Shown: piece after piece, positions 1 through 64,000 of the stretch
Numbering within the stretch: position 1 is the stretch's first letter
How the letters are laid out: every line of letters begins with the position of its first letter
Assembly (NCBI RefSeq): GCF_001677475.2
Contig: NZ_CP015229.1
Direction: 5' to 3' (one strand)
Origin: Escherichia coli
GTDB taxonomy: Bacteria; Pseudomonadota; Gammaproteobacteria; Enterobacterales; Enterobacteriaceae
Length of the DNA: 64,000 nucleotides
Translations under genes and position numbers: made by a program
The notes under the pieces: generated by a model
The model's database searches: none
Seen by the model: the letters and a program-made list of their open reading frames with translations, nothing else
What the model was told of the DNA's origin: nothing

Positions 1-17
1 CGACTTGCAGGCAGGTT

Positions 18-52
18 TGCCGGACAGGCGGTTAACGCCATATCCGGCCTGA
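18..52. repeat. REP-like palindromic element downstream of mlaB (approximate coordinates)
   Basis: Sequence gccggacaggcggttaacgccatatccggcct resembles the E. coli REP consensus (GCCGGATG...CCGGC); read directly from the sequence. Confidence 0.5.
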
Positions 53-58
53 AAAAAT

Positions 59-351
59 TTAACGAGGCAGAACATCAGCAGGCAAATTATACAATTTCGC
101 CAGGGTATACACTTTATCGTTTACCCCCTGAAGCGTCACGTTGTTGCCCTGCTTTTTCGCCAGATCGATAAGATGGAGCAGCAGTGCCAGTCCACCCGTA
201 TCCACGCGGGACACACGGCTAAGATCGATGCAGGTAATCCCCTTCACCGCTTCCTCACGCATTTCCCAAAGCGGTAGCAGAACGTCCTGATCCAGCTCTC
301 CGGATAGCGCCAGCGTGTCACCCGTCTGCATCCAGCTCAGTGACTCGCTCA

Positions 352-352
<1 letters not shown>
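59..352 (-). CDS. mlaB: MlaB, STAS-domain component of the Mla phospholipid transport system
   Basis: ORF track 59..448(-) trimmed to the internal ATG (MSESLSWMQTGD...), giving 97 aa; lies directly downstream of mlaC in the mlaFEDCB operon. Confidence 0.9.
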
Positions 353-1005
<653 letters not shown>

Positions 1006-1557
1006 TTATTTCGTTGTACCCACAGGTTCAGTGGTTTCATTATTACCTGGCGCAGCAGCTGGCGCATCGCCACTATTCTTATTGTCATCGCCTTTACTAC
1101 CGTAAAGGAACTGACCAATGAGATCTTCCAGCACCATCGCAGACTTAGTGTCCTGAATTGTATCGCCATCCTTCAGGATAGCAGTCCCCAGTTCCGGGTC
1201 TTCAAAACCGACGTTTAATGCCAGATATTGTTCCCCCAGCAGGCCGGAAGTACGAATGCTCAGCGAACTGGTATCAGGAATGTGGTTATAACGTTGTTCA
1301 ATTTCCAGCGTTACGCGCGGCAGATAGGTTTTCGGGTCCAGCGTAATATCCGCCACCCGGCCCACAACAACACCACCAATGCTGACCGGAGAGCGCGCTT
1401 TCAGGCCGCCAATGTTATCGAACGTCGCATAAAGCGTGTAGGTCGGTTCAGTACGTATGGACGTCACGTTCGCCGCCTTCAGGCAAACAAACAGCGCCGC
1501 CAGTAGTGCTGCTAATAAAAAGATACCCACCCAAATTTCATTTTTTTTCGTTTGCAT
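1006..1557 (-). CDS. mlaD: MlaD, MCE-domain inner membrane protein
   Basis: ORF track 1006..1572(-) trimmed to MQTKKNEIWVG... (183 aa). Confidence 0.92.
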   Translation of the reverse strand: MQTKKNEIWVGIFLLAALLAALFVCLKAANVTSIRTEPTYTLYATFDNIGGLKARSPVSIGGVVVGRVADITLDPKTYLPRVTLEIEQRYNHIPDTSSLSIRTSGLLGEQYLALNVGFEDPELGTAILKDGDTIQDTKSAMVLEDLIGQFLYGSKGDDNKNSGDAPAAAPGNNETTEPVGTTK

Positions 1558-1561
1558 GAAC

Positions 1562-3161
<1,600 letters not shown>

Positions 3162-3370
3162 AATTCACCCTTCGTCTTGCGTTGATTTTCTAAGCATGGC
3201 GCTCAATTTAACCTTGAACCCAACATATTTACAGAATATTACCCGCCGTGGTTAGCGAAAGCTGGCATTTGTTTTACTTTTTAGCCGCATAAAGTCAAAA
3301 TTAAGAATCCGTTACGGCTTTCTGAAAATCTTCAGCGGACCGGCGAGTATACCTGAAGAAAGGACGTTAG

Positions 3371-4348
3371 ATGCTTTTAGCTACGGCACTGTTAATTGTT
3401 GGTTTACTTTTGGTCGTTTACAGTGCCGACCGCCTGGTTTTTGCCGCGTCTATTCTTTGCCGAACCTTTGGCATCCCGCCGCTAATCATCGGCATGACGG
3501 TGGTCAGTATTGGTACATCGTTACCAGAAATCATCGTCTCGCTTGCCGCGTCTCTGCACGAACAACGCGATTTAGCCGTTGGTACAGCCCTCGGCTCAAA
3601 CATTATCAATATATTGCTGATCCTCGGTCTGGCTGCGCTGGTTCGTCCTTTTACCGTCCATTCTGATGTTCTACGCCGTGAATTACCCTTAATGTTGTTG
3701 GTCAGCGTGGTGGCCGGTTCCGTACTCTATGACGGACAACTTAGTCGCAGCGATGGTATCTTTCTCCTCTTTCTGGCTGTGCTATGGCTGCTGTTCATTG
3801 TTAAACTTGCACGTCAGGCTGAACGTCAGGGGACTGACAGCCTGACCAGAGAGCAGCTTGCAGAGCTGCCTCGTGACGGCGGATTGCCCGTCGCGTTTTT
3901 ATGGCTCGGCATTGCGCTTATCATCATGCCAGTGGCCACGCGGATGGTGGTTGATAACGCCACGGTGCTGGCGAATTACTTTGCCATCAGCGAGTTGACG
4001 ATGGGTTTGACGGCAATTGCTATCGGAACCAGCCTGCCGGAACTGGCAACCGCAATAGCGGGGGTTCGCAAAGGTGAAAACGACATTGCTGTCGGAAATA
4101 TCATTGGCGCAAACATTTTTAATATTGTCATCGTGTTGGGTTTACCCGCGCTGATAACGCCAGGAGAGATTGATCCACTGGCGTACAGTCGTGACTACAG
4201 CGTGATGTTGCTGGTGAGCATTATTTTTGCGTTGCTGTGCTGGCGGCGCTCCCCGCAACCGGGCCGTGGTGTAGGGGTATTATTAACTGGCGGATTTATC
4301 GTATGGCTGGCGATGTTGTACTGGTTATCGCCAATACTCGTTGAATAA
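3371..4348 (+). CDS. yrbG: YrbG, CaCA-family putative Na+/Ca2+ antiporter
   Basis: ORF track 3371..4348(+), 325 aa hydrophobic protein with duplicated GTSLPE motifs typical of cation/Ca2+ exchangers. Confidence 0.9.
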   Translation: MLLATALLIVGLLLVVYSADRLVFAASILCRTFGIPPLIIGMTVVSIGTSLPEIIVSLAASLHEQRDLAVGTALGSNIINILLILGLAALVRPFTVHSDVLRRELPLMLLVSVVAGSVLYDGQLSRSDGIFLLFLAVLWLLFIVKLARQAERQGTDSLTREQLAELPRDGGLPVAFLWLGIALIIMPVATRMVVDNATVLANYFAISELTMGLTAIAIGTSLPELATAIAGVRKGENDIAVGNIIGANIFNIVIVLGLPALITPGEIDPLAYSRDYSVMLLVSIIFALLCWRRSPQPGRGVGVLLTGGFIVWLAMLYWLSPILVE

Positions 4349-4361
4349 CTGGAAACGCATT

Positions 4362-5348
4362 ATGTCGCACGTAGAGTTACAACCGGGTTTTGACTTTCAG
4401 CAAGCAGGTAAAGAAGTCCTGGCGATTGAACGTGAATGCCTGGCGGAGCTTGATCAATACATCAATCAGAATTTCACACTTGCCTGTGAAAAGATGTTCT
4501 GGTGTAAAGGGAAAGTTGTCGTCATGGGGATGGGGAAATCGGGGCATATTGGGCGAAAAATGGCGGCAACGTTTGCCAGCACCGGTACACCTTCATTTTT
4601 TGTCCATCCTGGTGAAGCAGCGCATGGTGATTTAGGCATGGTCACCCCACAGGATGTGGTGATTGCTATCTCTAACTCAGGTGAATCCAGCGAAATCACG
4701 GCCTTAATTCCAGTGCTTAAGCGTCTTCACGTACCGTTAATCTGCATCACCGGTCGCCCGGAGAGCAGCATGGCGCGCGCCGCAGATGTGCATCTGTGTG
4801 TTAAAGTAGCGAAAGAAGCCTGTCCGTTAGGGCTGGCACCAACCAGCAGCACCACCGCCACGCTGGTTATGGGCGATGCCCTCGCTGTCGCGCTGTTAAA
4901 AGCACGCGGCTTTACTGCTGAAGATTTTGCGCTCTCACACCCAGGCGGCGCACTGGGTCGTAAACTTCTGCTGCGCGTAAACGATATTATGCATACGGGC
5001 GATGAGATCCCGCATGTTAAAAAAACGGCCAGTCTGCGTGACGCATTGCTGGAAGTTACCCGCAAAAATCTTGGTATGACTGTCATTTGCGATGACAATA
5101 TGATGATTGAAGGCATCTTTACCGACGGTGATTTACGCCGTGTCTTCGATATGGGCGTGGATGTTCGTCAGTTAAGTATTGCCGATGTGATGACGCCGGG
5201 GGGAATACGTGTGCGCCCTGGCATTCTGGCCGTTGAGGCACTGAACTTAATGCAGTCCCGCCATATCACCTCCGTGATGGTTGCCGATGGCGACCATTTA
5301 CTCGGTGTGTTACATATGCATGATTTACTGCGTGCAGGCGTAGTGTAA
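4362..5348 (+). CDS. kdsD: KdsD, D-arabinose 5-phosphate isomerase (SIS + CBS domains)
   Basis: ORF track 4341..5348(+) trimmed to MSHVELQPGFDF... (328 aa). Confidence 0.93.
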   Translation: MSHVELQPGFDFQQAGKEVLAIERECLAELDQYINQNFTLACEKMFWCKGKVVVMGMGKSGHIGRKMAATFASTGTPSFFVHPGEAAHGDLGMVTPQDVVIAISNSGESSEITALIPVLKRLHVPLICITGRPESSMARAADVHLCVKVAKEACPLGLAPTSSTTATLVMGDALAVALLKARGFTAEDFALSHPGGALGRKLLLRVNDIMHTGDEIPHVKKTASLRDALLEVTRKNLGMTVICDDNMMIEGIFTDGDLRRVFDMGVDVRQLSIADVMTPGGIRVRPGILAVEALNLMQSRHITSVMVADGDHLLGVLHMHDLLRAGVV

Positions 5349-5368
5349 AGATTCAAGGATAAACAATA

Positions 5369-5935
5369 ATGAGCAAAGCAGGTGCGTCGCTTGCGACCTG
5401 TTACGGCCCTGTCAGCGCCGACGTTATAGCAAAAGCAGAGAACATTCGTCTGCTGATCCTCGACGTTGATGGCGTACTGTCAGATGGCCTGATTTATATG
5501 GGCAATAACGGCGAAGAGCTGAAAGCGTTCAATGTTCGTGACGGTTATGGCATTCGTTGTGCGCTCACCTCTGATATTGAAGTCGCTATCATTACCGGGC
5601 GAAAGGCTAAACTGGTAGAAGATCGTTGTGCCACATTGGGGATCACTCACTTGTATCAGGGGCAGTCAAACAAACTGATCGCCTTTAGCGATCTGCTGGA
5701 AAAACTGGCGATTGCCCCGGAAAATGTGGCCTATGTCGGCGATGATCTCATCGACTGGCCGGTAATGGAAAAAGTGGGTTTAAGCGTCGCCGTGGCCGAT
5801 GCGCATCCACTGTTGATCCCGCGCGCCGATTACGTGACGCGCATTGCTGGCGGTCGTGGCGCAGTGCGAGAAGTTTGCGACTTATTACTCCTGGCGCAGG
5901 GCAAACTGGATGAAGCCAAAGGGCAATCGATATGA
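5369..5935 (+). CDS. kdsC: KdsC, Kdo 8-phosphate phosphatase (HAD family)
   Basis: ORF track 5369..5935(+), 188 aa; DVDGVL HAD motif. Confidence 0.93.
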   Translation: MSKAGASLATCYGPVSADVIAKAENIRLLILDVDGVLSDGLIYMGNNGEELKAFNVRDGYGIRCALTSDIEVAIITGRKAKLVEDRCATLGITHLYQGQSNKLIAFSDLLEKLAIAPENVAYVGDDLIDWPVMEKVGLSVAVADAHPLLIPRADYVTRIAGGRGAVREVCDLLLLAQGKLDEAKGQSI

Positions 5936-6507
5936 GTAAAGCCAGACGTTGGGTTATCATTGTGCTATCACTGGCGGTTCTGGTGATGATCGGCATTAAT
6001 ATGGCCGAAAAAGACGATACCGCCCAGGTGGTCGTCAACAACAATGATCCCACCTATAAAAGCGAGCATACGGACACGCTCGTCTATAACCCAGAAGGGG
6101 CACTAAGCTATCGATTGATTGCTCAACACGTTGAATATTATTCCGATCAGGCCGTTTCGTGGTTTACGCAGCCGGTACTTACCACGTTTGATAAGGATAA
6201 AATCCCGACATGGTCCGTAAAAGCAGATAAAGCCAAGCTGACCAATGACCGGATGCTCTATTTATATGGACACGTTGAAGTCAACGCACTTGTGCCGGAC
6301 TCTCAACTTCGCAGAATCACGACGGATAACGCGCAGATCAATCTGGTGACGCAGGATGTTACCTCTGAAGACCTCGTCACGTTATACGGAACAACATTTA
6401 ACTCCAGCGGTCTGAAAATGCGCGGCAACTTACGCAGCAAGAACGCCGAGCTGATTGAAAAGGTTAGAACATCCTATGAAATTCAAAACAAACAAACTCA
6501 GCCTTAA
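5932..6507 (+). CDS. lptC: LptC, LPS transport protein
   Basis: ORF track 5932..6507(+), 191 aa with N-terminal membrane anchor; start overlaps kdsC stop. Confidence 0.92.
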   Translation: MSKARRWVIIVLSLAVLVMIGINMAEKDDTAQVVVNNNDPTYKSEHTDTLVYNPEGALSYRLIAQHVEYYSDQAVSWFTQPVLTTFDKDKIPTWSVKADKAKLTNDRMLYLYGHVEVNALVPDSQLRRITTDNAQINLVTQDVTSEDLVTLYGTTFNSSGLKMRGNLRSKNAELIEKVRTSYEIQNKQTQP

Positions 6508-7033
6508 TCTTGTGCTTGCCAGCTCACTTCTGGCCGCCAGCATTCCGGCATTTGCCGTAACCGGAGACACTGATCAGCCGATCCACATTGAATCGGACCA
6601 GCAATCTCTTGATATGCAAGGCAACGTGGTTACCTTTACCGGTAATGTCATCGTCACCCAGGGCACCATCAAAATTAATGCCGACAAAGTGGTCGTTACC
6701 CGTCCGGGCGGCGAACAAGGTAAAGAAGTGATTGACGGCTACGGTAAACCGGCAACGTTCTACCAGATGCAGGACAACGGTAAACCCGTTGAAGGTCACG
6801 CTTCCCAGATGCACTACGAACTGGCAAAAGATTTTGTCGTTCTGACGGGTAATGCTTATCTGCAGCAGGTCGATAGCAACATTAAGGGCGATAAGATCAC
6901 TTACCTGGTGAAAGAGCAGAAAATGCAGGCTTTCAGCGACAAAGGCAAGCGCGTAACCACCGTTCTGGTGCCATCGCAGCTGCAGGACAAAAACAATAAA
7001 GGCCAGACCCCGGCACAGAAGAAGGGTAATTAA
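6476..7033 (+). CDS. lptA: LptA, periplasmic LPS transport protein
   Basis: ORF track 6455..7033(+) trimmed to MKFKTNKLSLNLVL... (185 aa, signal peptide); overlaps the lptC 3' end. Confidence 0.92.
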   Translation: MKFKTNKLSLNLVLASSLLAASIPAFAVTGDTDQPIHIESDQQSLDMQGNVVTFTGNVIVTQGTIKINADKVVVTRPGGEQGKEVIDGYGKPATFYQMQDNGKPVEGHASQMHYELAKDFVVLTGNAYLQQVDSNIKGDKITYLVKEQKMQAFSDKGKRVTTVLVPSQLQDKNNKGQTPAQKKGN

Positions 7034-7039
7034 TTCGTT

Positions 7040-7765
7040 ATGGCAACATTAACTGCAAAGAACCTTGCAAAAGCCTATAAAGGCCGTCGCGTGGTAGAAG
7101 ACGTCAGCCTGACCGTCAACTCCGGGGAAATTGTCGGCCTGCTGGGGCCAAACGGTGCCGGTAAGACCACCACTTTCTATATGGTTGTAGGCATTGTGCC
7201 GCGCGATGCGGGCAACATCATTATTGATGATGACGATATCAGTTTGCTGCCTCTGCATGCACGCGCGCGCCGCGGTATCGGCTATCTGCCACAGGAAGCC
7301 TCCATTTTCCGTCGCCTCAGCGTTTACGATAACCTGATGGCGGTACTGCAAATTCGTGACGACTTGTCTGCTGAACAACGTGAAGACCGCGCGAACGAGC
7401 TGATGGAAGAGTTTCACATTGAGCACCTGCGTGACAGCATGGGGCAGTCACTCTCCGGGGGTGAACGTCGCCGTGTAGAAATTGCCCGCGCACTGGCTGC
7501 GAATCCGAAATTTATTCTGCTCGACGAACCGTTTGCCGGGGTTGACCCGATCTCGGTTATCGACATTAAACGCATCATTGAGCACCTGCGCGACAGCGGC
7601 CTGGGCGTGCTGATCACTGACCACAACGTGCGTGAAACACTGGCGGTTTGTGAACGCGCTTATATCGTCAGTCAGGGGCATTTGATCGCCCACGGCACGC
7701 CTACAGAAATCTTACAAGACGAACACGTTAAGCGTGTATACCTTGGGGAAGACTTCAGACTCTGA
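7040..7765 (+). CDS. lptB: LptB, LPS export ABC ATPase
   Basis: ORF track 7040..7765(+), 241 aa; Walker A (GPNGAGKTT). Confidence 0.95.
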
Positions 7766-7812
7766 TAGGGTAGAAGTTTGCGACGTTTTAGCAGGAGAGT
7801 ACGATTCTGAAC

Positions 7813-9246
7813 ATGAAGCAAGGTTTGCAACTCAGGCTTAGCCAACAACTGGCGATGACGCCACAGCTCCAACAGGCAATTCGTCTGTTGCAGTTGTCGA
7901 CGCTGGAACTTCAGCAGGAGCTACAGCAGGCGCTGGAGAGTAATCCGCTGCTTGAGCAAATCGACACTCATGAAGAAATCGACACCCGCGAAACGCAAGA
8001 CAGTGAAACACTGGACACCGCCGACGCGCTCGAACAAAAAGAGATGCCGGAAGAGCTGCCGCTCGATGCCAGCTGGGACACCATTTACACCGCTGGTACA
8101 CCATCCGGCACCAGCGGTGACTACATTGACGACGAGCTGCCGGTATACCAGGGCGAAACGACGCAGACCTTGCAGGATTACCTGATGTGGCAGGTCGAGC
8201 TGACACCGTTTTCCGATACTGACCGCGCTATTGCTACCTCTATCGTCGATGCCGTTGATGACACCGGTTATCTGACTGTACCGCTGGAAGATATTCTCGA
8301 AAGTATGGGCGATGAAGAGATCGACATCGACGAAGTTGAAGCCGTCCTTAAGCGGATCCAACGGTTTGATCCGGTCGGTGTGGCGGCAAAAGATCTGCGT
8401 GACTGCCTGCTGATCCAACTCTCCCAATTCGATAAAACCACGCCGTGGCTGGAAGAGGCCAGACTGATTATTAGCGATCATCTCGATCTGTTAGCCAATC
8501 ACGACTTCCGCACTTTAATGCGCGTCACGCGTCTGAAAGAAGATGTGCTGAAAGAAGCCGTCAATCTGATCCAGTCGCTCGATCCGCGCCCCGGGCAGTC
8601 GATCCAGACTGGCGAACCTGAGTATGTCATTCCAGATGTGCTGGTGCGTAAGCATAACGGTCACTGGACGGTAGAACTCAACAGTGACAGCATTCCGCGT
8701 CTGCAAATCAACCAGCACTACGCCTCGATGTGCAATAACGCGCGCAACGATGGTGACAACCAGTTTATCCGCAGCAATCTGCAGGATGCCAAATGGTTGA
8801 TCAAGAGTCTGGAAAGCCGTAACGATACGCTCCTGCGCGTGAGTCGCTGTATCGTTGAACAGCAGCAAGCCTTCTTTGAGCAAGGTGAAGAATATATGAA
8901 ACCGATGGTACTGGCCGATATCGCCCAGGCTGTCGAAATGCATGAATCGACGATATCTCGCGTGACCACGCAAAAATACCTGCATAGTCCACGAGGCATT
9001 TTTGAACTGAAGTATTTCTTTTCCAGTCACGTCAATACCGAGGGCGGCGGCGAAGCTTCCTCCACGGCGATTCGTGCGCTGGTGAAGAAATTAATCGCGG
9101 CGGAAAACCCAGCGAAACCGTTGAGCGACAGCAAGTTAACCTCTTTGCTGTCGGAACAAGGTATCATGGTGGCACGCCGCACTGTTGCGAAGTACCGAGA
9201 GTCTTTATCCATTCCGCCGTCAAACCAGCGTAAACAGCTCGTTTGA
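7813..9246 (+). CDS. rpoN: RNA polymerase sigma-54 factor
   Basis: ORF track 7813..9246(+), 477 aa; Gln/Leu-rich N-terminus and C-terminal RpoN box ([10 protein letters not shown]). Confidence 0.96.
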
Positions 9247-9268
9247 CCCAACCGATAAGGAAGACACT

Positions 9269-9556
9269 ATGCAGCTCAACATTACCGGAAATAACGTCGA
9301 GATCACCGAGGCACTGCGCGAATTTGTTACAGCCAAATTTGCCAAACTTGAGCAATATTTTGACCGAATCAACCAGGTCTATGTTGTTCTGAAAGTGGAG
9401 AAAGTCACCCACACCTCAGATGCAACACTGCATGTAAACGGTGGTGAAATTCATGCCAGCGCGGAAGGTCAGGACATGTACGCTGCCATTGATGGCTTAA
9501 TTGATAAGCTGGCACGCCAGTTGACCAAACATAAAGATAAACTGAAACAACACTAA
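9269..9556 (+). CDS. hpf: Hpf, ribosome hibernation promoting factor
   Basis: ORF track 9185..9556(+) trimmed to MQLNITGNNVEIT... (95 aa). Confidence 0.93.
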   Translation: MQLNITGNNVEITEALREFVTAKFAKLEQYFDRINQVYVVLKVEKVTHTSDATLHVNGGEIHASAEGQDMYAAIDGLIDKLARQLTKHKDKLKQH

Positions 9557-9673
9557 TTGTCCGGGCAATTAGCATGTGCATGGCGGCCTGTTGTGCGGCA
9601 CAACGGGCCATTTGTACGGTTAATGCTCCGAGCCTGTTCCACTGTTTGAGTGGGCAGGTTCTTAGGTGAATTT

Positions 9674-10165
9674 ATGACAAATAATGATACAACTCTACAG
9701 CTTAGCAGTGTTCTTAACAGGGAATGTACGCGAAGCCGCGTCCACTGTCAGAGCAAAAAACGCGCCCTGGAAATCATCAGCGAGCTGGCGGCGAAACAAC
9801 TTAGCCTGCCGCCTCAGGTGGTTTTTGAAGCTATCCTGACGCGGGAAAAAATGGGCAGTACCGGTATCGGCAATGGTATTGCCATTCCGCATGGCAAACT
9901 GGAAGAAGATACTCTGCGTGCCGTTGGCGTTTTCGTTCAGCTCGAAACGCCTATAGCTTTCGATGCCATCGACAACCAACCGGTGGACTTACTTTTTGCC
10001 CTGCTGGTGCCGGCAGACCAAACTAAAACGCACCTGCATACTCTGTCACTGGTGGCGAAACGTCTGGCGGACAAAACCATCTGCCGCCGTTTACGCGCAG
10101 CCCAGAGCGATGAAGAGCTGTATCAAATCATTACGGATACCGAAGGTACTCCGGATGAAGCGTAG
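9674..10165 (+). CDS. ptsN: PtsN, nitrogen-related PTS EIIA(Ntr)
   Basis: ORF track 9650..10165(+) trimmed to MTNNDTTLQLSS... (163 aa). Confidence 0.93.
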   Translation: MTNNDTTLQLSSVLNRECTRSRVHCQSKKRALEIISELAAKQLSLPPQVVFEAILTREKMGSTGIGNGIAIPHGKLEEDTLRAVGVFVQLETPIAFDAIDNQPVDLLFALLVPADQTKTHLHTLSLVAKRLADKTICRRLRAAQSDEELYQIITDTEGTPDEA

Positions 10166-10210
10166 TTATTCGGTAATGTCTCTTTTAGACGTTGTGAGGA
10201 GAAACAGTAC

Positions 10211-11065
10211 ATGGTACTGATGATCGTCAGCGGACGTTCAGGTTCAGGTAAATCTGTCGCCCTGCGTGCGCTGGAAGATATGGGTTTTTACTGCGTGGAT
10301 AACCTTCCCGTAGTGTTGTTACCCGATCTGGCTCGAACTCTGGCCGATCGCGAGATTTCTGCCGCCGTCAGCATTGATGTTCGTAATATGCCGGAGTCAC
10401 CAGAAATATTCGAACAGGCGATGAGTAACCTGCCTGACGCTTTCTCACCGCAACTCCTGTTCCTGGATGCCGACCGTAATACCTTAATTCGTCGTTACAG
10501 TGACACGCGCCGACTGCATCCGCTTTCCAGCAAAAACCTGTCGCTGGAAAGTGCTATCGACAAAGAAAGCGATTTGCTGGAGCCTCTGCGTTCGCGAGCG
10601 GATCTGATTGTCGATACCTCAGAAATGTCCGTTCACGAGCTGGCTGAAATGCTGCGTACCCGTCTGCTGGGTAAACGTGAACGCGAACTGACAATGGTCT
10701 TTGAGTCTTTCGGCTTCAAACACGGTATCCCTATCGATGCAGATTACGTCTTTGACGTGCGCTTCTTGCCGAACCCGCACTGGGATCCGAAACTGCGTCC
10801 AATGACAGGTCTTGATAAGCCCGTCGCCGCGTTCCTCGACCGCCACACAGAAGTACACAATTTTATCTACCAGACGCGAAGCTATCTTGAGCTATGGTTA
10901 CCTATGCTGGAAACCAACAACCGTAGCTACCTGACGGTTGCCATTGGTTGTACCGGCGGGAAGCACCGTTCGGTGTATATTGCAGAGCAACTGGCAGACT
11001 ACTTCCGCTCGCGCGGTAAAAACGTCCAGTCACGCCATCGTACGCTGGAAAAACGTAAACCATGA
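10211..11065 (+). CDS. rapZ: RapZ (YhbJ), RNase adaptor protein with P-loop
   Basis: ORF track 10211..11065(+), 284 aa; Walker A GRSGSGKS. Confidence 0.94.
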
Positions 11066-11334
11066 CCGTCAAGCAAACTGTTGAAATCACAAACAAGCTG
11101 GGCATGCATGCCCGGCCTGCAATGAAGCTGTTTGAATTAATGCAGGGTTTTGACGCTGAAGTGCTGTTACGTAATGACGAAGGCACCGAGGCTGAAGCCA
11201 ACAGCGTTATTGCACTGCTGATGCTGGATTCTGCCAAAGGACGGCAGATTGAAGTTGAAGCCACCGGTCCACAGGAAGAGGAAGCACTGGCCGCCGTTAT
11301 CGCCCTCTTTAATTCTGGTTTTGATGAAGATTAA
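11062..11334 (+). CDS. npr: NPr, HPr-like phosphocarrier protein
   Basis: ORF track 11062..11334(+), 90 aa; GMHARPA active-site motif; overlaps rapZ stop. Confidence 0.93.
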
Positions 11335-11479
11335 TCTTCATCACTTTGACATTCAAATCCCTTCAAGCTCCCCCGACAATAAGAAAAGCGCGTACTGAAA
11401 TCGTTCTCAATCAACGTCATTTGTACATTTTGTGCGCTTTTCACTTTCAGAAGAACCTTAAGAAAACCTTAAGAGGCAT

Positions 11480-11497
11480 TGTTTAGGTTTTGTTTAA
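11480..11497 (+). promoter_or_regulatory. PhoP box-like direct repeat (TGTTTA-N5-TGTTTA) upstream of yrbL (approximate coordinates)
   Basis: Sequence tgtttaggttttgtttaa read directly; matches the PhoP direct-repeat consensus, and yrbL is a known PhoPQ-regulated gene in E. coli. Confidence 0.6.
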
Positions 11498-11546
11498 GTT
11501 AATCGACCATACTGGAGATCGTCAGAAAATATTTCCAGGAGATGGC

Positions 11547-12179
11547 ATGATTCGCTTATCTGAACAAAGTCCCCTGGGCACCGGAAGACATCGGAAATGT
11601 TATGCGCATCCGGAAGATGCCCAACGCTGTATCAAGATTGTCTACCATCGTGGCGATGGTGGCGATAAAGAGATCCGCCGTGAGTTAAAGTATTACGCGC
11701 ATCTTGGTCGCCGGTTAAAAGACTGGAGTGGAATACCGCGCTATCACGGTACCGTTGAGACGGATTGCGGAACCGGTTATGTCTACGATGTGATTGCAGA
11801 TTTTGACGGCAAGCCCTCCATTACGCTGACCGAATTTGCTGAACAATGCCGTTACGAAGAAGACATTGCACAACTGCGCCAGTTACTGAAACAGCTGAAG
11901 CGTTATTTGCAGGATAACCGTATCGTGACGATGTCGCTGAAGCCGCAGAATATCCTCTGTCACCGCATCAGTGAGTCAGAGGTTATCCCCGTCGTCTGCG
12001 ACAACATTGGTGAAAGCACATTGATTCCACTGGCGACCTGGTCGAAGTGGTGTTGTCTGCGTAAGCAAGAGCGGTTATGGAAACGATTTATCGCCCAACC
12101 GGCGCTGGCTATTGCCCTGCAGAAAGATCTGCAACCTCGTGAAAGCAAAACGCTGGCCCTCACTTCGCGCGAAGCTTAA
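11547..12179 (+). CDS. yrbL: YrbL, PhoP-regulated protein of unknown function
   Basis: ORF track 11490..12179(+) trimmed to [11 protein letters not shown]... (210 aa); synteny between npr and mtgA. Confidence 0.85.
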
Positions 12180-12904
12180 TCCAGCTGGTGTTGTTGCATA
12201 AACGACTCACCGCCTAACTGATACATCTGCCGTAAAATCCACGCCTGACGGCTACGCACGTAGCCCGATGGCGCGGAGACTTTGAAACGAAGTGGATTAG
12301 GTAATACAGCTGCCAGTAATGCAGCTTCCGACCGGGTAAGTTTGCTCGCGGGTTTGTGGAAATAACGTTGTGCCGCAGCTTCGACGCCAAACACACCGTC
12401 GCCAAATTCGGCGATATTCAGGTAAACCGTCAGGATACGCTTTTTGCTCCAGACCGTTTCTATCCCCAGCGTTAATCCGGCTTCTAGCCCTTTTCGAACC
12501 CAGCTACGCCCATCCCATAAAAAGAGATTTTTGGCCGTCTGCTGAGAAATCGTTGATGCACCGCGAATACGGTTTTCATTGCGCTCGTTGTGCGCCAGGG
12601 CTTTCTCAATGGAAGCGACATCAAAGCCCCAGTGCTCAGGAAATTTCTGATCTTCTGCGGCAATCACCGCCAGTCCCATCCACGGCGAGATTTGATCCAT
12701 ACTGACCCAGTCAGAATGTGCCACGTAACGAAAATTGCCATGCAGCCAGGCGCTGACCTGTCGCTCGACCATTACCGCTGAGAAAGGAACAGGCGCAACG
12801 CTAAACAACGCAATGCCCCCGCCCCAGAAAACGGCGAGGACAACCATTAACCGCAGAAGAAAACGGCGAACGAAACTAAACACCGTTAAGCGGCTTTTAC
12901 TCAT
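12176..12904 (-). CDS. mtgA: MtgA, monofunctional peptidoglycan glycosyltransferase
   Basis: ORF track 12176..12904(-), 242 aa; N-terminal TM segment and transglycosylase motifs. Confidence 0.93.
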
Positions 12905-13554
12905 TCAGCCAGAACCAGCACGCGGGAAACCAGCTTATCAATGCCGTTCGCCGCTTCCGCAATGTTCTGTGCCAACATATAAGCTGGTGTAGTGACAATC
13001 TTATTGTCTTCATCAACCACGATATCATCGACAGGACATGGCACATGCTCCGCGCCCATCTCTTCCAGCACTTCTGCGGTATCGATATCAGTACCGATGG
13101 TCAAACGCAGCGGGAAATCGAAAATTTTCGGCAGCATCGCCGGGGCAATACACACAAAACCAAGCGGTTTTCCGGCCTGATGCATCGCTTGTGCCAGCGC
13201 CTTTAATTCACGGTCAACGGTGCATTCGCTACCAAGACTGGCAAAATTGCTTAAATTCTTCGCCGCGCCAAACCCCCCCGGCACAATCAACGCATCCAGT
13301 TCAGCGGCATCGGCCTGGGCCAGAGGACGGATTTCACCGCGCGTTATTCGTGCCGCTTCAATCAGCACATTGCGCGTTTCCGTCATCGCTTCGCCAGTTA
13401 AATGGTTGATAACATCAACCTGCTGCTTATCCGGTGCAAAGCAGACCGCCTGCGCACCGCTGCGTGAAATAGCTAACAACGTCAACACCGCTTCATGAAT
13501 TTCAGAACCGTCATAGACGCCGCATCCGCTCAGAATTACGCCAATTTTCTTCAT
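12901..13554 (-). CDS. elbB: ElbB (YhbL), DJ-1/PfpI-like glyoxalase-family protein
   Basis: ORF track 12901..13563(-) trimmed to [10 protein letters not shown]... (217 aa). Confidence 0.9.
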
Positions 13555-13671
13555 TGTGATCATCCTTTCGCAATTGACTGAAACACATTAATTTTTTTAA
13601 TAAAAATGCTACGCATCACACATTTAACTGATTCATGTAACAAATCATTTAAGTTTTGCTATCTTAACTGC

Positions 13672-13792
13672 GTGCGGCCTGAAAAACAGTGCTGTGCCCT
13701 TGTAACTCATCATAATAATTTACGGCGCAGCCAAGATTTCCCTGGTGTTGGCGCAGTATTCGCGCACCCCGGTCTAGCCGGGGTCATTTTTT
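13672..13792 (+). ncRNA. arcZ: ArcZ (SraH/RyhA) Hfq-dependent small RNA
   Basis: Sequence GTGCGGCCTGAAAAACAGTGCTGTGCCCTTGTAACTCATCATAATAATTTACGGCGCAGCCAAGATTTCCCTGGTGTTGGCGCAGTATTCGCGCACCCCGGTCTAGCCGGGGTCATTTTTT recognised from memory as ArcZ; ends in a GC-rich hairpin plus T-run; convergent with arcB and overlaps its 3' end. Confidence 0.85.
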
Positions 13793-16120
13793 AGTGGCTT
13801 TTGCCACCCACGCTTTCAGTACTTCTACGTCGTGACGCCACTCTTCTTTCATCTCTTCAATCCATTCACCGACGTTATCTTCCCAGGCGGGAAGGTCAGG
13901 AGACTGAATTTGCTGACCCAGCTGTTGCAGATGGCGTAACCCCACTGACCCCGCCGCACCTTTAATTTTATGTCCTTCCTCAACAATGCCTTTTTTATCC
14001 TGCGCCGTCAGATTCGACTCCAGCACGCTGACATAGCCCGGCATCATCTTCTCAAACACCGCTAACCCGTCGGTGATCAGCTTCGGTCCTACAAGTTCGA
14101 GATACTGTTCCAGCATGGGAATATCGAGCAATGCTTCTGATTTACTGTTCTCTTCTGTCGTCACCGTACTCTCCTCATCATCCTGGGTATCCCAGAATTT
14201 CTTGATCATCGCGGTTAGCGCCGGAACAGAAAGCGGCTTACTCAGCACATCATCCATTCCAGCATTGAGGTACTCTTGTTTGTCTTTCAACACGTTAGCG
14301 GTTAAGGCCACCAGCGGCGGTAAATCCTCGCGCGGATAACGCTTCGTCAGTTCACGAGAGATATCCAGCCCGGTCATATCTGGCAACTGAATATCCAGCA
14401 ACACCAGGTCGTATTCGCCCGGTTTAAACATTTCCAGCGCCGCCTTGCCGGTCATGGCGACATCAACGCTGTTACCTAATTTTTCCAGCACAGAGCGTGC
14501 GACAATCACGTTCAGTTCAATATCTTCCACCAGCAGCACATTCAGCGCCGGTAAAGGCATATCGTCTTCATCAAACGCATCATCAACCTCTTCTGCTACC
14601 GACGGTGCGTGGATCGTCAACGTAAAGGTTGAACCTTTGCCCTGTTCGCTGGTAACCGTAATATCGCCGCCCATATTTTTCGCCAGACGACGAGAAACGG
14701 CCAGACCAATACCGGTGCCGGTGGCAGGTTTACCGCCATGACTGTCTTTCACTTGGTAATACATGGCGAAGATTTTATCCAGCTCATCTTGCGGAATGCC
14801 GATACCAGAGTCTTCCACTTCAAAATGCAGCATATCGCCTTCATCGTAGCGCACGCGCACGGTAACCTGGCCTTGCTGGGTGAATTTGACGGCGTTACTG
14901 ATGAGATTCCACAGGATCTGCCGTAAACGCGTCCCGTCGGTAATGACCTGATGCGGTAATGGCAGCGTCGGCTCCAGATTAAAGCGCAATCCTTTCTGTT
15001 GCGCCTGCAATGCGGAGAGATTTTCCAGATCGGCAAGGAAGCTGGTGAAATCAACCGGCTGATTATCAAGCTGGACCTTGCGCCGTTCCATCTTATCCAT
15101 GTCGATAATATCGTTGAAGATATTCCCCAGCGTGACGGCCGAAACATGGATGGTTTTGAGATATTTTTCCTGCTCGGCGGTGAGTTCGGTATCCAGTAGG
15201 ATGCGGCTCAGGCCGACGATACCGTTCAGCGGTGTACGCAATTCGTGACTGATGGTGGAGATAAACGTCGTTTTGTCGCGGCTGGCCCGTTCAAGCGCAT
15301 CCTGATACCGCTTACGCTCGGTAATGTCGCGACCAAAGCCCATCAAACCGTGACGTTTACCCACGCGGTCGTAGTACGGCACTTTACGAATTTCAAAGCA
15401 GGCTTTGCGTCCGTCGGGATAATCCAGCCACTGCTCATAGGTCAGTGACACATTATGACGGAACACTTTTTCATCGGTTTCAATGACTTTCGCAGCGGCT
15501 TCCGGTGAGTAAACATCAGCAGGTTTCAGATGAACCAGTTGTTTTTCGCTTTTTCCGGTCAGCAGCTCCATCGCGCGGTTACAGCCGGAAAACTCTTTAT
15601 CTTCGTTACGATAAAAAACCAGGTCGGGTGAAGCATCAAGGAAGGAACGTAAGAATGAGGATTGCTGCTCGAGCTGAATTTGTGTCTCTTCGCGCTCTTT
15701 GATTTCAATTTTCAGTTGGCCGAAGGTTTCCTGCAGTTCTGCTTCCGCTTTTTCACGAACGGCAATTTCCTGATTTAGCTGGGCAATATTATCTTTTAAC
15801 TGAACGTTGAGGCTCAAATCGCGCTCGCGCATCTCCTCCAGTTTTTGCACCAGCCGTGACAGACGTTGTCGTGACTCCTCCAGTTGCTCGACGACCACCG
15901 ATAGAAAGTAGACCGCCCACGGCGTAATCAGCAAACCAAAGAAGATAGAACGAATAACATCAATGCTTTCGACCTGACCATGCAGCACCATGGTTACCGC
16001 CATTTGTACCACAATGGCAAGAACGACGAGGGCCAGCGCCAGCAACATTGAGAAGCGCACCAGACCTAACTTCATCATCAGGTCAACATAATACTGCGCC
16101 AGCAGACGAATTTGCTTCAT
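13784..16120 (-). CDS. arcB: ArcB, aerobic respiration control sensor histidine kinase
   Basis: ORF track 13784..16120(-), 778 aa; HisKA motif (SHELRTPLN), receiver and HPt domains. Confidence 0.96.
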   Translation of the reverse strand: MKQIRLLAQYYVDLMMKLGLVRFSMLLALALVVLAIVVQMAVTMVLHGQVESIDVIRSIFFGLLITPWAVYFLSVVVEQLEESRQRLSRLVQKLEEMRERDLSLNVQLKDNIAQLNQEIAVREKAEAELQETFGQLKIEIKEREETQIQLEQQSSFLRSFLDASPDLVFYRNEDKEFSGCNRAMELLTGKSEKQLVHLKPADVYSPEAAAKVIETDEKVFRHNVSLTYEQWLDYPDGRKACFEIRKVPYYDRVGKRHGLMGFGRDITERKRYQDALERASRDKTTFISTISHELRTPLNGIVGLSRILLDTELTAEQEKYLKTIHVSAVTLGNIFNDIIDMDKMERRKVQLDNQPVDFTSFLADLENLSALQAQQKGLRFNLEPTLPLPHQVITDGTRLRQILWNLISNAVKFTQQGQVTVRVRYDEGDMLHFEVEDSGIGIPQDELDKIFAMYYQVKDSHGGKPATGTGIGLAVSRRLAKNMGGDITVTSEQGKGSTFTLTIHAPSVAEEVDDAFDEDDMPLPALNVLLVEDIELNVIVARSVLEKLGNSVDVAMTGKAALEMFKPGEYDLVLLDIQLPDMTGLDISRELTKRYPREDLPPLVALTANVLKDKQEYLNAGMDDVLSKPLSVPALTAMIKKFWDTQDDEESTVTTEENSKSEALLDIPMLEQYLELVGPKLITDGLAVFEKMMPGYVSVLESNLTAQDKKGIVEEGHKIKGAAGSVGLRHLQQLGQQIQSPDLPAWEDNVGEWIEEMKEEWRHDVEVLKAWVAKATKK

Positions 16121-16215
16121 TAGGGAATTCCTTCACGACAACCTGCCCCAATAATACCCAATTCTGACAGTTACGTTATAAATTGTGTGAGAAATGCGGA
16201 ATTCCCCTCAACGAC

Positions 16216-17145
16216 CTACTCCGTTGGAGGTAGCCACGGACGTCCCAGCGCCGATCCCTGTACGCCATGTTCATTCAGATAGCGATCCAGCTCGACCATT
16301 CCCGTCCATCGATTTTCGCACCACAGAGGAGCAAGCAGCGTCGGGCGACGGGCGCTGGCGGAAATGCGGTGGTAGATCACTTCCGGTGGCGTATGGCGAA
16401 TCATTTCTCCGGCAGTGAGCGTGTAATCCTCCAGTTCAATACCGTTCAAACGCCCCGCTTCCCAGGCTTTCGCCATAATGCTGCCTTTCACAATATGCAG
16501 CGGATGCAGCTTTATGCCGTCCACGCCGGTTTCAACCACTCGCTCCAGCGTTTGTAAACATTCAGCCTGCCCTTCGCCAGGCAGGCCGACAATTAAGTGG
16601 GAACACACCTTCAGCCCGCGCTGACGTGCCAGCTGGGTTGTACGCTGATAACAGGCAAAATCATGGCCGCGGTTGATGCGATGCAGTGTTTTGTCGTGGG
16701 CGGTTTGTAGCCCCAGCTCCAGCCACACTTCGTAACCCTGGTCCTTATATTCGCAAAGCAGATCCAGCACCGCATCCGGCACGCAGTCCGGGCGGGTACC
16801 AACACACAAACCGACAATATTGGCCTGGCTCACCGCCTGCTGATACATAGAACGCAGCACCTGAACTTCCGCAAAGGTGCTGGTATACGCCTGAAAGTAG
16901 GCCAGATAGCGTTTAGCGCGGTTAACTAAATTCGCCTGGTGCGCCAGTTGCTCGGCAATGGAACGATGCTGCTGCGCTTCATCGGCAAACGAGGCCACAT
17001 TACAGAATGTGCAGCCACCACGCCCGATGGTACCGTCACGGTTAGGGCAGCTAAAACCGCCGTGCAGCGTCAGCTTATGCACCTTTTGCCCATAACGACG
17101 GGTGAGATCACCACCAAACATATTGACTAATTTCTGTAACTGCAT
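16216..17145 (-). CDS. yhcC: YhcC, radical SAM family protein
   Basis: ORF track 16216..17178(-) trimmed to MQLQKLVNMFGG... (309 aa); Cys-rich radical SAM-like N-terminal region. Exact start uncertain. Confidence 0.85.
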   Translation of the reverse strand: MQLQKLVNMFGGDLTRRYGQKVHKLTLHGGFSCPNRDGTIGRGGCTFCNVASFADEAQQHRSIAEQLAHQANLVNRAKRYLAYFQAYTSTFAEVQVLRSMYQQAVSQANIVGLCVGTRPDCVPDAVLDLLCEYKDQGYEVWLELGLQTAHDKTLHRINRGHDFACYQRTTQLARQRGLKVCSHLIVGLPGEGQAECLQTLERVVETGVDGIKLHPLHIVKGSIMAKAWEAGRLNGIELEDYTLTAGEMIRHTPPEVIYHRISASARRPTLLAPLWCENRWTGMVELDRYLNEHGVQGSALGRPWLPPTE

Positions 17146-17726
17146 AATCTGATAGACCGCGCCTTGAAAAGAGGCCAAAGCCTGCCATTTTTAGCTCAAT
17201 TCGGCGATGACCTGGATCAATCGTCCCGGCCTGCTTTTATCAACTGCATAATCAATCAAAATTACCGAAATTTCATGCATAATCACATAAATCACTTTTG
17301 CTTATCTTGTGTCAGATTTTTTTATCTCCTTATGGATTTTAGGCAAAAACAGTAGCATGAAACGTCATTACCAATTAAGGCAGTATAAAATGCTGGCTTT
17401 CTCGTCAGTTCAAGGCAGGATAAGGGTTAACACGCCTTTATGACAGTCAGGAATTGGCTGTTTCTCTAACGACGCCCCTTTTAGCCTTAATTAGAAAATC
17501 TATTTTAATTTCAGTCAATTAATAAAGAATTTTGCGCTAAAGCACATTTCTGTACCAATAAGCTTGCCATTTGACCTGTATCAGCTTTCCCGATAAGTTG
17601 GAAATCCGCTGGAAGCTTTCTGGATGAGCAGCCTGCTCATCATATTTATGCAGTAATTGAGATCCCCTCTTCACCGTATTAACCGATGCGAAAAGGACAA
17701 CAAGGGGGCGAATGCGAGGCGCGCGT

Positions 17727-20700
17727 ATGACACGCAAACCCCGTCGCCATGCTCTTTCTGTGCCCGTGCGCAGCGGTTCGGAAGTGGGGTTCCCGCAGAG
17801 CCTGGGGGAGGTTCACGATATGTTGTACGATAAATCCCTTGAGAGGGATAACTGTGGTTTCGGCCTGATCGCCCACATAGAAGGCGAACCTAGCCACAAG
17901 GTAGTGCGTACTGCAATACACGCACTGGCCCGCATGCAGCACCGTGGCGCGATTCTCGCCGATGGTAAAACCGGTGACGGTTGCGGCTTGCTGTTACAAA
18001 AACCGGATCGCTTTTTTCGCATCGTTGCGCAGGAGCGCGGCTGGCGTTTAGCGAAAAACTACGCCGTCGGGATGCTATTCCTGAATAAAGATCCTGAACT
18101 CGCCGCTGCCGCACGCCGCATCGTTGAAGAAGAGCTGCAACGCGAAACCTTGTCGATTGTGGGCTGGCGTGATGTCCCCACTAACGAAGGCGTGTTGGGT
18201 GAAATCGCCCTCTCCTCTCTGCCACGCATTGAGCAAATTTTTGTGAACGCCCCGGCAGGCTGGCGTCCGCGCGATATGGAGCGCCGTCTGTTTATCGCCC
18301 GCCGCCGCATTGAAAAGCGTCTCGAAGCCGACAAAGACTTCTACGTCTGTAGCCTGTCGAATCTGGTGAACATCTATAAAGGTCTGTGTATGCCGGCGGA
18401 TCTGCCGCGCTTTTATCTGGATCTTGCGGACCTGCGTCTGGAATCGGCCATTTGCTTGTTCCACCAGCGCTTCTCCACGAACACCGTACCGCGCTGGCCG
18501 CTGGCGCAGCCGTTCCGCTATCTGGCGCATAACGGTGAAATCAACACCATCACCGGTAACCGCCAATGGGCGCGTGCGCGTACCTATAAATTCCAGACGC
18601 CGCTTATCCCTGATCTGCACGACGCCGCACCGTTCGTCAACGAAACCGGCTCTGACTCCAGTTCGATGGATAACATGCTGGAACTGCTGCTGGCAGGCGG
18701 GATGGATATCATCCGCGCCATGCGCCTATTAGTACCACCCGCCTGGCAGAACAACCCGGATATGGACCCGGAACTGCGTGCCTTCTTTGACTTTAACTCC
18801 ATGCATATGGAGCCGTGGGATGGCCCGGCGGGCATCGTGATGTCCGATGGTCGTTTTGCCGCCTGTAACCTCGACCGTAACGGTCTGCGTCCGGCGCGCT
18901 ACGTCATCACCAAAGATAAGCTCATCACCTGCGCCTCTGAAGTCGGTATCTGGGATTATCAGCCTGACGAAGTGGTCGAAAAAGGCCGCGTCGGGCCAGG
19001 CGAACTGATGGTTATCGACACCCGCAGTGGGCGTATTCTGCACTCGGCAGAAACCGATGACGATCTGAAAAGCCGCCACCCTTATAAAGAGTGGATGGAG
19101 AAAAACGTCCGCCGCCTGGTACCGTTTGAAGATCTGCCCGATGAAGAAGTGGGTAGCCGCGAACTGGACGACGACACGCTTGCCAGCTACCAGAAACAGT
19201 TTAACTACAGCGCGGAAGAGCTGGACTCCGTAATTCGCGTACTGGGCGAAAACGGTCAGGAAGCGGTCGGATCGATGGGCGATGATACCCCATTCGCCGT
19301 GCTCTCCAGTCAGCCGCGCATTATTTACGACTACTTCCGCCAGCAGTTTGCTCAGGTGACTAACCCGCCAATCGACCCGCTGCGTGAAGCGCATGTTATG
19401 TCGCTCGCCACCAGCATTGGTCGTGAAATGAACGTCTTCTGTGAAGCAGAGGGCCAGGCGCACCGTTTAAGCTTTAAATCGCCGATTCTGCTCTACTCCG
19501 ATTTCAAACAGCTCACGACGATGAAAGAGGAGCACTACCGCGCAGATACGCTGGATATCACCTTTGACGTCACTAAAACCACGCTCGAAGCGACAGTCAA
19601 AGAGCTGTGCGACAAAGCCGAAAAAATGGTACGTAGCGGCACCGTGTTGCTGGTGCTCTCCGACCGGAATATCGCTAAAGATCGCCTGCCGGTTCCGGCT
19701 CCGATGGCGGTTGGCGCGATCCAGACCCGTCTGGTCGATCAAAGCCTGCGCTGCGATGCCAACATCATCGTCGAAACCGCCAGCGCCCGCGATCCGCACC
19801 ATTTCGCCGTGTTGCTGGGCTTCGGTGCGACGGCTATTTATCCGTACCTTGCCTATGAAACGCTGGGCCGTCTGGTAGACACCCACGCGATTGCCAAAGA
19901 TTATCGTACCGTGATGTTGAACTACCGTAACGGCATCAACAAAGGCTTGTACAAAATCATGTCCAAAATGGGCATCTCCACCATCGCCTCTTACCGCTGC
20001 TCGAAACTGTTTGAAGCGGTCGGTCTGCACGATGATGTAGTGGGCCTGTGCTTCCAGGGAGCGGTCAGTCGCATTGGTGGGGCGAGCTTTGAAGACTTCC
20101 AGCAGGATCTGCTGAATCTCTCGAAACGTGCCTGGCTGGCGCGTAAGCCCATCAGCCAGGGCGGCCTGCTGAAATATGTGCACGGCGGCGAATACCACGC
20201 CTACAACCCGGACGTGGTGCGCACGCTGCAACAGGCGGTACAGAGCGGCGAGTATAGCGACTATCAGGAATACGCGAAGCTGGTTAATGAGCGTCCGGCA
20301 ACCACGCTACGCGATCTGCTGGCAATTACGCCGGGTGAAAACGCGGTCAACATTGCTGATGTTGAACCGGCAAGCGAACTGTTTAAACGCTTCGATACCG
20401 CTGCGATGTCTATCGGCGCGTTAAGCCCGGAAGCCCACGAGGCGCTGGCTGAAGCGATGAACAGCATCGGCGGTAACTCGAACTCCGGTGAAGGCGGTGA
20501 AGACCCGGCGCGCTACGGCACTAACAAAGTGTCGCGCATCAAGCAGGTGGCGTCAGGTCGCTTCGGTGTTACTCCGGCGTACCTGGTCAATGCTGACGTC
20601 ATTCAGATTAAAGTCGCCCAGGGCGCGAAGCCGGGCGAAGGCGGTCAGTTGCCAGGTGATAAAGTCACGCCTTACATCGCCAAACTGCGCTATTCGGTGC

Positions 20701-22280
20701 CGGGCGTGACGCTGATCTCCCCGCCGCCGCACCATGATATCTACTCTATCGAGGACTTAGCGCAGCTTATTTTCGACCTCAAGCAGGTTAACCCGAAAGC
20801 GATGATCTCCGTGAAGCTGGTTTCCGAACCGGGCGTAGGCACCATCGCGACTGGCGTGGCAAAAGCTTATGCCGATTTAATCACCATCGCAGGCTATGAC
20901 GGCGGCACCGGCGCAAGTCCGCTTTCATCGGTGAAATACGCAGGCTGTCCGTGGGAACTCGGCCTGGTGGAAACCCAACAGGCGCTGGTTGCCAACGGTT
21001 TACGTCATAAAATTCGTTTGCAGGTTGATGGCGGCCTGAAAACGGGCGTTGATATCATCAAAGCGGCGATTCTCGGCGCAGAAAGCTTCGGCTTCGGCAC
21101 TGGCCCAATGGTCGCGCTCGGTTGTAAATATCTGCGAATTTGCCACCTGAACAACTGCGCCACGGGTGTAGCAACTCAGGATGACAAACTGCGTAAGAAT
21201 CACTATCACGGCCTGCCGTTCAAAGTGACTAATTACTTTGAGTTTATCGCCCGTGAAACCCGCGAACTGATGGCACAGCTGGGCGTAACGCGTCTGGTGG
21301 ATCTGATTGGTCGCACCGACCTGCTGAAAGAGCTGGACGGTTTCACCGCCAAACAGCAGAAACTGGCGCTGTCGAAGCTGCTGGAAACCGCCGAACCGCA
21401 TGCAGGTAAGGCGCTCTACTGTACCGAAAACAATCCGCCGTTTGATAACGGCCTGCTGAACGCGCAGTTGCTGCAACAGGCGAAACCGTTTGTCGATGAA
21501 CGCCAGAGCAAAACCTTCTGGTTCGATATCCGCAACACCGACCGTTCTGTCGGCGCGTCGCTTTCAGGCTATATCGCCCAGACGCACGGCGATCAGGGGC
21601 TGGCAGCCGATCCTATCAAAGCGTACTTCAACGGCACCGCAGGCCAGAGTTTCGGTGTGTGGAACGCGGGCGGCGTGGAACTGTACCTGACCGGGGATGC
21701 CAACGACTATGTCGGTAAAGGCATGGCGGGCGGCTTAATCGCCATTCGTCCTCCGGTTGGTTCCGCCTTCCGCAGCCATGAAGCAAGTATTATCGGCAAC
21801 ACCTGCCTGTATGGCGCGACCGGTGGTCGTCTGTATGCCGCAGGCCGCGCGGGTGAACGTTTCGGCGTGCGTAACTCCGGTGCTATCACCGTGGTAGAAG
21901 GCATTGGCGACAACGGCTGTGAATATATGACGGGTGGTATCGTCTGTATTCTGGGTAAAACCGGCGTTAACTTCGGCGCGGGCATGACCGGCGGCTTCGC
22001 TTACGTTCTCGATGAAAGCGGCGATTTCCGCAAACGCGTTAACCCGGAACTGGTCGAGGTCTTAAGCGTTGACGATCTGGCGATCCATGAAGAGCATCTG
22101 CGTGGTCTTATCACCGAGCATGTTCAGCATACTGGCTCTCAGCGCGGTGAAGAGATTCTGGCGAACTGGTCAACCTTCGCCACTAAATTTGCGCTGGTTA
22201 AACCGAAGTCCAGTGATGTAAAAGCACTGCTGGGTCACCGTAGTCGTAGCGCAGCAGAGTTGCGCGTGCAGGCGCAGTAA
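17727..22280 (+). CDS. gltB: Glutamate synthase (NADPH) large subunit
   Basis: ORF track 17712..22280(+) trimmed to MTRKPRRHALSV...; the mature N-terminal Cys of the amidotransferase domain sits in ...ERDNCGFGLIAHIEG. Confidence 0.95.
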   Translation: MTRKPRRHALSVPVRSGSEVGFPQSLGEVHDMLYDKSLERDNCGFGLIAHIEGEPSHKVVRTAIHALARMQHRGAILADGKTGDGCGLLLQKPDRFFRIVAQERGWRLAKNYAVGMLFLNKDPELAAAARRIVEEELQRETLSIVGWRDVPTNEGVLGEIALSSLPRIEQIFVNAPAGWRPRDMERRLFIARRRIEKRLEADKDFYVCSLSNLVNIYKGLCMPADLPRFYLDLADLRLESAICLFHQRFSTNTVPRWPLAQPFRYLAHNGEINTITGNRQWARARTYKFQTPLIPDLHDAAPFVNETGSDSSSMDNMLELLLAGGMDIIRAMRLLVPPAWQNNPDMDPELRAFFDFNSMHMEPWDGPAGIVMSDGRFAACNLDRNGLRPARYVITKDKLITCASEVGIWDYQPDEVVEKGRVGPGELMVIDTRSGRILHSAETDDDLKSRHPYKEWMEKNVRRLVPFEDLPDEEVGSRELDDDTLASYQKQFNYSAEELDSVIRVLGENGQEAVGSMGDDTPFAVLSSQPRIIYDYFRQQFAQVTNPPIDPLREAHVMSLATSIGREMNVFCEAEGQAHRLSFKSPILLYSDFKQLTTMKEEHYRADTLDITFDVTKTTLEATVKELCDKAEKMVRSGTVLLVLSDRNIAKDRLPVPAPMAVGAIQTRLVDQSLRCDANIIVETASARDPHHFAVLLGFGATAIYPYLAYETLGRLVDTHAIAKDYRTVMLNYRNGINKGLYKIMSKMGISTIASYRCSKLFEAVGLHDDVVGLCFQGAVSRIGGASFEDFQQDLLNLSKRAWLARKPISQGGLLKYVHGGEYHAYNPDVVRTLQQAVQSGEYSDYQEYAKLVNERPATTLRDLLAITPGENAVNIADVEPASELFKRFDTAAMSIGALSPEAHEALAEAMNSIGGNSNSGEGGEDPARYGTNKVSRIKQVASGRFGVTPAYLVNADVIQIKVAQGAKPGEGGQLPGDKVTPYIAKLRYSVPGVTLISPPPHHDIYSIEDLAQLIFDLKQVNPKAMISVKLVSEPGVGTIATGVAKAYADLITIAGYDGGTGASPLSSVKYAGCPWELGLVETQQALVANGLRHKIRLQVDGGLKTGVDIIKAAILGAESFGFGTGPMVALGCKYLRICHLNNCATGVATQDDKLRKNHYHGLPFKVTNYFEFIARETRELMAQLGVTRLVDLIGRTDLLKELDGFTAKQQKLALSKLLETAEPHAGKALYCTENNPPFDNGLLNAQLLQQAKPFVDERQSKTFWFDIRNTDRSVGASLSGYIAQTHGDQGLAADPIKAYFNGTAGQSFGVWNAGGVELYLTGDANDYVGKGMAGGLIAIRPPVGSAFRSHEASIIGNTCLYGATGGRLYAAGRAGERFGVRNSGAITVVEGIGDNGCEYMTGGIVCILGKTGVNFGAGMTGGFAYVLDESGDFRKRVNPELVEVLSVDDLAIHEEHLRGLITEHVQHTGSQRGEEILANWSTFATKFALVKPKSSDVKALLGHRSRSAAELRVQAQ

Positions 22281-23711
<1,431 letters not shown>

Positions 23712-23720
23712 GCTCTGTCC

Positions 23721-23753
23721 CAGCGCCGCCTCCTCAGAAAAGAGTCGGCGCTG
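23721..23753 (+). terminator. Putative gltBD terminator hairpin (approximate coordinates)
   Basis: Inverted repeat cagcgccg...cggcgctg starting about 10 bp after the gltD stop; the following T-run is weak. Confidence 0.4.
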
Positions 23754-23894
23754 AAATTCTCCTTTCTTTCTGGAAAGCGCCTCGCATAATCTGAAGAAAA
23801 CCAATGTAATACGCTCATCTGGATTGTTACCGGTAGATGCCCGGCGTATAGCTGATTCCATTATTCAACGCAGCGCCATATAAAGGGACAGATA

Positions 23895-25022
23895 ATGGAA
23901 TCGCTCTCAGAGAGAACCTCAACAGGCTACCAGCAAATCCACGACGGTATTATTCATCTGGTCGATAGCGCACGGACGGAAACGGTACGTAGCGTTAACG
24001 CGCTGATGACCGCGACATACTGGGAAATTGGCCGACGAATTGTCGAATTTGAACAAGGTGGCGAGGCCAGGGCTGCGTATGGTGCGCAGCTAATCAAGCG
24101 ACTATCAAAGGATTTAAGTCTAAGGTATAAGCGTGGGTTCTCTGCAAAAAACTTACGCCAAATGAGGCTTTTTTACCTCTTTTTTCAACATGTTGAAATT
24201 CGCCAGACAGTGTCTGGCGAATTAACACCATTGGGAATTCCGCAGACACCATCTGCAGAATTCCCATCGGCAAAGATTTGGCAGACGCTGTCTGCCAAAT
24301 CTTTCCCCCTGCCCTGGTCCACCTACGTCCGTTTACTTTCCGTTAAAAACGCTGACGCCCGCAGCTTTTATGAAAAAGAGACGCTCCGCTGTGGCTAGTC
24401 TGTTCGCCAGCTAGAACGGCAAATTGCGACCCAATTTTATGAGCGAACACTACTGTCACATGACAAATCAGCCATGCTGCAACAACATGCTCCTGCCGAG
24501 ACGCATATTCTTCCGCAACAGGCGATACGCGATCCTTTTGTGCTTGAATTTCTGGAGTTGAAAGATGAATACTCAGAATCCGATTTTGAGGAGGCGCTGA
24601 TCAACCACCTGATGGATTTCATGCTGGAACTTGGGGATGATTTTGCCTTTGTTGGTCGACAGCGAAGGTTACGCATTGATGACAACTGGTTTCGTGTCGA
24701 TCTGCTGTTTTTCCACCGCCGTTTACGCTGCCTGCTAATCGTCGATCTAAAAGTGGGCAAATTCAGCTATAGCGATGCCGGACAGATGAATATGTATCTC
24801 AACTACGCCAAAGAGCACTGGACGCTACCGGATGAAAATCCGCCCATCGGTCTGGTTCTCTGTGCAGAGAAAGGAGTCGGAGAAGCGCATTATGCACTGG
24901 CTGGTTTGCCTAACACCGTTCTGGCGAGTGAATATAAGATGCAACTACCTGATGAAAAACGACTCGCGGATGAACTCGTTCGAACACAGGCGGTGTTAGA
25001 GGAAGGCTATAGACGCCGTTAA
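23895..25022 (+). pseudogene. yhcG: yhcG (DUF1016 / PD-(D/E)xK nuclease-like family) interrupted by one in-frame TAG codon
   Basis: Track ORFs 23895..24398 (167 aa) and 24474..25022 (182 aa) are in the same frame. The only interruption is TAG at 24396..24398 (sequence tgt ggc TAG tct gtt cgc). Read-through length is about 375 aa, the size I recall for intact K-12 YhcG. Confidence 0.8.
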
Positions 25023-25081
25023 TTTCAGCGGTTTCGAATTCTCCAGACACTGTCTGGAGAATCTTTAAAACGAACTAAATT

Positions 25082-26414
<1,333 letters not shown>

Positions 26415-26418
<4 letters not shown>

Positions 26419-27104
26419 AGCACCGCCTTTTTCATCGCTGTGTTGTACCACTGACAAATGTGTTCAAGACGCGTAATGGCAGAACCGACCGTCACCGCCC
26501 ACGCGCCGTGGCGCATCGCATCTGCCGCCTGAGCAGGCGTGTTGTAACGCCCTTCGGCAATCACCCGACATCCGGCGTCGCTCAACGTTTTCACCAGCGC
26601 CAGATCCGGCTCTTCTGGCGTTTCAGGCGTGGTATAGCCAGAAAGCGTAGTGCCAATAATTTCGGCTCCCAGCTTTTGGCATGCCAGGCCGTCTTCCGGC
26701 GTTGAGCAGTCGGTCATCGCCAGTAAACCGTGATGGTGAATACGTGCCAGCAACGTTTCAACAGGCACCGGACGCGGGCGGTCGGTGCCGTCAATGGCGA
26801 TAATGTCCGCGCCCGCCTGCGCCAGCGCATCAACATCTTCAATATAGGCCGTGATGCGTACCGGAGAATCCTCCAGATCGCGTTTCACAATTCCAATAAT
26901 CGGCACGCTCACCACCGCACGCGTGGCTTGCAGATTTGCCACACCTTCAATACGAATGGCGACCGCGCCCGCCTGCTCTGCCGCTAATGCCATGGCAGCG
27001 ACGATTTCGGGTTTATCGAGCGGGCTGTCCGGAACCGGCTGGCAGGAGACAATCAGGCCACCGTTAGCAGCGATTTTTTGATCCAGTTGTGCAAGTAACG
27101 ACAT
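26415..27104 (-). CDS. nanE: NanE, N-acetylmannosamine-6-phosphate 2-epimerase
   Basis: ORF track 26415..27146(-) trimmed to [12 protein letters not shown]... (229 aa); 4-bp overlap with the nanK start. Confidence 0.93.
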
Positions 27105-27151
27105 ACATCTTCCCTTAGCGAAAGGCCCGGTACAGAGACCGGGCAACAGGA

Positions 27152-28642
27152 TTAACTTTTGGTTTTGACTAAATCGTTTTTGGCGCTGCCAAACGGCACG
27201 GCACCGCTGAATGGTTTACCGTCGATAGCGTCATGAGTACGCAACGCTTCCGGGCGCAACCAACGCTGAACACGAGAAGGCATATCCAGACCAATCAGCA
27301 GGATCACCACAAATGTCAGACTGAACGAGAGCGATGCCAGCGCCGTCCCCAGATCCAGACGTTGAGCGATCAACGCGCCGATGATTGGGGCCAGTGCGCC
27401 ACCCAATGCGCCAACGTTATAGGTAAAGCCCAGGCCCGCTGCACGCTGGTCGGTATCGAAATAACCGCCAATCAGTTTCGGTAAGATCCCGGCGATCCCT
27501 TGTCCAAGCATTTGCTGGAAGAACAGTAACAGACCGAGCACCCAGACGTTTGCGCCGCCAATCGCAAATACCGGAATAATCAGCAGCTGCGAGGCCAGCA
27601 GGCTACAAACGTACGCTTTGCGGGTTCCCAGCCAGTCACCGAGGAAGCCACCTACGCAGCATCCCACCGCCGCGCCAAAGCCACTAAAGAACAGCACATT
27701 GGCGACAGTATGCGGGTTATAAGCCAGATCGGTTTTCAGATACGTTGGCAGCAGCGCCTGAATCGGCCATGAGTAGAGGAAAGCAAACAACACGACCACC
27801 ATCAGCATTACGCCCGTTGGCCAGCGTTTGCCCGTACTTTGCACCATAAAGCTGATAAAGATTGCGGCGCATAACAGCCCAAGAACAGCGACGATCGCGG
27901 CATTTTGCAGGTTACCGGCGAAGCAAAACCACAGCGCAGTAGCCGCCGCCAGTGTCATTACGATATTGGCAATGCGATGTTCACCCCGGTAGAGAATATC
28001 TACCATCGTGCGTACTGGTGCTTTACCAGCATGTTTCTCTTTCCAGTCTTCCGCTTCCGGGATGTTTTTACGCAGCCAGAGAGCAAAGATGATTGGCAAA
28101 ATGCCGATAAAGAACAGCGCACGCCAGCCCCAGACCGGAACCACCAGGCTATAGACCTGAGCGGCAACGACGGCCCCCACAGAGAAGCCGGAAATCAGAA
28201 AACCACTGGCTTTATTACGCAGATGTTTTGGCCAGCTTTCAATGACATAGGTGGCGCTGGAACCGTATTCACCCGCCATCCCCATGCCGATGACCAGACG
28301 AGCGATAAACATGGTGATGTAGCCTGGCGCAAAGCCGCAGGCCAGCGTCCCGGCCGAGAAGAGAACGATGCTGGTGACCATTGCCAGACGACGCCCGTAG
28401 CGGTCACCCATAGCGCCGAGCATCAGGCCGCCGAACCAGCGAGAGATAAAGGCTGCGGAGATCAGACTTGCCGCCTGCACCGTCGTCAGCCCGAATTCAC
28501 CTTGTACTTCGGTGAGTACCAGGGCGATTAAAACGAAATCAAAACCGTCAAGCAGATATCCCAACCAGGCAGCGGAAAATGCCCGCCATTGTGCACGATT
28601 GAGATGGCGATACCACGGGATATTCTGGGTTGTAGTACTCAT
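27152..28642 (-). CDS. nanT: NanT, sialic acid MFS transporter
   Basis: ORF track 27152..28672(-) trimmed to [12 protein letters not shown]... (496 aa). Confidence 0.94.
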
Positions 28643-28711
28643 TGTGAGTCTCCCGCGGTGGGCGATGCCCACACGCTTTGGTATGAAAATTGTAGGGTAC
28701 AGATGCGTTTA

Positions 28712-28746
28712 TTTCCCCTCACCCGGTAGGGGCGAGCGAGGGGAAA
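28712..28746. repeat. Imperfect palindromic intergenic repeat (ttcccctcaccc...ggggcgagcgagggga), copy 1 (approximate coordinates)
   Basis: Read directly from the nanT-nanA spacer; a closely related copy lies at about 46561. Confidence 0.5.
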
Positions 28747-28750
28747 CAAC

Positions 28751-29644
28751 TCACCCGCGCTGTTGCATCAACTGCTGGGCCAGCGCCTTCAGTTCTGGCA
28801 GATATTTTTCATCTACCGGTCCAAACGGTTTGCGGCACAGCGGCACAGAAACGACATCCATATAATGGAGGACAGTTTTCAGGCCGCGAAATACGCCCGT
28901 TTTGATCAGTAAATCAATGACTTTATTGCACTCAGTTTGCAGTTTCTGCGCGGTCTGGATATCGCCTTCTTTCAGCGCCTTAACAATGCCCTGATAACGC
29001 CAGCCCATGATGTTGTAGGTACTACCGATACCACCATCAGCGCCCGCCAGAAGACCAGAGGCGAAGATTTCGTCGTAACCGTTATAGAGCACCAGATCAG
29101 GATGTTCACGACGGATCTGTTCCATCTGATAGAGATCGCCAGAAGTCTGTTTCAGCGCACCGACGCCAGGCAACGTAACAAGTGTGTTGATCTGATCCAG
29201 GGTCAGTTTTACCCCACTCAGGGCTGGAATGTTGTACACCACCATCGGCAACCCATCCGCTGAATCAATAATTGCCCGATAGTGATCGCAGTGTTCTTCA
29301 AAGCTGAAAGGATAGTAGAACGGCGTAACGGCAGAGACGGCATCGAAGCCATAACGTTTAGCCGATGCCGCAAGTTGTTGGCTTTCAGCAGTGCTGACGC
29401 AACCTACGTGAGCGATGAGTTTAATCTTGCCTTTCGCCTCTTCGGCGACGATTTCCAGTACCTGTTCACGCTCGGAAAGGCTTTGTACAAAGGCTTCGCC
29501 GGTAGAACCACCCACGTATAAACCGTCGATGCCCTGCTGAATATTGAACTGAACCAGGCGACGCAGACTCGCTTTATCCAGTGCTTGTTGTTGATCAAAA
29601 GGAGTCAGGAGTGCGGCCATTACGCCACGTAAATTCGTTGCCAT
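28751..29644 (-). CDS. nanA: NanA, N-acetylneuraminate lyase
   Basis: ORF track 28751..29644(-), 297 aa; DHDPS/NAL family. Confidence 0.95.
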
Positions 29645-29679
29645 AAATACCTCTGAAGTGATGCTTGTCTGATAAACGA

Positions 29680-29702
29680 TATACCTTTATACCTGTTATA
29701 CC
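29680..29702 (-). promoter_or_regulatory. NanR operator: three direct GGTATA repeats in the nanA promoter (approximate coordinates)
   Basis: Plus strand reads tatacctttatacctgttatacc, i.e. GGTATAACAGGTATAAAGGTATA on the nanA coding strand, about 40 to 60 bp upstream of the nanA start; matches the known NanR operator. Confidence 0.75.
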
Positions 29703-29765
29703 AGATCAATTAAGCAACACCCCATACAGAAAGCTTATAATGCGATCTGCTTCACTAAAGTGGCA

Positions 29766-30557
29766 TTATTTCTTTTTGTTGGTGCTCTGACCGAAGGCAT
29801 GCCAGGTAGCAGAGACGCTGTTGAGATGCGATTGCAACGCGCGATCGGCTTCATCGGGATCGTGGCGGCGGATCGCGTCAACGATCGCAATATGCTGTTG
29901 ATAGCTAACGTTGTTATGCTCGTGCAGAGCCTGATCAGCCACGGTTGGACGTGCGGCGATTAGCCAGTCGAGCAGGGCAACGTGGATCGCCATGAAGATT
30001 GGGTTACCTGGGATCTCCGCCAGCACGCGGTGGAAATCAACGTCTGAGCGAATGAATGCCGCGTTGTTATCCAGCGACTGACTGTTGATTTCCAGTGCTT
30101 TTGCCAGCAAATCGATTTGCTCATCGGTGGCGTGTTCAGCCGCATAGCGCACCAGGCTGGATTCAAAGAACAGACGTAATTGTTCGAAATGGGCAATCCC
30201 ACCTGGATGAGAAAGGAAATCTTTCGCCATGCCGGAAAGCTCGCCGATGATGGTGTCCGCAGAAGGTCGAGAGACACGAGCGCGTTCGCCGTTGTTTATT
30301 TGCACCAGACCTTTGCGTTTTAACGCTGCCAGCGCTTCACGCACAGAAGGACGCCCGACGTTAAAGAACGCCATCAGTTCGCGTTCAGACGGTAATTGTT
30401 CACCTTCGCCAAATTCACGACGGCGGATCATCTGTTCCAGCTCTTCTTCCACCATTTCGGAGAGTTTTTTACGCGCCAGCGGGCGGCTGCGCAAGTTGCG
30501 ACCAATTGCAGGTGAAGAATCTTCGGTTTGCGAATCAAATGCGTTCATAAGGCCCAT
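29766..30557 (-). CDS. nanR: NanR, GntR/FadR-family repressor of sialic acid catabolism
   Basis: ORF track 29766..30557(-), 263 aa; N-terminal GntR HTH. Confidence 0.94.
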
Positions 30558-30936
30558 TCTGTAAGGTCAGTGTGATTAACATCATCAGTGACATCCTATC
30601 ACAGGATTGAAAGTAGGGGAAAATGGCAGGGTTTTCTCTTTGTGCCTCATCATTACCATAATTAATGGAATAATTAACTATTGCGGAAAATTAATGTAAC
30701 GCAGATAAAAACATCCCGATTGAATTATTTATAAGACTATTCACGAGCATTATGAATATTATGAATGTGTTCTTACAAAATAATCATAAGCGCATATTTT
30801 TTAATGAAAAATCACCTCACCCACAATTAAAAACACGACATCCGCACCATAAATAGACTTGCAAAAAATATAACATCATTGTTTTCAATCTGCCGTTTAT
30901 GGGATTGACCGTTTTCTTTTGACACGGAGTTCAACA

Positions 30937-32304
30937 ATGTTCGGCATAATTATATCTGTCATCGTATTAATTACGATGGGCTATTTGATCCTGAAAAACT
31001 ACAAACCTCAGGTGGTGCTGGCTGCCGCAGGTATCTTCCTGATGATGTGCGGTGTCTGGTTAGGGTTCGGTGGTGTACTCGATCCCGCCAAAAGCAGCGG
31101 CTACTTGATCGTCGATATTTATAATGAAATCCTGCGTATGCTGTCCAACCGCATTGCCGGATTGGGGCTGTCGATTATGGCGGTGGGCGGTTATGCCCGC
31201 TACATGGAGCGCACAGGAGCCAGTCGCGCGATGGTGAGCTTGTTAAGCCGCCCGTTAAAACTCATTCGCTCGCCGTATATTATTCTGTCGGCAACTTATG
31301 TCATCGGCCAAATCATGGCGCAGTTTATTACCAGCGCCTCCGGTCTGGGTATGTTGCTGATGGTCACCTTATTTCCGACGCTGGTGAGTCTGGGAGTAAG
31401 TCGCCTCTCTGCGGTGGCGGTTATCGCAACCACGATGTCCATTGAGTGGGGGATTCTGGAAACGAACTCCATTTTTGCTGCCCAGGTAGCGGGAATGAAA
31501 ATTGCCACATACTTCTTCCACTACCAGCTTCCGGTCGCCTCTTGCGTCATTATCTCGGTGGCGATCTCCCACTTTTTCGTGCAACGCGCTTTTGACAAAA
31601 AAGATAAAAATATCAATCACGAACTGGCAGAGCAAAAAGCTCTCGATAATGTCCCGCCGCTCTATTACGCCATTTTACCTGTGATGCCATTAATCCTGAT
31701 GCTCGGCTCGCTGTTCCTCGCCCACGTCGGGTTGATGCAGTCAGAACTGCATCTGGTGGTGGTGATGTTACTGAGTTTGACGGTGACGATGTTTGTTGAG
31801 TTCTTCCGCAAGCATAACTTGCGCGAAACAATGGACGATGTGCAGGCGTTTTTTGACGGCATGGGTACGCAGTTTGCCAACGTGGTAACGCTGGTGGTCG
31901 CGGGTGAAATATTTGCGAAAGGCTTAACGACGATTGGCACTGTTGATGCGGTTATCAGGGGTGCGGAGCATTCTGGTCTGGGCGGTATTGGCGTGATGAT
32001 TATTATGGCGCTAGTCATTGCCATTTGTGCCATTGTGATGGGCTCTGGCAATGCGCCGTTTATGTCATTTGCCAGTCTTATTCCGAATATCGCAGCCGGA
32101 CTACATGTACCAGCGGTTGTAATGATTATGCCGATGCATTTTGCCACGACGCTAGCGCGCGCGGTTTCGCCGATTACTGCGGTGGTTGTCGTTACGTCAG
32201 GAATTGCAGGCGTTTCGCCTTTTGCGGTAGTGAAGCGGACAGCGATCCCCATGGCAGTCGGTTTCGTGGTGAATATGATTGCCACTATCACGCTATTTTA
32301 TTAA
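30937..32304 (+). CDS. dcuD: DcuD, C4-dicarboxylate transporter family protein
   Basis: ORF track 30919..32304(+) trimmed to [11 protein letters not shown]... (455 aa), polytopic membrane protein. Confidence 0.92.
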
Positions 32305-32317
32305 GCGATTAAAAAGA

Positions 32318-32343
32318 CAAAACAGGCCGCCAGGGCCTGTTTT
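32318..32343. terminator. Bidirectional rho-independent terminator between convergent dcuD and sspB (approximate coordinates)
   Basis: aaaacaggccgccagggcctgtttt: perfect hairpin flanked by A-run and T-run. Confidence 0.7.
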
Positions 32344-32347
32344 AGTA

Positions 32348-32845
32348 TTACTTCACAACGCGTAATGCTGGTCGACCACCACGTGGTGGCTGCGGTGGTT
32401 CATCGTCAGGATGAGTGTCATCATCGTGATCTGGCTTGTCGCCATCAATAACCGACATAACGGTTTCGTTGTCTGCCGATGCCTCTTCATCATTCATGAT
32501 GCTGGCATCTTCATCGTAGGCAGCTTCAGGTTCAAACATCGTGCCTGCGCCATTTTCACGGGCGTAGATAGCCAGCACGGCAGCCAGCGGCACAGATACC
32601 TGACGCGGAATGCCACCAAAGCGCGCGTTAAAGCGCACCTCATCATTCGCCAGTTCCAGATTGCCGACAGCACGCGGCGCAATGTTGAGTACGATTTGCC
32701 CGTCACGCGCATATTCCATAGGAACCTGCACGCCAGGGAGCGTCACATCCACCACCAGGTGCGGCGTGAGCTGGTTATCCAGCAACCACTCATAGAATGC
32801 ACGCAGCAGATAGGGACGACGTGGTGTTAGCTGTGACAAATCCAT
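32348..32845 (-). CDS. sspB: SspB, ClpXP adaptor (stringent starvation protein B)
   Basis: ORF track 32348..32845(-), 165 aa; acidic C-terminal tail ending RGGRPALRVVK. Confidence 0.94.
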   Translation of the reverse strand: MDLSQLTPRRPYLLRAFYEWLLDNQLTPHLVVDVTLPGVQVPMEYARDGQIVLNIAPRAVGNLELANDEVRFNARFGGIPRQVSVPLAAVLAIYARENGAGTMFEPEAAYDEDASIMNDEEASADNETVMSVIDGDKPDHDDDTHPDDEPPQPPRGGRPALRVVK

Positions 32846-32850
32846 ACAGA

Positions 32851-33489
32851 TTAACTCCGGCCCAGACGCATTTCACGTTCTGCTTCAGTTAAAGAAGCAA
32901 GGAAAGAGTCACGCTCAAAGACGCGGGTCATATAGCCTTTCAGCTCTTTCGCACCCGGGCCGCTGAACTCGATGCCCAGTTGCGGCAGACGCCACAGCAG
33001 CGGAGCAAGGTAGCAATCGACCAGGCTGAACTCATCGCTCAGGAAGTACGGCTTCTGACCGAAGACCGGCGCAATCGCCAGCAGTTCTTCGCGCAGTTGC
33101 TTACGTGCGGCATCTGCTTCAGAAGCTGAACCGTTGATGATGGTGTTCATCAGCGTGTACCAGTCTTTTTCGATGCGATGCATGTACAGACGGCTTTCAC
33201 CGCGAGCTACCGGGTAAACAGGCATCAGTGGCGGATGCGGGAAACGCTCATCCAGATATTCCATAATGATGCGAGATTCCCACAGGGTCAGCTCACGATC
33301 CACCAGGGTCGGAACGCTCTGATTCGGGTTGAGGTCAATCAGATCCTGAGGCGGATTGTCCTTTTCCACGTGTTCGATCTCGAAACTTACACCTTTCTCA
33401 GCCAGCACAATGCGGACCTGATGGCTATAGATGTCAGTAGGACCGGAAAACAGCGTCATTACCGAACGTTTGTTGGCAGCGACAGCCAT
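32851..33489 (-). CDS. sspA: SspA, stringent starvation protein A (GST-like)
   Basis: ORF track 32851..33489(-), 212 aa. Confidence 0.95.
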   Translation of the reverse strand: MAVAANKRSVMTLFSGPTDIYSHQVRIVLAEKGVSFEIEHVEKDNPPQDLIDLNPNQSVPTLVDRELTLWESRIIMEYLDERFPHPPLMPVYPVARGESRLYMHRIEKDWYTLMNTIINGSASEADAARKQLREELLAIAPVFGQKPYFLSDEFSLVDCYLAPLLWRLPQLGIEFSGPGAKELKGYMTRVFERDSFLASLTEAEREMRLGRS

Positions 33490-33824
33490 GAAAACCTCCA
33501 GGTATAGTCAGAATTTTTACTGCTACCAGCCACCAGGTGGCCAGTCAGAAGTTGTGTTACCCAGTAAGGAACGACTCTCTTTGTTCGAAAATCAAACAAA
33601 AAATGAGCAATACCCGACATTTGGGCAGAAAATTGGATGATAGTTTACCAGATTTTGCGACCTTTGTGGTGAGTCGATGCCGGAAATGGGGAAAAAGAGA
33701 TGCGCTTTAGTCTGAAATAGTTGACTTAGTCCCTTATTGGCGATGTGGTTTTTGTTTTACCTGTCTGTCAGACGGCAGCAAAAAGCAACTTTCCATTTTT
33801 TACGCTGATTCAGAATTTAGCCAT

Positions 33825-33851
33825 AAAAAAACCCGCCGAAGCGGGTTTTTT
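33825..33851 (-). terminator. Rho-independent terminator downstream of rpsI (approximate coordinates)
   Basis: aaaaaaacccgccgaagcgggtttttt hairpin with flanking A/T runs, about 30 bp beyond the rpsI stop. Confidence 0.7.
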
Positions 33852-33883
33852 CGCAAATTGTTTTCTGCCGGAGCAGAAGCCAA

Positions 33884-34279
<396 letters not shown>

Positions 34280-34291
34280 CTATAATCCCGA

Positions 34292-34807
<516 letters not shown>

Positions 34808-34938
34808 CTACCCCTTCGAATAGCCTATGCCAGCACACAAAAAGTTTTGGGAAAAAAACTTTCTTGTAACGTGGGGTCGCAGGATTATAGAGAAGTCGGG
34901 GTCAAAGATCGACCCCTTTTTGTGATTTGTGGCAGGTT

Positions 34939-36066
34939 TTAACCCGCTAAATGCTCGCGCTTCAGATACTCTTCGCTTTGCATCTCTTGCAGACGTGACA
35001 GGCAACGCTGGAACTCAAATTTCAGCCGCTCGCCCTGATAAATGTCATATAGCGGCACTTCTGCACTCACCACTAATTTGACATGGCGCTCGTAAAACTC
35101 ATCCACCAGCGCAATAAAGCGCCGCGCTTCGCTCTCCATCAACCGCGTCATAACTGGTACATCAAACAACATGACCGTATGAAAGAGGCGTGAGAGCGCA
35201 ATATAGTCATGCTGACTGCGGGCGTCGACGCACAGCGTAGTAAAAGAGACCGCCAGCGTCTGGTTCTCGACGCCCATTGTCGCCAATGGCCGATGGTTGA
35301 TTTCTAATGTCGGTGAATTTTCTCGTTTCGCCCCCGCCAGCGCCAACCATAGTTTATCCATTTGCGCCCGGGTTTCATCGTTGAGGGGCGAAAGCCACAG
35401 ATGCGCCTGAGTGAGTGTACGCAGTCGATAATCAACACCAGCGTCCACGTTCATTACATCACAATGCTGTTTAATGGCATCGATTGCAGGCAAAAAACGC
35501 GCACGTTGTAGGCCATTTCGATAAAGTTCGTCCGGCGGAATATTTGACGTCGCTACCAGGGTAATACCGCGGGCGAACAGGGCTTTCATCAGACCGCCAA
35601 GTAGCATGGCGTCGGTAATATCAGAAACAAAAAATTCGTCAAAACAGAGCACGTCAGTTTCGGCTTTAAAGCGATCGGCAATAATTTCCAGCGGATCGCT
35701 TTGGCCTTGTAATTCGGTCAGCTCTTCGTGCACCCGCAGCATAAAACGGTGAAAGTGCAGACGCTGTTTCCGCTCTCCCGGCAGGCTTTGATAGAAAAGG
35801 TCCATCAGCCAGGTTTTCCCGCGTCCTACACCGCCCCACATATATAAGCCACGCACTGGCGTATGCTTTGTGTCTTCCCGTTTACCCCACAGCTTACCGA
35901 CCCGCGCCATTAGCCCACTCGTCCTGGGGGCTGGTGGCGTGCTATTGATGAGTTCCTGATAAATAATTTCCAAGCGGCTGACGGCCTCTTTTTGAACGTC
36001 GTCGGGTTGATGGCTGCCTTCATTGAGCGCCTTCAGGTATTGCGATGTTGGGGTAACGCTTTGCAT
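34939..36066 (-). CDS. zapE: ZapE (YhcM), AFG1-like cell division ATPase
   Basis: ORF track 34939..36066(-), 375 aa; Walker A GGVGRGKT. Confidence 0.93.
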   Translation of the reverse strand: MQSVTPTSQYLKALNEGSHQPDDVQKEAVSRLEIIYQELINSTPPAPRTSGLMARVGKLWGKREDTKHTPVRGLYMWGGVGRGKTWLMDLFYQSLPGERKQRLHFHRFMLRVHEELTELQGQSDPLEIIADRFKAETDVLCFDEFFVSDITDAMLLGGLMKALFARGITLVATSNIPPDELYRNGLQRARFLPAIDAIKQHCDVMNVDAGVDYRLRTLTQAHLWLSPLNDETRAQMDKLWLALAGAKRENSPTLEINHRPLATMGVENQTLAVSFTTLCVDARSQHDYIALSRLFHTVMLFDVPVMTRLMESEARRFIALVDEFYERHVKLVVSAEVPLYDIYQGERLKFEFQRCLSRLQEMQSEEYLKREHLAG

Positions 36067-36259
36067 GATCTTATTGTTATTCCTTGAATAATCGGTGCGC
36101 CGTTGTTCACGGTTGACGAAAAAAAGGCCGTTCTACACTACGCGATATGCAGTCGGGATTCCACTTCTGTGGAATTAACGGTTATAGTGGCATAATCAGC
36201 CGCAGGCATGGAGCCTGAAGCCAACACCCTACGGAAACAAAAGACAACGGGAGATGTTC

Positions 36260-36658
36260 ATGACCTGGGAATATGCGCTAATTGGGTTAGTCGTCGGCAT
36301 CATTATTGGTGCTGTGGCCATGCGTTTTGGTAATCGTAAACTACGCCAGCAACAGGCGTTGCAGTACGAACTGGAAAAGAATAAAGCTGAACTGGACGAG
36401 TATCGCGAAGAGCTGGTTAGCCACTTTGCCCGCAGCGCGGAATTACTGGATACCATGGCGCACGACTATCGCCAGCTGTATCAACACATGGCGAAAAGCT
36501 CCAGCAGCCTGCTGCCGGAACTGTCTGCTGAAGCAAACCCGTTCCGTAATCGTCTGGCAGAGTCTGAAGCTAGCAACGATCAGGCACCGGTGCAGATGCC
36601 TCGCGACTATTCTGAAGGCGCGTCCGGCCTGCTGCGTACTGGCGCGAAGCGCGACTAA
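36260..36658 (+). CDS. zapG: ZapG (YhcB), inner membrane protein
   Basis: ORF track 36254..36658(+) trimmed to MTWEYALIGLVVG... (132 aa). Confidence 0.9.
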   Translation: MTWEYALIGLVVGIIIGAVAMRFGNRKLRQQQALQYELEKNKAELDEYREELVSHFARSAELLDTMAHDYRQLYQHMAKSSSSLLPELSAEANPFRNRLAESEASNDQAPVQMPRDYSEGASGLLRTGAKRD

Positions 36659-36811
36659 TTTATTTTTCGGGCGCAGCCATTGCGCCCTCCTCTTCTTTCC
36701 CTCCCCGACTATCATTTAATCTGGTGTCTCATTGTTAGCCGTCTGAAAATTCAATAACATCAAACTGTTTTGAATCTCTTTTCTTATCATTCAGGTACGA
36801 GAGCAGGAATA

Positions 36812-38179
36812 ATGAAAAAACAAACCCAGCTGTTGAGTGCATTAGCGTTAAGTGTCGGGTTAACTCTCTCGGCGTCTTTTCAGGCCGTTGCGTCGATTCC
36901 AGGCCAGGTTGCCGATCAGGCCCCTCTCCCCAGTCTGGCCCCAATGCTGGAAAAAGTGCTTCCGGCAGTGGTGAGCGTACGGGTGGAAGGAACGGCCAGT
37001 CAGGGACAGAAAATCCCGGAAGAATTCAAAAAGTTTTTTGGTGATGATTTACCGGATCAACCTGCACAACCCTTCGAAGGTTTAGGCTCCGGTGTCATCA
37101 TCAACGCCAGTAAAGGCTATGTGCTGACTAACAACCATGTGATTAATCAGGCACAGAAAATCAGTATTCAGCTCAATGATGGGCGCGAGTTTGATGCAAA
37201 ACTGATTGGTAGCGATGACCAGAGCGATATCGCCCTGTTGCAAATTCAAAACCCGAGCAAATTAACGCAAATCGCTATTGCCGACTCCGATAAATTGCGC
37301 GTCGGTGATTTTGCCGTGGCGGTCGGTAACCCATTTGGCCTTGGGCAAACCGCCACCTCTGGCATTGTTTCCGCATTAGGCCGCAGTGGGTTGAATCTTG
37401 AAGGTCTGGAAAACTTTATCCAGACAGATGCTTCCATTAACCGCGGTAACTCCGGCGGTGCACTGTTAAACCTTAACGGTGAGTTAATTGGCATCAACAC
37501 GGCAATCCTTGCGCCTGGCGGCGGGAGCGTCGGGATTGGATTTGCCATCCCCAGTAATATGGCGCGAACACTGGCGCAGCAGCTTATCGACTTTGGTGAA
37601 ATCAAACGCGGTCTGTTAGGCATCAAAGGCACCGAGATGAGTGCCGATATCGCCAAAGCCTTCAACCTTGACGTGCAGCGTGGCGCGTTTGTCAGCGAAG
37701 TGTTGCCAGGTTCTGGCTCGGCGAAAGCGGGCGTCAAAGCGGGCGATATTATTACCAGCCTCAACGGCAAACCGCTGAATAGCTTTGCTGAGTTGCGCTC
37801 TCGTATCGCGACCACCGAGCCGGGCACGAAAGTGAAGCTTGGCCTGCTGCGTAACGGCAAACCACTGGAAGTAGAAGTGACGCTCGATACCAGCACCTCT
37901 TCGTCGGCCAGCGCTGAAATGATCACGCCAGCGCTTGAAGGTGCAACGTTGAGCGATGGTCAGCTAAAAGATGGCGGCAAAGGTATTAAGATCGATGAGG
38001 TTGTCAAAGGAAGCCCAGCTGCTCAGGCTGGCTTGCAAAAAGACGATGTGATCATTGGCGTCAACCGCGATCGGGTGAACTCGATTGCTGAAATGCGTAA
38101 AGTGCTGGCGGCAAAACCGGCCATCATCGCCCTGCAAATTGTACGCGGCAATGAAAGCATCTATCTGCTGATGCGTTAA
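36812..38179 (+). CDS. degQ: DegQ, periplasmic serine endoprotease (HtrA family, two PDZ domains)
   Basis: ORF track 36770..38179(+) trimmed to MKKQTQLLSALALS... (455 aa); GNSGGAL active-site motif. Confidence 0.94.
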   Translation: MKKQTQLLSALALSVGLTLSASFQAVASIPGQVADQAPLPSLAPMLEKVLPAVVSVRVEGTASQGQKIPEEFKKFFGDDLPDQPAQPFEGLGSGVIINASKGYVLTNNHVINQAQKISIQLNDGREFDAKLIGSDDQSDIALLQIQNPSKLTQIAIADSDKLRVGDFAVAVGNPFGLGQTATSGIVSALGRSGLNLEGLENFIQTDASINRGNSGGALLNLNGELIGINTAILAPGGGSVGIGFAIPSNMARTLAQQLIDFGEIKRGLLGIKGTEMSADIAKAFNLDVQRGAFVSEVLPGSGSAKAGVKAGDIITSLNGKPLNSFAELRSRIATTEPGTKVKLGLLRNGKPLEVEVTLDTSTSSSASAEMITPALEGATLSDGQLKDGGKGIKIDEVVKGSPAAQAGLQKDDVIIGVNRDRVNSIAEMRKVLAAKPAIIALQIVRGNESIYLLMR

Positions 38180-38268
38180 TGTCGTAAACCGGGCATCAGG
38201 CTGACGTGTGATGTCCGGTTAACTCGTGGTATGCTGCTGCCGTTCCCTTTTTTAATGACGCCTCCATC

Positions 38269-39336
38269 ATGTTTGTGAAGCTCTTACGTTCCGTTGCGAT
38301 TGGATTAATTGTCGGCGCTATTCTGCTGGTTGCCATGCCTTCGCTGCGCAGCCTTAACCCGCTTTCCACTCCGCAATTTGACAGTACCGATGAGACGCCT
38401 GCCAGCTATAATCTGGCGGTTCGCCGCGCCGCGCCAGCGGTGGTTAACGTTTACAACCGTGGTTTGAACACCAACTCTCACAACCAGCTTGAGATCCGCA
38501 CCCTGGGATCCGGTGTAATCATGGATCAACGCGGTTATATCATCACCAATAAACACGTCATCAACGACGCCGATCAGATCATCGTCGCCTTACAGGATGG
38601 ACGTGTATTTGAAGCATTGCTGGTGGGATCTGACTCTCTAACCGATCTGGCGGTACTTAAAATTAATGCCACTGGCGGTTTACCTACCATTCCGATCAAT
38701 GCACGTCGCGTACCGCACATTGGCGACGTAGTACTGGCGATCGGTAACCCGTACAACCTCGGGCAGACCATTACCCAGGGGATTATTAGTGCTACGGGTC
38801 GAATCGGTCTGAACCCGACCGGGCGGCAAAACTTCCTGCAAACCGATGCTTCCATTAACCACGGTAACTCTGGCGGCGCGCTGGTGAACTCGCTGGGAGA
38901 ACTGATGGGCATTAATACGCTGTCGTTTGATAAGAGTAACGATGGCGAAACGCCGGAAGGTATCGGCTTTGCGATTCCTTTCCAGTTAGCAACCAAAATT
39001 ATGGATAAGCTGATCCGCGATGGTCGCGTGATCCGCGGCTACATTGGTATCGGCGGACGTGAGATCGCACCACTGCACGCGCAGGGCGGTGGTATAGATC
39101 AACTGCAAGGGATCGTGGTTAATGAAGTGTCACCTGACGGCCCGGCGGCGAATGCGGGTATTCAGGTCAACGATCTGATTATTTCGGTGGATAACAAACC
39201 GGCCATCTCTGCTCTGGAGACGATGGATCAGGTGGCGGAAATTCGCCCTGGTTCGGTGATCCCGGTTGTAGTGATGCGTGATGATAAGCAGTTAACGCTG
39301 CAGGTCACCATTCAGGAATATCCGGCAACCAATTAA
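38269..39336 (+). CDS. degS: DegS, sigma-E-activating serine protease
   Basis: ORF track 38269..39336(+), 355 aa; HtrA family with a single PDZ domain. Confidence 0.94.
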   Translation: MFVKLLRSVAIGLIVGAILLVAMPSLRSLNPLSTPQFDSTDETPASYNLAVRRAAPAVVNVYNRGLNTNSHNQLEIRTLGSGVIMDQRGYIITNKHVINDADQIIVALQDGRVFEALLVGSDSLTDLAVLKINATGGLPTIPINARRVPHIGDVVLAIGNPYNLGQTITQGIISATGRIGLNPTGRQNFLQTDASINHGNSGGALVNSLGELMGINTLSFDKSNDGETPEGIGFAIPFQLATKIMDKLIRDGRVIRGYIGIGGREIAPLHAQGGGIDQLQGIVVNEVSPDGPAANAGIQVNDLIISVDNKPAISALETMDQVAEIRPGSVIPVVVMRDDKQLTLQVTIQEYPATN

Positions 39337-39352
39337 GTCGAGTGCTCAAAAC

Positions 39353-39382
39353 AAAAAACCGGAGTCTGTGCTCCGGTTTTTT
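39353..39382. terminator. Bidirectional rho-independent terminator between convergent degS and mdh (approximate coordinates)
   Basis: aaaaaaccggagtctgtgctccggtttttt hairpin flanked by A and T runs. Confidence 0.7.
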
Positions 39383-39398
39383 ATTATCCGCTAATCAA

Positions 39399-40412
<1,014 letters not shown>

Positions 40413-40709
40413 TTACAATGACCACATCTCAAGAATGTGTAGTCACGCAAGTTTAGCGTTTATGCATTTAATTGCCGTAATCAGGAACCTAACTTACGTA
40501 ATTAACAGTCGCTTATGCATTAGCGCAACATTCCAACAGGTGGTGACAATATACCCTACCGTTCAGCCAAAACAACATCAATTTGATAACAATTAATTTA
40601 CTTTTAAGCAGAATTTGCATGCCGTGACGCAGGCATGTTTCTCAATAACGAAATTTGATAAAATCCCGCTCTTTCATAACATTATTTCAGCCTTCTTCAG
40701 GGCTGACTG

Positions 40710-40749
40710 TTTGCATAAAAATTCATCTGTATGCACAATAATGTTGTAT
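40710..40749 (+). promoter_or_regulatory. Tandem ARG boxes (ArgR autoregulatory operator) in the argR promoter (approximate coordinates)
   Basis: tttgcataaaaattcatctgtatgcacaataatgttgtat, about 25 to 60 bp upstream of the argR ATG; matches the ARG box consensus (TGAAT-N4-ATTCA type). Confidence 0.7.
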
Positions 40750-40768
40750 CAACCACCATATCGGGTGA

Positions 40769-41242
<474 letters not shown>

Positions 41243-41606
41243 TCTCTGCCCCGTCGCTTCTGGCGGCGGGGAAAATGTTGCTTATCCCTCTCAACCCCCT
41301 GCTTTCCCCTGCGATTAATTTAACGAATAGTGCGTTTTACTGCGACATGTCATTCACACAATGAATACATACGGTAAAAAAAGCACATTATGCAAAATTC
41401 ATTATCTAATTGAAAATACTAGAATTAAAAATAAATAACCGTGTTTTTAATTCTTTTTTGTTATTAAAATTCACATTTTTAATACTTAGTATCAACTGAA
41501 ACAGTTAGCGTGGTATTAATTAGTTCAATAATTAGTGTATACTTGATTTTGTGATAAGGGTCACGAAACAAAGACCCAGCAAAAAGATTATGTTGAGGTA
41601 AAAATC

Positions 41607-41870
41607 ATGAAAATCAAAACCACTGTTGCTGCATTAAGCGTACTTTCTGTTCTCTCTTTCAGTGCATTCGCTGCCGACTCCATTGATGCTGCACAAGCAC
41701 AAAATCGTGAAGCAATCGGGACCGTATCCGTAAGTGGTGTGGCGTCTTCGCCAATGGATATGCGTGAAATGCTGAACAAAAAAGCAGAAGAGAAAGGCGC
41801 AACGGCCTACCAGATTACGGAAGCTCGTAGCGGTGACACCTGGCACGCTACGGCTGAACTGTACAAATAA
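41607..41870 (+). CDS. yhcN: YhcN, small periplasmic stress-induced protein (DUF1471-like)
   Basis: ORF track 41607..41870(+), 87 aa with signal peptide; AT-rich upstream region. Confidence 0.88.
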   Translation: MKIKTTVAALSVLSVLSFSAFAADSIDAAQAQNREAIGTVSVSGVASSPMDMREMLNKKAEEKGATAYQITEARSGDTWHATAELYK

Positions 41871-41897
41871 ACCCTCATCGTCTTGTCCGACGATATT

Positions 41898-41922
41898 GCC
41901 CCCGGTTCGGGGGCTTTTTTTT
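41898..41922. terminator. Bidirectional terminator between convergent yhcN and yhcO (approximate coordinates)
   Basis: gcccccggttcgggggc hairpin followed by an 8-T run. Confidence 0.7.
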
Positions 41923-41925
41923 GCG

Positions 41926-42198
41926 CTAATGACGAACATTAAAACGCAAATGCCCTTCCAGCTCTTCCTCTGCCTCATCAAACAGCAATATTAACGCACC
42001 AAAACGGCGACGCGTTTTCTCTCCCAGATGAACAAATTCAATCTCAAGTGGTAGCGGCAGGACATCGTTCATTAACACATCCCATAGTGAGTCGAGATCG
42101 CGTACCTTATCTTTCGCCAGACCAAATGTTTGGCTAAAGTCACGATAAAAATCCTCCTGACTCTCAATCTCATCAAAATCAAAGGTATAAATATTCAT
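41926..42198 (-). CDS. yhcO: YhcO, barstar-like small protein
   Basis: ORF track 41926..42198(-), 90 aa. Confidence 0.88.
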
Positions 42199-42256
42199 CT
42201 GTTGCCACCGTCACGTTTCGCGGCGAGTTCTGCCGTGCATCGCTAAGTATAGCCAT

Positions 42257-42286
42257 GAAAAAACCGACGCTTTTGGCGTCGGTTTT
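42257..42286 (-). terminator. Rho-independent terminator of the aaeXAB operon (approximate coordinates)
   Basis: aaaaaccgacgcttttggcgtcggtttt hairpin immediately downstream of the aaeB stop on the minus strand. Confidence 0.6.
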
Positions 42287-42289
42287 GAC

Positions 42290-44257
42290 TTAACTATCGG
42301 TCAACGCATGTTGATACTTATGGAGCATCCCCGCCAGCCGATGTACCGGTTCCGTCACCTGCGGTGGCGCTTGCCAGATGCGTAGCTTTTCCTGGTAGAT
42401 TTCCAGTTCTTCCAGCAACTGGCCAAAGTACCGACGACGTTTATCATCGCTACGGGCAGATATCACATGGTCTGCTGTGCGGCGCATTTGTCGGTGAAAC
42501 GCCGATAAATCCTCGTTAACCGGGATCGGCGCATCACGCAGGCGCTGGTGCGCGATAATCATCGTCAGCGCCAGGCGAAATTTCGGCAAATCCCCTGGGA
42601 ACTTATTCATCAGCAAAAACAGCTGCTGATAAAGTGCCGGGAGGTGGTTCTCTTTACGACGTGCCACATTGGTAGTCATCGCGGAAACAGCGGCAGAAAC
42701 AAACTGATTAAGCAGTACACGTCCAGTCCTGTCGCGCGATTTATCCCGCACCAGCAAAATAACGGTGAACGCGAGCACACAGCCGACGATTTGCCCTAAT
42801 GCGCTGTCGAGAAACTGACTGAAATGGAAAGTCATCGGGTTATCCAGCACGATAATATTTATGGTGCTGGCCAGTGCCCCCATCGAGCCCAGTCGCCGTT
42901 TCTGTACTTCTATACCGAGGAAGAATCCCAGCACTGCCAGGCTAATGCACAGCAGCAACATGCTCTGTTGGGTATTAGGGATAATCACCAAAAAGTAGAG
43001 CAGCCCTAACGGCAGCGCGGCCAGCGTCCCGTAGATAAAGTCGATCGCCACCATGCGTGGATTCGGCAAACGCATTGCCAGTGACGTCACTACCGCAATC
43101 ATCACCATTGCACCACTGCCGGAAGTCCAGCCCGTCCACAGCCAGAAAAGCGTGCCCAGAATGCAGGAAAGTGTGGTTCGCCAGAAGTTAACCATCGCAT
43201 GATGACGTTCGGCTGACTCTACTTTGACTTCCGGTTCGCCTTGCAGGATCTCTTCTTCGGTGGCGTTGATTTTTGTGTTACTGATAACGCCGCGCTTGAG
43301 AAGCTGATAACGCGTTGCCGCCGCAACCCAGCTATAAATGGTGACAGGCGTTTCCCGTTCCCCGGTCCAGGCGATCACTCTCCGCAGGCGTTTGAGCTGC
43401 TTGTGGACGTCCTGCGCGGTTTCTACCGGCGTGTCAAAAAATTCGCGGAAAGTATCAGTGATCAATTCCGGGCGCGTATTCTGAATAAGATAAGTTTCGC
43501 AGGATTGGGTAATCAGCGTCAGCGATAGCGTATTGATCGCTTTTAAACGTCGATTGGCCCGCGCCCAGCGGGAAGATTCCATATTCAGGTTGCTGCGCAT
43601 GCCTTGTAGCGCCGTGGTGCGTCGCACCAGGTCGCCCCAGGCTTTATCGACAACTTCACCATCGCCATGCTTGATACAGAGTTGCATTAATTGATATTGC
43701 GCGACGAGCAAACTTTCCAGCTCTCGATCCACTTCTTGTTTGATCGATCGCGGAGAAAAAAGCAAATCAGCCATAATCGCACACACAATACCGATAACGA
43801 TCTCGCTACAACGTTCGACAGCAAACTGCGGCGTAAGCAATGGTTCCGGCTGAATGGTGATCACAATGATCAGCGCGGTATAACCGGCCAGCCCCCACGC
43901 ATACGAGTTTTCTATTCGTACCAGCGAGGATATCCAGGTGCAAAAACCGGCCCAGATACAGCACACCAGAATCATCAATAATGGTGCGCGGATCATCGCA
44001 ATAATGATCACCAGTCCGGCAATACAGCCAATAAATGTGCCGATGATGCGCAAAAAGCCACGATAGCGTATCGCGCCAGAGTACGGTTCACCTCCCGCAG
44101 CAAAGGCCGGACCGGCGGCAACAATCGCCGCTGTCAGTACCGCCCAGCGTGGCGTTTCCAGCTGGAAGTGAAAGCCAACAAACAGCGCCAGTACAATGGC
44201 GGTCGCCAGTTTTACCGCAAAGCGAATATGTTGGTTAGCAATGGAGAAAATACCCAT
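42290..44257 (-). CDS. aaeB: AaeB, p-hydroxybenzoic acid efflux pump subunit
   Basis: ORF track 42290..44257(-), 655 aa, polytopic membrane protein. Confidence 0.94.
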
Positions 44258-44262
44258 CGTGA

Positions 44263-45195
44263 TTAACCAAACTCACGCAGGCGATGGGCCATTTTACGGA
44301 AGAACGAATCCTGGCTTTCGTCGCGATCTTGTTTGCCAGTGACCACCACTGTAGCAGTGGTGCCCGCAGGCCAGATGTTCTCTTGCTGGTTGTCGAGACG
44401 AATACGAACCGGAACACGTTGCGCCAAACGCACCCATTCAAGGTTAGAGTCGATGGTCGCCATCCCTTTGTCGTCACGCGTGCTGCTGGCGTTGGTGACC
44501 CCAGCGGCAACACTATCAACAGTCCCTTTCAGCACTTTGTTACTGCCAAGCGGCGTGATCTCTGCACGATACCCAGGGCGCACCCCTTCCAGCTTAGTTT
44601 CTTCCATATAGGCCAGTACATAGAAAGAGTTCTGTTTCACCAGCGCAACCGCCGTTGATCCACGAGTAATAAACTCACCGGTATAGACGTTGAGGTTGGT
44701 CACCCAGCCATCTGCTGGCGCGCGGATCACCGTGCGTTCAAGATCCAGTTTTGCCAGATCGCGGGTCGCCTGCGCTTTCGCTAACTGATGCAGAACCGTT
44801 TGTAGTACGTTGTTGGCCTGGTCTATCTCTTCGCGAGACATCGCCTGTATGCCGAGACGGTTACGACGTCCGGCCTCCTGTCGTTTTTCCTGTGCCAGCA
44901 CTTGATAATAAGCAACATCGGCTTGCGCTTCCTCGAGCGCCTTTTGATAGCGTGGCTGGTCGATGGTGAACAGTACCTGTCCTTTTTTCACCAGCTGGTT
45001 ATCATGAACATTTACCTGAGTAATGAGTCCGGATACGTCCGGCGCGATCGCAACGACGTCGGCGCTAAAGCGTGCGTCACGCGTCCACGGGGATTCGGTG
45101 TAATAGACCCAGGCATTAAAAATTGCGATGAAGGCCAGAATGACTAATACGACCGTGATGGCCGTACGGGAGAATTTTCTTATTAGTGTTTTCAC
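44263..45195 (-). CDS. aaeA: AaeA, efflux pump membrane fusion subunit
   Basis: ORF track 44263..45195(-), 310 aa. Confidence 0.94.
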
Positions 45196-45202
45196 TTCAA
45201 CC

Positions 45203-45406
45203 TCAAACGAACAGTCGCGATATCAAATAAAACAAGCAGCAATAGAGCGCGGTGTTGAACAACGCCGGATGCCAGACAAAGTCGTAGATACCTGTTGGCA
45301 CAAGTACCCGGCGCACCAGCCAGAAAATCGCCAGTGATAAAAGCAATTCGAAAAATATCGGTGGGAAGGACAGCCCAAACACCACGATAACGGGAAACAG
45401 ACTCAT
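45203..45406 (-). CDS. aaeX: AaeX, small membrane protein
   Basis: ORF track 45203..45475(-) trimmed to [16 protein letters not shown]... (67 aa). Confidence 0.88.
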
Positions 45407-45588
45407 GTTGACCTTGGTTGTATAGAGAGAGCAGGCGTTATTATTTTCAGCATCTGTCGCCGCAGAGAAGGGCATGGAAAGCCGGGCGAGAGCAACATTG
45501 CTGTAGATTGATATTTAATATATTAGCGTAACTGTTATGCTGTTATCTATATTATGTGATCTAAATCACTTTTAAGTCAGAGTGAATA

Positions 45589-46518
45589 ATGGAACGACTA
45601 AAACGCATGTCGGTGTTTGCCAAAGTAGTTGAATTTGGCTCTTTTACCGCCGCCGCCAGACAGTTACAGATGAGCGTTTCGTCCATCAGTCAGACGGTGT
45701 CAAAACTGGAAGATGAGTTGCAGGTAAAGCTGTTAAACCGTAGCACACGCAGCATTGGCCTGACCGAAGCCGGTAGAATTTACTACCAGGGCTGCCGTCG
45801 GATGCTTCATGAAGTGCAGGATGTTCATGAGCAACTGTATGCCTTCAATAACACCCCCATCGGGACGCTACGCATTGGCTGTTCTTCAACTATGGCACAA
45901 AATGTTCTCGCCGGGCTGACAGCCAAAATGCTGAAAGAATACCCAGGTTTGAGCGTCAATCTGGTTACCGGAATTCCTGCCCCCGACCTGATTGCCGACG
46001 GTCTGGATGTGGTGATCCGCGTCGGCGCGTTGCAGGATTCCAGCCTGTTTTCCCGCCGTCTTGGCGCGATGCCAATGGTGGTCTGCGCCGCGAAAAGCTA
46101 TCTCACACAATACGGCATACCGGAAAAACCCGCCGATTTAAGTAGTCATTCATGGCTTGAATACAGCGTACGACCCGACAATGAATTTGAACTGATCGCA
46201 CCGGAAGGGATCTCGACTCGCCTGATCCCGCAAGGGAGATTTGTGACTAATGATCCGATGACGCTGGTGCGCTGGCTAACGGCGGGCGCCGGGATCGCCT
46301 ACGTGCCGCTGATGTGGGTGATCAACGAGATCAATCGCGGGGAGCTGGAGATCCTGCTGCCACGTTACCAGTCAGATCCACGCCCGGTTTATGCGTTATA
46401 TACCGAAAAAGATAAGCTGCCGCTGAAGGTACAAGTCGTGATCAACTCGCTAACGGATTATTTTGTTGAGGTCGGTAAATTGTTTCAGGAGATGCACGGG
46501 CGCGGGAAAGAGAAGTAA
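45589..46518 (+). CDS. aaeR: AaeR, LysR-family activator of aaeXAB
   Basis: ORF track 45589..46518(+), 309 aa; LysR HTH; divergent from aaeX. Confidence 0.93.
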   Translation: MERLKRMSVFAKVVEFGSFTAAARQLQMSVSSISQTVSKLEDELQVKLLNRSTRSIGLTEAGRIYYQGCRRMLHEVQDVHEQLYAFNNTPIGTLRIGCSSTMAQNVLAGLTAKMLKEYPGLSVNLVTGIPAPDLIADGLDVVIRVGALQDSSLFSRRLGAMPMVVCAAKSYLTQYGIPEKPADLSSHSWLEYSVRPDNEFELIAPEGISTRLIPQGRFVTNDPMTLVRWLTAGAGIAYVPLMWVINEINRGELEILLPRYQSDPRPVYALYTEKDKLPLKVQVVINSLTDYFVEVGKLFQEMHGRGKEK

Positions 46519-46560
46519 TTCATATTGTACTGTTACGTTGTACAAACCTGTGCCAACGGG

Positions 46561-46594
46561 TTCCCCTCACCCTAACCCCAGAGGGGCGAGGGGA
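46561..46594. repeat. Imperfect palindromic intergenic repeat (ttcccctcaccc...ggggcgagggga), copy 2
   Basis: Read directly from the aaeR-tldD spacer; related to the element at about 28712. Confidence 0.5.
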
Positions 46595-46645
46595 CCGTTC
46601 GTGCACGTAGAAGGATTAATTATCCTTCTGAAAATACTGAAATTA

Positions 46646-48106
<1,461 letters not shown>

Positions 48107-48135
48107 TTAGTTACTGCAGTAGAGGATTTTTTACG

Positions 48136-48173
48136 GCTGCCGGATGCAGCGTGAACGCCCTATCCGGCCTACG
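48136..48173. repeat. REP element between tldD and yhdP (approximate coordinates)
   Basis: gctgccggatgcagcgtgaacgccctatccggcctacg closely matches the E. coli REP consensus. Confidence 0.7.
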
Positions 48174-48246
48174 GTTATGTTCTGGCTCGTTGGCCTTTGG
48201 CAACGATTATCATATGAGATTGGGGCAATTACGCGCCCTCGTCAAA

Positions 48247-51200
48247 TCATTGCGCTTTTTCTTTACGCGGTTGGCGCAACACTTCGTTGATTTGCGGATC
48301 GTCCAGCGGACCCGAAATGTGATAGCGCAAAATGGAGACTTTGCTCCACAGCGGCCCCAGCACTTTACTGGCGGCAAACACTGCCGCGCCAACAATAGGG
48401 TTAACCGCAAAAGCCGCAGCCACGCCCACCGTCGCAGAAATCTCTGGTGCGACAACCGCTTCCATATTCAGGTCGCGACGTACCAGATTTACCGACCCTT
48501 TCATGGCGATATCCGCTTCCAGGCCATCCACCAGCGTGTCGTCGGTGTGCATAACGCCGTCTTTAATCCACGCGGTGCTGCGAATGGAGTCAAAATAGAA
48601 CCCTTCGCCAAAAGTGTCTCTGAAATCAAAACGCAGCTTACGCATCAGGGCATCTACGCTCAATAAGCGCAGCAATTGCCCGGCATGTCCGGTGCTGATT
48701 TCGGTAATTTCGCCTTTGCCCAGTTGAGTATGAATGATGCCATTCAACGACGCCTCATCCGGCTGCCACGGTGCTTTGCGCCAGTGTAAATCGTAATCCA
48801 CATTAAATGACGACTGGCGTATGGGCGTCGTGACACCAAAAAATTCTGCGGCGGCATCAATTTTCTGCCCGCGCAGTTTTCCTTTCAGCGAGGTACGTTC
48901 ATTCCCCGGATTATTAACCCATTCACCATCGGCAGTAAGCCGCGAGAAACCAGTATCAATCAGTCCATTGGTCAGCGTTAACGTATCGCCAGAAATGGTG
49001 ATATCACTGTCAATGCGACCGAATTTTTGCCCCCAGAACCAGCACTCTGTGCATCGTATTTGTGCGTCCGGCCAGCCACGGAAGTTAATGCGCTCCGTTG
49101 TCGGGAAAGGTGATGACGGCGTTGAATCACCACGAGTTTTCGCCACGCTCGGGTTGTAATAAAGATATTTGATATTCGCCAGCCACGGCGCGTTATTACG
49201 CATCGCTAGCGTGGCGTTGATTTCACGCCCTTGCGCCTCCACCTGGGTGCCATTTGCCGTCGGTTGCGAAACAATACTCAGGTTATTCCATTGCTGATTT
49301 CCCAGTGACAACATAGGCGTACGTAACGTTATGTGTTGTGGGAAACTCGCTGCACCACCGACACTCTCCGCCGCGCCTTTCTGGAACAGGGCCAGCCACT
49401 CGGCACCATTCATCGGCGGCATATTGAGTTCAACGCCACTTTGTTCCGGCAACGGCGGGAGCGTTTTACTGTCTGCCGCCCAAATAGCACGATCGAGCGT
49501 CAGCTTTTGACCAAGCAACCAGCGGCTATTGAAATGGTTATCCGCACCAGCCTGTCCGGTTAACTCAAAGCTGTTGAGATTGCCATCAACCTTAACGTTT
49601 ACCGCTAGTGGTTCACCCGCAGGTTTGGCTAACGGTGAAGGTAAGTGACTGCTCACATTCTTCAGATCGCCGTTCAGCTCTACGTTATAGGTCGCGCCAG
49701 CATGATAAGGCAGATCAATGCCCACTTTACCATCCCACGCCACGCTGCCACTCAATGCTTCGTTCACCGCTTCAGGCAGAACGCCGGTTTTCGCCGGTTG
49801 CCAGTTACCGTTGAGGTTTACCGCTACCTGGTAGGCTTTTGCCCCTTCTTTGGTGGAAAAATCCACGTTCAACGGCTGATTAAACCAGCTTGCTGTCAGT
49901 GGTTCACTTTGCAGATCGCCATTGATAAAGCTGAATTTACCGCTCAAATTTTTCAGGGTGCTGTCGAGTGGTTTGATAAACAGACTGTTATTACGCAGCG
50001 TCACTTCACCTTTCGCGGTTACCAGCTCGCCGTTCAGCGGGATATCAAGATGTAAGCGAGCATTCACATCGCCGTCGAGCTGGAGTTCTTGCAGGGTCGC
50101 ACCCAGAGAATCTTTCAGCGGTGTCTCATCAAAGTAAGGGCCAACGGCTTTACCCGGACCTTTAATGTCAGCGTCAATCAGCAGTTTTTCTTTTGAGTAG
50201 TCAGGGATCACTGCTGTGAGATTACTCGCGCGCACGCCGCCCAGATTAACGCCATCGGTTTTCATCCATAAACCGTCGTTAATAAAGTCCAGTTCAATAT
50301 CAAGGTTAGTTAATGCAGGCCAGTCCGGCTGGAAGGCAAACTTCGCGTTGCGCAGCGGCACCAGCACTTCAAACTGACCTTCGTTGTGTTTATAGGGGAA
50401 GAGTTGCGGATTGCCACCATAAACCAGCGTCGCGTTATCCGCTTCACCGCCCTGAATCGCGCCACTTAAGTAATCAACCAGGTCTTTACCCATCAAGTTT
50501 TCCGGGAAATAGCGCCAGGCTTGTGAACCATCATCGGTACTGATGCCAGCCAGAATACCCAGCCAGGGTTCATCGTTAGCAGGTTGCAGGTAACGAAAAC
50601 CGCCGCGCGCATGGACGGCTTTGGCTTTAACGTCAATATTACGCCCATCCAGCTGGAAACCTTTGTCATTGTTCAGCCAGCTTATAGTTGCCTGGCCGTC
50701 GGCGATTTCCAGTGGCGCACGGAATACCGTTTCGTAAGGCATCTTTGCCTGCTTCATCGACGCAGTAAGCAAACCATTTTCAACGCTGCCGGAAAGCGTC
50801 CCGGAGAAGTGTTCCGCACCCGGTAATAATTTCCATTGCTTCCAGGCCAGATCGCTCCACGATGCCTGAAAACGGGTCTTGTCTGCCGCCTGAAGCGGGA
50901 TATCCAGCGCCAGAGTGTTAATCTTGCCGCTCGGTTGTGTGGAGCGCCAAACATCACCCAGTGCAGGTGAAAGTTTCGCGGCCAGCGGGCGTATGCCCTC
51001 CAGGCCTGCCAGCTCCAGATTACTGGCGCGAATCCGGAGTTCGTCACTGCGTTTATTGTCTTTGCCGCCAACGTCCTGTTCCGGTATCCAGGCCAGCGTC
51101 AATGCTCCGCTCGGCCAGGGTTTGCCGTCCATCGTGATCCGTGTATCGGGAATAGAGAACTGCCAGCCCGGATTTTCACGCGTAATATGCGCGGTCAGAT

Positions 51201-52047
51201 TATCCACCGACAGCGTATGCGTTTGCTTCTCGCCCAACCAGCTGGCACCGCCCTGTTTCAGCCAGACGTCACCGCCGGTTACATCGCCTTTGTCGATCGT
51301 CATCCAGCCTTCAAGGGAGAACTGTGCCGTTTCCAGCGCAATATTGTCCTGCATCCATTTACCGAGCCACGGCTTCAGGTCGATGTCATCCGCCTGGAGC
51401 CAGACGCGACCATTGCTTAACAACCCCTCATCATCGCGCAAATCCATGCGCACCTGCATCACGCCGTGCTGTCCGGTAAGGCTGGAGAGGCTTACCAGAC
51501 CTTCCGCACGGTGTCGACGTGGATCGTTCAGCCAGGTGAGTTGTGGGATCGCCAGCTCGGCGCGCTGACCGGATGGCGTCAGGAAACTGACTTCACTGTC
51601 GCGGAGATCGAAATGGTCAAATTGACGAAGAAACAGATCGCTGATGTGACTGGCTTCCAGACTGTCATCACTACCACCGCTGGTGATAGGAGTGTTGGTG
51701 CGAAAACGCAGCTGCCAGAAAGTGAGGTCGCGAAACTGCCAGCGCATATGTAACAGGCTCTGCCAGACATCCAGCGCCAGAGTAACGCGTTTAACCGAAA
51801 ATTCGCCGCCATCTTTTAGTTCTGCACGGATGTCGTGTGCTTCAAGCGTCGGGCCAAAATTCTGCCAGCTGGCTGAGAGCTGACTGGCTTCTACCGGCAT
51901 GCCAGTCGCGGATTCTATTTTGTTGAGGATTTCCGGACGCCAGGCGTCAAGATGCGGTAAAGCAATACGCAGGCCGCTAACCAGCAGGGCAGCGATCACA
52001 ACGAACGCGGCTCCAGTAAGCAGTAAAATCCCCGGCAATCGCCTCAC
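48247..52047 (-). CDS. yhdP: YhdP, AsmA-like large envelope protein (phospholipid transport)
   Basis: ORF track 48247..52047(-), 1266 aa with N-terminal TM anchor. Confidence 0.94.
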   Translation of the reverse strand: MRRLPGILLLTGAAFVVIAALLVSGLRIALPHLDAWRPEILNKIESATGMPVEASQLSASWQNFGPTLEAHDIRAELKDGGEFSVKRVTLALDVWQSLLHMRWQFRDLTFWQLRFRTNTPITSGGSDDSLEASHISDLFLRQFDHFDLRDSEVSFLTPSGQRAELAIPQLTWLNDPRRHRAEGLVSLSSLTGQHGVMQVRMDLRDDEGLLSNGRVWLQADDIDLKPWLGKWMQDNIALETAQFSLEGWMTIDKGDVTGGDVWLKQGGASWLGEKQTHTLSVDNLTAHITRENPGWQFSIPDTRITMDGKPWPSGALTLAWIPEQDVGGKDNKRSDELRIRASNLELAGLEGIRPLAAKLSPALGDVWRSTQPSGKINTLALDIPLQAADKTRFQASWSDLAWKQWKLLPGAEHFSGTLSGSVENGLLTASMKQAKMPYETVFRAPLEIADGQATISWLNNDKGFQLDGRNIDVKAKAVHARGGFRYLQPANDEPWLGILAGISTDDGSQAWRYFPENLMGKDLVDYLSGAIQGGEADNATLVYGGNPQLFPYKHNEGQFEVLVPLRNAKFAFQPDWPALTNLDIELDFINDGLWMKTDGVNLGGVRASNLTAVIPDYSKEKLLIDADIKGPGKAVGPYFDETPLKDSLGATLQELQLDGDVNARLHLDIPLNGELVTAKGEVTLRNNSLFIKPLDSTLKNLSGKFSFINGDLQSEPLTASWFNQPLNVDFSTKEGAKAYQVAVNLNGNWQPAKTGVLPEAVNEALSGSVAWDGKVGIDLPYHAGATYNVELNGDLKNVSSHLPSPLAKPAGEPLAVNVKVDGNLNSFELTGQAGADNHFNSRWLLGQKLTLDRAIWAADSKTLPPLPEQSGVELNMPPMNGAEWLALFQKGAAESVGGAASFPQHITLRTPMLSLGNQQWNNLSIVSQPTANGTQVEAQGREINATLAMRNNAPWLANIKYLYYNPSVAKTRGDSTPSSPFPTTERINFRGWPDAQIRCTECWFWGQKFGRIDSDITISGDTLTLTNGLIDTGFSRLTADGEWVNNPGNERTSLKGKLRGQKIDAAAEFFGVTTPIRQSSFNVDYDLHWRKAPWQPDEASLNGIIHTQLGKGEITEISTGHAGQLLRLLSVDALMRKLRFDFRDTFGEGFYFDSIRSTAWIKDGVMHTDDTLVDGLEADIAMKGSVNLVRRDLNMEAVVAPEISATVGVAAAFAVNPIVGAAVFAASKVLGPLWSKVSILRYHISGPLDDPQINEVLRQPRKEKAQ

Positions 52048-52114
52048 CCGTCACTCCTTGTCTGCTAAAAATGTGACTCAAAAACCCTTTGCCGGATGGC
52101 GGCCCAGCATCTGT

Positions 52115-53584
52115 TTACATCATTACGACGTCAAACTGCTCCTGGTTATAGAGCGGTTCAATTTGTACTTTAACCTGTTTGCCAACGAAAATTTCCACTT
52201 CCGCCAGCGAGTGTGACTCTTCGCCTTTCAAGGCTTCAGCTACTGCCGGAGAAGCATAGACCAGGAAACGGTCGGAGTCGTAAGCATGGTGGACACGAAC
52301 AATCTCGCGCATGATTTCATAGCATACCGTTTCCACGGTTTTCACCGTTCCGCGACCGTGGCAGGTTGGGCATTCGTTACACAGTACGTGCTCAATGCTT
52401 TCGCGGGTGCGTTTACGCGTCATCTCCACCAGCCCCAGCGCCGAAAAACCATTAACGCTGGTTTTCACCCGGTCTTTGCTCAACGCCTGCTCTAGCGAAT
52501 GCAGCACGCGGCGGCGGTGATCTTCATTATTCATATCGATGAAATCAATAATGATAATCCCGCCCAGATTACGCAACCGTAACTGGCGAGCGATAGCCTG
52601 CGTCGCTTCAATATTGGTATTGAAAATGGTGTCGTCCAGATTGCGATGACCGACAAACGCCCCGGTATTGATGTCCACGGTGGTCATCGCTTCGGTCTGG
52701 TCGATAATCAGATAGCCACCAGATTTCAGTTCTACTTTGCGTTCCAGCGCTCGCTGGATTTCGTTTTCGACATCAAAGAGATCGAAAATCGGCTGGCGTC
52801 CGGTGTAATGCTCCAGCTTGCTGGTCATCTCGGGAATGTACTCCGAGGTGAACTCAAGTAATGCTTCGTAAGTCAGGCGTGAGTCAACGCGAATGCGGTC
52901 CAGTTCGGCGTCGGCGAAATCACGCAGAACACGCTGAGCCAGCGCCAGTTCGCCGTACAGCTGATAACGGGTCTGCGGGCGTTTTTTACGCTCCATAACT
53001 TTGGTCCAGACGCGTTTCAGATAAGCGGCATCGGAGGCCAGTTCAGCCTCGCCAACCCCTTCCGCTGCGGTACGGATGATAAACCCGCCCTGCTCGTCGC
53101 AATACTCTGCGACCACTTTTTTCAAGCGTTCACGTTCTGATTCGCTTTCAATACGTTGGGAAACCCCAACGTGAGAAGCCCCTGGCATAAAGACCAGATA
53201 GCGAGAAGGCAGCGTGATATCGGTGGTCAGGCGCGCACCCTTAGTGCCAAGCGGATCTTTCACCACCTGCACCATCAGATCTTGCCCCTGACGGACCAGC
53301 TCCGAGATATCGCGTACCGTGAATTGCTTTTGTTCTTCACCCGCCACACATTCGGTGTGCGGCATGATGTCGGATGCATGAAGAAACGCGGCTTTATCCA
53401 GCCCAATATCTACAAAAGCCGCCTGCATACCCGGAAGTACACGACTTACACGACCCTTGTAGATATTGCCTACTATTCCGCGTCGCGCCTCACGTTCAAT
53501 ATGAATTTCCTGCAGAATACCGCCATCAATATACGCCACTCGCGTTTCCGAAGGCGTTACGTTTACCAACAATTCAGCCGTCAT
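52115..53584 (-). CDS. rng: RNase G
   Basis: ORF track 52115..53602(-) trimmed to [13 protein letters not shown]... (489 aa); S1 domain N-terminus. Confidence 0.94.
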
Positions 53585-54167
53585 GTTTATCCCTTTTCTC
53601 ACGCAGTGCGTTAAAATTACTTAATAATTCATACGTTTCAACCAGCGGTAAGCCGACTACGGCGTGATAGCTGCCATTTATCTTCCTGACAAAACAGCCA
53701 CCCAGCCCCTGAATACCGTATGCACCTGCTTTATCTAACGGTTCACCGCTGGCGACATAGCCCGCGATGTCTTCGTCTGTTAACGTTCTGAAAGTCACAT
53801 CGGTGACCACCAGGCAATCGAGAATGTGCTGGCTGTCGGCCAACGCCACTGCCGTCATCACCTGATGGGTCTGACCCGATAATTTGCGCAACATCTGCGC
53901 CGCATGCTCTGCGTCGCGCGGTTTCTCCAGCACTTCTCCGTTCAGGATAACGATAGTATCCGCACCCAGCACCGGGAGACCCTTCGCCGTTTGCGCGACA
54001 CCTGCCCGTGCTTTCTCGCGCGCCAGACGCACAACATACTGCTGCGCGCTCTCCTGCGGCTGACGCTGCTCCTCAATGCCCGTAACAATACGTTCAAAGG
54101 TCACGCCAAGTTGCGCAAGTAACTCCTGACGACGCGGAGAACCGGAAGCTAAATACAGAGAAGTCAT
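53574..54167 (-). CDS. yhdE: YhdE, Maf-like nucleoside triphosphate pyrophosphatase
   Basis: ORF track 53574..54227(-) trimmed to [17 protein letters not shown]... (197 aa); 3' end overlaps the rng start. Confidence 0.92.
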
Positions 54168-54175
54168 AGAAACCT

Positions 54176-55767
<1,592 letters not shown>

Positions 55768-55832
55768 AAGTTATGCGTATTCTCGTATCAGACCAGGCAG
55801 GGTAAACAGACACTTCCCCTGCCTGCATCCGA

Positions 55833-57002
<1,170 letters not shown>

Positions 57003-57180
57003 TTACAAATCTCTGCCTGAGTCCAGAAAGGCTTAATGCATCAGCAGCATTCCTCGCCTGTTTGCAACCGCGTAAGGTCATTCATCTGCATATGTGCTGC
57101 AACAATCTGGCGAGCAGACAAGCACACTCCCATGAGACGCAGCGCGCGTTATTCTACGTGAAAACGGATTAAACGGCAGG

Positions 57181-59121
57181 TTAAACCGAGTATCTTTGTG
57201 AATATTTTTTCACGTTAGTATCAAGTGGCTGTGAGGACGCGAAAAAATCCCCTTGCCCACCTGTAACACCGCGCTGAATCAGGGTCTGCCACTCGCTTCG
57301 CGAACGCACGCCGGTGGCGTAAACCTGGGTGCTGGTCCCGGAGCAGGCTTCCACCAGGCTTTGAACCAGCAGCTGGTTCTCCGTTCGCTTCTCAATGTTT
57401 CTGACCAGCCCCGGATGGAGCTTGAGTAACTCAACATTAAGTTCTTTGATCCAACTGGTGCTAACCAGCGTCAAACCAGCCTGGTTGACGGCTACCCGTA
57501 CCCCTAAAGCATTCACTAAACGAATAACAGGTTGTAAACGACTGATATGTTGACCTACATCGGCCTCTGCAAGTTCAATAATTATGCGTTTTCGTTGTGA
57601 TTTTTCACATTGCATTAACGTATCGCGCAGCCAACGCTGAAAACGCGGGCGAATCAGCGACTCAACGGTAACCTGAATCGCCAGATTTTCCTCCGGCCAG
57701 TAACGCAATAGTGGAATCAGACGGCTGATTTGCAGGCGGTCATACTCTTCCGATAAGCCAAACTGCAAGACCATCGGCATATACTCCGCCGAGCTAACCT
57801 CTTCGTTACCATCGAAGATGCGGCACATGAGTTCGCGATGATGAACCTGACCTTCGCGAGTAACCGCCGGTTTTTGATAAAGGCGCGGGCCGCCGCGACT
57901 GAGCATTTGCTCGATAAGCGTACGCCAGCGAACATTACCGCGTCCTTTTTCAGGCAACGAGTCATCGTAAATAGCCCAGCTATTGCCGCCCTGCAATCCC
58001 GCATTACGCGTGGCAGACTCTGCATGTTCCATTACCTGCTCGGTATCCTGACCACTACGCCAGGCACAGATACCAATGTGGATCATATCGTCGCGATCGA
58101 GCATTTTATTGTTCGGCAAGGTATCGACGGCTTTGATTAACTGACTGGCTATGCTCTCAGCCTCTTTTAACGTCCGGTGGGGCAACAGCGCAGCAAAATC
58201 ACTGCGGTGGTAACGCGCCAGCAGTGCGCCAGGGTAGCGCATCATAAATGTCGACAGCAGATTCGTCAGAGAGAAGAACTGTTCTTCAACCTGGCTGTGC
58301 CCCCAGGTATCACTCAACATATTGAAATCCGGCAGACGAATCATCATCACGATCCCGTGGGTACCTACTTTCTCTTGATCTTCCAGTAACGTTGCTAACT
58401 GATTATCGAAAAAGAGTCGGTTATTGAGGCCGGTTTTCATGTCCTGGGCGGCATAAGAGCGGATCAGCGTATCAAGACGGCTGTGTTGTTCGCGTGCGTT
58501 CTGAATTTCACGAAGCAGCGTATCCAGCGCACTGCTGGTTCTGGGCGGCCATTCATAGATGGTTCCCAACACATTAGAGCCACGCTCACCGTTTAAGATA
58601 CGAGTAGCCCGGGTTTCCAGCAATTCTTGCCCGGCAAGTTGCCGTTGTAACCAGCGTACCGCCAGGAAGAGCATAAGAATGATAAAGCCAATCGCCCCCG
58701 TGAGCGGCGCGGTGGTCATCAACGAATGGAAATAGTTGCCCATCGGATCCTGATAAACCAGACGCAGCGACATCCCCGGATGCTTTATCAACGGAACGCT
58801 CAGTTCGCGAAACAGATCGCTGGTGCCAACCGGACGATAACTACCATTTCTGGCGAGGGTATAAACCTGTTTATCACCATGCAGCAGGTCTACACGAACG
58901 ATATCTGCTGACACCATTAATTCGGTAATTTGTGGCCTTAATGCGCTGAAGTCATTCGACACAAGGTGGGTATCAATCGCCGTCGCCACCGCCTGAACGC
59001 GATGACTAAACTTATACTGAATGGCGTTGTAGAAACTTAGCGAACAGCCCAGCAAAGTCACAAAAATTGTTAACCCGGTGAGCAGCGTAACAAAGGCCGA
59101 AAATTTCGTCGTTAATCTCAT
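57181..59121 (-). CDS. csrD: CsrD, GGDEF/EAL-domain regulator of CsrB/CsrC sRNA turnover
   Basis: ORF track 57181..59121(-), 646 aa with N-terminal TM segments and degenerate GGDEF and EAL regions. Confidence 0.93.
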   Translation of the reverse strand: MRLTTKFSAFVTLLTGLTIFVTLLGCSLSFYNAIQYKFSHRVQAVATAIDTHLVSNDFSALRPQITELMVSADIVRVDLLHGDKQVYTLARNGSYRPVGTSDLFRELSVPLIKHPGMSLRLVYQDPMGNYFHSLMTTAPLTGAIGFIILMLFLAVRWLQRQLAGQELLETRATRILNGERGSNVLGTIYEWPPRTSSALDTLLREIQNAREQHSRLDTLIRSYAAQDMKTGLNNRLFFDNQLATLLEDQEKVGTHGIVMMIRLPDFNMLSDTWGHSQVEEQFFSLTNLLSTFMMRYPGALLARYHRSDFAALLPHRTLKEAESIASQLIKAVDTLPNNKMLDRDDMIHIGICAWRSGQDTEQVMEHAESATRNAGLQGGNSWAIYDDSLPEKGRGNVRWRTLIEQMLSRGGPRLYQKPAVTREGQVHHRELMCRIFDGNEEVSSAEYMPMVLQFGLSEEYDRLQISRLIPLLRYWPEENLAIQVTVESLIRPRFQRWLRDTLMQCEKSQRKRIIIELAEADVGQHISRLQPVIRLVNALGVRVAVNQAGLTLVSTSWIKELNVELLKLHPGLVRNIEKRTENQLLVQSLVEACSGTSTQVYATGVRSRSEWQTLIQRGVTGGQGDFFASSQPLDTNVKKYSQRYSV

Positions 59122-59272
59122 CCTTGTGTTAACTCCGATAGTGAGGAAGCGGGCATACTAGCAAATCAGATTTATCTCGCAATTTATTGCGCTTCATCGG
59201 CTTTGCTTTTCCATTAGCGAGTATAGTCTTCAGAAATTATTTTCCAATCCATCATGCACATGAGGACCACTT

Positions 59273-60247
59273 ATGCAGGCGTTACTTTTAGAACAGCAGG
59301 ACGGCAAAACTCTCGCATCAGTACAGACTCTGGACGAAAGTCGCCTGCCGGAGGGCGATGTCACGGTTGATGTTCACTGGTCGAGCCTGAACTACAAAGA
59401 TGCGCTGGCAATTACCGGTAAGGGAAAAATCATCCGTAATTTTCCGATGATTCCTGGGATCGATTTTGCCGGAACTGTACGCACCAGCGAAGATCCGCGT
59501 TTTCATGCCGGTCAGGAGGTGTTACTCACTGGCTGGGGCGTTGGTGAAAACCACTGGGGGGGGCTGGCGGAACAGGCGCGAGTGAAAGGTGACTGGCTGG
59601 TTGCCATGCCGCAAGGGCTGGACGCACGTCAAGCAATGATTATCGGTACTGCCGGTTTTACCGCCATGCTGTGTGTGATGGCGCTGGAAGATGCCGGTGT
59701 TCGCCCGCAGGATGGGGAGATTGTCGTGACGGGTGCCAGTGGTGGCGTCGGCAGTACCGCCGTGGCGCTGCTGCATAAGTTGGGTTATCAGGTCGTTGCC
59801 GTTTCTGGTCGCGAAAGTACCCATGAATATCTGAAAAGTTTAGGAGCCAGCCGTATTCTCTCTCGCGATGAGTTTACCGAATCCCGTCCTCTGGAAAAAC
59901 AACTCTGGGCTGGGGCAATTGACACCGTTGGCGACAAAGTGCTGGCGAAAGTGCTAGCGCAAATGAATTACGGCGGCTGCGTGGCGGCCTGTGGTCTGGC
60001 GGGTGGTTTTACTCTGCCAACCACGGTCATGCCATTTATTCTGCGTAATGTCCGTTTACAGGGGGTGGATTCAGTGATGACGCCACCAGCACGCCGCGCA
60101 CAAGCCTGGCAGCGACTGGTCGCCGATTTACCGGAATCATTCTATACCCAGGTGGCACAAGAGATATATCTGGCAGAGGCACCGAAGTTTGCCGAGGCCA
60201 TCATTAATAACCAGATCCAGGGTCGCACGCTGGTGAAGGTTAACTAA
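59273..60247 (+). CDS. acuI: AcuI (YhdH), acrylyl-CoA reductase (MDR family)
   Basis: ORF track 59273..60247(+), 324 aa; NAD(P)-binding GASGGVG motif. Confidence 0.93.
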   Translation: MQALLLEQQDGKTLASVQTLDESRLPEGDVTVDVHWSSLNYKDALAITGKGKIIRNFPMIPGIDFAGTVRTSEDPRFHAGQEVLLTGWGVGENHWGGLAEQARVKGDWLVAMPQGLDARQAMIIGTAGFTAMLCVMALEDAGVRPQDGEIVVTGASGGVGSTAVALLHKLGYQVVAVSGRESTHEYLKSLGASRILSRDEFTESRPLEKQLWAGAIDTVGDKVLAKVLAQMNYGGCVAACGLAGGFTLPTTVMPFILRNVRLQGVDSVMTPPARRAQAWQRLVADLPESFYTQVAQEIYLAEAPKFAEAIINNQIQGRTLVKVN

Positions 60248-61224
60248 CCATTTAGCAAGGATTAATAAGAGAGGGAACTCATTTTGAAATCATTATTCAA
60301 TCGGTTAACGGGAAAAGCGGTTAGCCGGACAGCTTTCGTCGAACATCTTGGTCATGAAGTTGTACAACATCATCCAAACTGGAAAGTCATGATTTCGACA
60401 GACCATACATTGATGCGCATTGAAACTCCACTAAACAGCCATTATTGATACGCCTCCGTCGCCTGTTAGGTTTATGGTGCTTTGCCTGGGCGACGCTACG
60501 CTTAACCTGTTACTGATTTCTGGTACCATGGGGTGAATAATCTGATTTTATTTGCCTACAAATTAACCACTCGAACGTATTTGATGCTGAGCATTGTCAG
60601 ACGGTTGATTTTGCGTGCTTTAGCATTCACATCTATCCAGACGATGAAGTGAAAATTGCGTAATCCTCAGCAACCGCTGCGTAATGTCGTCTATCTTGTC
60701 GCGATCCTGGCATCCCTACATTATTTGTGGTCTGTGAAGATTATCTCATTGCAGCCCCTCATCTTCGCAGGGCTGGCTTTACAGCTTTTAGCCTTACGTT
60801 ATAAGAAGTTCCGTCGATGATGGCGCTAATTTCGTGAGTTGTGCGGCTTGTTGCAAATTACACGGTGTTGAAGGTTATTTACATGTTAGCTGTTGATTAT
60901 CTTCCCTGATAAGACCAGTATTTAGCTGCCAATTGCTACGAAATCGTTATAATGTGCGACCTCGTTCTCCCTGACGCAGTTTTTGCGCTGCGGAAAAGGT
61001 GACATTGGCGCAACGAAGGTATATTTTGTTTTTTGCCGGAGGATAGCAGCAGATCGCTGCACAATGTCCGTCAAGTCTAACATTGACACTCTGGGGCAAA
61101 ATAGACCGGCGTCCCGGCCTGCTGGAATTTATCGCTATGCATACAGCTGTCGGGGCATACGCTTTACAGACGGCGGTGAAACGCCTGTCACAATCACACT
61201 AAACAAAGAGTACGGAACCCACTC

Positions 61225-61695
61225 ATGGATATTCGTAAGATTAAAAAACTGATCGAGCTGGTTGAAGAATCAGGCATCTCCGAACTGGAAATTTCTGAAG
61301 GCGAAGAGTCAGTACGCATTAGCCGTGCAGCTCCTGCCGCAAGTTTCCCTGTGATGCAACAAGCTTACGCTGCACCAATGATGCAGCAGCCAGCTCAATC
61401 TAACGCAGCCGCTCCGGCGACCGTTCCTTCCATGGAAGCGCCAGCAGCAGCGGAAATCAGTGGTCACATCGTACGTTCCCCGATGGTTGGTACTTTCTAC
61501 CGCACCCCAAGCCCGGACGCAAAAGCGTTCATCGAAGTGGGTCAGAAAGTAAACGTGGGCGATACCCTGTGCATCGTTGAAGCCATGAAAATGATGAACC
61601 AGATCGAAGCGGACAAATCCGGTACCGTGAAAGCAATTCTGGTCGAAAGTGGACAACCGGTAGAATTTGACGAGCCGCTGGTCGTCATCGAGTAA
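61225..61695 (+). CDS. accB: AccB, biotin carboxyl carrier protein
   Basis: ORF track 61225..61695(+), 156 aa; biotinylation motif [10 protein letters not shown]. Confidence 0.97.
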
Positions 61696-61705
61696 CGAGG
61701 CGAAC

Positions 61706-63055
61706 ATGCTGGATAAAATTGTTATTGCCAACCGCGGCGAGATTGCATTGCGTATTCTTCGTGCCTGTAAAGAACTGGGCATCAAGACTGTCGCTGTGCA
61801 CTCCAGCGCGGATCGCGATCTAAAACACGTATTACTGGCAGATGAAACGGTCTGTATCGGCCCTGCTCCGTCAGTAAAAAGTTATCTGAACATCCCGGCA
61901 ATCATCAGCGCCGCTGAAATCACCGGCGCAGTAGCAATCCATCCGGGTTACGGCTTCCTCTCCGAGAACGCCAACTTTGCCGAGCAGGTTGAACGCTCCG
62001 GCTTTATCTTCATCGGCCCGAAAGCAGAAACCATTCGCCTGATGGGCGACAAAGTATCCGCAATCGCGGCGATGAAAAAAGCGGGCGTCCCTTGCGTACC
62101 GGGTTCTGACGGCCCGCTGGGCGACGATATGGATAAAAACCGTGCCATTGCTAAACGCATTGGTTATCCGGTGATTATCAAAGCCTCCGGCGGCGGCGGT
62201 GGTCGCGGTATGCGCGTAGTGCGCGGCGACGCTGAACTGGCACAATCCATCTCCATGACCCGTGCGGAAGCGAAAGCTGCTTTCAGCAACGATATGGTTT
62301 ACATGGAGAAATACCTGGAAAATCCTCGCCACGTCGAGATTCAGGTACTGGCTGACGGTCAGGGCAACGCTATCTATCTGGCGGAACGTGACTGCTCCAT
62401 GCAGCGCCGCCACCAGAAAGTGGTCGAAGAAGCACCAGCACCGGGCATTACCCCGGAACTGCGTCGCTACATCGGCGAACGTTGCGCTAAAGCGTGTGTT
62501 GATATCGGCTATCGCGGTGCAGGTACTTTCGAGTTCCTGTTCGAAAACGGCGAGTTCTATTTCATCGAAATGAACACCCGTATTCAGGTAGAACACCCGG
62601 TTACAGAAATGATCACCGGCGTTGACCTGATCAAAGAACAGCTGCGTATCGCTGCCGGTCAACCGCTGTCGATCAAGCAAGAAGAAGTTCACGTTCGCGG
62701 CCATGCGGTGGAATGTCGTATCAACGCCGAAGATCCGAACACCTTCCTGCCAAGTCCGGGCAAAATCACCCGTTTCCACGCACCTGGCGGTTTTGGCGTG
62801 CGTTGGGAGTCTCATATCTACGCGGGCTACACCGTACCGCCGTACTATGACTCAATGATCGGTAAGCTGATTTGCTACGGTGAAAACCGTGATGTGGCGA
62901 TTGCCCGCATGAAGAATGCGCTGCAGGAGCTGATCATCGACGGTATCAAAACCAACGTTGATCTGCAGATCCGCATCATGAATGACGAGAACTTCCAGCA
63001 TGGTGGCACTAACATCCACTATCTGGAGAAAAAACTCGGTCTTCAGGAAAAATAA
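61706..63055 (+). CDS. accC: AccC, biotin carboxylase
   Basis: ORF track 61667..63055(+) trimmed to [14 protein letters not shown]... (449 aa). Confidence 0.97.
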
Positions 63056-63101
63056 TTTGTGACGCGCGGTGTTTTCATCGCGCTTAGCAAAGAACGTAAT
63101 C

Positions 63102-63136
63102 AACGCCGGGCCTGTTAACGCTGCCCGGCGTTTTTA
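63102..63136 (+). terminator. accBC rho-independent terminator (approximate coordinates)
   Basis: aacgccgggcctgttaacgctgcccggcgtt hairpin followed by tttttatt, about 45 bp after the accC stop. Confidence 0.65.
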
Positions 63137-63146
63137 TTGCCGTTAG

Positions 63147-64000
63147 CTAACGGTAGCCTGCAATTTCCGCTTTCAACGCGCTCATTTCAGCATCGCCATC
63201 AACAATTCCCAGCTCAAAGCAGTATTTCTTTGTTTCCCCTGGCTCTATAAAGGGCAGACGCCCCTGCGCTCGTTCTTTATCACGACCGTCAGGAAAACTA
63301 TTGCTGACCTCCAGCCCCATAACATATTCACCCGCGCCTAAATTTTTCCACTGGATAAAGTTGGGTAGCTGCATGGTGTCGAATTTCTCGTAAATTCCCC
63401 ACCCCAGTTCAGCGTTCACCAGCGCAATTTTACTCATCCCCTGACTGTCGCTATTCAAGGTGAGATAGTAAACCTGCTCGTCAAAACCGGGCTGTGGGGT
63501 ACAAATCTCCAGATGACTGGTTAACCCTTCCGCCGCATGCGGAGTTCGTGGCGTTACGCTTTTAGCCGACAGCAAGATTTCTGCCTGTGGCGATAATAAA
63601 GGCCAGCCGTAATTAAAGTGATAAAGAATTTGCAGCGGCTGGCGGGTGAAACCATGATTAGTCACCTCGTCTTCAATGCGCAGCACATTTTCGCCATAAC
63701 GGCAGCGAATGGTCCTTTCCAGCGTCAGATTTTCACCGAACAATCGCGTTTCCCGTACTTTGCCATTGATGACAAATTCAATGCCGTCGTCGGTCCGTTC
63801 TGTGCGATACCCCACCTCTTCTGCTGGAGTCGCAGCCAAACGCCCATGTAACCCCAGCGTTTCTCCTTCATCCTCACAGGGCGTGCCAATGTAGCTAAGT
63901 CCGCAGGTAGTCAGTAACCCCGCGTAAAAGCTACGTAAAAACCCGTTGCCCTGAGACTCGAAAAAAGCGGGGGCGACAATGCCGTTGGGGGTGATAAAAG
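63147..64000 (-). CDS. Hypothetical protein, possibly galactose-mutarotase-like/DUF4432-type; partial, with the 5' end beyond the window
   Basis: Track ORF 63147..63839(-) is the tail of a longer frame: I translated the minus strand by hand through to position 64000 and found no stop. Not a K-12 gene at this position (K-12 has yhdT/panF on the plus strand after accC). Family assignment is from motif impression only. Confidence 0.6.
   Translation of the reverse strand, partial: FITPNGIVAPAFFESQGNGFLRSFYAGLLTTCGLSYIGTPCEDEGETLGLHGRLAATPAEEVGYRTERTDDGIEFVINGKVRETRLFGENLTLERTIRCRYGENVLRIEDEVTNHGFTRQPLQILYHFNYGWPLLSPQAEILLSAKSVTPRTPHAAEGLTSHLEICTPQPGFDEQVYYLTLNSDSQGMSKIALVNAELGWGIYEKFDTMQLPNFIQWKNLGAGEYVMGLEVSNSFPDGRDKERAQGRLPFIEPGETKKYCFELGIVDGDAEMSALKAEIAGYR

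Follow-up and report, generated by a model that had tools for sequence, protein, structure and literature searches.

The gene overlaps in a 64,000-nucleotide stretch of Escherichia coli DNA (hereafter the window, with positions counted from its first nucleotide) are very probably ordinary compact junctions of well-characterised E. coli operons. The operons involved are mlaFEDCB, yrbG-kdsDC-lptCAB, rpoN-hpf-ptsN-rapZ-npr, elbB-mtgA, nanATEK-nanQ and mreBCD-yhdE-rng. We are similarly confident of the explanation as a whole, in which the junctions are normal, the pairs whose stop and start codons interlock (spacings of -4 or -1) would be read by reinitiation, and lptA, which overlaps lptC by 32 nt, would be initiated de novo. 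The junctions and the 32-nt overlap are already known or routine. A preliminary description of the window had listed seven overlaps, named the genes and suggested translational coupling in several operons. Here we report which parts of that description stand, and argue that the length of an overlap matters for how it should be read.

Gene content and boundaries

The region 5300-7900 has a match in 5,425 of 5,426 complete E. coli genomes, with identity of up to 99.7%, and the stretch from mlaB to accC is colinear with E. coli strain EC974 except for small indels. CDS boundaries were obtained by carrying RefSeq coordinates onto the window with blastn, after which every junction was computed. The transferred CDSs are full length and their start and stop codons match, the sole exception being yhcG, which has an internal stop. 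Judged by this transfer and by the colinearity, the gene names given in the preliminary description are correct, as is its statement that the overlaps fit known operon structures.

The interval 5932-7033 consists of lptC and lptA, with kdsC upstream and lptB downstream, all on the + strand. The kdsC gene (KDO-8-phosphate phosphatase) occupies 5369-5935 and its TGA stop overlaps the lptC ATG. The lptC gene (5932-6507) encodes 191 aa, and residues 1-191 are 100% identical to chain C of PDB 6S8N, an LptB2FGC structure. The lptA gene (6476-7033) encodes 185 aa, including a signal peptide of about 27 aa, and residues 27-185 are identical to PDB 2R19, which starts at residue 27. The lptB gene (7040-7765) lies 6 nt 3′ of lptA without overlap, a gap of the same size being found in 79/80 species. 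The gene order yrbG-kdsD-kdsC-lptC-lptA-lptB, then rpoN, is found in the window with near-identical sequence.

The comparison between species used a scan of one genome per species, which gave 80 loci with LptA 80-100% identical; the relatives obtained all had at least 80% identity and all belong to the Enterobacteriaceae.

Overlapping gene pairs

All seven overlaps of the preliminary description are present at the sizes it gave, as computed from the transferred coordinates. On the + strand these are kdsC/lptC (4 nt, 5932-5935, an ATGA at -4 spacing preceded by an SD-like AAAGGG), lptC/lptA (32 nt, 6476-6507, out of frame) and rapZ/npr (4 nt, 11062-11065, ATGA). On the - strand they are elbB/mtgA (4 nt, 12901-12904, ATGA), nanE/nanK (4 nt, 26415-26418, ATGA), yhdE/rng (11 nt, 53574-53584) and mreC/mreD (1 nt, 54664, TAGTG), where mreD starts with GTG behind a strong SD, GGGAGGG. 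The list was nevertheless incomplete. It left out mlaC/mlaB (1 nt, position 352, TAATG) and nanK/nanQ (4 nt, 25543-25546, ATGA), both on the - strand, as well as the convergent yrbL/mtgA pair, in which two stop codons overlap by 4 nt (12176-12179, TTAA).

Among the co-directional pairs of the window 9/44 (20%) overlap; the usual figure for prokaryotes is given as about 15% (PMC6728339). Stop and start codons overlap at -4 or -1 in kdsC/lptC, rapZ/npr, elbB/mtgA, nanE/nanK, nanK/nanQ, mreC/mreD and mlaC/mlaB, but not in lptC/lptA (-32) or yhdE/rng (-11). From the coordinates, the downstream gene is in frame +2 at the -4 and -1 junctions and in frame +1 at the -11 and -32 overlaps. Exactly -4 or -1 spacing is seen in 7 of the 23 closely spaced pairs (P ~6e-6 under a crude uniform null from -35 to +25). 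This excess is a well-known genome-wide bias and no peculiarity of the window (PMC12548453, PMC10666635).

Coupling at the short overlaps

The preliminary description inferred translational coupling from spacing and nothing else. By analogy with pairs that have been studied elsewhere, such coupling is plausible for the -4 and -1 junctions. Huber et al. found native E. coli pairs with -4 or -1 spacing to be coupled in four of five cases, the exception being bioBF (PMC6728339); the five tested pairs all come from outside the window. The optimum for coupling lies between -4 and +3, and coupling drops faster with a growing overlap than with a growing gap (PMC12548453). Native E. coli pairs likewise display a strong distance dependence of coupling (PMC10666635). 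A full-text literature search returned no experiment on the pairs of the window and no paper combining lptC, lptA and 'translational coupling', and the genes, looked up by name and by b-number, do not occur in the supplements of a kasugamycin translatome study (PMC5230787).

At the seven -4 and -1 junctions (ATGA, TAATG and TAGTG) the most likely mechanism would be termination-reinitiation, in which the ribosome that ends the upstream gene restarts on the adjacent start codon. The motifs are the same as those of coupled short overlaps (-4 NTGA and -1 TRRTG; Huber et al. 2019 and 2023, Brown and Wade 2025), and several of the downstream genes in the window have weak SDs, as is often the case in coupled pairs. 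The two longer overlaps, lptC/lptA (-32) and yhdE/rng (-11), differ from coupled pairs in lying outside the spacing range of efficient coupling (PMC12548453). Reinitiation would count most where the downstream SD is weak, i.e. at mlaB and npr (-3.3 kcal/mol each) and at mtgA, where it is very weak (-2.2 kcal/mol); the SDs of mreD, nanK and nanQ are strong. Raw folding energies from -30 to +30, taken without a shuffle control, are -19.0 kcal/mol for mreD, -15.9 for nanQ and -13.8 for mtgA, the start region of which is folded. The yhdE/rng overlap would be an intermediate case, and the SD of rng itself is good.

A rather unlikely alternative is that the overlaps are neutral products of genome compaction and stop-codon drift, with no role in expression. 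Since ATGA needs a single base beyond the ATG, -4 junctions arise easily, and a gene that has lost its stop codon extends into its neighbour up to the next stop. A recent review attributes the abundance of -4 junctions, as the likely cause, to the ease with which they evolve (PMC12548453), and bioBF is an E. coli pair with a short overlap and no coupling, although the other four of the five tested pairs are coupled (PMC6728339). At the lptC/lptA junction, lptC ends 12-15 nt sooner in 5 species, in which LptC is shorter by 4-5 residues and the lptA start is unchanged; the exact length of this overlap is thus inessential. Known partners are encoded by some of the pairs only, lptC/lptA and mreC/mreD, and the products of kdsC/lptC, elbB/mtgA and yhdE/rng are not known to be partners.

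Two patterns of conservation speak against complete neutrality. The TATGA at the kdsC/lptC junction is invariant in 79/79 distinct Enterobacteriaceae sequences, despite freely varying synonymous sites nearby, and the overlap measures 4 nt in 77 of the 79 loci in which kdsC was found. The second is the change C6493T, which is silent in lptA (AAC to AAT), turns Q188 of LptC into a stop codon and is present in just 2/80 species, in contrast to ordinary twofold synonymous sites near 6493 that vary freely. Its rarity is a hint of mild selection acting either on the RNA or on the tail of LptC, although codon preference could also account for it.

The lptC/lptA overlap

The 32-nt overlap between lptC and lptA is stated outright in the literature (PMC4986956). 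Of the 80 species, 75 have an overlap of exactly 32 nt and the other 5 one of 17-20 nt. Within 6476-6507 lptA is read in frame +1 relative to lptC, and the same nucleotides encode LptC's C-terminal tail as well as the residues with which the LptA signal peptide begins. Residue 3 of LptA alternates between F and S among species, and, judged by variation of this kind, both the LptC tail and the first signal-peptide residues appear to tolerate change. We also considered an LptC-LptA fusion made by programmed frameshifting and rejected it by inspection only: read in the lptC frame, the overlap, ATGAAATTCAAAACAAACAAACTCAGCCTTAA, contains no heptamer of the X XXY YYZ type, and a prfB-like +1 site made of a stop codon and an SD is likewise absent. 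Such a fusion is also disfavoured in that the LptA signal peptide would end up inside the protein.

Of the listed junctions this is the one at which termination-reinitiation is least likely, and we regard coupling here as unlikely for four reasons: coupling is absent at -25 nt in published distance series, no hairpin masks the start codon, lptAB has internal promoters and lptA has a conserved initiation region of its own. On the first, the systematic series of Tian and Salis found no coupling at -25 nt, as reviewed in PMC12548453; the series was built from synthetic constructs, and the review also emphasises the influence of sequence context on coupling. On the second, the segment 6426-6525 has an MFE of -15.1 kcal/mol against a shuffle mean of -15.11 (z = 0.00), which led us to reject coupling by the unfolding of a hairpin over the ribosome-binding site. 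The coupling claim of the preliminary description is therefore one that we retain, as plausible, for the -4 and -1 junctions and consider doubtful for lptC/lptA.

The internal promoters are known from published work. The lpt genes are transcribed in the six-cistron yrbG operon and from additional internal promoters, among them the minor promoters lptAp1 (sigma-E dependent) and lptAp2, which lie upstream of lptA within lptC (PMC4986956). In araBp-lptC depletion strains, where lptC is untranscribed, lptAB is still expressed from a promoter within lptC (PMC4072712, PMC8727689), which means that lptA can be translated on transcripts without any lptC translation. Expression of lptAB from the internal promoters only is lower (PMC8727689) and possibly insufficient under critical conditions (PMC4986956), and for this reason some input from lptC-translating ribosomes to lptA on the main yrbGp transcript is possible.

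A scan with the sigma-E consensus GGAACTT-N16-TCAAA/TCTGA (PMC1312014) gave one good match, a candidate sigma-E-type promoter on the + strand at 6388-6415 (GGAACAA-N16-TCTGA, with CGGTCTGAAAA). This site may be the published lptAp1. A sigma-70 consensus scan of 5300-7100 yielded no + strand promoter, the sites being no more numerous than in shuffles, and neither yhbN nor lptA is mentioned in Rhodius 2006.

The lptA initiation region itself is A-rich and unstructured. Its SD, AAAGG at 6459-6463, is weak (-3.4 kcal/mol) and poorly spaced, 11-12 nt 5′ of the ATG. Variation among 79 lptC sequences is uneven along the gene. Over most of its length the synonymous-codon entropy stays near 1.2-1.4 bits, but the final three bins of 10 codons have only 0.75, 0.33 and 0.45 bits, with 0.33 in codons 171-180; at third positions the gene body has about 1.2-1.5 bits, and 6456-6470 no more than 0.08. 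The stretch of suppressed synonymous variation covers some 80 nt on the + strand (6396-6475) and contains the lptA translation-initiation region. Since it lies 5′ of the overlap, a second reading frame is no explanation, and the constraint acts at the nucleotide level. The conservation fits an initiation region, 5′ UTR and promoter elements for lptA embedded in lptC, and the extent of the suppressed variation is as expected for promoters or ribosome-binding sites that lie within an upstream CDS. Promoter elements, rather than the ribosome-binding site, could underlie it.

From these observations we infer that translation of lptA most likely begins de novo at a region of its own, unstructured, A-rich and with a weak SD, in the 3′ end of lptC, and that this would occur on long and internal transcripts alike. 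The same region would have to serve the lptAB transcripts made from lptAp1 and lptAp2. Ribosomes translating lptC would at most modulate lptA initiation and would not be required for it.

One feature counts against de novo initiation: a weak, badly spaced SD is the look expected of a gene that needs help from upstream ribosomes. It would suit an explanation in which every overlap of the list, the 32-nt one included, exists for translational coupling, with lptA reached by back-scanning over about 29 nt. LptC and LptA are also parts of one Lpt transport complex (PMC4986956), the subunits of complexes are enriched among overlapping pairs (PMC10666635), and a length of exactly 32 nt is kept in most species. 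We give this explanation little credence. Coupling is absent in systematic constructs with a shorter overlap than this one, and a growing overlap lowers its efficiency faster than a growing gap does (PMC12548453); internal promoters give lptAB expression even when lptC is not translated; upstream ribosomes would find no inhibitory structure to open at lptA; and the overlap is shortened to 17-20 nt in 5 species that keep the same lptA start.

Equally doubtful is a dedicated module for controlling the LptC:LptA ratio, made up of the 32-nt overlap together with the conserved stretch of about 80 nt in the 3′ end of lptC. Here, ribosomes translating lptC on the yrbGp transcript would gate the weak lptA start, by occlusion or by hand-over, and internal transcripts driven by sigma-E would bypass this gate during LPS stress. 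The rarity of C6493T, a change that truncates LptC and leaves LptA as it is, may be read as a hint of such a module. De novo initiation of lptA within an otherwise normal junction is the explanation that we prefer.

Start sites

The size of an overlap depends on the start codon chosen for the downstream gene. All 80 species have the lptA ATG (6476). Just one other in-frame start is available, TTG 6455, where the longest ORF begins, and an in-frame TGA separates this TTG from the ATG in 6/80 species. As the TTG is blocked by a stop in these species, ATG 6476 is the sole lptA start common to all, and we reject TTG 6455. The product that begins at the ATG, MKFKTNKLSLNLVLASSLLAASIPAFA/VTG, resembles a normal signal peptide, and the positive charge of its N-region, MKFKTNK, is normal for one. 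The solved LptA structures (2R19 and others) begin at residue 27 or 28, which fits removal of the signal peptide. Given this removal, the initiating Met is missing from mature LptA, and N-terminal proteomics is therefore unable to settle the LptA start.

For rng (- strand) the longest ORF begins with GTG 53602, which would give an overlap of 29 nt with yhdE; the annotated ATG at 53584 gives 11 nt. This ATG has a well-placed SD, AAAAGGGAT, and is the one used by RefSeq. N-terminal sequencing by Briant et al. in 2003 reportedly put the start of RNase G at the second of two candidate sites.

That some overlaps are artefacts of a wrongly annotated start, with lptA beginning downstream or at TTG 6455 and rng at GTG 53602, is highly improbable: for both genes the longest ORF does exceed the annotated gene, but the evidence above favours the annotated ATGs, and either alternative upstream start would make the overlap longer rather than abolish it. 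The annotated start sites in the window are correct. The trimmed starts of the preliminary description agree with RefSeq throughout, and that of lptA has the added backing of the 80-species comparison.

Relation to known systems and implications

The genes, their order and the 32-nt overlap are the same as in the yrbG-kdsD-kdsC-lptC-lptA-lptB operon of E. coli described by Sperandeo, Martorana, Polissi, Deho and co-workers (PMC4986956). There is no difference of substance from this yrbG-lptB operon; the window comes from a non-K-12 strain.

For quality control of annotations the outcome is simple: the trimmed starts are sound, and hence the overlaps should not be flagged as errors. Furthermore, the length of an overlap guides its reading. 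A spacing of -4 or -1 is a fair predictor of translational coupling; an overlap of 32 nt is not. For the biology of LPS transport, lptC harbours promoters as well as the conserved initiation region of lptA, so that editing its 3′ end can have consequences for lptA and lptB, both essential, an effect that researchers in this field already allow for.

Gene content of the window

In the window, gltD has yhcG directly 3' of it (junction region 23712-23894). In K-12 this position is occupied by gltF and the fimbrial-like genes yhcA-yhcF, together with an IS5 element. As gltD adjoins yhcG instead, the window comes from a non-K-12 lineage, such as that of the annotated E. coli strain EC974.

The yhcG gene itself (23895-25022, + strand) encodes a PDDEXK nuclease domain protein, which is 375 aa long in EC974. 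The window copy is interrupted at codon 168 by one premature stop and is therefore seen as two ORFs (23895-24398 and 24474-25022). In consequence, yhcG is probably a pseudogene in the window strain.

The window also differs from EC974 past accC. There EC974 carries yhdT-panF, whereas the window has a gene on the - strand for a DUF4432 protein (63147-64000, annotated as 'aldose 1-epimerase family') that extends beyond the window end. At least 80% of a query spanning the accC-DUF4432 junction (62900-64000) is matched by 1,421 of 5,426 E. coli genomes.

The sole Rfam match at the gathering threshold within the window is the ArcZ sRNA gene (13672-13779, + strand; 120.8 bits), which lies in the elbB-arcB intergenic region. 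Two stretches without annotated CDS are unusually long, one of 977 nt from acuI to accB (60248-61224) and one of 674 nt from yhcC to gltB (17146-17819). The locus-tag numbers of the EC974 RefSeq annotation jump at both.

Variation around the lptC reading frame

Among the Enterobacteriaceae loci compared, that of Citrobacter koseri NCTC10786 has an apparent end of the kdsC reading frame about 130 nt upstream of lptC, and the TATGA sequence at the kdsC/lptC junction is itself intact. This early end could be a truncation or frameshift of kdsC, or else an alignment artefact.

At the other end of lptC, the 32 nt shared with lptA (6476-6507) include a position, 6493, where a C-to-T change is silent for lptA and would shorten LptC by four residues. 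Synonymous sites close by vary freely, yet just two of the 80 species of Enterobacteriaceae carry the change. Its rarity may reflect mild selection that acts on the tail of LptC or on the RNA.

Follow-up and report, generated by a model that had tools for sequence, protein, structure and literature searches.

The direct repeat TGTTTAGGTTTTGTTTA (TGTTTA-ggttt-TGTTTA; 11480-11496, + strand), located by reading the sequence and by pattern search in a 64,000-nucleotide stretch of Escherichia coli DNA (hereafter, the window), is the binding site for activation of yrbL by PhoP, the magnesium-sensing regulator. This is already known and ordinary biology: the yrbL PhoP box had been described before, as the initial annotation of the window rightly said in calling it known. 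That annotation had delimited the repeat as 11480-11497; its start was correct and its end was one A too far, the true end being 11496. The form that includes 11497 is the 19-mer tTGTTTAggtttTGTTTAa, which is the form used in the literature. The distance of about 50 bp that had been given between the repeat and the yrbL ATG was accurate, with exactly 50 nt (11497-11546) in between, and the yrbL gene call agreed both with the RefSeq annotation of identical DNA and with a Pfam match (PF10707). The assignment of the repeat to PhoP and of yrbL to the Mg2+/PhoPQ stimulon was borne out by the consensus, the geometry and the Salmonella and Shigella data, which all agree; as an account of the promoter it was incomplete, leaving aside PmrA/BasR, Fur and the alleles of the box. 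Coordinates of the features are given in Table 1.

Table 1. Positions of promoter elements and of the yrbL gene in the window
Feature	Position	Strand	Description
Conserved upstream block	11421-11440	.	TTGTACATTTTGTGCGCTTT, core GTAC-N5-GTGC; about -95 to -75 from the putative start
PmrA/BasR box	11457-11473	+	CTTAAG-aaaac-CTTAAG; 6 bp upstream of the PhoP box; unmentioned by the initial annotation
PhoP box	11480-11496	+	TGTTTA (11480-11485), spacer ggttt, TGTTTA (11491-11496); overlaps the -35 position of the yrbL promoter
-10 hexamer	11508-11513	+	CATACT; 11 nt (11497-11507) past the PhoP box; same hexamer and distance as in Salmonella yrbL (PMC3335776)
Putative start region	11515-11520	+	By transfer from Salmonella S1 mapping
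Shine-Dalgarno sequence	11537-11541	+	AGGAG; 5 nt before the ATG; CAGGAG kept in most taxa
yrbL CDS	11547-12179	+	210 aa plus stop, begins MIRLSEQ; from the ORF list, PF10707 and the RefSeq annotation of identical DNA

The exact pattern TGTTTA-N5-TGTTTA had a single match on both strands of the 64 kb window (0.01 expected), and was matched in 1 of 100 dinucleotide-preserving shuffles. The relaxed pattern (T/G)GTTTA-N5-(T/G)GTTTA, with up to 2 mismatches, had 14 matches in the window against 13.1 expected; hence, only the perfect copy exceeded chance. The published PhoP-box consensus (PMC3335776, PMC5775216) was matched at all 12 of its specified positions (11480-11496), and the repeat was in direct orientation, on the + strand like yrbL.

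The hexamer at the -35 position (TAGGTT, 11484-11489) matched TTGACA at 2 of 6 positions, and a consensus scan of 11200-12300 found neither a consensus sigma-70 promoter nor an intrinsic terminator on either strand. The absence of a consensus promoter in that scan, together with the poor -35, fits a promoter that depends on an activator whose site takes the place of the -35 hexamer. The box was 11 nt upstream of the -10 and overlapped the poor -35, as in the promoters of architecture I (11-12 nt). Transcription would start at 11515 if the 32-nt leader of Salmonella is transferred to the window, and at about 11519-11520 by the usual 6-7 nt past the -10. In Salmonella yrbL, no more than 2 nt separate the -10 from the S1-mapped start (PMC3335776); so short a gap is unusual, and points to inexact mapping or to a -10 that would be assigned slightly differently. 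A Dam site (GATC, 11517-11520) was present within the putative start region (11514-11520). The start of E. coli yrbL itself was reportedly mapped by S1 by Minagawa et al. (2003), who are said to have placed the box at the -35 region.

Published evidence for PhoP control was available from three organisms. Zwir et al. (2012) listed Salmonella yrbL among the "architecture I" PhoP-activated promoters and predicted it to be class II (PMC3335776). Salmonella yrbL has one DNase-footprinted PhoP box, TCGTTTAGGTTTTGTTTAA, in direct orientation and 11 nt before CATACT, with TAGGTT as the -35 and a leader of 32 nt, and its single S1-mapped start was obtained with the wild type at low Mg2+ and not with the phoP mutant (PMC3335776). 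A transcription start upstream of the repeat had been named as the observation that would count against a promoter position; in Salmonella, the closest organism with mapped data, the S1-mapped start was downstream of the box (PMC3335776). The site predicted in Shigella flexneri, tTGTTTAggtttTGTTTAa, is identical to that of the window, and the promoter fragment was shifted by PhoP-P in EMSA (PMC5775216). Deletion of phoPQ in Shigella decreased yrbL to 0.02 of the wild type, a drop of about 50-fold (PMC5775216), which upheld activation as the direction of regulation. In E. coli, yrbL serves as a reporter of the PhoP regulon and responds to PhoP (PMC13215669), is induced by osmotic upshift via PhoQ/PhoP (PMC5740661), and was one of the genes under PhoP control that were deleted to look for feedback on PhoQ/PhoP signalling in a screen (PMC2789325). 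The response of the E. coli yrbL reporter to PhoP was weak, early-saturating and noisy (PMC13215669), and a weak and noisy response implies that PhoP is not the sole determinant of yrbL output.

Comparison with published PhoP sites placed the repeat one base off the footprinted Salmonella yrbL site and found it identical to the Shigella site. The difference from the footprinted site of Salmonella 14028s was a T in the window 19-mer for a C in the first hexamer. The yrbL PhoP boxes of Salmonella Typhimurium, Shigella flexneri and E. coli K-12 belong to the same gene, in npr-yrbL-mtgA synteny, and share CATACT and the 11-nt spacing; there was no substantive difference between the window and the known yrbL PhoP box, and both are the same element. 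With the other architecture I promoters (mgtA, phoP, slyB, pmrD and orgB) yrbL shares a single direct PhoP box over the -35, about one helical turn before the -10. Its spacing of 11 nt, compared with 12 nt in the other architecture I promoters, and the Salmonella start 2 nt past the -10 are both exceptions according to PMC3335776.

In the mechanism proposed for the promoter, PhoQ would phosphorylate PhoP in response to low Mg2+, antimicrobial peptides or osmotic upshift, and a PhoP dimer would bind head-to-tail on the two TGTTTA hexamers, 11 bp or one helical turn apart. The PhoP box would stand in for the missing -35, 11 nt upstream of the CATACT -10, and PhoP as a class II activator would recruit RNA polymerase, with transcription starting a few bases past the -10 and running into yrbL. 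PmrA/BasR would bind the adjacent CTTAAG-N5-CTTAAG box, 6 bp upstream, and repress; we infer this way of repression for yrbL. Fur would also act on the yrbL promoter, as indicated by the ChIP-seq literature. Taken as a whole, this mechanism, in which a PhoP dimer at the -35 position is a class II activator and both Fur and PmrA/BasR (at the adjacent box) temper its output, is highly probable. By analogy with Salmonella and Shigella, the same PhoP mechanism would apply base for base to this E. coli window. A contact of class II, so far shown experimentally for mgtA only, would likewise extend to yrbL by analogy.

The PhoP box was compared across 19 taxa in nine genera. A genome scan with the protein recovered the loci of Escherichia species, Citrobacter and S. 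arizonae, and a protein search with contig look-ups added S. enterica, Siccibacter, Superficieibacter, Pluralibacter, "Erwinia" sp., Enterobacter and Cedecea. The order npr-yrbL-mtgA was kept in all of these loci with the exception of Enterobacter, in which no neighbouring genes were called. Across the 19 taxa the repeat took the form (T/C)(G/A)TT(T/G)A-N5-(T/C)(G/A)TTTA and was always 11 nt before the -10; alignments and the anchored table gave nGTTnA-N5-nnTTTA as the conserved core of the box. The second half-site was CATTTA or TATTTA in the more distant genera. The -10 was CATACT in 16 of the 19 taxa, and CATAAT, AGGAAT or TAGACT in the three most divergent. In the half of the spacer next to npr, substitutions and indels had scrambled the sequence, whereas the promoter half consisted of conserved blocks at fixed spacing. 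The conservation of the repeat and of its spacing independently supports a function for the repeat and an ancestral origin, in the family, of the control of yrbL by PhoP.

Within E. coli, alleles of the box were counted by exact 30-mer searches over it in 5426 complete genomes. The perfect repeat of the window, TGTTTA-GGTTT-TGTTTA, was the majority allele (3233 genomes, 59.6%), and was accompanied by TGTTTA-GATTT-CGTTTA of the CFT073/ST131, B2 type (1195 genomes, 22.0%) and TGTTTA-GGTTT-CGTTTA of the O157:H7 type (845 genomes, 15.6%). The second half-site was thus CGTTTA in at least 2040 of the 5426 genomes (about 38%), the variable positions being 11491 and, in the B2 spacer, 11487 (loci L014, L017 and L018). 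These alleles and the variants of distant genera imply that a perfect repeat is not required. The description of the repeat as perfect held for the window and not for E. coli as a species, in which it is one allele among several. The npr-yrbL intergenic DNA was present in 5425 of the 5426 genomes, and 11400-11560 of the window was identical to K-12 MG1655.

Two further variants of the promoter were observed in the same species. ST131 strain 4993 (L019) had an 11-bp deletion of one AACCTTAAGAA unit, aligned to 11454-11474, with the loss of one PmrA half-site; the deletion brings the upstream block one helical turn closer, was seen in 1 of 5426 genomes, and is either a private variant or an assembly error. 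Strain 2014C-3011 (L016) had CATACA in place of CATACT as the -10, a change at position 11513 by which the usually critical last T is lost, and its yrbL promoter is predicted from the sequence to be weakened.

The PmrA/BasR box lay within a tandem AACCTTAAGA repeat (11454-11463 and 11465-11474). The pattern CTTAAG-N5-CTTAAG was unique in the window, with 0.08 matches expected at up to 1 mismatch, and was nearly invariant across the aligned taxa. A PmrA box has been defined as half1 CTTAAG, 5 bp and half2 XTTAAT (PMC3973317); compared with this head-to-tail definition, half1 of the window was exact, half2 matched at 5 of 6 positions (G for the final T) and the spacer was of 5 bp. In the yrbL promoters of E. 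coli and Salmonella, a distance of about 24 bp has been described between the PhoP site and the PmrA site, and these promoters are said to form a "bi-fan" motif with pmrD (PMC2681069). Binding of PmrA has been reported (PMC2681069, PMC3335776), as has repression of the E. coli yrbL promoter by PmrA (PMC3335776), and a gene table gives BasR and PhoP as regulators of yrbL (PMC4145685). In iron-adapted E. coli B, yrbL was decreased and basR, eptA and arn were increased (PMC13405929), which is consistent with repression. The pmrD promoter is similar to that of yrbL in having a PhoP box at the -35, a PmrA box upstream and negative PmrA feedback, and differs in the separation of the boxes, which is about 38 bp in pmrD and about 23-24 bp in yrbL. 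Unlike pmrD, yrbL also has a perfect CTTAAG repeat as its PmrA box, a reported Fur ChIP peak and the conserved upstream block.

Fur has been reported to act directly on yrbL, which is in the direct Fur regulon of both MG1655 and CFT073 by a ChIP-seq peak and was increased 5.7-fold in the CFT073 fur mutant (PMC4676285, PMC7157518). The CFT073 Fur ChIP-seq summit is at 3781815 (NC_004431.1), with a peak of 72 compared with hundreds to thousands at classical targets (PMC7157518 supplement). This summit maps 129 nt upstream of the ATG, corresponding to about 11418 in the window, and the left end of the conserved block follows about 3 bp further downstream. Searches of 11300-11620 with the Fur box GATAATGATAATCATTATC or the 7-1-7 motif gave at best 11 of 19 matching positions, and none of the best matches was at the conserved block. 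Either the Fur site at yrbL is non-canonical or the effect of Fur is partly indirect.

Both regulators offer alternative readings of the repeat. The region of the repeat could also or mainly be a second PmrA/BasR site, TTTAGG-ttttg-TTTAAG (11482-11498), which shares 15 bp with the 17-bp PhoP box and at which PmrA would compete directly with PhoP. This site matches YTTAAK-N5-YTTAAK at 11 of 12 positions and forms with the upstream PmrA box a 19-nt inverted repeat that is 79% complementary; competition would also agree with the reported repression of yrbL by PmrA and with the fall of yrbL when basR rises (PMC13405929). However, the half-site TTTAGG strays from the TTAA core, and in Salmonella it is PhoP, not PmrA, that footprints the repeat (PMC3335776). 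The AG past the second hexamer is well conserved, as a PmrA site would have it, but other PhoP boxes, too, are commonly followed by A or AG (PMC3335776), and the conservation of these bases does not discriminate. Because the separation of about 24 bp given in the literature fits the upstream box (23 bp from start to start), a second PmrA site at the repeat is a minor rival and was considered unlikely.

Still less likely, and given little weight, was that the repeat belongs to a Fur operator with iron, not Mg2+, as the main signal. The inclusion of yrbL in the direct Fur regulon of both strains is in agreement with it, and of the four equal-best matches to the 19-bp Fur consensus in the intergenic region, one (11486-11504, minus strand, 11 of 19) extends over the second half-site, but that score is weak and is equalled at three other positions. 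The CFT073 ChIP summit is moreover about 70-80 bp upstream of the repeat, the peak of 72 is low, and the effect of Fur could be exerted partly indirectly, through Fe3+ acting on BasS/BasR. That the repeat is a T-rich direct repeat arisen by chance, with no regulatory role, was given next to no credence. About one exact TGTTTA-N5-TGTTTA is to be expected per 4.6-Mb genome (extrapolating 0.01 per 64 kb), and the window's relaxed matches to the PhoP box were as numerous as chance predicts; yet the position of the repeat and its spacing to the -10 were kept in 19 taxa while the neighbouring DNA was not, and binding and expression data have been published for identical and near-identical sites.

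Activation by PhoP at the repeat, the preferred reading, leaves the conserved block upstream of the PmrA box to be accounted for. The block was invariant at all but 2 positions in 12 Escherichia, Citrobacter and Salmonella sequences, its core was present in 17 of the 19 taxa, in each case with 33-35 nt between it and the PmrA box downstream, and it was more conserved than the PhoP box. Several known motifs were compared with it. An RstA box (tandem TACA, TACATNTNGTTACA; definition from PMC4117788) was rejected, as only the first TACA was present and the second was invariantly GCGC or GCTC; the match of 8 of 12 positions at the block was equalled at an unrelated position in the region. A canonical Fur box was also rejected, with at most 11 of 19 positions matched in the region and none of these matches at the block. 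Scans with the marbox, CRP, FNR and ArcA consensus sequences gave no convincing match at the block. Fis binds a degenerate consensus, GNNYRNNWNNYRNNC. Positions 11423-11437 matched GNNYRNNWNNYRNNC, a pattern with 114 matches in the window and 142 expected by chance, and several orthologous blocks broke its outer G or C.

Other readings of the block found no support, and those as a hairpin arm or as a small ORF were rejected. Neither a sigma-70 promoter nor an intrinsic terminator was found there in the scan, and the candidate -10s nearby were not conserved on inspection by hand. In E. coli, GAAAAGCGC (11383-11391) can pair with GCGCTTTTC (11434-11442; z = -2.3), which would make the block the 3' half of an npr terminator hairpin; the 5' partner was not conserved, and several genera had a separate canonical terminator upstream. 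A small ORF over the block (46 aa, TTG start, 11346-11486) was interrupted by stop codons in close relatives. No further copies of the block motif beyond chance were found in the window. Judged from its conservation, the block TTGTACATTTnGTGCnCTTT is tentatively proposed as the binding site of a third yrbL regulator, a possibility that we hold to be rather less probable than its opposite. Such a regulator might be Fur, through a non-canonical contact, or the factor behind the reported O2-dependent, Fur-independent variation in yrbL. If any part of the present analysis is new, it would be the upstream block.

The gene controlled by the promoter encodes a product that matched Pfam PF10707 (YrbL-PhoP_reg, "PhoP regulatory network protein YrbL") with E = 2e-67, and lies in the order rpoN-hpf-ptsN-rapZ-npr / yrbL / mtgA-elbB-arcB (RefSeq annotation of identical DNA). 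The yrbL (+) and mtgA (-) genes are convergent, with stop codons overlapping by 4 bp (12176-12179) and no terminator-like site between them. The ArcZ sRNA gene was located between elbB and arcB (13672-13779, +; Rfam RF00081, 120.8 bits, E = 4.5e-28), and was the only Rfam match over 9000-16000, with none in the npr-yrbL spacer. A perfect 22-bp palindrome, TGATGAAGATTAATCTTCATCA, was centred on the npr stop codon (11322-11343). E. whittamii and two other Escherichia lineages had GACGAAGATTAATCTTCGTC at this place, in which a synonymous T-to-C change was matched by A-to-G on the opposite arm; the palindrome was broken in CFT073, E. albertii and Citrobacter. Such a palindrome could fold into a hairpin in the RNA where npr ends, or else be recognised by a protein. 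A "yrbL consensus elemental pause sequence" also serves as a model of RNA polymerase pausing (PMC11260103).

Homologues of the YrbL family were also found elsewhere. Two non-syntenic metagenome contigs, L027 (1201-1821) and L028 (1201-1797 and 2857-2997), had homologues with 49-53% identity just 3' of dnaE, and L028 bore a second YrbL paralogue. The neighbours were a Wzy_C O-antigen-ligase-like gene in L027 and a glycosyltransferase gene in L028, which hints that the kinase-like YrbL family acts on envelope polysaccharide. A 420-bp contig labelled Tannerella forsythia ATCC 43037 (NZ_JUET01000135.1; L013) encoded the first 129 residues of YrbL with 99% identity to E. coli, and most probably stems from contamination of the assembly with E. 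coli DNA.

The finding of the initial annotation re-identifies a textbook PhoP box and matters little in itself; its value is that of a positive control, in that a response-regulator site and the geometry of its promoter were recognisable from raw sequence. Seen across the taxa compared, the yrbL promoter is a compact and deeply conserved module of three parts, comprising the upstream block, the PmrA box, and the PhoP box with its -10. The Fur ChIP signal reported for this promoter has no recognisable Fur box and falls beside the conserved block. If the block is indeed the site of a third regulator, the yrbL promoter would bring together three or more envelope and metal signals. A full list of the inputs to yrbL could help to guess the function of YrbL, a kinase-like protein without a known function.

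Follow-up and report, generated by a model that had tools for sequence, protein, structure and literature searches.

An arcZ small RNA gene identical to the K-12 reference copy lies convergent with arcB in a non-K-12 Escherichia coli strain

An arcZ gene lies between elbB and arcB

The window analyzed here, a 64-kb stretch of E. coli DNA, carries the protein-coding genes elbB and arcB on its minus strand, and between them a short gene on the plus strand. The features of this locus, each given with the evidence for it, are the following.

12901..13554, minus strand: elbB, the divergent upstream neighbor, 217 amino acids from the K-12 start (open reading frame, K-12 annotation, Pfam)
13606..13794, plus strand: spurious 62-amino-acid open reading frame overlapping arcZ (open reading frame list; ATG upstream of the transcription start; no Pfam family; frame not kept)
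13636..13665, plus strand: arcZ promoter (read from the sequence; conserved in alignment A2)
13672..13792, plus strand: arcZ gene, formerly sraH or ryhA, primary transcript of 121 nt (full-model RF00081 match; identity to b4450)
13691..13731, plus strand: ArcZ 5′ stem-loop, in which 13691..13698 pairs with 13724..13731 (Rfam consensus structure)
13735..13739, plus strand: predicted RNase E motif G-A|U-U-U (consensus RN|WUU), cut between 13736 and 13737 (sequence and position agree with PMC11331407)
13737..13792, plus strand: processed 56-nt ArcZ with pairing core, hairpin 2 (13744..13768) and terminator (invariance in alignment A2; length and role from PMC11331407)
13766..13792, plus strand: arcZ Rho-independent terminator, a hairpin at 13766..13784 followed by CA and six T residues at 13787..13792 (terminator scan, minimum free energy fold)
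13784..13792, both strands: 9-nt overlap of arcZ and arcB, made up of the arcB stop codon TGA (13784..13786) and two AAA lysine codons (13787..13792) (open reading frame and K-12 comparison)
13784..16120, minus strand: arcB, tripartite sensor kinase of 778 amino acids (open reading frame; Pfam; arcB in K-12 and RefSeq records)

When the full 64 kb was searched with Rfam 15 at gathering thresholds, a single family exceeded its threshold anywhere in the window. This family, RF00081 (ArcZ), matches 13672..13779 on the plus strand with 120.8 bits (gathering cut-off 66, E = 4.1e-27), and its covariance model is covered end to end (positions 1-106 of 106) with no truncation. The last 13 nucleotides of the gene (13780..13792) lie past the Rfam match, and they finish the terminator hairpin and supply the run of six T residues. 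Comparison of 13672..13792 with arcZ of MG1655 (b4450, NC_000913.3 3350577..3350697, plus strand) reveals that 121 of 121 nucleotides are identical. A longer alignment to K-12, extending over 13560..13830, agrees at 269 of 271 bases, and both mismatches reside outside arcZ: a C instead of a G at 13609, which is 63 nt upstream of the arcZ start, and a T instead of a C at 13820, within arcB.

Of 5426 complete E. coli genomes, 5416 carry the same 121-nt gene, 5395 of them with at least 99% identity. Given this distribution and an E value of 4e-27, a chance match is not an issue. We regard it as virtually certain that the plus strand of 13672..13792 encodes ArcZ, an Hfq-dependent small RNA known from Enterobacterales, and that this arcZ gene belongs to an E. 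coli strain other than K-12. It is an already known gene in a known arrangement, identical to the reference copy, and there is nothing new about it. A sequence-only reading of this DNA had placed the full ArcZ sequence at exactly these coordinates and had proposed the Rfam model and the MG1655 sequence as checks; both bear it out, and the Rfam match, the terminator end and the MG1655 identity together fix the same two boundaries.

All 5416 matching genomes carry the full 121-nt gene, and 5362 cover at least 80% of a 271-nt query that includes the promoter. The difference implies that about 54 E. coli genomes are interrupted or diverged just outside arcZ, of which one was looked at (strain HSP60, described below). 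Ten complete genomes yielded no match for arcZ, and one extra copy is carried on a plasmid.

The arcZ promoter is conserved and relies on an extended -10 element

The arcZ transcription start is G13672, according to the K-12 annotation and the published 5′ mapping cited in PMC11331407. Reading the sequence upstream of this nucleotide, we find a -35-like element, TGTAACA, at 13636..13642 and an extended -10 element, TGcTATCTT, at 13657..13665, with a spacer of 17 bp if the -35 hexamer is taken as GTAACA. In alignment A2, both TGTAACA and TTTGCTAT are invariant or nearly so over 36 genera. A strict sigma-70 scan of 13400..14000 called no promoter, which we attribute to a limit of the scanner, because the arcZ promoter matches just 4+4 of 12 positions and relies on its extended -10 element.

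The stretch from 13618 to 13642 (CACATTTAACTGATTCATGTAACA), which includes the -35 element and a block upstream of it, is strongly conserved from Escherichia to Photorhabdus and Proteus. This conservation exceeds what a bare -35 element needs, and the block may be considered a candidate regulator site. No fit to the 11-bp-spaced ArcA direct repeat was seen in 13618..13642.

In E. coli HSP60 (NZ_CM137001.1, 2233..3000 of the locus extracted as L003), an IS1A element sits inside the arcZ promoter at the equivalent of window position ~13656..13664. The element is flanked by a 9-bp duplication (ttgctatct) that holds the -10 region, and the -35 element is separated from the -10 element. The ArcZ sequence of this strain also carries the substitution G5A (GTGCAGCC).

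ArcZ has a variable 5′ half and an invariant core

The full ArcZ RNA folds with a minimum free energy of -42.3 kcal/mol (z = -2.7 versus shuffled sequences). In the 36-genus alignment, an Rfam-like structure to which the terminator is added leaves 88.9% of the cells paired, versus 31-54% with slid partners. Both bases have changed in eleven pairs, some of them in the terminator, whose stem shows compensatory GC-to-AU replacements in Photorhabdus, Proteus and Providencia. The two helices of hairpin 2 never vary across the 36 genera, and hence carry no covariation information.

The 5′ half of the RNA is highly variable between genera in alignment A2, with insertions and deletions. Within it, all eight pairs of the 5′ stem are changed on both sides somewhere among the 36 genera, and 76.6% of the cells are paired despite a rough alignment. 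This stem-loop belongs to the part of full-length ArcZ that is lost on processing (PMC11331407). The core at 13738..13770 (A2 columns T124..C156) is invariant over the 36 genera, and straight after the processing site, at 13740..13755, is the motif CCCUGGUGUUGGCGCA, which is named as part of the conserved ArcZ 3′ core in PMC11331407. The active form of ArcZ is 56 nt long according to this 2024 review, and a cut at the RNase E motif predicted from the sequence would leave 13737..13792, which is exactly 56 nt.

The terminator stem at 13766..13784 consists of eight base pairs, six of them G-C, and is followed by the tail CATTTTTT. Its final base, T13784, also lies opposite the third base of TGA, the stop codon of arcB.

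Overlap of arcZ with the end of arcB is maintained in most Enterobacterales loci compared

The product of 13787..16120 on the minus strand is a 778-amino-acid ArcB protein with the Pfam domains HKR_ArcB_TM, PAS, HisKA, HATPase_c, Response_reg and Hpt, and it ends in ...KATKK*. The arcB stop codon falls between the ArcZ hairpin and the U-tract, and the U-tail of the RNA (T6, 13787..13792) is the antisense of the last two arcB lysine codons (AAA). The six bases at 13787..13792 seem to double as an Hfq-binding tail and as two codons of arcB. The overlap in MG1655 is likewise 9 nt, with arcZ ending at 3350697 and arcB occupying 3350689..3353025 on the minus strand.

We used the 29-nt core (13740..13768) as an exact-pattern query against a collection of species-representative genomes, and obtained exact matches in at least 120 species of Enterobacterales, which represent over 40 genera. 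The matches listed include Escherichia, Salmonella, Citrobacter, Klebsiella, Enterobacter, Yersinia, Photorhabdus and Xenorhabdus, as well as Proteus, Providencia, Morganella, Erwinia, Pantoea and Rahnella. Among the matches listed, 95 loci from other species had enough flanking sequence for the geometry to be evaluated, and a homologue of the ArcB C-terminus is convergent directly downstream of arcZ in every one of these (95/95). With the last T of the run and the arcB stop codon as endpoints, the overlap at these 95 loci is 9-11 nt in 84, 1-2 nt in five and absent in six, the last group including some Pantoea, Mixta and Chimaeribacter. These counts agree with the overlap of usually about ten bases given in PMC11331407. 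Among 96 sequences (the window plus these 95 loci), 85 encode a C-terminal Lys-Lys in ArcB and 85 have an overlap of 9-11 nt. Other ArcB C-terminal endings seen are VASR, VANR, NQGA, AREK, EREK, RKKQ and AEQA.

The position of elbB is less constant: among the matches listed, 61 of 92 loci have it upstream of arcZ in divergent orientation, and a different neighbor is found in the rest. In these gene neighborhoods, the conserved link is that of arcZ with arcB, rather than that of arcZ with elbB. In the window, the elbB-arcB gap (13555..13783) measures 229 nt and is made up of 117 nt of divergent promoter region followed by arcZ; an in-frame ATG at 13563 would lengthen elbB to an open reading frame of 220 amino acids.

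Three further statements of the sequence-only reading concern this geometry, and all of them stand. Its remark that the terminator overlaps the last arcB codons on the opposite strand is literally true over 9 nt (13784..13792). The arrangement that it called known has an identical counterpart in MG1655 and the same convergent partner in every usable locus noted above. Finally, ArcZ does explain the elbB-arcB spacer, which is filled by arcZ (from 13672 on) and a conserved promoter.

Protein-coding or minus-strand readings of the interval are highly improbable

Three other readings of this interval were considered. The first takes the 62-amino-acid open reading frame at 13606..13794 on the plus strand for a genuine small-protein gene and regards the RNA match as secondary. 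The frame is indeed present and begins with ATG, but the mapped start of transcription is 66 nt downstream of this start codon, which therefore lies outside of the ArcZ transcript. The predicted product matches no Pfam family, and neither the K-12 annotation nor the PGAP annotation places a coding sequence here. Furthermore, of 95 species among the matches listed, 48 have a frame that closes no more than 30 nt ahead of the core, none has an ATG in this frame at a distance of 60 nt or more upstream, and the open stretch has a median of 29 nt versus 33 and 37 nt in the control frames. This reading retains almost no probability, and it was dropped because the frame is not conserved and has no family match. 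The sequence-only reading had called the frame spurious, and the position of its ATG, the absence of a Pfam family and the unconserved frame justify that word; the frame is a by-product of arcZ.

A second reading, for which we see scarcely any chance, makes ArcZ a dual-function RNA that encodes a leaderless peptide of 40 codons, from a GTG at +1 (13672) in frame with a TAG at 13792..13794. Position 13672 shares the frame of the 62-amino-acid open reading frame, which is open to 13794, and the support for the peptide comes from the sequence alone. However, leaderless initiation at GTG is generally inefficient, the frame is not kept across genera, and the 5′ half of ArcZ, with its insertions and deletions, is highly variable. 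No ArcZ peptide is mentioned in the reviews PMC11331407 and PMC10948607. This candidate was dropped as well, since its frame is unconserved and lacks a family match.

A third reading, in which the interval holds merely the arcB 3′ untranslated region or terminator and the elbB promoter, with no independent plus-strand RNA, could draw on the hairpin at 13766..13784 that directly follows the arcB stop codon and is foldable on either strand, but it is exceedingly improbable: on the minus strand this hairpin is followed by GCGCGAAU, which is no U-tract, the T6 run belongs to the plus strand, the conserved extended -10 promoter points in the plus direction, and the full-length RF00081 match, the K-12 annotation and the published 5′ mapping all indicate a plus-strand RNA.

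Regulation by ArcZ, arcB and ArcA

With the interval read as arcZ, the course of events in this strain can be proposed from work on the identical K-12 RNA (PMC11331407, PMC10948607). Transcription of arcZ would be high in aerobic and stationary-phase cells, and would be repressed by ArcB/ArcA-P when oxygen is scarce. Hfq would bind the 121-nt primary ArcZ, from which RNase E would release a stable 56-nt 3′ fragment (13737..13792), whose single-stranded conserved core would be expected to pair with mRNAs and to raise rpoS translation. By analogy to K-12, the same fragment should repress flhDC, mutS, the small RNA CyaR and other targets. It is also expected that ArcZ lowers arcB mRNA and that arcB mRNA lowers ArcZ, which would establish a feedback loop.

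Such a loop, in which the ArcZ and arcB transcripts lower each other, has been described for K-12 (Mandin and Gottesman, 2010, via PMC11331407 and PMC10948607). How arcB mRNA lowers ArcZ has been the subject of speculation, with antisense destabilization proposed (PMC11331407). ArcA-P is reported to repress arcZ (PMC11331407, PMC10948607), and to do so by binding the arcZ promoter (PMC11331407). In contrast, the ArcA ChIP-seq study of Park et al. (2013) found no ArcA site upstream of arcZ and mentions ArcA-dependent activation of arcZ (PMC3798270). This discrepancy between PMC3798270 and the ArcZ/RpoS reviews is not discussed in PMC11331407 or PMC10948607. Our scan for ArcA boxes (GTTAAN6GTTAA with up to two mismatches) gave 104 hits in the window and none in the arcZ promoter region (13555..13671), although this pattern is too crude for the result to serve as evidence of absence. 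Nothing contradicts the identification of arcZ, and the weak points all concern its regulation.

Plain duplex energies between ArcZ and the K-12 rpoS leader were no better than those of shuffled sequences. The runs used accessibility-blind energies, and covered the whole 56-nt form, its first 24 nt, and a search limited to the rpoS hub at -150..-61; shuffles were at least as good in 121/300, 279/1000, 144/1000 and 619/1000 cases. The hub-limited optimum includes a pairing of UUCCCU in ArcZ with AGGGGAA in rpoS near -106, which is without statistical support. The null outcome of this duplex test may reflect the method rather than the biology.

arcB transcripts might read through arcZ

On the minus strand the shared hairpin is not followed by a U-tract, as described above, and a terminator scan of this strand called no terminator between arcB and elbB. 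It is possible, albeit unlikely in our estimation, that arcB lacks an efficient terminator of its own, and that its transcripts cover the whole of arcZ in antisense and perhaps extend into elbB-mtgA. Mutual repression would then proceed via full-length antisense pairing or transcriptional collision, and not via the 9-nt overlap. If true, read-through of arcB into arcZ would be a modest finding, and it is the sole reading of this locus with any novelty. A literature search for mapping data on the 3′ end of arcB, or for bidirectional termination at the arcZ/arcB locus, yielded nothing useful.

Farther along the minus strand, at 13682..13731, the antisense of the ArcZ 5′ stem (8 bp with a 25-nt loop) is followed by ACUG and then UUUUU, the latter being the complement of ArcZ A11-A15. 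To judge from its sequence, this element resembles a terminator at which arcB transcripts could stop, and the scanner left it uncalled because of its overlong loop. The ACUG/UUUUU arrangement after the antisense 5′ stem is found in E. coli, Salmonella and Citrobacter, and the run of A residues is unconserved in other genera.

Value for annotation and the wider window

The value of identifying arcZ here is one of annotation only, in that it accounts for an intergenic spacer and removes a false open reading frame of 62 amino acids. It is well established that ArcZ couples oxygen sensing by ArcAB with motility, mutation rate and the general stress response under RpoS. The curated MG1655 record annotates arcZ, whereas the PGAP-annotated RefSeq record NZ_CP023820.1 contains no arcZ ncRNA. 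In every row listed by the two E. coli genome searches, the matching stretch carries no gene name other than arcB. Because the arcZ annotation is missing from the PGAP-annotated RefSeq E. coli records inspected, automated readers of those records would miss this small RNA.

Compared with MG1655 from 3336905 on, the window is about 98.2-98.7% identical, and thus derives from another E. coli lineage. At 23713..23767, some ~7.08 kb that follow gltD in K-12 (MG1655 3360618..3367698) are absent. The absent K-12 segment carries gltF, yhcF and the fimbrial genes yhcA-yhcD-yhcE, the latter with IS5 in K-12; in the window, about 55 bp separate gltD from the region upstream of yhcG. At 48133..48196, two pieces of the MG1655 alignment overlap, and ~210 bp of the K-12 tldD-yhdP spacer (3392133..3392344) are without a counterpart; these are possibly repeat elements.

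Comparison with known systems

The closest known system is K-12 ArcZ itself (SraH/RyhA, RF00081, b4450), which has the same 121 nt, promoter, RNase E site, 56-nt core and terminator as the gene described here. The K-12 locus also exhibits the same 9-nt convergent overlap with arcB and has elbB as its divergent neighbor, and there is no difference within the gene.

Like ArcZ, the small RNAs DsrA and RprA are Hfq-dependent, act on the hub in the rpoS 5′ untranslated region and have a Rho-independent terminator (PMC10948607). Their sequences and loci are unrelated to those of ArcZ, and they respond to other input signals (cold, envelope stress). Moreover, ArcZ needs an RNase E cut to act and lies in antisense to the end of the gene for its own regulator; the reviews say neither of these things about DsrA or RprA (PMC11331407, PMC10948607).

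A further comparison is with cis-antisense pairs that share a terminator at convergent ends. ArcZ and arcB are likewise complementary over at least 9 nt, and over a longer distance if arcB reads on, and mutual repression is reported for them too (PMC11331407, PMC10948607). Unlike a symmetrical bidirectional terminator, however, the ArcZ hairpin is flanked by a U-tract on just one side, and unlike cis-antisense pairs, ArcZ acts mainly in trans by imperfect pairing (PMC11331407).

Follow-up and report, generated by a model that had tools for sequence, protein, structure and literature searches.

In Escherichia coli K-12 the glutamate synthase gene gltD is followed by gltF and a set of yhc fimbrial genes, whereas in the E. 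coli strain analysed here it is followed directly by yhcG. This locus raises the question of whether genes were lost from the strain or gained by K-12. We analysed a 64-kb stretch of the genome, hereafter named the window. A sequence-only reading had placed about 183 bp with a hairpin between the gltD stop and the yhcG start. Indeed, the open reading frame (ORF) list of the window gives a distance of exactly 183 bp, with the hairpin inside it. The features needed to follow the comparison are:

17712–22280, + strand: gltB (window ORF)
22293–23711, + strand: gltD, glutamate synthase small subunit, intact, 472 aa (ORF list; stop TAA at 23709–23711)
23712–23894, + strand: gltD–yhcG intergenic spacer, 183 bp (ORF boundaries and homologous spacers in relatives)
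23714–23766, + strand: 53-bp stretch without a blastn counterpart in K-12 (blastn breakpoints and side-by-side sequences)
23721–23753, + strand: hairpin just 3′ of the gltD stop (RNA fold and inverted repeat I9)
23767–23894, + strand: yhcG upstream region and ribosome-binding site (alignments)
25082–25546, − strand: nanQ (yhcH), last gene of the convergent nan operon (ORF, 99% amino acid identity to K-12 NanQ)

Both gltB and gltD are intact in the window. The encoded GltD is 99% identical to K-12 GltD at the amino acid level, and the exact protein was found in public collections under the name GltD. The next ORF on the + strand begins with an ATG at 23895 and shows 97% identity to K-12 YhcG; its ribosome-binding site, AAGGGA, lies 7 nt before the ATG. 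A promoter and terminator consensus scan of 23600–24000 called no sigma-70 consensus match. Downstream of yhcG runs the convergent series nanQ-nanK-nanE-nanT-nanA-nanR, whose first member forms the right-hand neighbour of the variable gltD–nanQ locus.

The MG1655 record agrees with the K-12 order given in the earlier reading: gltD, gltF, yhcA, yhcD, yhcE (split by IS5), yhcF and yhcG, with 7,210 bp from the gltD stop to the yhcG start. The flanking genes of K-12 are collinear with the window, and the gltD stop and the yhcG start are at the same places. Alignment to K-12 had been proposed as a check, and direct adjacency of gltD and yhcG there would have removed the claim; the two genes are not adjacent in K-12. 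The left breakpoint in blastn pairs window position 23713, two bases past the gltD stop, with position 7619 of the K-12 locus (L001), and the right breakpoint pairs 23767 with 14699. Thus 53 bp of the window (23714–23766) occupy the place of 7,079 bp in K-12, comprising gltF-yhcADEF and IS5. The difference between the two is a replacement of 53 bp versus 7,079 bp, and because the 53 bp are absent from K-12 the window cannot have arisen by deletion from the K-12 arrangement. To the right of the breakpoint, window 23767–23894 is homologous to the yhcF–yhcG spacer of K-12, with a divergence far above that of the flanking genes.

The junction itself was described earlier as clean, and blastn and inverted-repeat analysis detected no IS remnant, no direct repeats and no fragment of the K-12 segment there. 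When the 7,079-bp K-12 segment was compared with the window by blastn, the sole match was a 29-nt palindrome. Consistently, tblastn found no homologues of GltF, YhcA, YhcD, YhcE or YhcF in the 64-kb window (best E = 0.004 over 35 residues). The earlier statements that the glt operon has two genes and that the K-12 fimbrial genes are not at this place are correct. The window carries no deletion scar: gltD and the 5′ end of yhcG are complete, with neither IS elements nor repeats.

One could still propose that an ancestor of this strain carried gltF-yhcADEF and that a clean deletion removed it, given that K-12 and about 21–24% of complete E. coli genomes have these genes at precisely this place and that deletions of the segment do occur. 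Two strains, ECCWS199 and SC516, are IS1-mediated deletion derivatives of the K-12 type and, like the window, are without gltF-yhcADEF. However, they retain 40 or 164 nt of the left end of the segment, an IS1 and a 5′-truncated yhcG, none of which is found in the window. Since the known deletions leave such traces, since the 53 bp of the window, hairpin included, are missing from K-12, and since the same spacer is present in E. albertii, another Escherichia species, Pseudocitrobacter and Salmonella, we regard a clean deletion as very improbable. An assembly artefact, in which the region was collapsed or mis-joined to give the short spacer, has nothing in its favour beyond the general possibility. 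Thousands of complete genomes show the same arrangement, and two independent public assemblies (Logan SRR24464887 and ERR3309126) are 100% identical to the window across the junction and the locus, over 6.5 and 4.1 kb, so this idea can practically be dismissed.

We determined how often each arrangement occurs among 5,426 complete E. coli genomes. A junction-spanning query, window 23200–24400, which was required to be covered in one piece, detected the window-type spacer in 3,140 of them (~58%); with a longer query covering the whole yhcG region the count was 2,415. The left 4.9 kb of the K-12 segment gave any match in 1,293 genomes and at least 80% coverage in 1,120 (about 21–24%). In a further 947 genomes (~17%), typical of ST131, gltD is followed after 67 bp by nanQ without yhcG, and an additional variant carries a more diverged yhcG allele. 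Direct adjacency of gltD and yhcG is the commonest state in E. coli, and the K-12 arrangement is a minority. The comparison across E. coli that the earlier reading had called for shows that the polymorphism is real and that the arrangement of this strain is not unusual. Likewise, its description of the genes as absent holds insofar as the K-12 genes are not here, while the framing as missing genes does not, as the window state is the majority state and is shared with outgroups.

Several strains illustrate these alleles. O157:H7, O55:H7 and strain N3 (RefSeq) have the same gene order, 183-bp spacer and hairpin as the window. E. coli B/BL21(DE3) shares the gltD-proximal spacer and hairpin and has no gltF or yhc genes; unlike in the window, its yhcG is broken off and followed by ~470 bp of unrelated A+T-rich DNA. 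This BL21-type insert (L004, 7100–7570) holds a 101-aa ORF annotated as 'transposase', which had no Pfam or NCBIfam match. The B2/ST131 type also has no gltF or yhc genes, and its gltD and nanQ are convergent; unlike the window, it has no yhcG. Its 67-bp spacer contains one palindrome of a type described below, and in front of it stand the 12 nt found after gltD in K-12.

Over a core stretch of 12 kb, identity to the window reached at most 98.8% among complete RefSeq E. coli genomes, and the figure around gltD–yhcG was 97.4%; the best genomes with the gltD-yhcG-nanQ order are only 97.3–97.4% identical at the locus. As the best identity does not exceed 98.8%, the strain comes from a lineage of E. 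coli of which few genomes are available. Among E. coli strains, gltD and the 3′ part of gltB are unusually mosaic, with 200-bp windows of 90–100% identity when window positions 20000–23711 are compared with the loci L001–L005, which suggests from the alignments that recombination around the locus is frequent. Apart from such differences, the 64-kb window keeps the gene order of K-12 and contains no IS element, for which reason a Shigella origin, considered in view of a pseudogene described below, was rejected. Two further differences from K-12 were observed away from this locus. At 63056–64000 the K-12 match ends after the accC stop, where K-12 has yhdT-panF, and the window has instead an ORF of 230 aa or more on the − strand, representing another presence/absence difference. 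The tldD–yhdP spacer (window ~48133–48196) is ~210 bp shorter than that of K-12, which has the extra sequence 3392133–3392344.

To obtain the direction of change we turned to outgroups. In a GltD scan of species-representative genomes, E. albertii displayed the window-type spacer with an identical hairpin, and so did a second Escherichia genome (L007) that is 92.5% identical to the window. Pseudocitrobacter sp. 73 has the order gltB-gltD-(182 bp)-yhcG-nanQ and Salmonella enterica the order gltB-gltD-(207 bp)-yhcG-codB; both spacers are alignable with that of the window, the latter more loosely. Homologous spacers were identified in E. coli N3, BL21, E. albertii, Escherichia sp. L007, Pseudocitrobacter sp. 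73 and Salmonella enterica, and the spacer of the window can be aligned without interruption, end to end, with those of E. albertii, L007 and Pseudocitrobacter sp. 73. In other Enterobacteriaceae gltD lies beside nanQ or unrelated genes, and gltF was present in none examined.

The K-12 segment differs from its surroundings in composition, with a GC content of 43% (32% in the gltD–gltF spacer) versus 54–57% in the flanks. It is also strikingly uniform: 1,288 of the 1,293 carriers are at least 99% identical to it, over the 4.9 kb used as query, whereas gltD itself varies by 2–8% among E. coli lineages. The outgroup spacers, the low GC content and the near-identical carriers together indicate that the fimbrial segment was gained and that the spacer of the window was never occupied.

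That the presence or absence of gltF-yhcADEF is polymorphic is already published. Wurpel et al. 2013 (PMC3559732) call Yhc a fimbrial type that is sporadic and 'highly under-represented' and leave undecided whether it is an old relic or was acquired recently, and BL21(DE3) is reported to have no gltF beside gltBD (Kim et al. 2018, PMC6150544). In the scheme of Nuccio and Baumler, cited in PMC5216030 and PMC3559732, Yhc is the only beta-class chaperone-usher (beta-CU) locus of E. coli. Del Canto et al. 2017 found the yhc locus, gltF included as a putative subunit, only in phylogroup A strains (PMC5216030).

An ancient cluster at this site, lost in most lineages so that the window spacer would be derived but old, is the possibility raised in PMC3559732. 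It gains some support from related beta-CU clusters beside gltD in Enterobacter and from the first ~90 nt of the K-12 segment, which resemble the gltD-downstream spacer of a Pseudocitrobacter genome. An old cluster is difficult to reconcile with the near identity of the carriers, the restriction to phylogroup A, the low GC content of the segment and a window-type spacer common to species outside E. coli. We therefore consider an ancient cluster very improbable. In Enterobacter asburiae and E. cloacae a related beta-CU cluster lies ~50 bp after gltD in the opposite orientation (L014 11467–17543 and L015 12009–15919, respectively), with amino acid identities of 49% and 41% for YhcD and 59% and 47% for YhcA, and with several DUF1120 genes. 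Their position beside gltD means that this site may attract beta-class clusters repeatedly; an old association of such clusters with the site is possible.

Collectively, we favour the reading, at a probability of roughly 90%, that the spacer is intact and ancestral with nothing deleted, that the K-12 block is an acquired segment present in a minority of E. coli, and that gltBD without gltF is the norm. The 183-bp stretch would then be the ancestral spacer between a two-gene gltBD operon and the separate gene yhcG, made up of a hairpin, presumably a terminating or stabilising structure of the gltBD transcript, and then of the yhcG upstream region with its ribosome-binding site. The K-12 genes gltF-yhcA-yhcD-yhcE-yhcF would be a low-GC beta-class chaperone-usher segment, which a sublineage of E. 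coli most likely acquired from a diverged donor among the enterobacteria, through homologous recombination. Its arrival would have replaced ~53 bp of the spacer, making the event a replacement and not a simple insertion.

We examined the ends of the K-12 segment for signs of how it arrived. An 8-bp direct repeat, TAACAATG, flanks it at L001 7624–7631, directly after the gltD-proximal 6 nt, and at 14644–14651, directly after the yhcF stop. A target-site duplication was considered and rejected, as the predicted empty site (gltD-GCGAGGTAACAATG-CCGGACAGG...-yhcG) occurred in 0 of the 5,426 E. coli genomes. Nor is the occupied allele equal to the empty allele plus an insert with duplicated target, since K-12 replaces the 53 bp. 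The TAACAATG repeat may be due to chance or may have a matching empty site outside E. coli. Only 9 differences separate K-12 and BL21 in the last 750 bp of gltD, and for this reason the left crossover could not be located. Divergence near the segment was likewise discarded as proof of co-imported flanks because the gltD side is too similar between K-12 and BL21. On the other side, the yhcG upstream region on the K-12 segment diverges from that of the window about as much as those of other genera do; judged from the alignments, this strong divergence fits an import, short of proof.

GltF and YhcF are both annotated as DUF1120, match the same NCBIfam models and share ~30% identity. Thus gltF, like yhcF, encodes a DUF1120 subunit of fimbrial type and is not a functional part of glutamate synthase, an enzyme that requires GltB and GltD alone. 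Work by Goss et al. in 2001 reportedly gave gltF no part in nitrogen regulation, and the gene is reported to be absent from Klebsiella aerogenes. With about three quarters of E. coli being without gltF, the gene is dispensable for the glt operon. That gltF might help to regulate nitrogen metabolism was suggested in 1992, according to PMC6150544. If gltF arrived as one DUF1120 subunit gene of the fimbrial cluster, a gltBD operon without it would be the normal state.

The hairpin just after gltD folds to −21.1 kcal/mol (z = −2.4), and 3 of 200 shuffles folded equally well. It comprises a stem of 8 bp, CAGCGCCG/CGGCGCTG, with 7 G-C pairs, and three further inner pairs (CTC/GAG). The stem is G+C-rich, as in an intrinsic terminator, whereas the short loop and U-tract of such a terminator are lacking: a 9-nt apical loop follows an internal mismatch, and the tail reads AAAUUCUCCUUUCUUUC. 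A simple terminator scan of 23600–24000 did not call the hairpin. Salmonella has a hairpin of different sequence at the same place, and in Pseudocitrobacter sp. 73 the inner stem is paired differently. From this position, conserved across genera, we infer that the hairpin is probably the 3′ end or terminator structure of the gltBD mRNA; a terminator role is put no more strongly given the missing clean U-tract, the large loop and the negative scan.

The neighbouring gene yhcG, in which the earlier reading had overlooked an in-frame stop codon, does not have an intact reading frame:

23895–25022, + strand: yhcG (DUF1016_N and YhcG_C PDDEXK nuclease), pseudogene; translation with internal stop, ORFs of 167 and 182 aa
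24396–24398, + strand: amber TAG for the Trp168 codon TGG (window GGC TAG TCT versus K-12 GGC TGG TCT)

Trp168 is nearly invariant, being Trp in K-12 and in all aligned homologues, and the amber codon additionally inactivates yhcG in this strain. The yhcG of strain N3 is a pseudogene too, caused by a frameshift, and so the lesion in the window is a different one. The same 167-aa product is encoded on at least 50 public contigs, and the two public assemblies identical to the window also carry it. The amber codon is therefore a lineage marker and no sequencing error.

Pfam analysis of K-12 YhcG identified the DUF1016_N and YhcG_C domains at residues 19–184 and 208–360, and in the identical public contigs the first ORF half has PF17761 and the second PF06250. 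PADLOC assigns YhcG to PDC-S02, a family of candidate defence genes (E = 2e-131). A Foldseek search with the YhcG model showed that the nuclease domain resembles NucS/EndoMS and Can2; no match was obtained for the N-terminal domain. The likeness to NucS/EndoMS agrees with the Holliday-junction-resolvase-like assignment by Kosinski et al. 2005 (PMC1189080). No PDB sequence-search match, solved structure or NCBIfam model was found for YhcG.

The palindrome that matched the K-12 segment proved to be part of a recurrent element of this locus. Four copies of a ~27-nt palindrome of the type AATTCGCCAGACAGTGTCTGGCGAATT, hereafter P, are present in the window, all of them in or next to yhcG and none elsewhere (no strand is assigned):

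24197–24223: P1 (AATTCGCCAGACAGTGTCTGGCGAATT), inside yhcG (inverted-repeat and fold analysis)
24236–24262: P2, imperfect, inside yhcG (inverted-repeat and fold analysis)
24276–24300: P3, inside yhcG; the BL21-type allele breaks exactly after it
25037–25063: P4, between the convergent yhcG and nanQ stops (RNA fold)

P1–P3 form a tandem at 24197–24300 with a 39-nt period, encode I-x-Q-T-x-S-x-E/K three times and together fold to −64.5 kcal/mol (z = −12). P4 folds to −16.8 kcal/mol on the + strand and −19.6 kcal/mol on the − strand. Further copies were detected at L003 9525–9551, L001 (K-12) 7632–7658 and L010 11451–11477. P marks the left edge of the K-12 segment, directly behind gltD, forms the core of the 67-bp gltD–nanQ spacer of ST131 and occurs downstream of gltD in a Pseudocitrobacter genome without yhcG. 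The yhcG of E. albertii is deleted between an internal and a downstream copy of P, and yhcG alleles differ by one to three 39-nt P units.

The REP/BIME and Rickettsia palindromic elements are likewise short palindromes able to form hairpins, and the rickettsial ones can lie in frame within genes. We considered P1–P4 as dispersed repeats of the REP/BIME type and rejected this, as an E. coli genome contains P at 2 places in the median and at no more than 5, all of them, among the matches listed, at this locus. No copy was found elsewhere in 1.77 Mb of loci. REP/BIME elements have many dispersed extragenic copies, whereas P is not dispersed and three of its four window copies are in coding sequence. 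P differs from both kinds of element in occupying one fixed position of one gene family across phyla.

This last property emerged from a sample of 38 DUF1016 genes (L093–L130) on plasmids and viral contigs from Burkholderia, Pseudomonas, Bacteroidota, Fusobacteriota and others, with protein identities of 31–62%. In ~30 of the 38 loci the strongest or second strongest palindrome maps to YhcG residues ~99–128, and a CASTG-centred palindrome is found at that position in almost all of the 34 distinct regions. Synonymous-codon shuffling attained the observed arm length in 0 of 300 trials for 19 of these 34 regions, and in at most 2 for most of the others. Across 29 aligned copies the centre C-A-S-T-G is invariant and 10 of the 13 arm pairs have changed on both sides; the arms pair in 92% of cells, compared with at most 42% when the partner is slid. 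As the 29 copies were chosen for being palindromic, unbiased support comes from the recurrence of the position and from the shuffle test.

In the AlphaFold model of YhcG, the residues encoded by the palindrome (103–127) form a low-confidence loop (pLDDT < 50), predicted to be disordered, between helices of the N-terminal domain. An Rfam scan of yhcG and the palindromes returned one chance-level miRNA match and no family, and the searchable literature yielded no link between DUF1016/YhcG and a palindrome. With its fixed loop and free stem, P looks like a selected nucleic-acid structure, to go by the sequence comparisons. Two other palindromes were noted in the sample. The viral contigs L124 (~319–349) and L128 (~320–350) have a second copy at the start of the extended ORF or in the upstream region, which would fit an operator-like role. 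In L116–L123, one DUF1016 subgroup, a second perfect G+C-rich palindrome (e.g. TCGAGGCGGCGCGCAAGCGCGCCGCCTCGA) occurs at about YhcG residue 23.

We tentatively raise the possibility, which we hold to be rather doubtful, that the gltD–nanQ spot is organised around an undescribed cis element of DUF1016 genes: a nuclease-recognised palindrome whose copies recombine into alleles. P would form a hairpin or cruciform recognised by the NucS/Hjc-like structure-specific nuclease of the family, and this recognition would serve autoregulation or self-recognition. Recombination between P copies would create the solo P without yhcG (in B2 and a Pseudocitrobacter genome), the truncation in E. albertii, the BL21 break after P3 and the yhcG alleles with one to three units.

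Our results mean that K-12 is not the reference state at this locus. The name 'gltBDF' reflects a peculiarity of K-12 and phylogroup A, gltF is part of a fimbrial cluster that is accessory, and in most E. coli the glutamate synthase operon has just two genes. For the question left by Wurpel et al. 2013 (PMC3559732), the allele counts and outgroup spacers favour 'gain', by virtue of near-identical carriers and an empty spacer common to other genera. The palindrome of the yhcG family is the one item here that may merit separate work. It may account for the high variability of the gltD–nanQ spot, and its location in the gene of a candidate defence nuclease points to a possible DNA or RNA ligand for a family without known function.

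Follow-up and report, generated by a model that had tools for sequence, protein, structure and literature searches.

We found that yhcG in the analysed stretch of Escherichia coli DNA (64,000 nucleotides, hereafter the window) is an ordinary, recent and lineage-specific nonsense pseudogene, which has probably lost its function and probably represents the nearly neutral loss of a dispensable accessory gene; we give this reading a probability of roughly 0.88. A single recent G>A transition at position 24397 turned the conserved Trp168 codon TGG into the amber codon TAG. Translation should then end after residue 167, leaving an N-terminal fragment without the terminal helix of DUF1016_N and without the nuclease domain. 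The mutation arose inside one E. coli lineage and appears to have become the common allele there, beside an intact sister allele. As yhcG has repeatedly been inactivated in E. coli and related bacteria, we see in this allele most plausibly a nearly neutral gene loss.

The yhcG gene lies between gltD and nanQ, as in other E. coli, and its otherwise full-length frame of 375 codons contains one internal stop, which can be read directly from the window (tgt ggc TAG tct gtt cgc; Table 1). The first-pass annotation had described the split gene in this way, ORF boundaries included, and had given Trp for this codon in K-12. Ortholog comparison, codon by codon or locus by locus, bears out both points: TGG stands at codon 168 in K-12 MG1655, in strain GF4-3 and in the sister strain described below (L035). 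The window allele thus has a stop where its orthologues have a sense codon, as defines a nonsense pseudogene. Leaving the stop aside, it differs from the GF4-3 allele by 10 synonymous and one non-synonymous change. From the K-12 allele it differs in 31 codons, 9 of which are non-synonymous when the stop is not counted. We rejected Dcm deamination as the cause of the G>A change, since the site lies outside any CCWGG context.

Table 1. Features of the yhcG region, with positions counted from the first nucleotide of the window.
Feature	Position	Strand	Remarks
yhcG pseudogene	23895..25022	+	375 codons, one internal amber stop; ATG at 23895, TAA at 25020-25022
Premature TAG, codon 168	24396..24398	+	TGG (Trp) in orthologues; G>A at 24397
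N-terminal ORF, 167 aa	23895..24398	+	DUF1016_N minus its last ~17 residues (WSVRQLERQI helix)
Downstream in-frame ORF, 182 aa, from Met194	24474..25022	+	Complete YhcG_C nuclease domain; no ribosome-binding site
Three tandem in-frame 39-bp units	24183..24300	+	Inside the DUF1016_N coding region; palindromic core AATTC..CAGAC..GTCTG..GAATT
Fourth 39-bp palindromic unit	25023..25062	+	Directly 3' of the yhcG stop codon; repeat family D1, 78% identity

The stop is real and widespread in its lineage. At least six assemblies that were produced independently, in different projects and on different platforms, carry the TAG within flanks that are 99.9-100% identical to the window, and this agreement shows that it is not a sequencing error. 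The loci of SRR24464887 and ERR3309126 match the window with 100% identity; one mismatch was seen in ERR10434813 and three, in 6.5 kb, in GCA_037967675.1. Two further assemblies were found via the lineage-specific NanQ, namely GCA_019141265.1 (100% identity across 5465 bp, with 20 further similar places grouped with it) and GCA_018683435.1 (one mismatch). If those 20 places resemble their representative, the TAG is present on 23 of the 24 read contigs that carry the window's NanQ, and most members of this E. coli lineage seem to have it. The annotation of the GCA_019141265.1 group leaves the interval from nanQ to gltD without a product, which would fit a gene marked there as a pseudogene. When all public assemblies were searched for the exact proteins, the 167-aa product came from 50 contigs and the 182-aa product from 38.

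These findings decide between the two possibilities that had been left side by side in the first-pass annotation, a recent nonsense mutation or a sequencing error: the former, TGG to TAG, stands, and the latter falls. An error in the sequencing or assembly of the source genome could be argued for from the mere single-base difference and from the exact 61-mer around the TAG, which is absent from all 5426 complete RefSeq E. coli genomes (3222 of them match it, none exactly, the best at 98.4% with one mismatch). However, an identical base in six assemblies of various projects and platforms, within nearly identical flanks, and an exact 167-aa product on 50 contigs leave such an error with a negligible probability. 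The exact 42-mer with the TAG likewise had no match among GTDB species-representative genomes. The absence of the 61-mer from complete genomes had first suggested a unique event, which was also the earlier view; the exact-protein look-ups overturned it, and the identical TAG in six assemblies marks the allele as a polymorphic pseudogene, the outcome that the first-pass annotation had named as speaking against a unique event.

The close relatives of the window indicate that the mutation is young. Sister strain ERR14024652 (L035) differs from the window at 2 of 7128 bases (99.97% identity), one of which is the G at 24397 that restores TGG, and the G>A event must thus be recent. All verified TAG loci show zero differences from the window inside yhcG, and by these sequence comparisons the stop is a single recent G>A transition within this lineage. 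The intact sister allele still circulates there. TGG at codon 168 is likewise found in a more distant assembly that shares this NanQ (GCA_018428245.1, 99.2% identity), and the intact protein, identical to the window sequence with Trp168, is on public record as well.

To define what the stop removes, we refer to the Trp-restored protein, in which Pfam places DUF1016_N at residues 19-184 (full model covered, E 1e-41) and the PD-(D/E)XK nuclease domain YhcG_C at residues 208-360 (E 3e-56). In the window, the two domains do not share a single uninterrupted frame, as the TAG intervenes at codon 168. Given the extent of DUF1016_N, the break falls inside the N-terminal domain and not between the domains. 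The YhcG family comprises as many as 24,553 representatives at E<=0.001, and in an alignment of the window protein with 34 homologues that are 34-57% identical (35 sequences in all), Trp168 is conserved in at least 90% of the homologues. E245, D269 and L285 never vary in the same alignment, and K286 is kept in at least 90%; all four residues are intact in the downstream ORF, which contains the entire YhcG_C domain and thus the nuclease core that had been proposed for it. The stop takes away the last DUF1016_N helix (WSVRQLERQI...) together with all that follows, the nuclease domain included. With this helix and the PD-(D/E)XK domain gone, we infer that the truncated gene is most likely a loss-of-function, or null, allele.

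The intact coding capacity of the downstream ORF raises the alternative that yhcG works as a split gene, with a 167-aa N-terminal fragment and a nuclease domain that is re-initiated at Met194, or with a read-through product. The 182-aa ORF carries the whole of YhcG_C with its conserved residues, both ORFs are predicted by gene callers, and the lineage shows no secondary damage. An ORF that keeps all conserved nuclease residues and has accumulated no further damage would fit a fragment that is still used, but a young pseudogene predicts the same, and the youth of the allele makes an undecayed ORF equally expected under both readings. The local signals, in contrast, disfavour re-initiation. No Shine-Dalgarno sequence precedes Met194: the 20 nt upstream pair with the anti-Shine-Dalgarno sequence at +0.7 kcal/mol, poorer than 92% of the ATGs in the window and far from the native yhcG start (-5.0 kcal/mol) and the median of real starts (-5.8). 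There is no in-frame ATG, GTG or TTG in the 75 nt between the stop and Met194, and no promoter-like site for this ORF was found on the + strand within yhcG. The earlier suggestion that a C-terminal fragment could be made from Met194 therefore finds no support.

Read-through fares no better. The base after the stop is T, and the TAGT context terminates efficiently. No tRNA genes, suppressor candidates included, are present within the 64-kb window. The break also removes a conserved helix within DUF1016_N instead of separating two domains. We rejected programmed read-through or recoding, as the stop is not conserved: it is absent from the sister strain, which has TGG, and from all complete genomes examined, with no exact 61-mer among the 3222 that match. 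Other lineages have their stops at different yhcG codons, which bears on the conservation of any recoding site. A functional split gene is thus very improbable, and a nonsense pseudogene remains our preferred reading.

Inactivation of yhcG is by no means confined to the lineage of the window. Of the 5426 complete genomes, no more than 3348 have 80% or more of the gene; some 1100 hold a fragment and 965 have no match, and yhcG is a dispensable accessory gene and not a core gene. Loci with the same 182-aa C-terminal fragment carry other lesions, for instance an IS1 insertion (CP078576.1) and frameshifts, and further such loci have N-terminal fragments of 172, 146 and 109 aa; two of these fragments stem from assemblies in which neighbouring genes are frameshifted as well. 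Truncated N-terminal fragments are also on record under the names of S. dysenteriae, S. flexneri, S. sonnei and S. boydii. In Salmonella Typhimurium DT2, yhcG is listed among the lineage-specific pseudogenes (PMC3760250).

Point mutations have even affected the same codon more than once. Three loci (L003, L005 and L006) have a TGA at codon 168, at position 3502-3504 in each, and encode the identical 167-aa product. Their flanks are 3.3-3.4% different from the window and 1.65-3.5% from each other, and L006 is set apart from the other two by SNPs on both sides of the codon, 36 bp before and 18 bp after it. The divergent backgrounds and local SNPs indicate that codon 168 was hit independently at least twice, probably three times. 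Where loci were read from end to end, stops also occur as TGA and as TAG at W129, as TGA and as TAG at W141 (the resulting 140-aa product is on 95 contigs), and as TAA at Q176; since true stops occur at these codons too, we rejected codon 168 as a mutational hotspot.

Such recurrence fits neutral and favoured loss alike, and selection could have favoured the inactivation of a potentially costly nuclease or defence gene, which would explain the repeated stops and the several hits at one codon. In favour of an adaptive loss are the two or probably three independent stops at codon 168 (TAG, and TGA in SNP-distinct backgrounds), the occurrence of both TAG and TGA at W129 and again at W141, the presence of several stop alleles on tens of contigs and not as singletons, and the apparent majority status of the TAG in its lineage. 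However, our look-ups searched for exact truncated products and were thus aimed at the affected positions. In a control, 10 of 10 other, hypothetical truncation lengths were on record too, although this is weakly informative, as many of these records are partial genes at contig ends. The gene has 122 codons that are one step from a stop, two different G>A transitions can each turn a Trp codon into a stop, and with the whole SRA sampled, repeated neutral hits are to be expected. Intact alleles moreover vary mostly synonymously, which argues that yhcG is maintained in many lineages. We therefore consider adaptive loss unlikely, and tentatively infer an absence of selection at the TAG allele.

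A more specific proposal is that truncation at or near Trp168 is itself recurrently selected: the DNA-binding N-terminal fragment by itself, or a nuclease domain re-initiated at a low level, would have its own activity. Such a product might, for example, act as a form of a defence nuclease that is dominant-negative or altered in its specificity, and the proposal would explain the TAG and TGA stops that arose at one codon in unrelated backgrounds. We regard it as a long shot, and continue to read the allele as a nearly neutral loss.

Besides the stop, the locus contains an array of 39-bp palindromic repeats, three units in frame within yhcG and a fourth directly behind it. A perfect 13+1+13 palindrome lies at 24197-24223 within the gene, and the fourth unit holds a perfect 12+1+12 palindrome (I14, 25038-25062) and forms an inverted repeat (I2) that is 92% complementary to unit 1. 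The core CAGACNNTGTCTG has three sites in the window, compared with 0.01 expected by chance. In O157:H7 ATCC 43894, exactly 78 bp are missing in frame, corresponding to two units (24232-24309), and this deletion probably relates to the yhcG length alleles that serve to type O157:H7 as an LSPA-6 indel marker (PMC3514354). Unit 3 contains deletion and IS1 breakpoints of other strains. At the aligned repeat position, distant homologues carry inserts that vary in length and contain repeated QTxS motifs, and one soil homologue has a palindrome there, GCCAGACAATGTCTGGC. A hairpin, an operator and a slippage substrate are candidate roles of these units, and we dismissed the match of an Rfam miRNA model to the array as spurious (21 bits, against a gathering score of 100). 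The array is a side feature and not the cause of the yhcG disruption, but it is more curious than the stop codon.

Two further observations concern yhcG alleles in other genomes. In many complete genomes, all that is left of the gene is its first ~406 bp, annotated as 'DUF1016 N-terminal domain-containing protein', and the junction of this remnant falls in palindromic unit 3. The sequence beyond it (L018 and L020, locus positions 1501-2302) is unrelated or strongly divergent, and a 101-aa ORF that follows the remnant had no Pfam match. In the K-12 allele (L002, 7828-8955), two family-conserved Trp residues are replaced (W43Q and W141R), of which W43Q, from TGG to CAG, takes two steps and possibly passed through TAG. 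Judged by these substitutions, the yhcG allele of the K-12 laboratory reference may itself be functionally impaired.

The remainder of the window is in good order. Fifty-seven other genes, annotated in O55:H7 USDA5905 or EcN, align over their full length with 95-100% identity, without gaps or internal stops and with a stop codon following. The loss of yhcG is therefore not part of a general genome decay as in Shigella, a possibility that we discarded, and yhcG is the only disrupted gene among those compared in the window, as the first-pass annotation had held. The closest of the 5426 complete RefSeq E. coli genomes reach 98.1-98.6% over 20-24 kb of the window; with none above this level, the lineage is missing from the complete-genome collection, and this distance suggests that the window comes from an E. 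coli lineage that is deep or rare. Best matches along the window alternate between O55:H7/O157:H7 strains and EcN. About 40-50 public contigs share the window's exact NanQ, YhdH and CsrD, lineage-specific proteins that carry the label E. coli at NCBI. In EcN, a truncated yedZ-like pseudogene is annotated between yhdH and accB (L017, 16434-16821), at a place that corresponds to ~60430-60820 in the window.

Kosinski et al. (2005, PMC1189080) predicted that YhcG is a nuclease of the PD-(D/E)XK type whose N-terminal domain is helical and uncharacterised. NCBIfam has no family for it, and a PDB search by sequence gave no relative with a solved structure. With Trp168 restored, the protein matches the PADLOC candidate defence system PDC-S02 nearly from end to end (PDLC04807, E 1.1e-135, residues 8-370), and genes with DUF1016 are enriched beside RM and BREX loci (PMC9881135). 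YhcG may accordingly act in phage defence, as far as such similarities can tell. In the only phage test that we found in the literature, which covered one representative of PDC-S02 (from a cold seep), no protection against T4, T5 and T7 was seen (preprint 10.1101/2024.09.26.614923).

By itself, the TAG allele matters little, as it adds one more natural, probably null allele of yhcG. It also shows once more that yhcG is often lost and belongs to the accessory genes, not to the core. Its practical value may lie in the TAG strains and their TGG sister, which form a natural isogenic pair, only 2 bases apart in 7 kb, and are suited for testing the effect of YhcG/PDC-S02 on phage.

Among known systems, K-12 YhcG (b3220; PF17761 and PF06250) is the direct counterpart of the window gene and shares with it the locus between gltD and nanQ, the 375 codons, both Pfam domains and the conserved nuclease residues. 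The two differ in that only the window gene has a stop at codon 168, and in that the gltF-yhcADEF cluster, which precedes yhcG in K-12, is absent between gltD and yhcG in the window's lineage. Compared with PDC-S02, the window gene is truncated and lies outside any recognisable defence island, with gltBD and the nan operon as neighbours. The 78-bp yhcG deletion of O157:H7 is in frame and the gene is annotated as intact, unlike the gene with the window's stop. The lesions in Salmonella DT2, Shigella and O157:H7 thus affect the same gene and are likewise lineage-specific, but they are events separate from that in the window, comprising deletions, IS insertions and other stops.

Follow-up and report, generated by a model that had tools for sequence, protein, structure and literature searches.

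Four palindromes at the yhcG locus of Escherichia coli, three of them inside the reading frame, raise the question of whether they are a DNA element that settled in the gene, sites for a protein, RNA structures, or the coding trace of a repeated peptide. The locus was analysed within a window of 64,000 nucleotides, and the comparison was extended to E. coli genomes, to homologues of YhcG in other phyla and to metagenomes. Positions are those of the window.

The palindromes and their gene

The sequence-only reading had reported four palindromes of 27–29 nt, three in yhcG and one after its stop codon, and all four were found where it had placed them (Table 1). They are far above chance: with up to 3 mismatches allowed, TTCNCCAGACNNTGTCTGGNGAA matched only these sites in the 64 kb, at an expected number of 0.01. 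Translation reproduced the peptide repeat IRQTVSGE / IPQTPSAE / IWQTLSAK as it had been read, and the spacing, given before as about 40–45 bp, proved to be exactly 39 nt (13 codons) in both intervals (39 + 39). Written as AATTCGCCAGACA-G-TGTCTGGCGAATT, unit 1 is complementary at 13 of 13 positions. Unit 2 (GAATTCCGCAGACACCATCTGCAGAATTC) is imperfect, with 9 of 11 stem pairs; it has two mismatches in the window and one in K-12. The core of unit 3 spans 24275–24301 and its arms lengthen beyond it to 15 bp. A T-A pair in unit 3 takes the place of a C-G pair in unit 1, and it is this exchange that yields the peptide IWQTLSAK (W and K instead of R and E). Folded as single-stranded DNA, the units reached −10 to −16 kcal/mol, with z about −5 to −9. 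Tandem Repeats Finder, run on 24100–24400, did not report the array because the units are only ∼63% alike. Only E. coli has the T-run 5' of unit 1.

Table 1. Features of the yhcG region of the window.
Feature	Position	Strand	Description
yhcG	23895–25022	+	DUF1016_N plus YhcG_C PD-(D/E)XK nuclease (ORFs, K-12 comparison, Pfam of homologues)
Mosaic patch	24139–24290	+	∼150 nt at the units, 50–70% identical to E. coli WWCOL-236; flanks 95–100%
Tandem array	24183–24300	+	three units of 39 nt (13 codons); codes for a disordered linker, ∼residues 97–135
Unit 1	24197–24223	.	AATTCGCCAGAC-AGT-GTCTGGCGAATT; perfect; peptide (E)IRQTVSGE(L); −14.7 kcal/mol, z = −9.3
Unit 2	24235–24263	.	GAATTCCGCAGAC-ACC-ATCTGCAGAATTC; peptide IPQTPSAE
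Unit 3	24272–24304	.	AAAGATTTGGCAGAC-GCT-GTCTGCCAAATCTTT; perfect 15-bp arms; −15.8 kcal/mol
Unit 4	25036–25063	.	GAATTCTCCAGAC-ACT-GTCTGGAGAATC; 12/12 paired; yhcG–yhcH/nanQ convergent spacer

The stop codon of yhcG lies at 25020–25022 and that of the convergent yhcH/nanQ at 25082. An in-frame amber codon (TAG, 24396–24398), 3' of the units within the gene, splits yhcG in the list of open reading frames. It replaces W168, which is invariant in alignments A1 and A2 and present at 90% or more in A3. The yhcG of the window is a pseudogene, yet its hairpins are well kept, which fits a recent inactivation. For YhcG itself, a single-gene phage-defence candidate system was matched by PADLOC (PDC-S02, E = 2e-131); NCBIfam holds no model of the protein, a sequence search of the PDB returned no relative, and Foldseek gave only generic PD-(D/E)XK neighbours, with NucS/EndoMS, Bax1 and Can2 alike. 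The nuclease domain has been described as similar to archaeal Holliday-junction resolvases and YraN (PMC1189080), and YhcG/DUF1016 proteins are often encoded in restriction-modification operons and on mobile elements (PMC9881135, PMC4316617). The family comprises 21,155 clusters (50% identity) at E ≤ 0.001.

Conservation and base pairing of the hairpin in homologues

All 80 homologous loci (53–66% identity, many phyla, including a single archaeon, Methanoperedens), gathered with the 10-sequence alignment A2, have the hairpin at the same position; each gene carries 1–5 copies. Six of six distant homologues with fetchable DNA have hairpins at the same place; three further members of the distant set were scored by motif spacing only, and one has no DNA on file. 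The position corresponds to the linker joining the N-terminal helical domain to the remainder of the protein with its C-terminal PD-(D/E)XK nuclease domain. This linker is disordered (no secondary structure, pLDDT 45–56 at about residues 97–133), and the density of palindromes is 7.9 per kb in the linkers versus 0.09 per kb elsewhere. The consensus is (G)ATT-N5-GAC-RSY-GTC-N5-AAT(C), with a stem of 11–12 bp, a loop of 3 nt and, across homologues, a tandem period of 36–48 nt; in distant lineages the core is changed to CAC..GTG, AAC..GTT or GACGC..GCGTC. Among the 80 loci and the six distant homologues only the number of units varied, and no polymorphism for presence or absence was seen. Because the same position is occupied in every homologue examined across phyla, the hairpin is ancestral to the gene family.

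Intrastrand pairing was assessed at sites chosen by their left arm only. In 62 of the 80 linker sites at least 10 of the 11 positions of the right arm were complementary, compared with 2 of 44 sites elsewhere in the loci. Covariation was evident: double-change cells numbered 127, where shuffles gave 46.8±5.2 (0/500), and 89.4% of the cells were paired, compared with 21–46% in slid controls. The units are base-paired nucleic-acid hairpins in that compensatory changes keep the pairing and sliding of the arms loses it. The N5 pairs are variable and include all Watson-Crick types with few mismatches; N5 even differs between units of one gene, each unit still being self-complementary, and thus the middle is not read as sequence and the pairing within the strand is what is kept.

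The constraint is also visible in the codons. Serine is encoded by TCT in 92 of 106 cases within the hairpin (87%) and in 122 of 1359 elsewhere in the same genes (9%); the corresponding counts are 84/88 versus 246/940 for isoleucine ATT and 78/78 versus 661/1042 for glutamine CAG. Shuffling of synonymous codons left 7.7 pairs out of 12, compared with 11.1 observed, and 65 of 69 genes were significant at p ≤ 0.05. In GC-rich genomes the hairpin imposes rare codons. The encoded peptides differ while the pairing stays: IRQTVSGE, ISETLSRKS, IRDALRLES and EIHNSVVEI are all specified by hairpins. Furthermore, 126 of 128 units share one common reading frame, and a single locus (L093) carries its units in two reading frames, at spacings of 36, 38 and 37 nt. 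A structural tandem repeat of the peptide, selected at the protein level, was rejected on these grounds, i.e. the varying peptide, the TCT bias, the loss of the palindrome in the shuffles and the two frames of L093. Pairing, forced synonymous codons and the two frames together indicate that the peptide repeat follows from nucleic-acid pairing and not the reverse. The comparison of orthologues had been named beforehand as the test that could refute a DNA-level element, and it favours one: the palindrome is kept in DNA and the peptide is changed, in agreement with the earlier suggestion of more than a mere peptide repeat.

We therefore regard it as almost certain that the palindromes are copies of an ancestral hairpin under nucleotide-level selection in the linker-coding DNA of yhcG/DUF1016 genes, that the peptide is a by-product, and that units are gained and lost in tandem (1–5 per gene) and occasionally come to lie just outside the gene. 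A covarying hairpin within a coding sequence that dictates a linker peptide, in all members examined from E. coli to an archaeon, is a constraint of a rare kind. The covariation seen in the protein (R/E, V/Q, W/K, Q-G/E-R) arises from base pairing rather than from protein structure, which matters for the inference of contacts and motifs from protein alignments. The hairpin also offers a first concrete experimental handle on the large YhcG/DUF1016 nuclease family.

In metagenomes, 95 of 126 exact motif sites fall inside YhcG-type ORFs. About 22% of the exact matches have no YhcG gene within 1.8 kb; these may be what is left of genes since lost, or the motif may have a role that does not need the protein. 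Such orphan units adjoin MobF relaxase genes and hsdR. The columns flanking the units (+13 to +15) are variable and hold no conserved nick-site-like motif, and the flanks showed no integrase. Rfam 15 gave no match at E ≤ 1 for 22000–27000 of the window and, for 14 homologous loci, only sub-threshold microRNA-hairpin noise at the units. A search of the literature (open-access papers and bioRxiv) found no description of the hairpin.

Distribution in E. coli and copies outside the gene

A search of 5426 E. coli genomes with a 34-nt query of the motif (E ≤ 10) hit 1–4 places per genome (median 2). Every place that was listed or inspected lies in yhcG, adjoining yhcG or just after gltD. The motif is thus not a dispersed element, since a genome holds at most 4 places and these are at the yhcG locus or just after gltD. 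The idea of a miniature palindromic element that had colonised the gene finds no support in these data, in which dispersal in E. coli is absent and the same position is occupied in every homologue examined.

The known dispersed palindromes bear some likeness to the yhcG unit. Rickettsia palindromic elements (RPE) are likewise palindromic units translated as an extra, tolerated peptide within proteins. RPEs are dispersed mobile insertions of 100–150 bp that occur in many unrelated genes and are variably present among orthologues, whereas the yhcG unit measures 27 nt and is inherited with one gene family, at one position, in every homologue examined. With the REP/BIME sequences and their RAYT proteins it shares short imperfect palindromes with covarying arms and the notion that a protein of nuclease type recognises the folded palindrome linked to its gene. 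REPs are present in hundreds of extragenic copies and have another consensus, and RAYTs are HUH enzymes; in contrast, the yhcG unit occupies at most 4 places per genome, mostly in the gene, and is linked to a PD-(D/E)XK nuclease. A dispersed repeat of the REP/BIME, MITE or RPE type was rejected, as neither dispersal nor insertion polymorphism was observed.

Alleles of yhcG with 1, 2 or 3 units occur in E. coli and encode 349, 362 and 375 residues, respectively. Some alleles have deletions that abut a unit. The mosaic patch of the window (Table 1) ends within the right arm of unit 3, yhcG of ECO2947 terminates exactly at unit 3, and the joints of IS1-associated deletions lie at copy 0 and within unit 3. 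A hybrid unit was found at one homologous locus (L011). The hairpin accounts for the length polymorphism of yhcG and for the rearrangement-prone gltD–nanQ interval.

Outside the gene, the region of unit 4 (from 25023) is 78% identical to unit 1 over 40 nt, which include the 14 nt 5' of the palindrome. In K-12 this unit reads TGCAGAC..GTCTGCA and is doubly compensated. A scan of 23650–25250 for terminators and promoters did not report unit 4, and a Rho-independent terminator was rejected because the T/U run is missing (the tails are CTTTAAAA and GAAACC, depending on the strand). K-12 has a fifth copy 3' of gltD, and its copy 0 forms the left edge of the gltF–yhcF island. At one homologous locus (L018) a unit lies between the hsdM stop and the DUF1016 start; at another (L076) an upstream array has no coding context and reads like a relic of a DUF1016 linker, followed by 'FPLSLW'. 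The match of the unit-4 flank and the relic-like array of L076 led us to treat extragenic copies as local duplicates or relics and to reject independent insertions. Units outside the gene are rare, with a copy within 1.5 kb at ∼4 of 70 loci, and neither Salmonella nor Pseudocitrobacter has one.

Possible functions of the hairpin

Our preferred reading, held tentatively, is that the hairpin acts as folded DNA and is a putative cis site of YhcG itself. The folded form would be a hairpin where the DNA is single-stranded, or a cruciform where it is a supercoiled duplex. YhcG is the only constant companion of the element, and its nuclease domain resembles Holliday-junction resolvases, NucS and YraN. 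The protein might bind, and perhaps cut, at its own gene, by which a potentially toxic defence nuclease would be restrained through autoregulation or sequestration; as a side effect the linker would become a hot spot of recombination, deletion and duplication, in line with the alleles of one to three units and their deletions, the mosaic patch and the hybrid unit of L011. We infer YhcG as the putative partner from its co-inheritance with the motif (the 95 of 126 metagenomic sites) and from the resolvase-like fold. DNA is preferred over sense RNA on the basis of the loops, which are closed under reverse complement (R-S-Y with the variants ACT/AGT, ACC/GGT, AGC/GCT and GCC/GGC), and of the lack of a wobble preference: G:T and A:C mismatches numbered 15 and 34 in a first sample and 33 and 53 in a second. 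This case is weak, because the excess of A:C over G:T may reflect coding preferences (Lys AAA versus Glu GAA at one stem position). The ends of the loop were complementary at chance level (63 versus 59.5 expected). Counting against the mechanism are the gene-less metagenomic matches and the kinetics of cruciforms, as 12-bp arms with a 3-nt loop extrude poorly in vivo. The pseudogene of the window with its good hairpins gives self-recognition no support.

Alternatively, the hairpin could work in the mRNA, by pausing ribosomes at the domain boundary, by protecting or processing the message, or as a cis RNA ligand of the nuclease, like an antitoxin decoy. The stems are strong, the element always lies in a transcribed region with nearly all units in one frame, and the extragenic copies fall in 3' or 5' UTRs of the same transcription units. 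Moreover, the tandem period resembles the repeats of type III antitoxins, of which ToxI, with tandem 36-nt repeats, is an example. The likeness to ToxIN extends to tandem units (∼36–39 nt) that adjoin or form part of the transcript of a nuclease with a suggested role in phage defence, as well as to the upstream array of L076. ToxI repeats lie upstream of the toxin gene and form pseudoknots, and an endoribonuclease with another fold processes them; the yhcG units, unlike ToxI, are simple hairpins in the reading frame, they lack a wobble signature, and they are linked to a DNA-nuclease fold. A type III toxin-antitoxin system was rejected for the position of the repeats inside the frame and for the protein, a PD-(D/E)XK nuclease (NucS, Bax1, Can2-like) without the ToxN/AbiQ fold. 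A role in mRNA is further disfavoured by the smaller number of G:U-type pairs (48 versus 87 A:C over the two samples), the dyad symmetry of loop and conserved nucleotides, which an RNA ligand does not require, the absence of an Rfam family match and of a U-tract, and the fold of YhcG, which is that of a DNA nuclease. Inspection by eye found no conserved slippery heptamer or internal start codon after the units. The mismatch spectrum does not favour the earlier suggestion of an RNA structure affecting translation, and we consider action in the mRNA somewhat unlikely.

The rearrangements could reflect another role, in which the units would be points of breakage and rejoining for host functions or an unlinked recombinase, so that N- and C-terminal modules or whole cassettes are swapped, duplicated or deleted and extragenic copies mark cassette borders. 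The mosaic patch bounded by a unit, the alleles of one to three units, the deletions and gene end at units, the IS1 joints, copy 0 at the island edge, the unit of L018 and the orphans by MobF relaxase genes and hsdR would all agree with this. Integron attC sites are comparable in that the structure is kept under a changing sequence and it is the hairpin, not the duplex, that functions as the site. They measure 57–141 nt, carry R/L boxes as well as extrahelical bases, are located 3' of cassettes and depend on IntI; attC was rejected for the yhcG unit, which is a perfectly paired 11–12 bp stem with a 3-nt loop in a gene, with no linked integrase seen. The scarcity of extragenic units and their absence from two genera, the variable flanks and the lack of a co-occurring recombinase make a recombination module an unlikely explanation, and evolvability by itself seldom keeps a site across phyla. 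We judge it quite improbable that the hairpin is a non-adaptive quasi-palindrome, perfected by template-switch errors of replication and covarying without function. Errors of this kind at quasi-palindromes are a well-established source of mutations in E. coli, the disordered linker is tolerant, and the double change that separates unit 4 of K-12 from that of the window could have arisen in one such event or by conversion from unit 2. However, all 80 loci across phyla, and the shifted frame as well, retain the position, the stem length, the 3-nt loop, the ATT/AAT base and the AC..GT top, rare codons are imposed in GC-rich genomes, and the same genes hold no comparable palindromes elsewhere. Highly improbable, finally, are the options of a dispersed miniature palindrome, a double-stranded operator bound by a transcription factor and a purely structural peptide repeat. 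The REP/MITE-like look, the shared EcoRI-like GAATTC ends and the recurring peptide motif QTxS had spoken for them, and interrupted palindromes of the GACNNNGTC type are typical sites of dimeric proteins. The sites of dimeric PD-(D/E)XK restriction enzymes (GACNNNGTC, Tth111I) share the GAC-N3-GTC core and the dyad symmetry; in the yhcG unit, unlike such duplex sites, the unread N5 stays complementary and the core alters in distant lineages. The few places per E. coli genome, the ancestral position, the peptide that is not conserved where the hairpin is and the constrained synonymous sites are against these options, and the three units of one gene, which differ in the middle and are each self-complementary, make the proposed binding of a transcription factor to the duplex unlikely.

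Returning to folded DNA as a site of YhcG, a broader and rather doubtful extension is that YhcG/DUF1016 genes are self-contained modules of a nuclease plus its own DNA structure. The linker palindrome would extrude or fold upon a change in supercoiling or single-strandedness, such as phage infection, entry by conjugation or replication stress may bring about, and in this form would serve the encoded Holliday-junction-resolvase-like nuclease as its cognate junction or hairpin substrate. As the palindrome would fold under stress and be the substrate of that nuclease, the gene itself would carry a physical switch for sensing stress and for licensing, sequestering or propagating the protein it encodes. 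Genes of this kind, if the extension is true, would amount to cis-encoded DNA-structure sensors or self-homing elements in a family of ∼21,000 clusters at 50% identity.

Hairpin units at the yhcG locus of E. coli

The locus in the window is of the E. coli type, and the features discussed here are collected in the table below. The sequence-only reading had placed four near-identical palindromes in and just after yhcG, and all four were found at exactly those places. Units 1–3 form a single repeat family with a start-to-start period of exactly 39 nt (13 codons); unit 4 begins 13 nt past the yhcG stop codon and is 78% identical to unit 1 across 40 nt, 14 nt of upstream flank included. The extended hairpin motif has no further sites in the 64 kb (chance expectation 0.01), and folding of each unit as single-stranded DNA gave z-scores of −5 to −9 relative to shuffles. 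The window carries an in-frame amber codon (TGG to TAG, 24396–24398) at codon 168 of YhcG, where K-12 has TGG; this tryptophan is invariant in two family protein alignments (A1 and A2) and at least 90% conserved in a third (A3). The yhcG of the window strain is therefore a pseudogene, or split in two ORFs (23895–24398 and 24474–25022).

Coordinates of genes and hairpin units in the window, and of units outside DUF1016 genes in metagenome (L201, L219, L222) and viral (L098, L101) contigs.
Feature	Coordinates	Strand	Remark
gltD	22293–23711	+	ORF
yhcG	23895–25022	+	ORF
yhcH/nanQ	25082–25546	−	then nanK and nanE
Unit 1	24197–24223		inside yhcG
Unit 2	24235–24263		inside yhcG
Unit 3	24272–24304		inside yhcG
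Unit 4	25036–25063		past the yhcG stop
Orphan unit, L201	7673–7699		downstream of MobF/TraI-type relaxase gene; adjoins AbiEi/AbiEii-like pair (identified by eye)
Orphan unit, L219	5353–5379		downstream of MobF/TraI-type relaxase gene
Orphan unit, L222	6465–6491		~200 nt upstream of Type I hsdR
Viral perfect unit, L101	1341–1367
Viral perfect unit, L098	7562–7588

When 5426 complete E. coli genomes were searched with a 34-nt query under a permissive E-value cut-off, 1–4 places per genome matched (median 2); every match listed or inspected lay at the gltD–yhcG locus. This rules out a dispersed element, and the earlier suggestion that a miniature element had colonised the gene is essentially excluded. 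K-12 has five hairpins: three within yhcG, one after it, and copy 0 (L006:631–658), which lies 11 nt past the end of gltD, where the gltF-yhcADEF segment has its left edge, and reads IRQTVSGESNY-stop in one frame. In K-12 about 7 kb (gltF, yhcA, yhcD, yhcE::IS5 and yhcF; L006:618–7827) separates gltD from yhcG. The window is without this segment (23712–23894) and gltD is followed directly by yhcG, as in Salmonella, Pseudocitrobacter and E. coli WWCOL-236. Immediately 5' of copy 0 stands the octamer TAACAATG, which recurs after yhcF (L006, ~7645–7652).

The hairpin after yhcG is TGCAGAC..GTCTGCA in K-12 and TCCAGAC..GTCTGGA in the window; both arms have changed and pairing is kept. Among the YhcG alleles of E. 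coli, those with 349, 362 and 375 aa contain one, two and three units, respectively, and a second allele class (370–391 aa) has different units. Orthologues from Salmonella, Citrobacter and Kluyvera have one unit each, and in Salmonella and Pseudocitrobacter no hairpin copy follows the yhcG orthologue. The Pseudocitrobacter unit (AAATTGTGCAGAC-ACT-GTCTGCACAATT) is perfectly palindromic and differs from the E. coli sequence by compensated changes at three pairs. Among orthologues, two residues seven positions apart, the first of them directly after the conserved Ile, covary: R, Q, P, L or H (C-initial codons) with E (GAA), V (G-initial codon) with Q (CAA), and W (TGG) with K (AAA). Such covariation is chemically senseless for a protein and is exactly as base pairing of the arms would predict.

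Conservation and base pairing across the family

Relatives of YhcG numbered 21,155 (E ≤ 0.001) in a search of 1.84 billion cluster representatives. In those that could be anchored on the conserved flanking motifs, the stretch from the 'MRxFY' helix to the 'LSWSHY' helix usually contains one to several repeated short peptide units. Homologous loci (n = 80, 53–66% identity) were fetched from Beta-, Gamma- and Deltaproteobacteria, Ignavibacteria, Cyanobacteria, Verrucomicrobia, Nitrospirae, Planctomycetes, Acidobacteria, Gemmatimonadetes, Elusimicrobia and the archaeon Methanoperedens. All 80 have a hairpin at the equivalent position, with the consensus (G)ATT-N5-GAC-RSY-GTC-N5-AAT(C), and the palindrome density (11-nt arms, at least 10 paired) was 7.9 per kb in linker-coding stretches versus 0.09 per kb elsewhere. 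In six distant homologues (35–42% identity) the hairpin has this geometry too and is perfect or nearly so, with peptides that look unrelated (IRDALRLES, EIHNSVVEI, IPYTVCRES, ILHTLCGES). The unit spacings in one distant homologue (L093) are 36, 38 and 37 nt, and thus one hairpin is read in two frames within a single gene.

Pairing was assessed at sites chosen by the left arm only (pattern ATT.....GAC). At 62 of 80 linker sites at least 10 of the 11 right-arm positions were complementary to the left arm, and all five unspecified positions were so at 48 of 80; elsewhere in the same loci, 2 of 44 sites reached at least 10 of 11 and 3 reached 9, the remainder being at chance level. In the alignment of left-arm sites, 89.4% of cells were paired versus 76.3% in shuffles, and 127 cells were doubly changed versus 46.8±5.2, a value reached by none of 500 shuffles. 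Sliding the partners lowered pairing to 21–46%. The four variable stem pairs use C-G, G-C, T-A and A-T, with few mismatches. Synonymous codon choice is dictated at hairpin positions, as against elsewhere in the same genes, for Ser TCT (92/106 versus 122/1359), Ile ATT (84/88 versus 246/940) and Gln CAG (78/78 versus 661/1042). The best palindrome had 11.1 of 12 pairs as observed and 7.7 once synonymous codons were reshuffled (p ≤ 0.05 in 65 of 69 genes). The loop ends were not complementary beyond chance (63 observed, 59.5 expected), indicating a true 3-nt loop. Within one gene the middle sequences of the three units differ, yet each unit is self-complementary; base-by-base reading of a duplex site is thereby excluded, and intrastrand pairing is indicated. 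Overall, we conclude with high confidence that the hairpin is ancestral and selected at the nucleotide level, the peptide repeat being its translation.

Units outside the linker and instability of the locus

Family-type units beyond the linker are rare; within 1.5 kb of about 70 analysed genes they occur in L018 (between the hsdM stop and the DUF1016 start), L076, L087 and perhaps L081. The L076 array of three units precedes 'FPLSLW' and looks like the remnant of a DUF1016 linker. Scanning metagenomes for the exact pattern gave 126 sites: 95 inside a YhcG-type ORF, 3 near one and 28 without one nearby, of which L155 and L206 are obvious relics. In the related contigs L201, L107, L154, L181 and L204 the unit lies downstream of a MobF/TraI relaxase gene. 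Three of six hairpin matches in viral contigs fall within DUF1016 genes. Two perfect viral units stand outside such genes, one in the spacer that separates a prohead protease gene from a major capsid gene and the other within a 95-aa ORF (peptide MIGQTVSGQS) of a 327-kb contig.

The window and WWCOL-236 are 95–100% identical except for a patch of ~150 nt (24139–24290), which terminates within unit 3. Alleles P0032 and P0036 have deletions beginning at a unit, and L011 has a hybrid unit. In E. coli ECO2947, yhcG terminates exactly at the end of unit 3, and ~460 nt of unrelated DNA (L002:3450–3915) replaces the remainder of the gene and unit 4; this DNA contains an ORF of 101 aa with the annotation 'transposase' and has a hairpin of its own (GGCACAGAGC..GCTCTGTGCC). 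In E. coli E54 (L001:2204–3020; the same in L004 and L005) IS1 takes the place of everything from gltF to the N-terminal part of yhcG. On the left it starts 1 nt after copy 0, and on the right it cuts the left arm of unit 3; there is no 9-bp target duplication, so this is a deletion associated with IS1 whose two joints both lie at hairpin units. E. coli 23CRST013 (L003) has a different island between gltD and nanQ (a DUF5682 protein, a VWA protein and small ORFs), and yhcG is left only as an 86-nt fragment of the N-terminal domain. Within E. coli the gltD–nanQ interval is a hot spot of variation: yhcG was matched at all in 4467 of the 5426 genomes and at full length in 3349.

The YhcG protein and the nature of the element

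An AlphaFold2 model of YhcG (56-sequence alignment, mean pLDDT 80) has an N-terminal helical domain (residues 6–96) and, downstream of the linker, a helical middle region followed by the PD-(D/E)XK domain. The unit-encoded stretch (about residues 97–133) has no secondary structure in the model (pLDDT 45–56), so the hairpin sits in DNA encoding a disordered, tolerant linker. YhcG matches PADLOC candidate PDC-S02 (E = 2e-131); NCBIfam has no model for it, and a sequence search of solved structures gave no relative. The nearest fold neighbours of the nuclease domain are NucS/EndoMS, Bax1 and Can2, and an earlier profile analysis placed YhcG nearest to archaeal Holliday-junction resolvases and YraN (PMC1189080). 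The family adjoins genes targeted by programmed inversions within Type I R-M operons (PMC9881135) and is found on conjugative elements (PMC4316617). The fetched loci agree with these contexts, with hsdM upstream in L018, and with a methylase and a ResIII helicase on the flanks of L095 and relaxosome genes on those of L091.

Non-Watson-Crick stem cells were 15 G:T versus 34 A:C, and 33 versus 53 in a second sample (secondary units of metagenome loci, from different contigs, at a looser threshold of 8 of 11 pairs). The G:T dominance expected of a selected sense-strand RNA helix is thus absent; coding preferences may contribute to the skew. Reverse complementation maps the loop consensus R-S-Y, and likewise the list of loop triplets, onto itself; the entire element is therefore dyad-symmetric, which a single half-site constraint (ATT-N5-GAC-R on each strand) would explain. 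Together, mismatch spectrum and loop symmetry are modest evidence for a DNA-level element. An mRNA hairpin, which the mismatches do not favour, is a live option of lower probability.

A dispersed element, a plain operator and a peptide repeat are all essentially excluded as readings. Two further options are live: a module for recombination or cassettes, which would suit the joints at hairpin units and is less probable than the mRNA hairpin, and a functionless, self-perfecting quasi-palindrome, which is less probable still. We tentatively favour folded DNA that serves the gene's own product as a site, because the only constant companion of the hairpin is the resolvase-like YhcG and the element looks dyad-symmetric and DNA-like. 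YhcG would use this site within its own gene for autoregulation or sequestration, and recombination there would be a by-product. The hairpin resembles translated palindromic elements, REP with RAYT, folded recombination sites and autogenous cis sites, but has the defining features of none, and it is not mentioned in Rfam 15 or the searchable literature. If the gene does carry its own DNA-structure switch, the element would be categorically new.

The 5' region of K-12 yhcG overlaps by 128 bp a divergent non-coding RNA, G0-10703, reported from RNA-seq and TSS data to be induced in stationary phase (PMC7967276); located upstream of L006:7828, it bears on yhcG regulation and is unrelated to the hairpins. 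At the edge of a Stutzerimonas locus (L040:1–79), ~1.4 kb upstream of the YhcG homologue, a sub-threshold Rfam match to the small RNA rsmX (54.4 bits, gathering score 56) is probably just the neighbouring gene.

Follow-up and report, generated by a model that had tools for sequence, protein, structure and literature searches.

The two GC-rich imperfect palindromes that lie in the nanA–nanT and aaeR–tldD spacers of the stretch of DNA analysed here (the window, 64,000 nucleotides) are decayed derivatives, and not intact members, of BoxC. The reading that we prefer, and to which we would give a probability of about 0.8, is that both sites are two-block BoxC derivatives which decayed by a slippage route, that the aaeR–tldD copy (site 2) is neutral, and that the nanA–nanT copy (site 1) is a remnant of the type-B subtype, whose most likely effect, put forward with much less confidence, would be to behave like a REP element in the nan mRNA. 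Site 2 is represented in the published catalogue by its K-12 ortholog, and site 1 is a remnant found throughout the genus that the catalogue does not list. Although real, the finding is an ordinary one, since BoxC is a known E. coli intergenic repeat, and its main value lies in correct annotation: both sites should be labelled as remnants of BoxC, and not as REPs, terminators or regulatory sites.

The window is a segment of an E. coli chromosome with around 98.2% identity to K-12 MG1655 at approximately 3.34–3.40 Mb. Both palindromes are present where the original prediction had put them and the spacers that it named are confirmed, each site being intergenic. Site 1 (28712–28746, TTTCCCCTCACCCGGTAGGGGCGAGCGAGGGGAAA) lies between the stop codon of nanA (N-acetylneuraminate lyase, 28751–29644, minus strand), at 28751–28753, and the ATG of nanT (sialic acid transporter, 27152–28642, minus strand), at 28642. 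Site 2 (46561–46596, TTCCCCTCACCCTAACCCCAGAGGGGCGAGGGGACC) is flanked by the convergent genes aaeR (45589–46518, plus strand) and tldD (46646–48091, minus strand), which end at 46518 and 46646 respectively. It had been claimed that the two palindromes share both arms and differ in the loop. The left arm, TCCCCTCACCC, does have the same letters at both sites, but the right arm, GGGGCGAGGGGA, is exact at site 2 only, being broken at site 1 by four extra bases (GGGGCGAG-CGAG-GGGA), and so the first part of the claim was a slight overstatement; the loop sequences do differ, but the apparent loop difference is the leftover of a lost middle block. A tandem duplication of CGAG was considered as the source of the longer right arm of site 1 and was dropped, as E. 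albertii reads TCACCCGC there.

PIT elements are reportedly the subject of work by Hoyne and Maher from 2000. BoxC, the PIT (potential intrastrand triplex) element and TMECO are one and the same repeat, described in the 1990s and rediscovered twice (PMC4666352). A survey gives BoxC as 56 bp in length with 32 copies, and the earlier literature that it cites includes Bergler 1992 and Bachellier 1999 (PMC2267715). It is short and non-coding, and enterobacteria related to E. coli have it as well. The full element opens with a C-rich block, after which come two G-rich blocks in tandem (PMC4666352), with the TMECO consensus CCCTCNCCC-N3-6-GGGNGAGGG-N3-GGGNGAGGG (Holder et al. 2015, PMC4666352); two subtypes are distinguished by the second loop, which is TTA in type A and CCG in type B, and 23 K-12 copies are given in Table 1 of the same paper (PMC4666352). 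Coordinates from that table were checked on NC_000913.3, where three were verified, and a comparison set of 14 K-12 BoxC copies with their flanks was assembled, of which 8 are type B. In the type-B copies the 5' flank is 'ttttcY', the linker is CCG, and the 3' side is A/T-rich and then reads CGC; the type-A copies have the flanks 'cgGTC' and 'aac'. The original prediction had proposed a genome-wide motif count and had supposed the palindromes to belong to a known class of small intergenic repeat, and the latter has been borne out: by BLAST the type-A consensus is present in 5,425 of 5,426 complete E. coli genomes, at a median of 19 places per genome (range 1–32), and the class is BoxC, the K-12 ortholog of site 2 being TMECO #14. 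The BoxC consensus was also found by BLAST at 365 places on E. coli plasmids, and TMECO #3 and #4 (K-12 282040–282200 and 289180–289340) are inside a region annotated as the cryptic prophage CP4-6; the motif has been described as having no association with mobile elements (PMC4666352).

The K-12 ortholog of site 2, TMECO #14, is a type-A element at 3390494–3390529 of NC_000913.3, 44 nt from aaeR and 53 nt from tldD, where it reads CCCTCGCCCCTTTGGGGTGAGGGTTAGGGTGAGGGG, exactly as in Table 1 of PMC4666352. With its flanks, the element in the window spans 46551–46602 on the minus strand and is the TMECO #14 allele minus 6 nt of the middle block. On that strand block 1 (46583–46593) reads CCCCTCGCCCC, the remnant of the middle block (46576–46579) is GGGG where the strain alignment gives GGGGTGAGGG in K-12, and the TTA linker with block 3 (46563–46575) reads TTAGGGTGAGGGG. 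The TTA linker, together with the 5' 'cgGTC' and 3' 'aac' flanks, makes the element type A. Laid side by side, K-12 has CCCCTCACCC-TAA-CCCTCACCCC-AAA-GGGGCGAGGGG and the window has CCCCTCACCC-TAA-CCCC-AGA-GGGGCGAGGGG, that is, a 6-nt TCACCC deletion plus one loop change. Site 2 is detected by the core TMECO profile (E 1.4e-5) and by the extended type-A profile that includes the flanks (E 1.4e-11), all E-values given here referring to the 64-kb window on both strands.

The three-block consensus itself has no match at site 1 or at site 2, although the K-12 ortholog of site 2 meets it exactly; site 1 is without the middle block and at site 2 this block is down to GGGG, and for this reason neither is filed as an intact member. 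What the window copies have in common with BoxC/PIT/TMECO elements are the blocks CCCTCGCCCC and GGGTGAGGGG, the linkers (TTA at site 2, CCG at site 1), the type-specific flanks and an intergenic location. They differ from them in that little or nothing of the middle G block is left, so that, judged by sequence, the third strand of the proposed triplex is gone, and site 1 differs further in being fixed across Escherichia, in contrast to the polymorphism of typical BoxC loci.

Site 2 is such a polymorphic locus. In 5,421 complete E. coli genomes the aaeR–tldD locus has at least three length alleles, with spans of 167, 161, 160 and 155 nt. The allele frequencies, which are rough and were derived from identity bands and from 40 records sampled at even spacing, are around 52% for the 161-nt form (the window type), around 37% for the 167-nt form (the full K-12 type) and around 11% for the 155-nt form, in which a further 6 nt are gone. 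In NZ_LT903847, an engineered derivative of EPEC E2348/69, the IS4-like element ISEc13 lies inside the aaeR–tldD BoxC (around window 46561–46576), and only the right part of BoxC adjoins tldD after the insertion (around 540–600 of the retrieved locus, L006). This length variability matches that published for TMECOs, including the mutated or partly deleted, 'degenerated' copies of other strains (Holder et al. 2015, PMC4666352). In the same work a 'palindrome effect' is described, in which partial loss of paired TMECO sites leaves a stable stem-loop (Holder et al. 2015, PMC4666352). The window copies, along with the two-block allele at lldD–trmL described below, are cases of this kind, with the difference that the nanA–nanT copy is unlisted in Holder et al. 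2015. The RNA fold of site 2 is moderate on both strands (z around -2.5). Given that its neighbours are convergent, that it varies freely among strains and that published tests of full PIT elements were null, site 2 is most likely functionally neutral DNA. Adjoining it, at 46611–46631 and between the aaeR and tldD stops, is an AT-rich hairpin, AGAAGGAT-TAAT-TATCCTTCT, without a T tract on either side.

Blocks 2 and 3 of BoxC are near-identical direct repeats with a period of 12 nt, and we infer that slipped-strand deletion between them would remove the middle block and leave a Watson-Crick hairpin made up of block 1 and block 3. A loss of 12 nt would then arise as in TMECO #18, and a loss of 6 nt, between shorter runs of G or C, as in TMECO #14. 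TMECO #18, at lldD–trmL, supplies a natural example of the former: an exact 12-nt loss of the middle block gives TTTTCCCCTCACCCCGGAGGGGCGAGGGAGAAAA, and this two-block allele is carried by approximately 1,499 genomes and the full allele by approximately 1,197. The identification of these particular 6-nt and 12-nt losses from the middle block, and the estimates of how often they occur in around 5,400 genomes, come from the present analysis; the aaeR–tldD and lldD–trmL loci are clean natural cases of the loss of the BoxC middle block in steps of 6 or 12 nt.

A different account, put forward for TMECO, is that the sites act at the level of DNA, forming an intrastrand triplex (H-DNA) that pauses polymerase and makes the genome locally unstable. 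Full TMECO oligonucleotides do form a triplex in vitro, and hypervariability has been reported for TMECO loci (Holder et al. 2015, PMC4666352); site 2 is hypervariable too. Both window copies, however, are without the middle block, or most of it, so that a three-strand fold would hold four triads at most, and site 1 is not variable; in vivo footprinting gave no support for stable triplexes (PMC4666352). Furthermore, direct-repeat slippage by itself explains the 6-nt and 12-nt deletions, and a triplex is therefore not needed. We give the triplex account almost no credence for these two sites, and slippage between the tandem G blocks helps to explain the reported hypervariability of BoxC without triplex DNA.

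The case for site 1 is made by its flanks and linker, its profile scores, the two-block precedent of TMECO #18 and the orthologous spacers of other species. The hairpin as a whole occupies 28709–28749 on the minus strand, the extended profile match running from 28704 to 28749, and in the nan mRNA it reads UUGUUUCCCCUCGCUCG-CCCCUAC-CGGGUGAGGGGAAAUAA. Its 5' arm (28733–28749, minus strand) is a T-run followed by a C-rich block (TTGTTTCCCCTCGCTCG), which by comparison with the 8 K-12 type-B copies corresponds to the type-B 5' flank 'ttttcY' and block 1. The 3' arm (28709–28725, minus strand), CGGGTGAGGGGAAATAA, is made up of the type-B CCG linker, G-block 3 and the A-run flank; its core, CGGGTGAGGGGAAA, is invariant in 8 Escherichia sequences, and it aligns with CCGGGGTGAGGGG...AAACGCATC of a full type-B BoxC from Pseudocitrobacter faecalis. 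Taken together the minus strand reads gtttc-CCCTCGCTCGCCCC-TA-CCG-GGTGAGGGG-AAATAAACGC, with the 3' flank 'AAAT..CGC', as in type B.

The profile scores agree with this. On the 36-nt core TMECO profile, which detects site 2, site 1 is not detected (E 1.2). On the K-12 type-B profile with flanks, which was built from the 8 type-B copies and has no sequence from the nanA–nanT locus, it reaches E 0.0046, and when the middle block is deleted from that profile in silico it becomes the best match in the window, nearly full length, at E 1.9e-4. This deleted type-B version scores better at site 1 than the type-A version does, and the Escherichia orthologs of site 1 score 14.7–19 bits. When site 1 is set against the natural two-block form of TMECO #18, 26 of 29 positions agree. 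Judged on these sequence comparisons, site 1 is an old, unlisted type-B BoxC remnant that is fixed across the genus Escherichia: the two-block element is kept in 6 Escherichia lineages, and the 35-mer is found at full length in 5,412 of 5,426 E. coli genomes, with at least 99% identity in 5,397. It is absent from the 23 K-12 copies listed in PMC4666352; nanA and nanT are not mentioned in the supplements of Holder 2015 or RepRanger 2025, and literature searches for a nanA–nanT stem-loop and for later TMECO work found nothing. The K-12 RefSeq record carries no repeat features and is thus silent on whether site 1 was ever annotated.

If the sites were merely unrelated GC-rich palindromes, alike by chance, little of this would be expected. 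In keeping with chance, the window has no excess of short GC-rich motifs when one mismatch is allowed (10 against 5.8 expected), but the combined pattern CCCCTCACCC-N0-25-GGGGCGAGGGG had no match in 100 shuffles of the window, sites 1 and 2 are the top two profile matches in it, and site 2 is orthologous to a catalogued member of the family. Chance similarity is refuted by the match to BoxC, and its probability is negligible. The block CCCTCNCCC occurs 4 times in the window against 1.17 expected, three of the four occurrences being at sites 1 and 2. The sequence CCCTCTCCC at 36922–36930, which by the K-12 offset is inside degQ and has no partner block, was treated as chance.

The nanA–nanT spacers of 80 species were compared. 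Pseudocitrobacter faecalis and Enterobacter sp. kpr-6 each have an inverted pair of full BoxCs in this spacer, beside a nanT leader that they have in common with Escherichia. In each pair the nanT-proximal copy can be aligned to the Escherichia element. That of P. faecalis has the CCG linker and is type B, and its alignment runs on into the downstream AAACGCATC flank; that of kpr-6 is type-B-like. In Kluyvera the BoxC of the spacer is truncated in the third block instead. Site 1 may have arisen by loss of block 2 from a type-B copy, or an inverted pair of BoxCs may have had its outer blocks fused; the latter, modelled as fusion of an inverted A/B pair after the 'palindrome effect', scores almost as well as the type-B deletion, and better for one species. 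The spacer of P. vendiensis, at 403 nt, holds around five BoxC copies (2395–2797 of the retrieved locus, L017). There a composite unit of 73 nt, which joins BoxC to a second small palindrome (ACCGC...GCGGT), is repeated 3.4 times in tandem, an arrangement that suggests amplification of BoxC within a larger unit.

These spacers also bear upon the view that site 1 is an RNA structure peculiar to nan, evolved independently for stability, processing or attenuation, and that it resembles BoxC only because both are GC-rich hairpins. The failure of site 1 to match the three-block consensus and its core-profile E-value of 1.2 fit that view, as do its near invariance in 5,412 genomes, where true BoxC loci are polymorphic, and the unrelated hairpins found in the same slot of other genera. 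Against it stand the type-B-specific flanks and CCG linker, the E-value of 1.9e-4 on a profile drawn solely from other loci, the likeness to the TMECO #18 allele, and the spacers of Pseudocitrobacter and kpr-6, which share the nanT leader and hold full BoxCs in the same place. An independent origin is therefore improbable, although less so than chance similarity, and descent from a type-B BoxC is the better explanation of site 1.

On the nan mRNA strand site 1 forms an uninterrupted stem of 17 bp with a 7-nt loop (-26.8 kcal/mol, z -5.46), and none of 200 shuffles was as stable. The stem begins 1 nt after the UGA of nanA, and the nanT ATG is 66 nt downstream of the hairpin. The opposite strand folds less well (-18.3 kcal/mol, z -1.8), and the same asymmetry is seen when the strands are folded as DNA. 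The stronger fold of the mRNA strand comes from G-T mismatches that are common to many BoxC copies, and it is thus not specific to nan. The 14 core pairs are paired in all 8 Escherichia sequences. Four pairs vary, by one-sided transitions only, and the 5' arm differs between species solely by such changes, all of which keep G-U or A-U pairing on the mRNA strand. There was no compensatory covariation in the core stem among these 8 closely related sequences (371 of 500 shuffles score as high). Rfam gave no family at the gathering threshold for either site, the matches in E-value mode being at most 18.5 bits against thresholds of 33–80 bits; the sole family at the gathering threshold in the window is the ArcZ sRNA gene (13672–13779).

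Stable hairpins just past stop codons, one of them between convergent genes, have the look of intrinsic terminators, and it could be proposed that site 1 terminates or attenuates transcription after nanA and that site 2 is a bidirectional terminator for aaeR and tldD. A consensus terminator scan, however, reports neither site, and there is no U/T tract on either strand, the tails after the hairpin being AAAUAAACG and CAACUCACC at site 1 and CCGUUCGU and AACCCGUU at site 2. In published tests, full PIT elements acted neither as promoters nor as terminators and left RNA polymerase unaffected. Moreover, nanT belongs to the nanATEK operon, whose nanA promoter drives its expression. Termination is thus very unlikely at both sites. 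Neither site was reported by a promoter scan, and site 1 is neither a terminator nor a promoter; having only two blocks, it would also be unable to form the intrastrand triplex of a full BoxC.

The original prediction had set both palindromes apart from the classic REPs at 18–52 and 48136–48173. This holds: those REPs are present and are clearly different in sequence (the one at 48140–48173 is close to the canonical GCCGGATGCGGCGTGAACGCCTTATCCGGCCTAC), and the motifs of the REP consensus GCCGGATGCGGCGTGAACGCCTTATCCGGCCTAC (GCCGGATG...TATCCGGCCTAC) are found in neither site. The BoxC sites are like REP/BIME elements in being GC-rich intergenic palindromes that are co-transcribed with flanking genes, and unlike them in sequence, so that any function proposed for site 1 is borrowed from REP biology. 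REP hairpins can act as a barrier to RNases, as attenuators, or to stall ribosomes if within 15 nt of a stop codon (summarised in PMC12306157).

Site 1 is co-transcribed in the nanATEK mRNA and folds just after the nanA stop codon. By analogy with REPs, the hairpin would block 3'-to-5' exonucleases there, so that the nanA segment outlives that of nanT; as the stop is within 15 nt of it, it may also hold up ribosomes as they terminate. Its fixation, its position against the stop codon and the near-constant presence of a GC-rich hairpin in the same slot of other genera lend support to such a REP-like role, which is the best supported idea for site 1. Even so, we put forward protection of nanA mRNA as a tentative suggestion, and rather more likely wrong than right. 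The broader proposal that site 1 affects nanA–nanT transcript processing is plausible, as the hairpin is strong and specific to the mRNA sense, abuts the nanA stop, and has some hairpin as its counterpart in most enterobacterial nanA–nanT spacers. Its genus-wide fixation, and its place against a stop codon inside an operon, make the nanA–nanT copy unusual and a handy test case for BoxC function at the RNA level.

Among the 80 spacers, 43 are REP-like by a crude motif count and around 12 are of BoxC type by eye, an automatic rule having flagged only 4 of the latter. REPs fill the slot in Citrobacter, Salmonella, Enterobacter and Lelliottia; most of the remaining spacers have other, unrelated GC hairpins near the nanA stop, and a few (Trabulsiella, Buttiauxella) have none near it. 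One reading, more doubtful still than the REP-like role, is that the position after the nanA stop is a selected 'hairpin slot' which GC-rich repeats specific to each lineage have filled independently: BoxC in Escherichia, Pseudocitrobacter and Kluyvera, REP in Citrobacter, Salmonella and Enterobacter, and other hairpins elsewhere. If this were true, the Escherichia BoxC remnant would be a domesticated repeat that sets the nanA:nanT ratio, either by protecting the mRNA end or by stalling ribosomes at the stop, and a member of a repeat family without a known function would have acquired a concrete one.

Some minor observations were made around the nanA–nanT spacer. The stretch 28600–28800 of the window has an exact match in none of the complete E. 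coli genomes, the best among 5,408 being 99.5%, so that the source strain lies outside that collection or the window carries a private variant. Over 28640–28770 the sole difference from 3 aligned strains is at 28762, where the window has G in place of C; this changes codon 294 of nanA from GAG to CAG. Just 5' of the nanT Shine-Dalgarno sequence (28649–28654) is a small hairpin, GUGGGC-AUC-GCCCAC (28658–28672, minus strand), which many genera have kept, with compensatory changes as seen, for example, in Enterobacter sp. kpr-6 (AUGGGGCACCCCCAU), in Raoultella (GUGGGUCUGACCCAU) and in Leclercia and Silvania (AUGGGUUUACCCAU), and which is absent from leaders of the Citrobacter and Salmonella types. 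It may control the translation of nanT or stabilise a 5' end.
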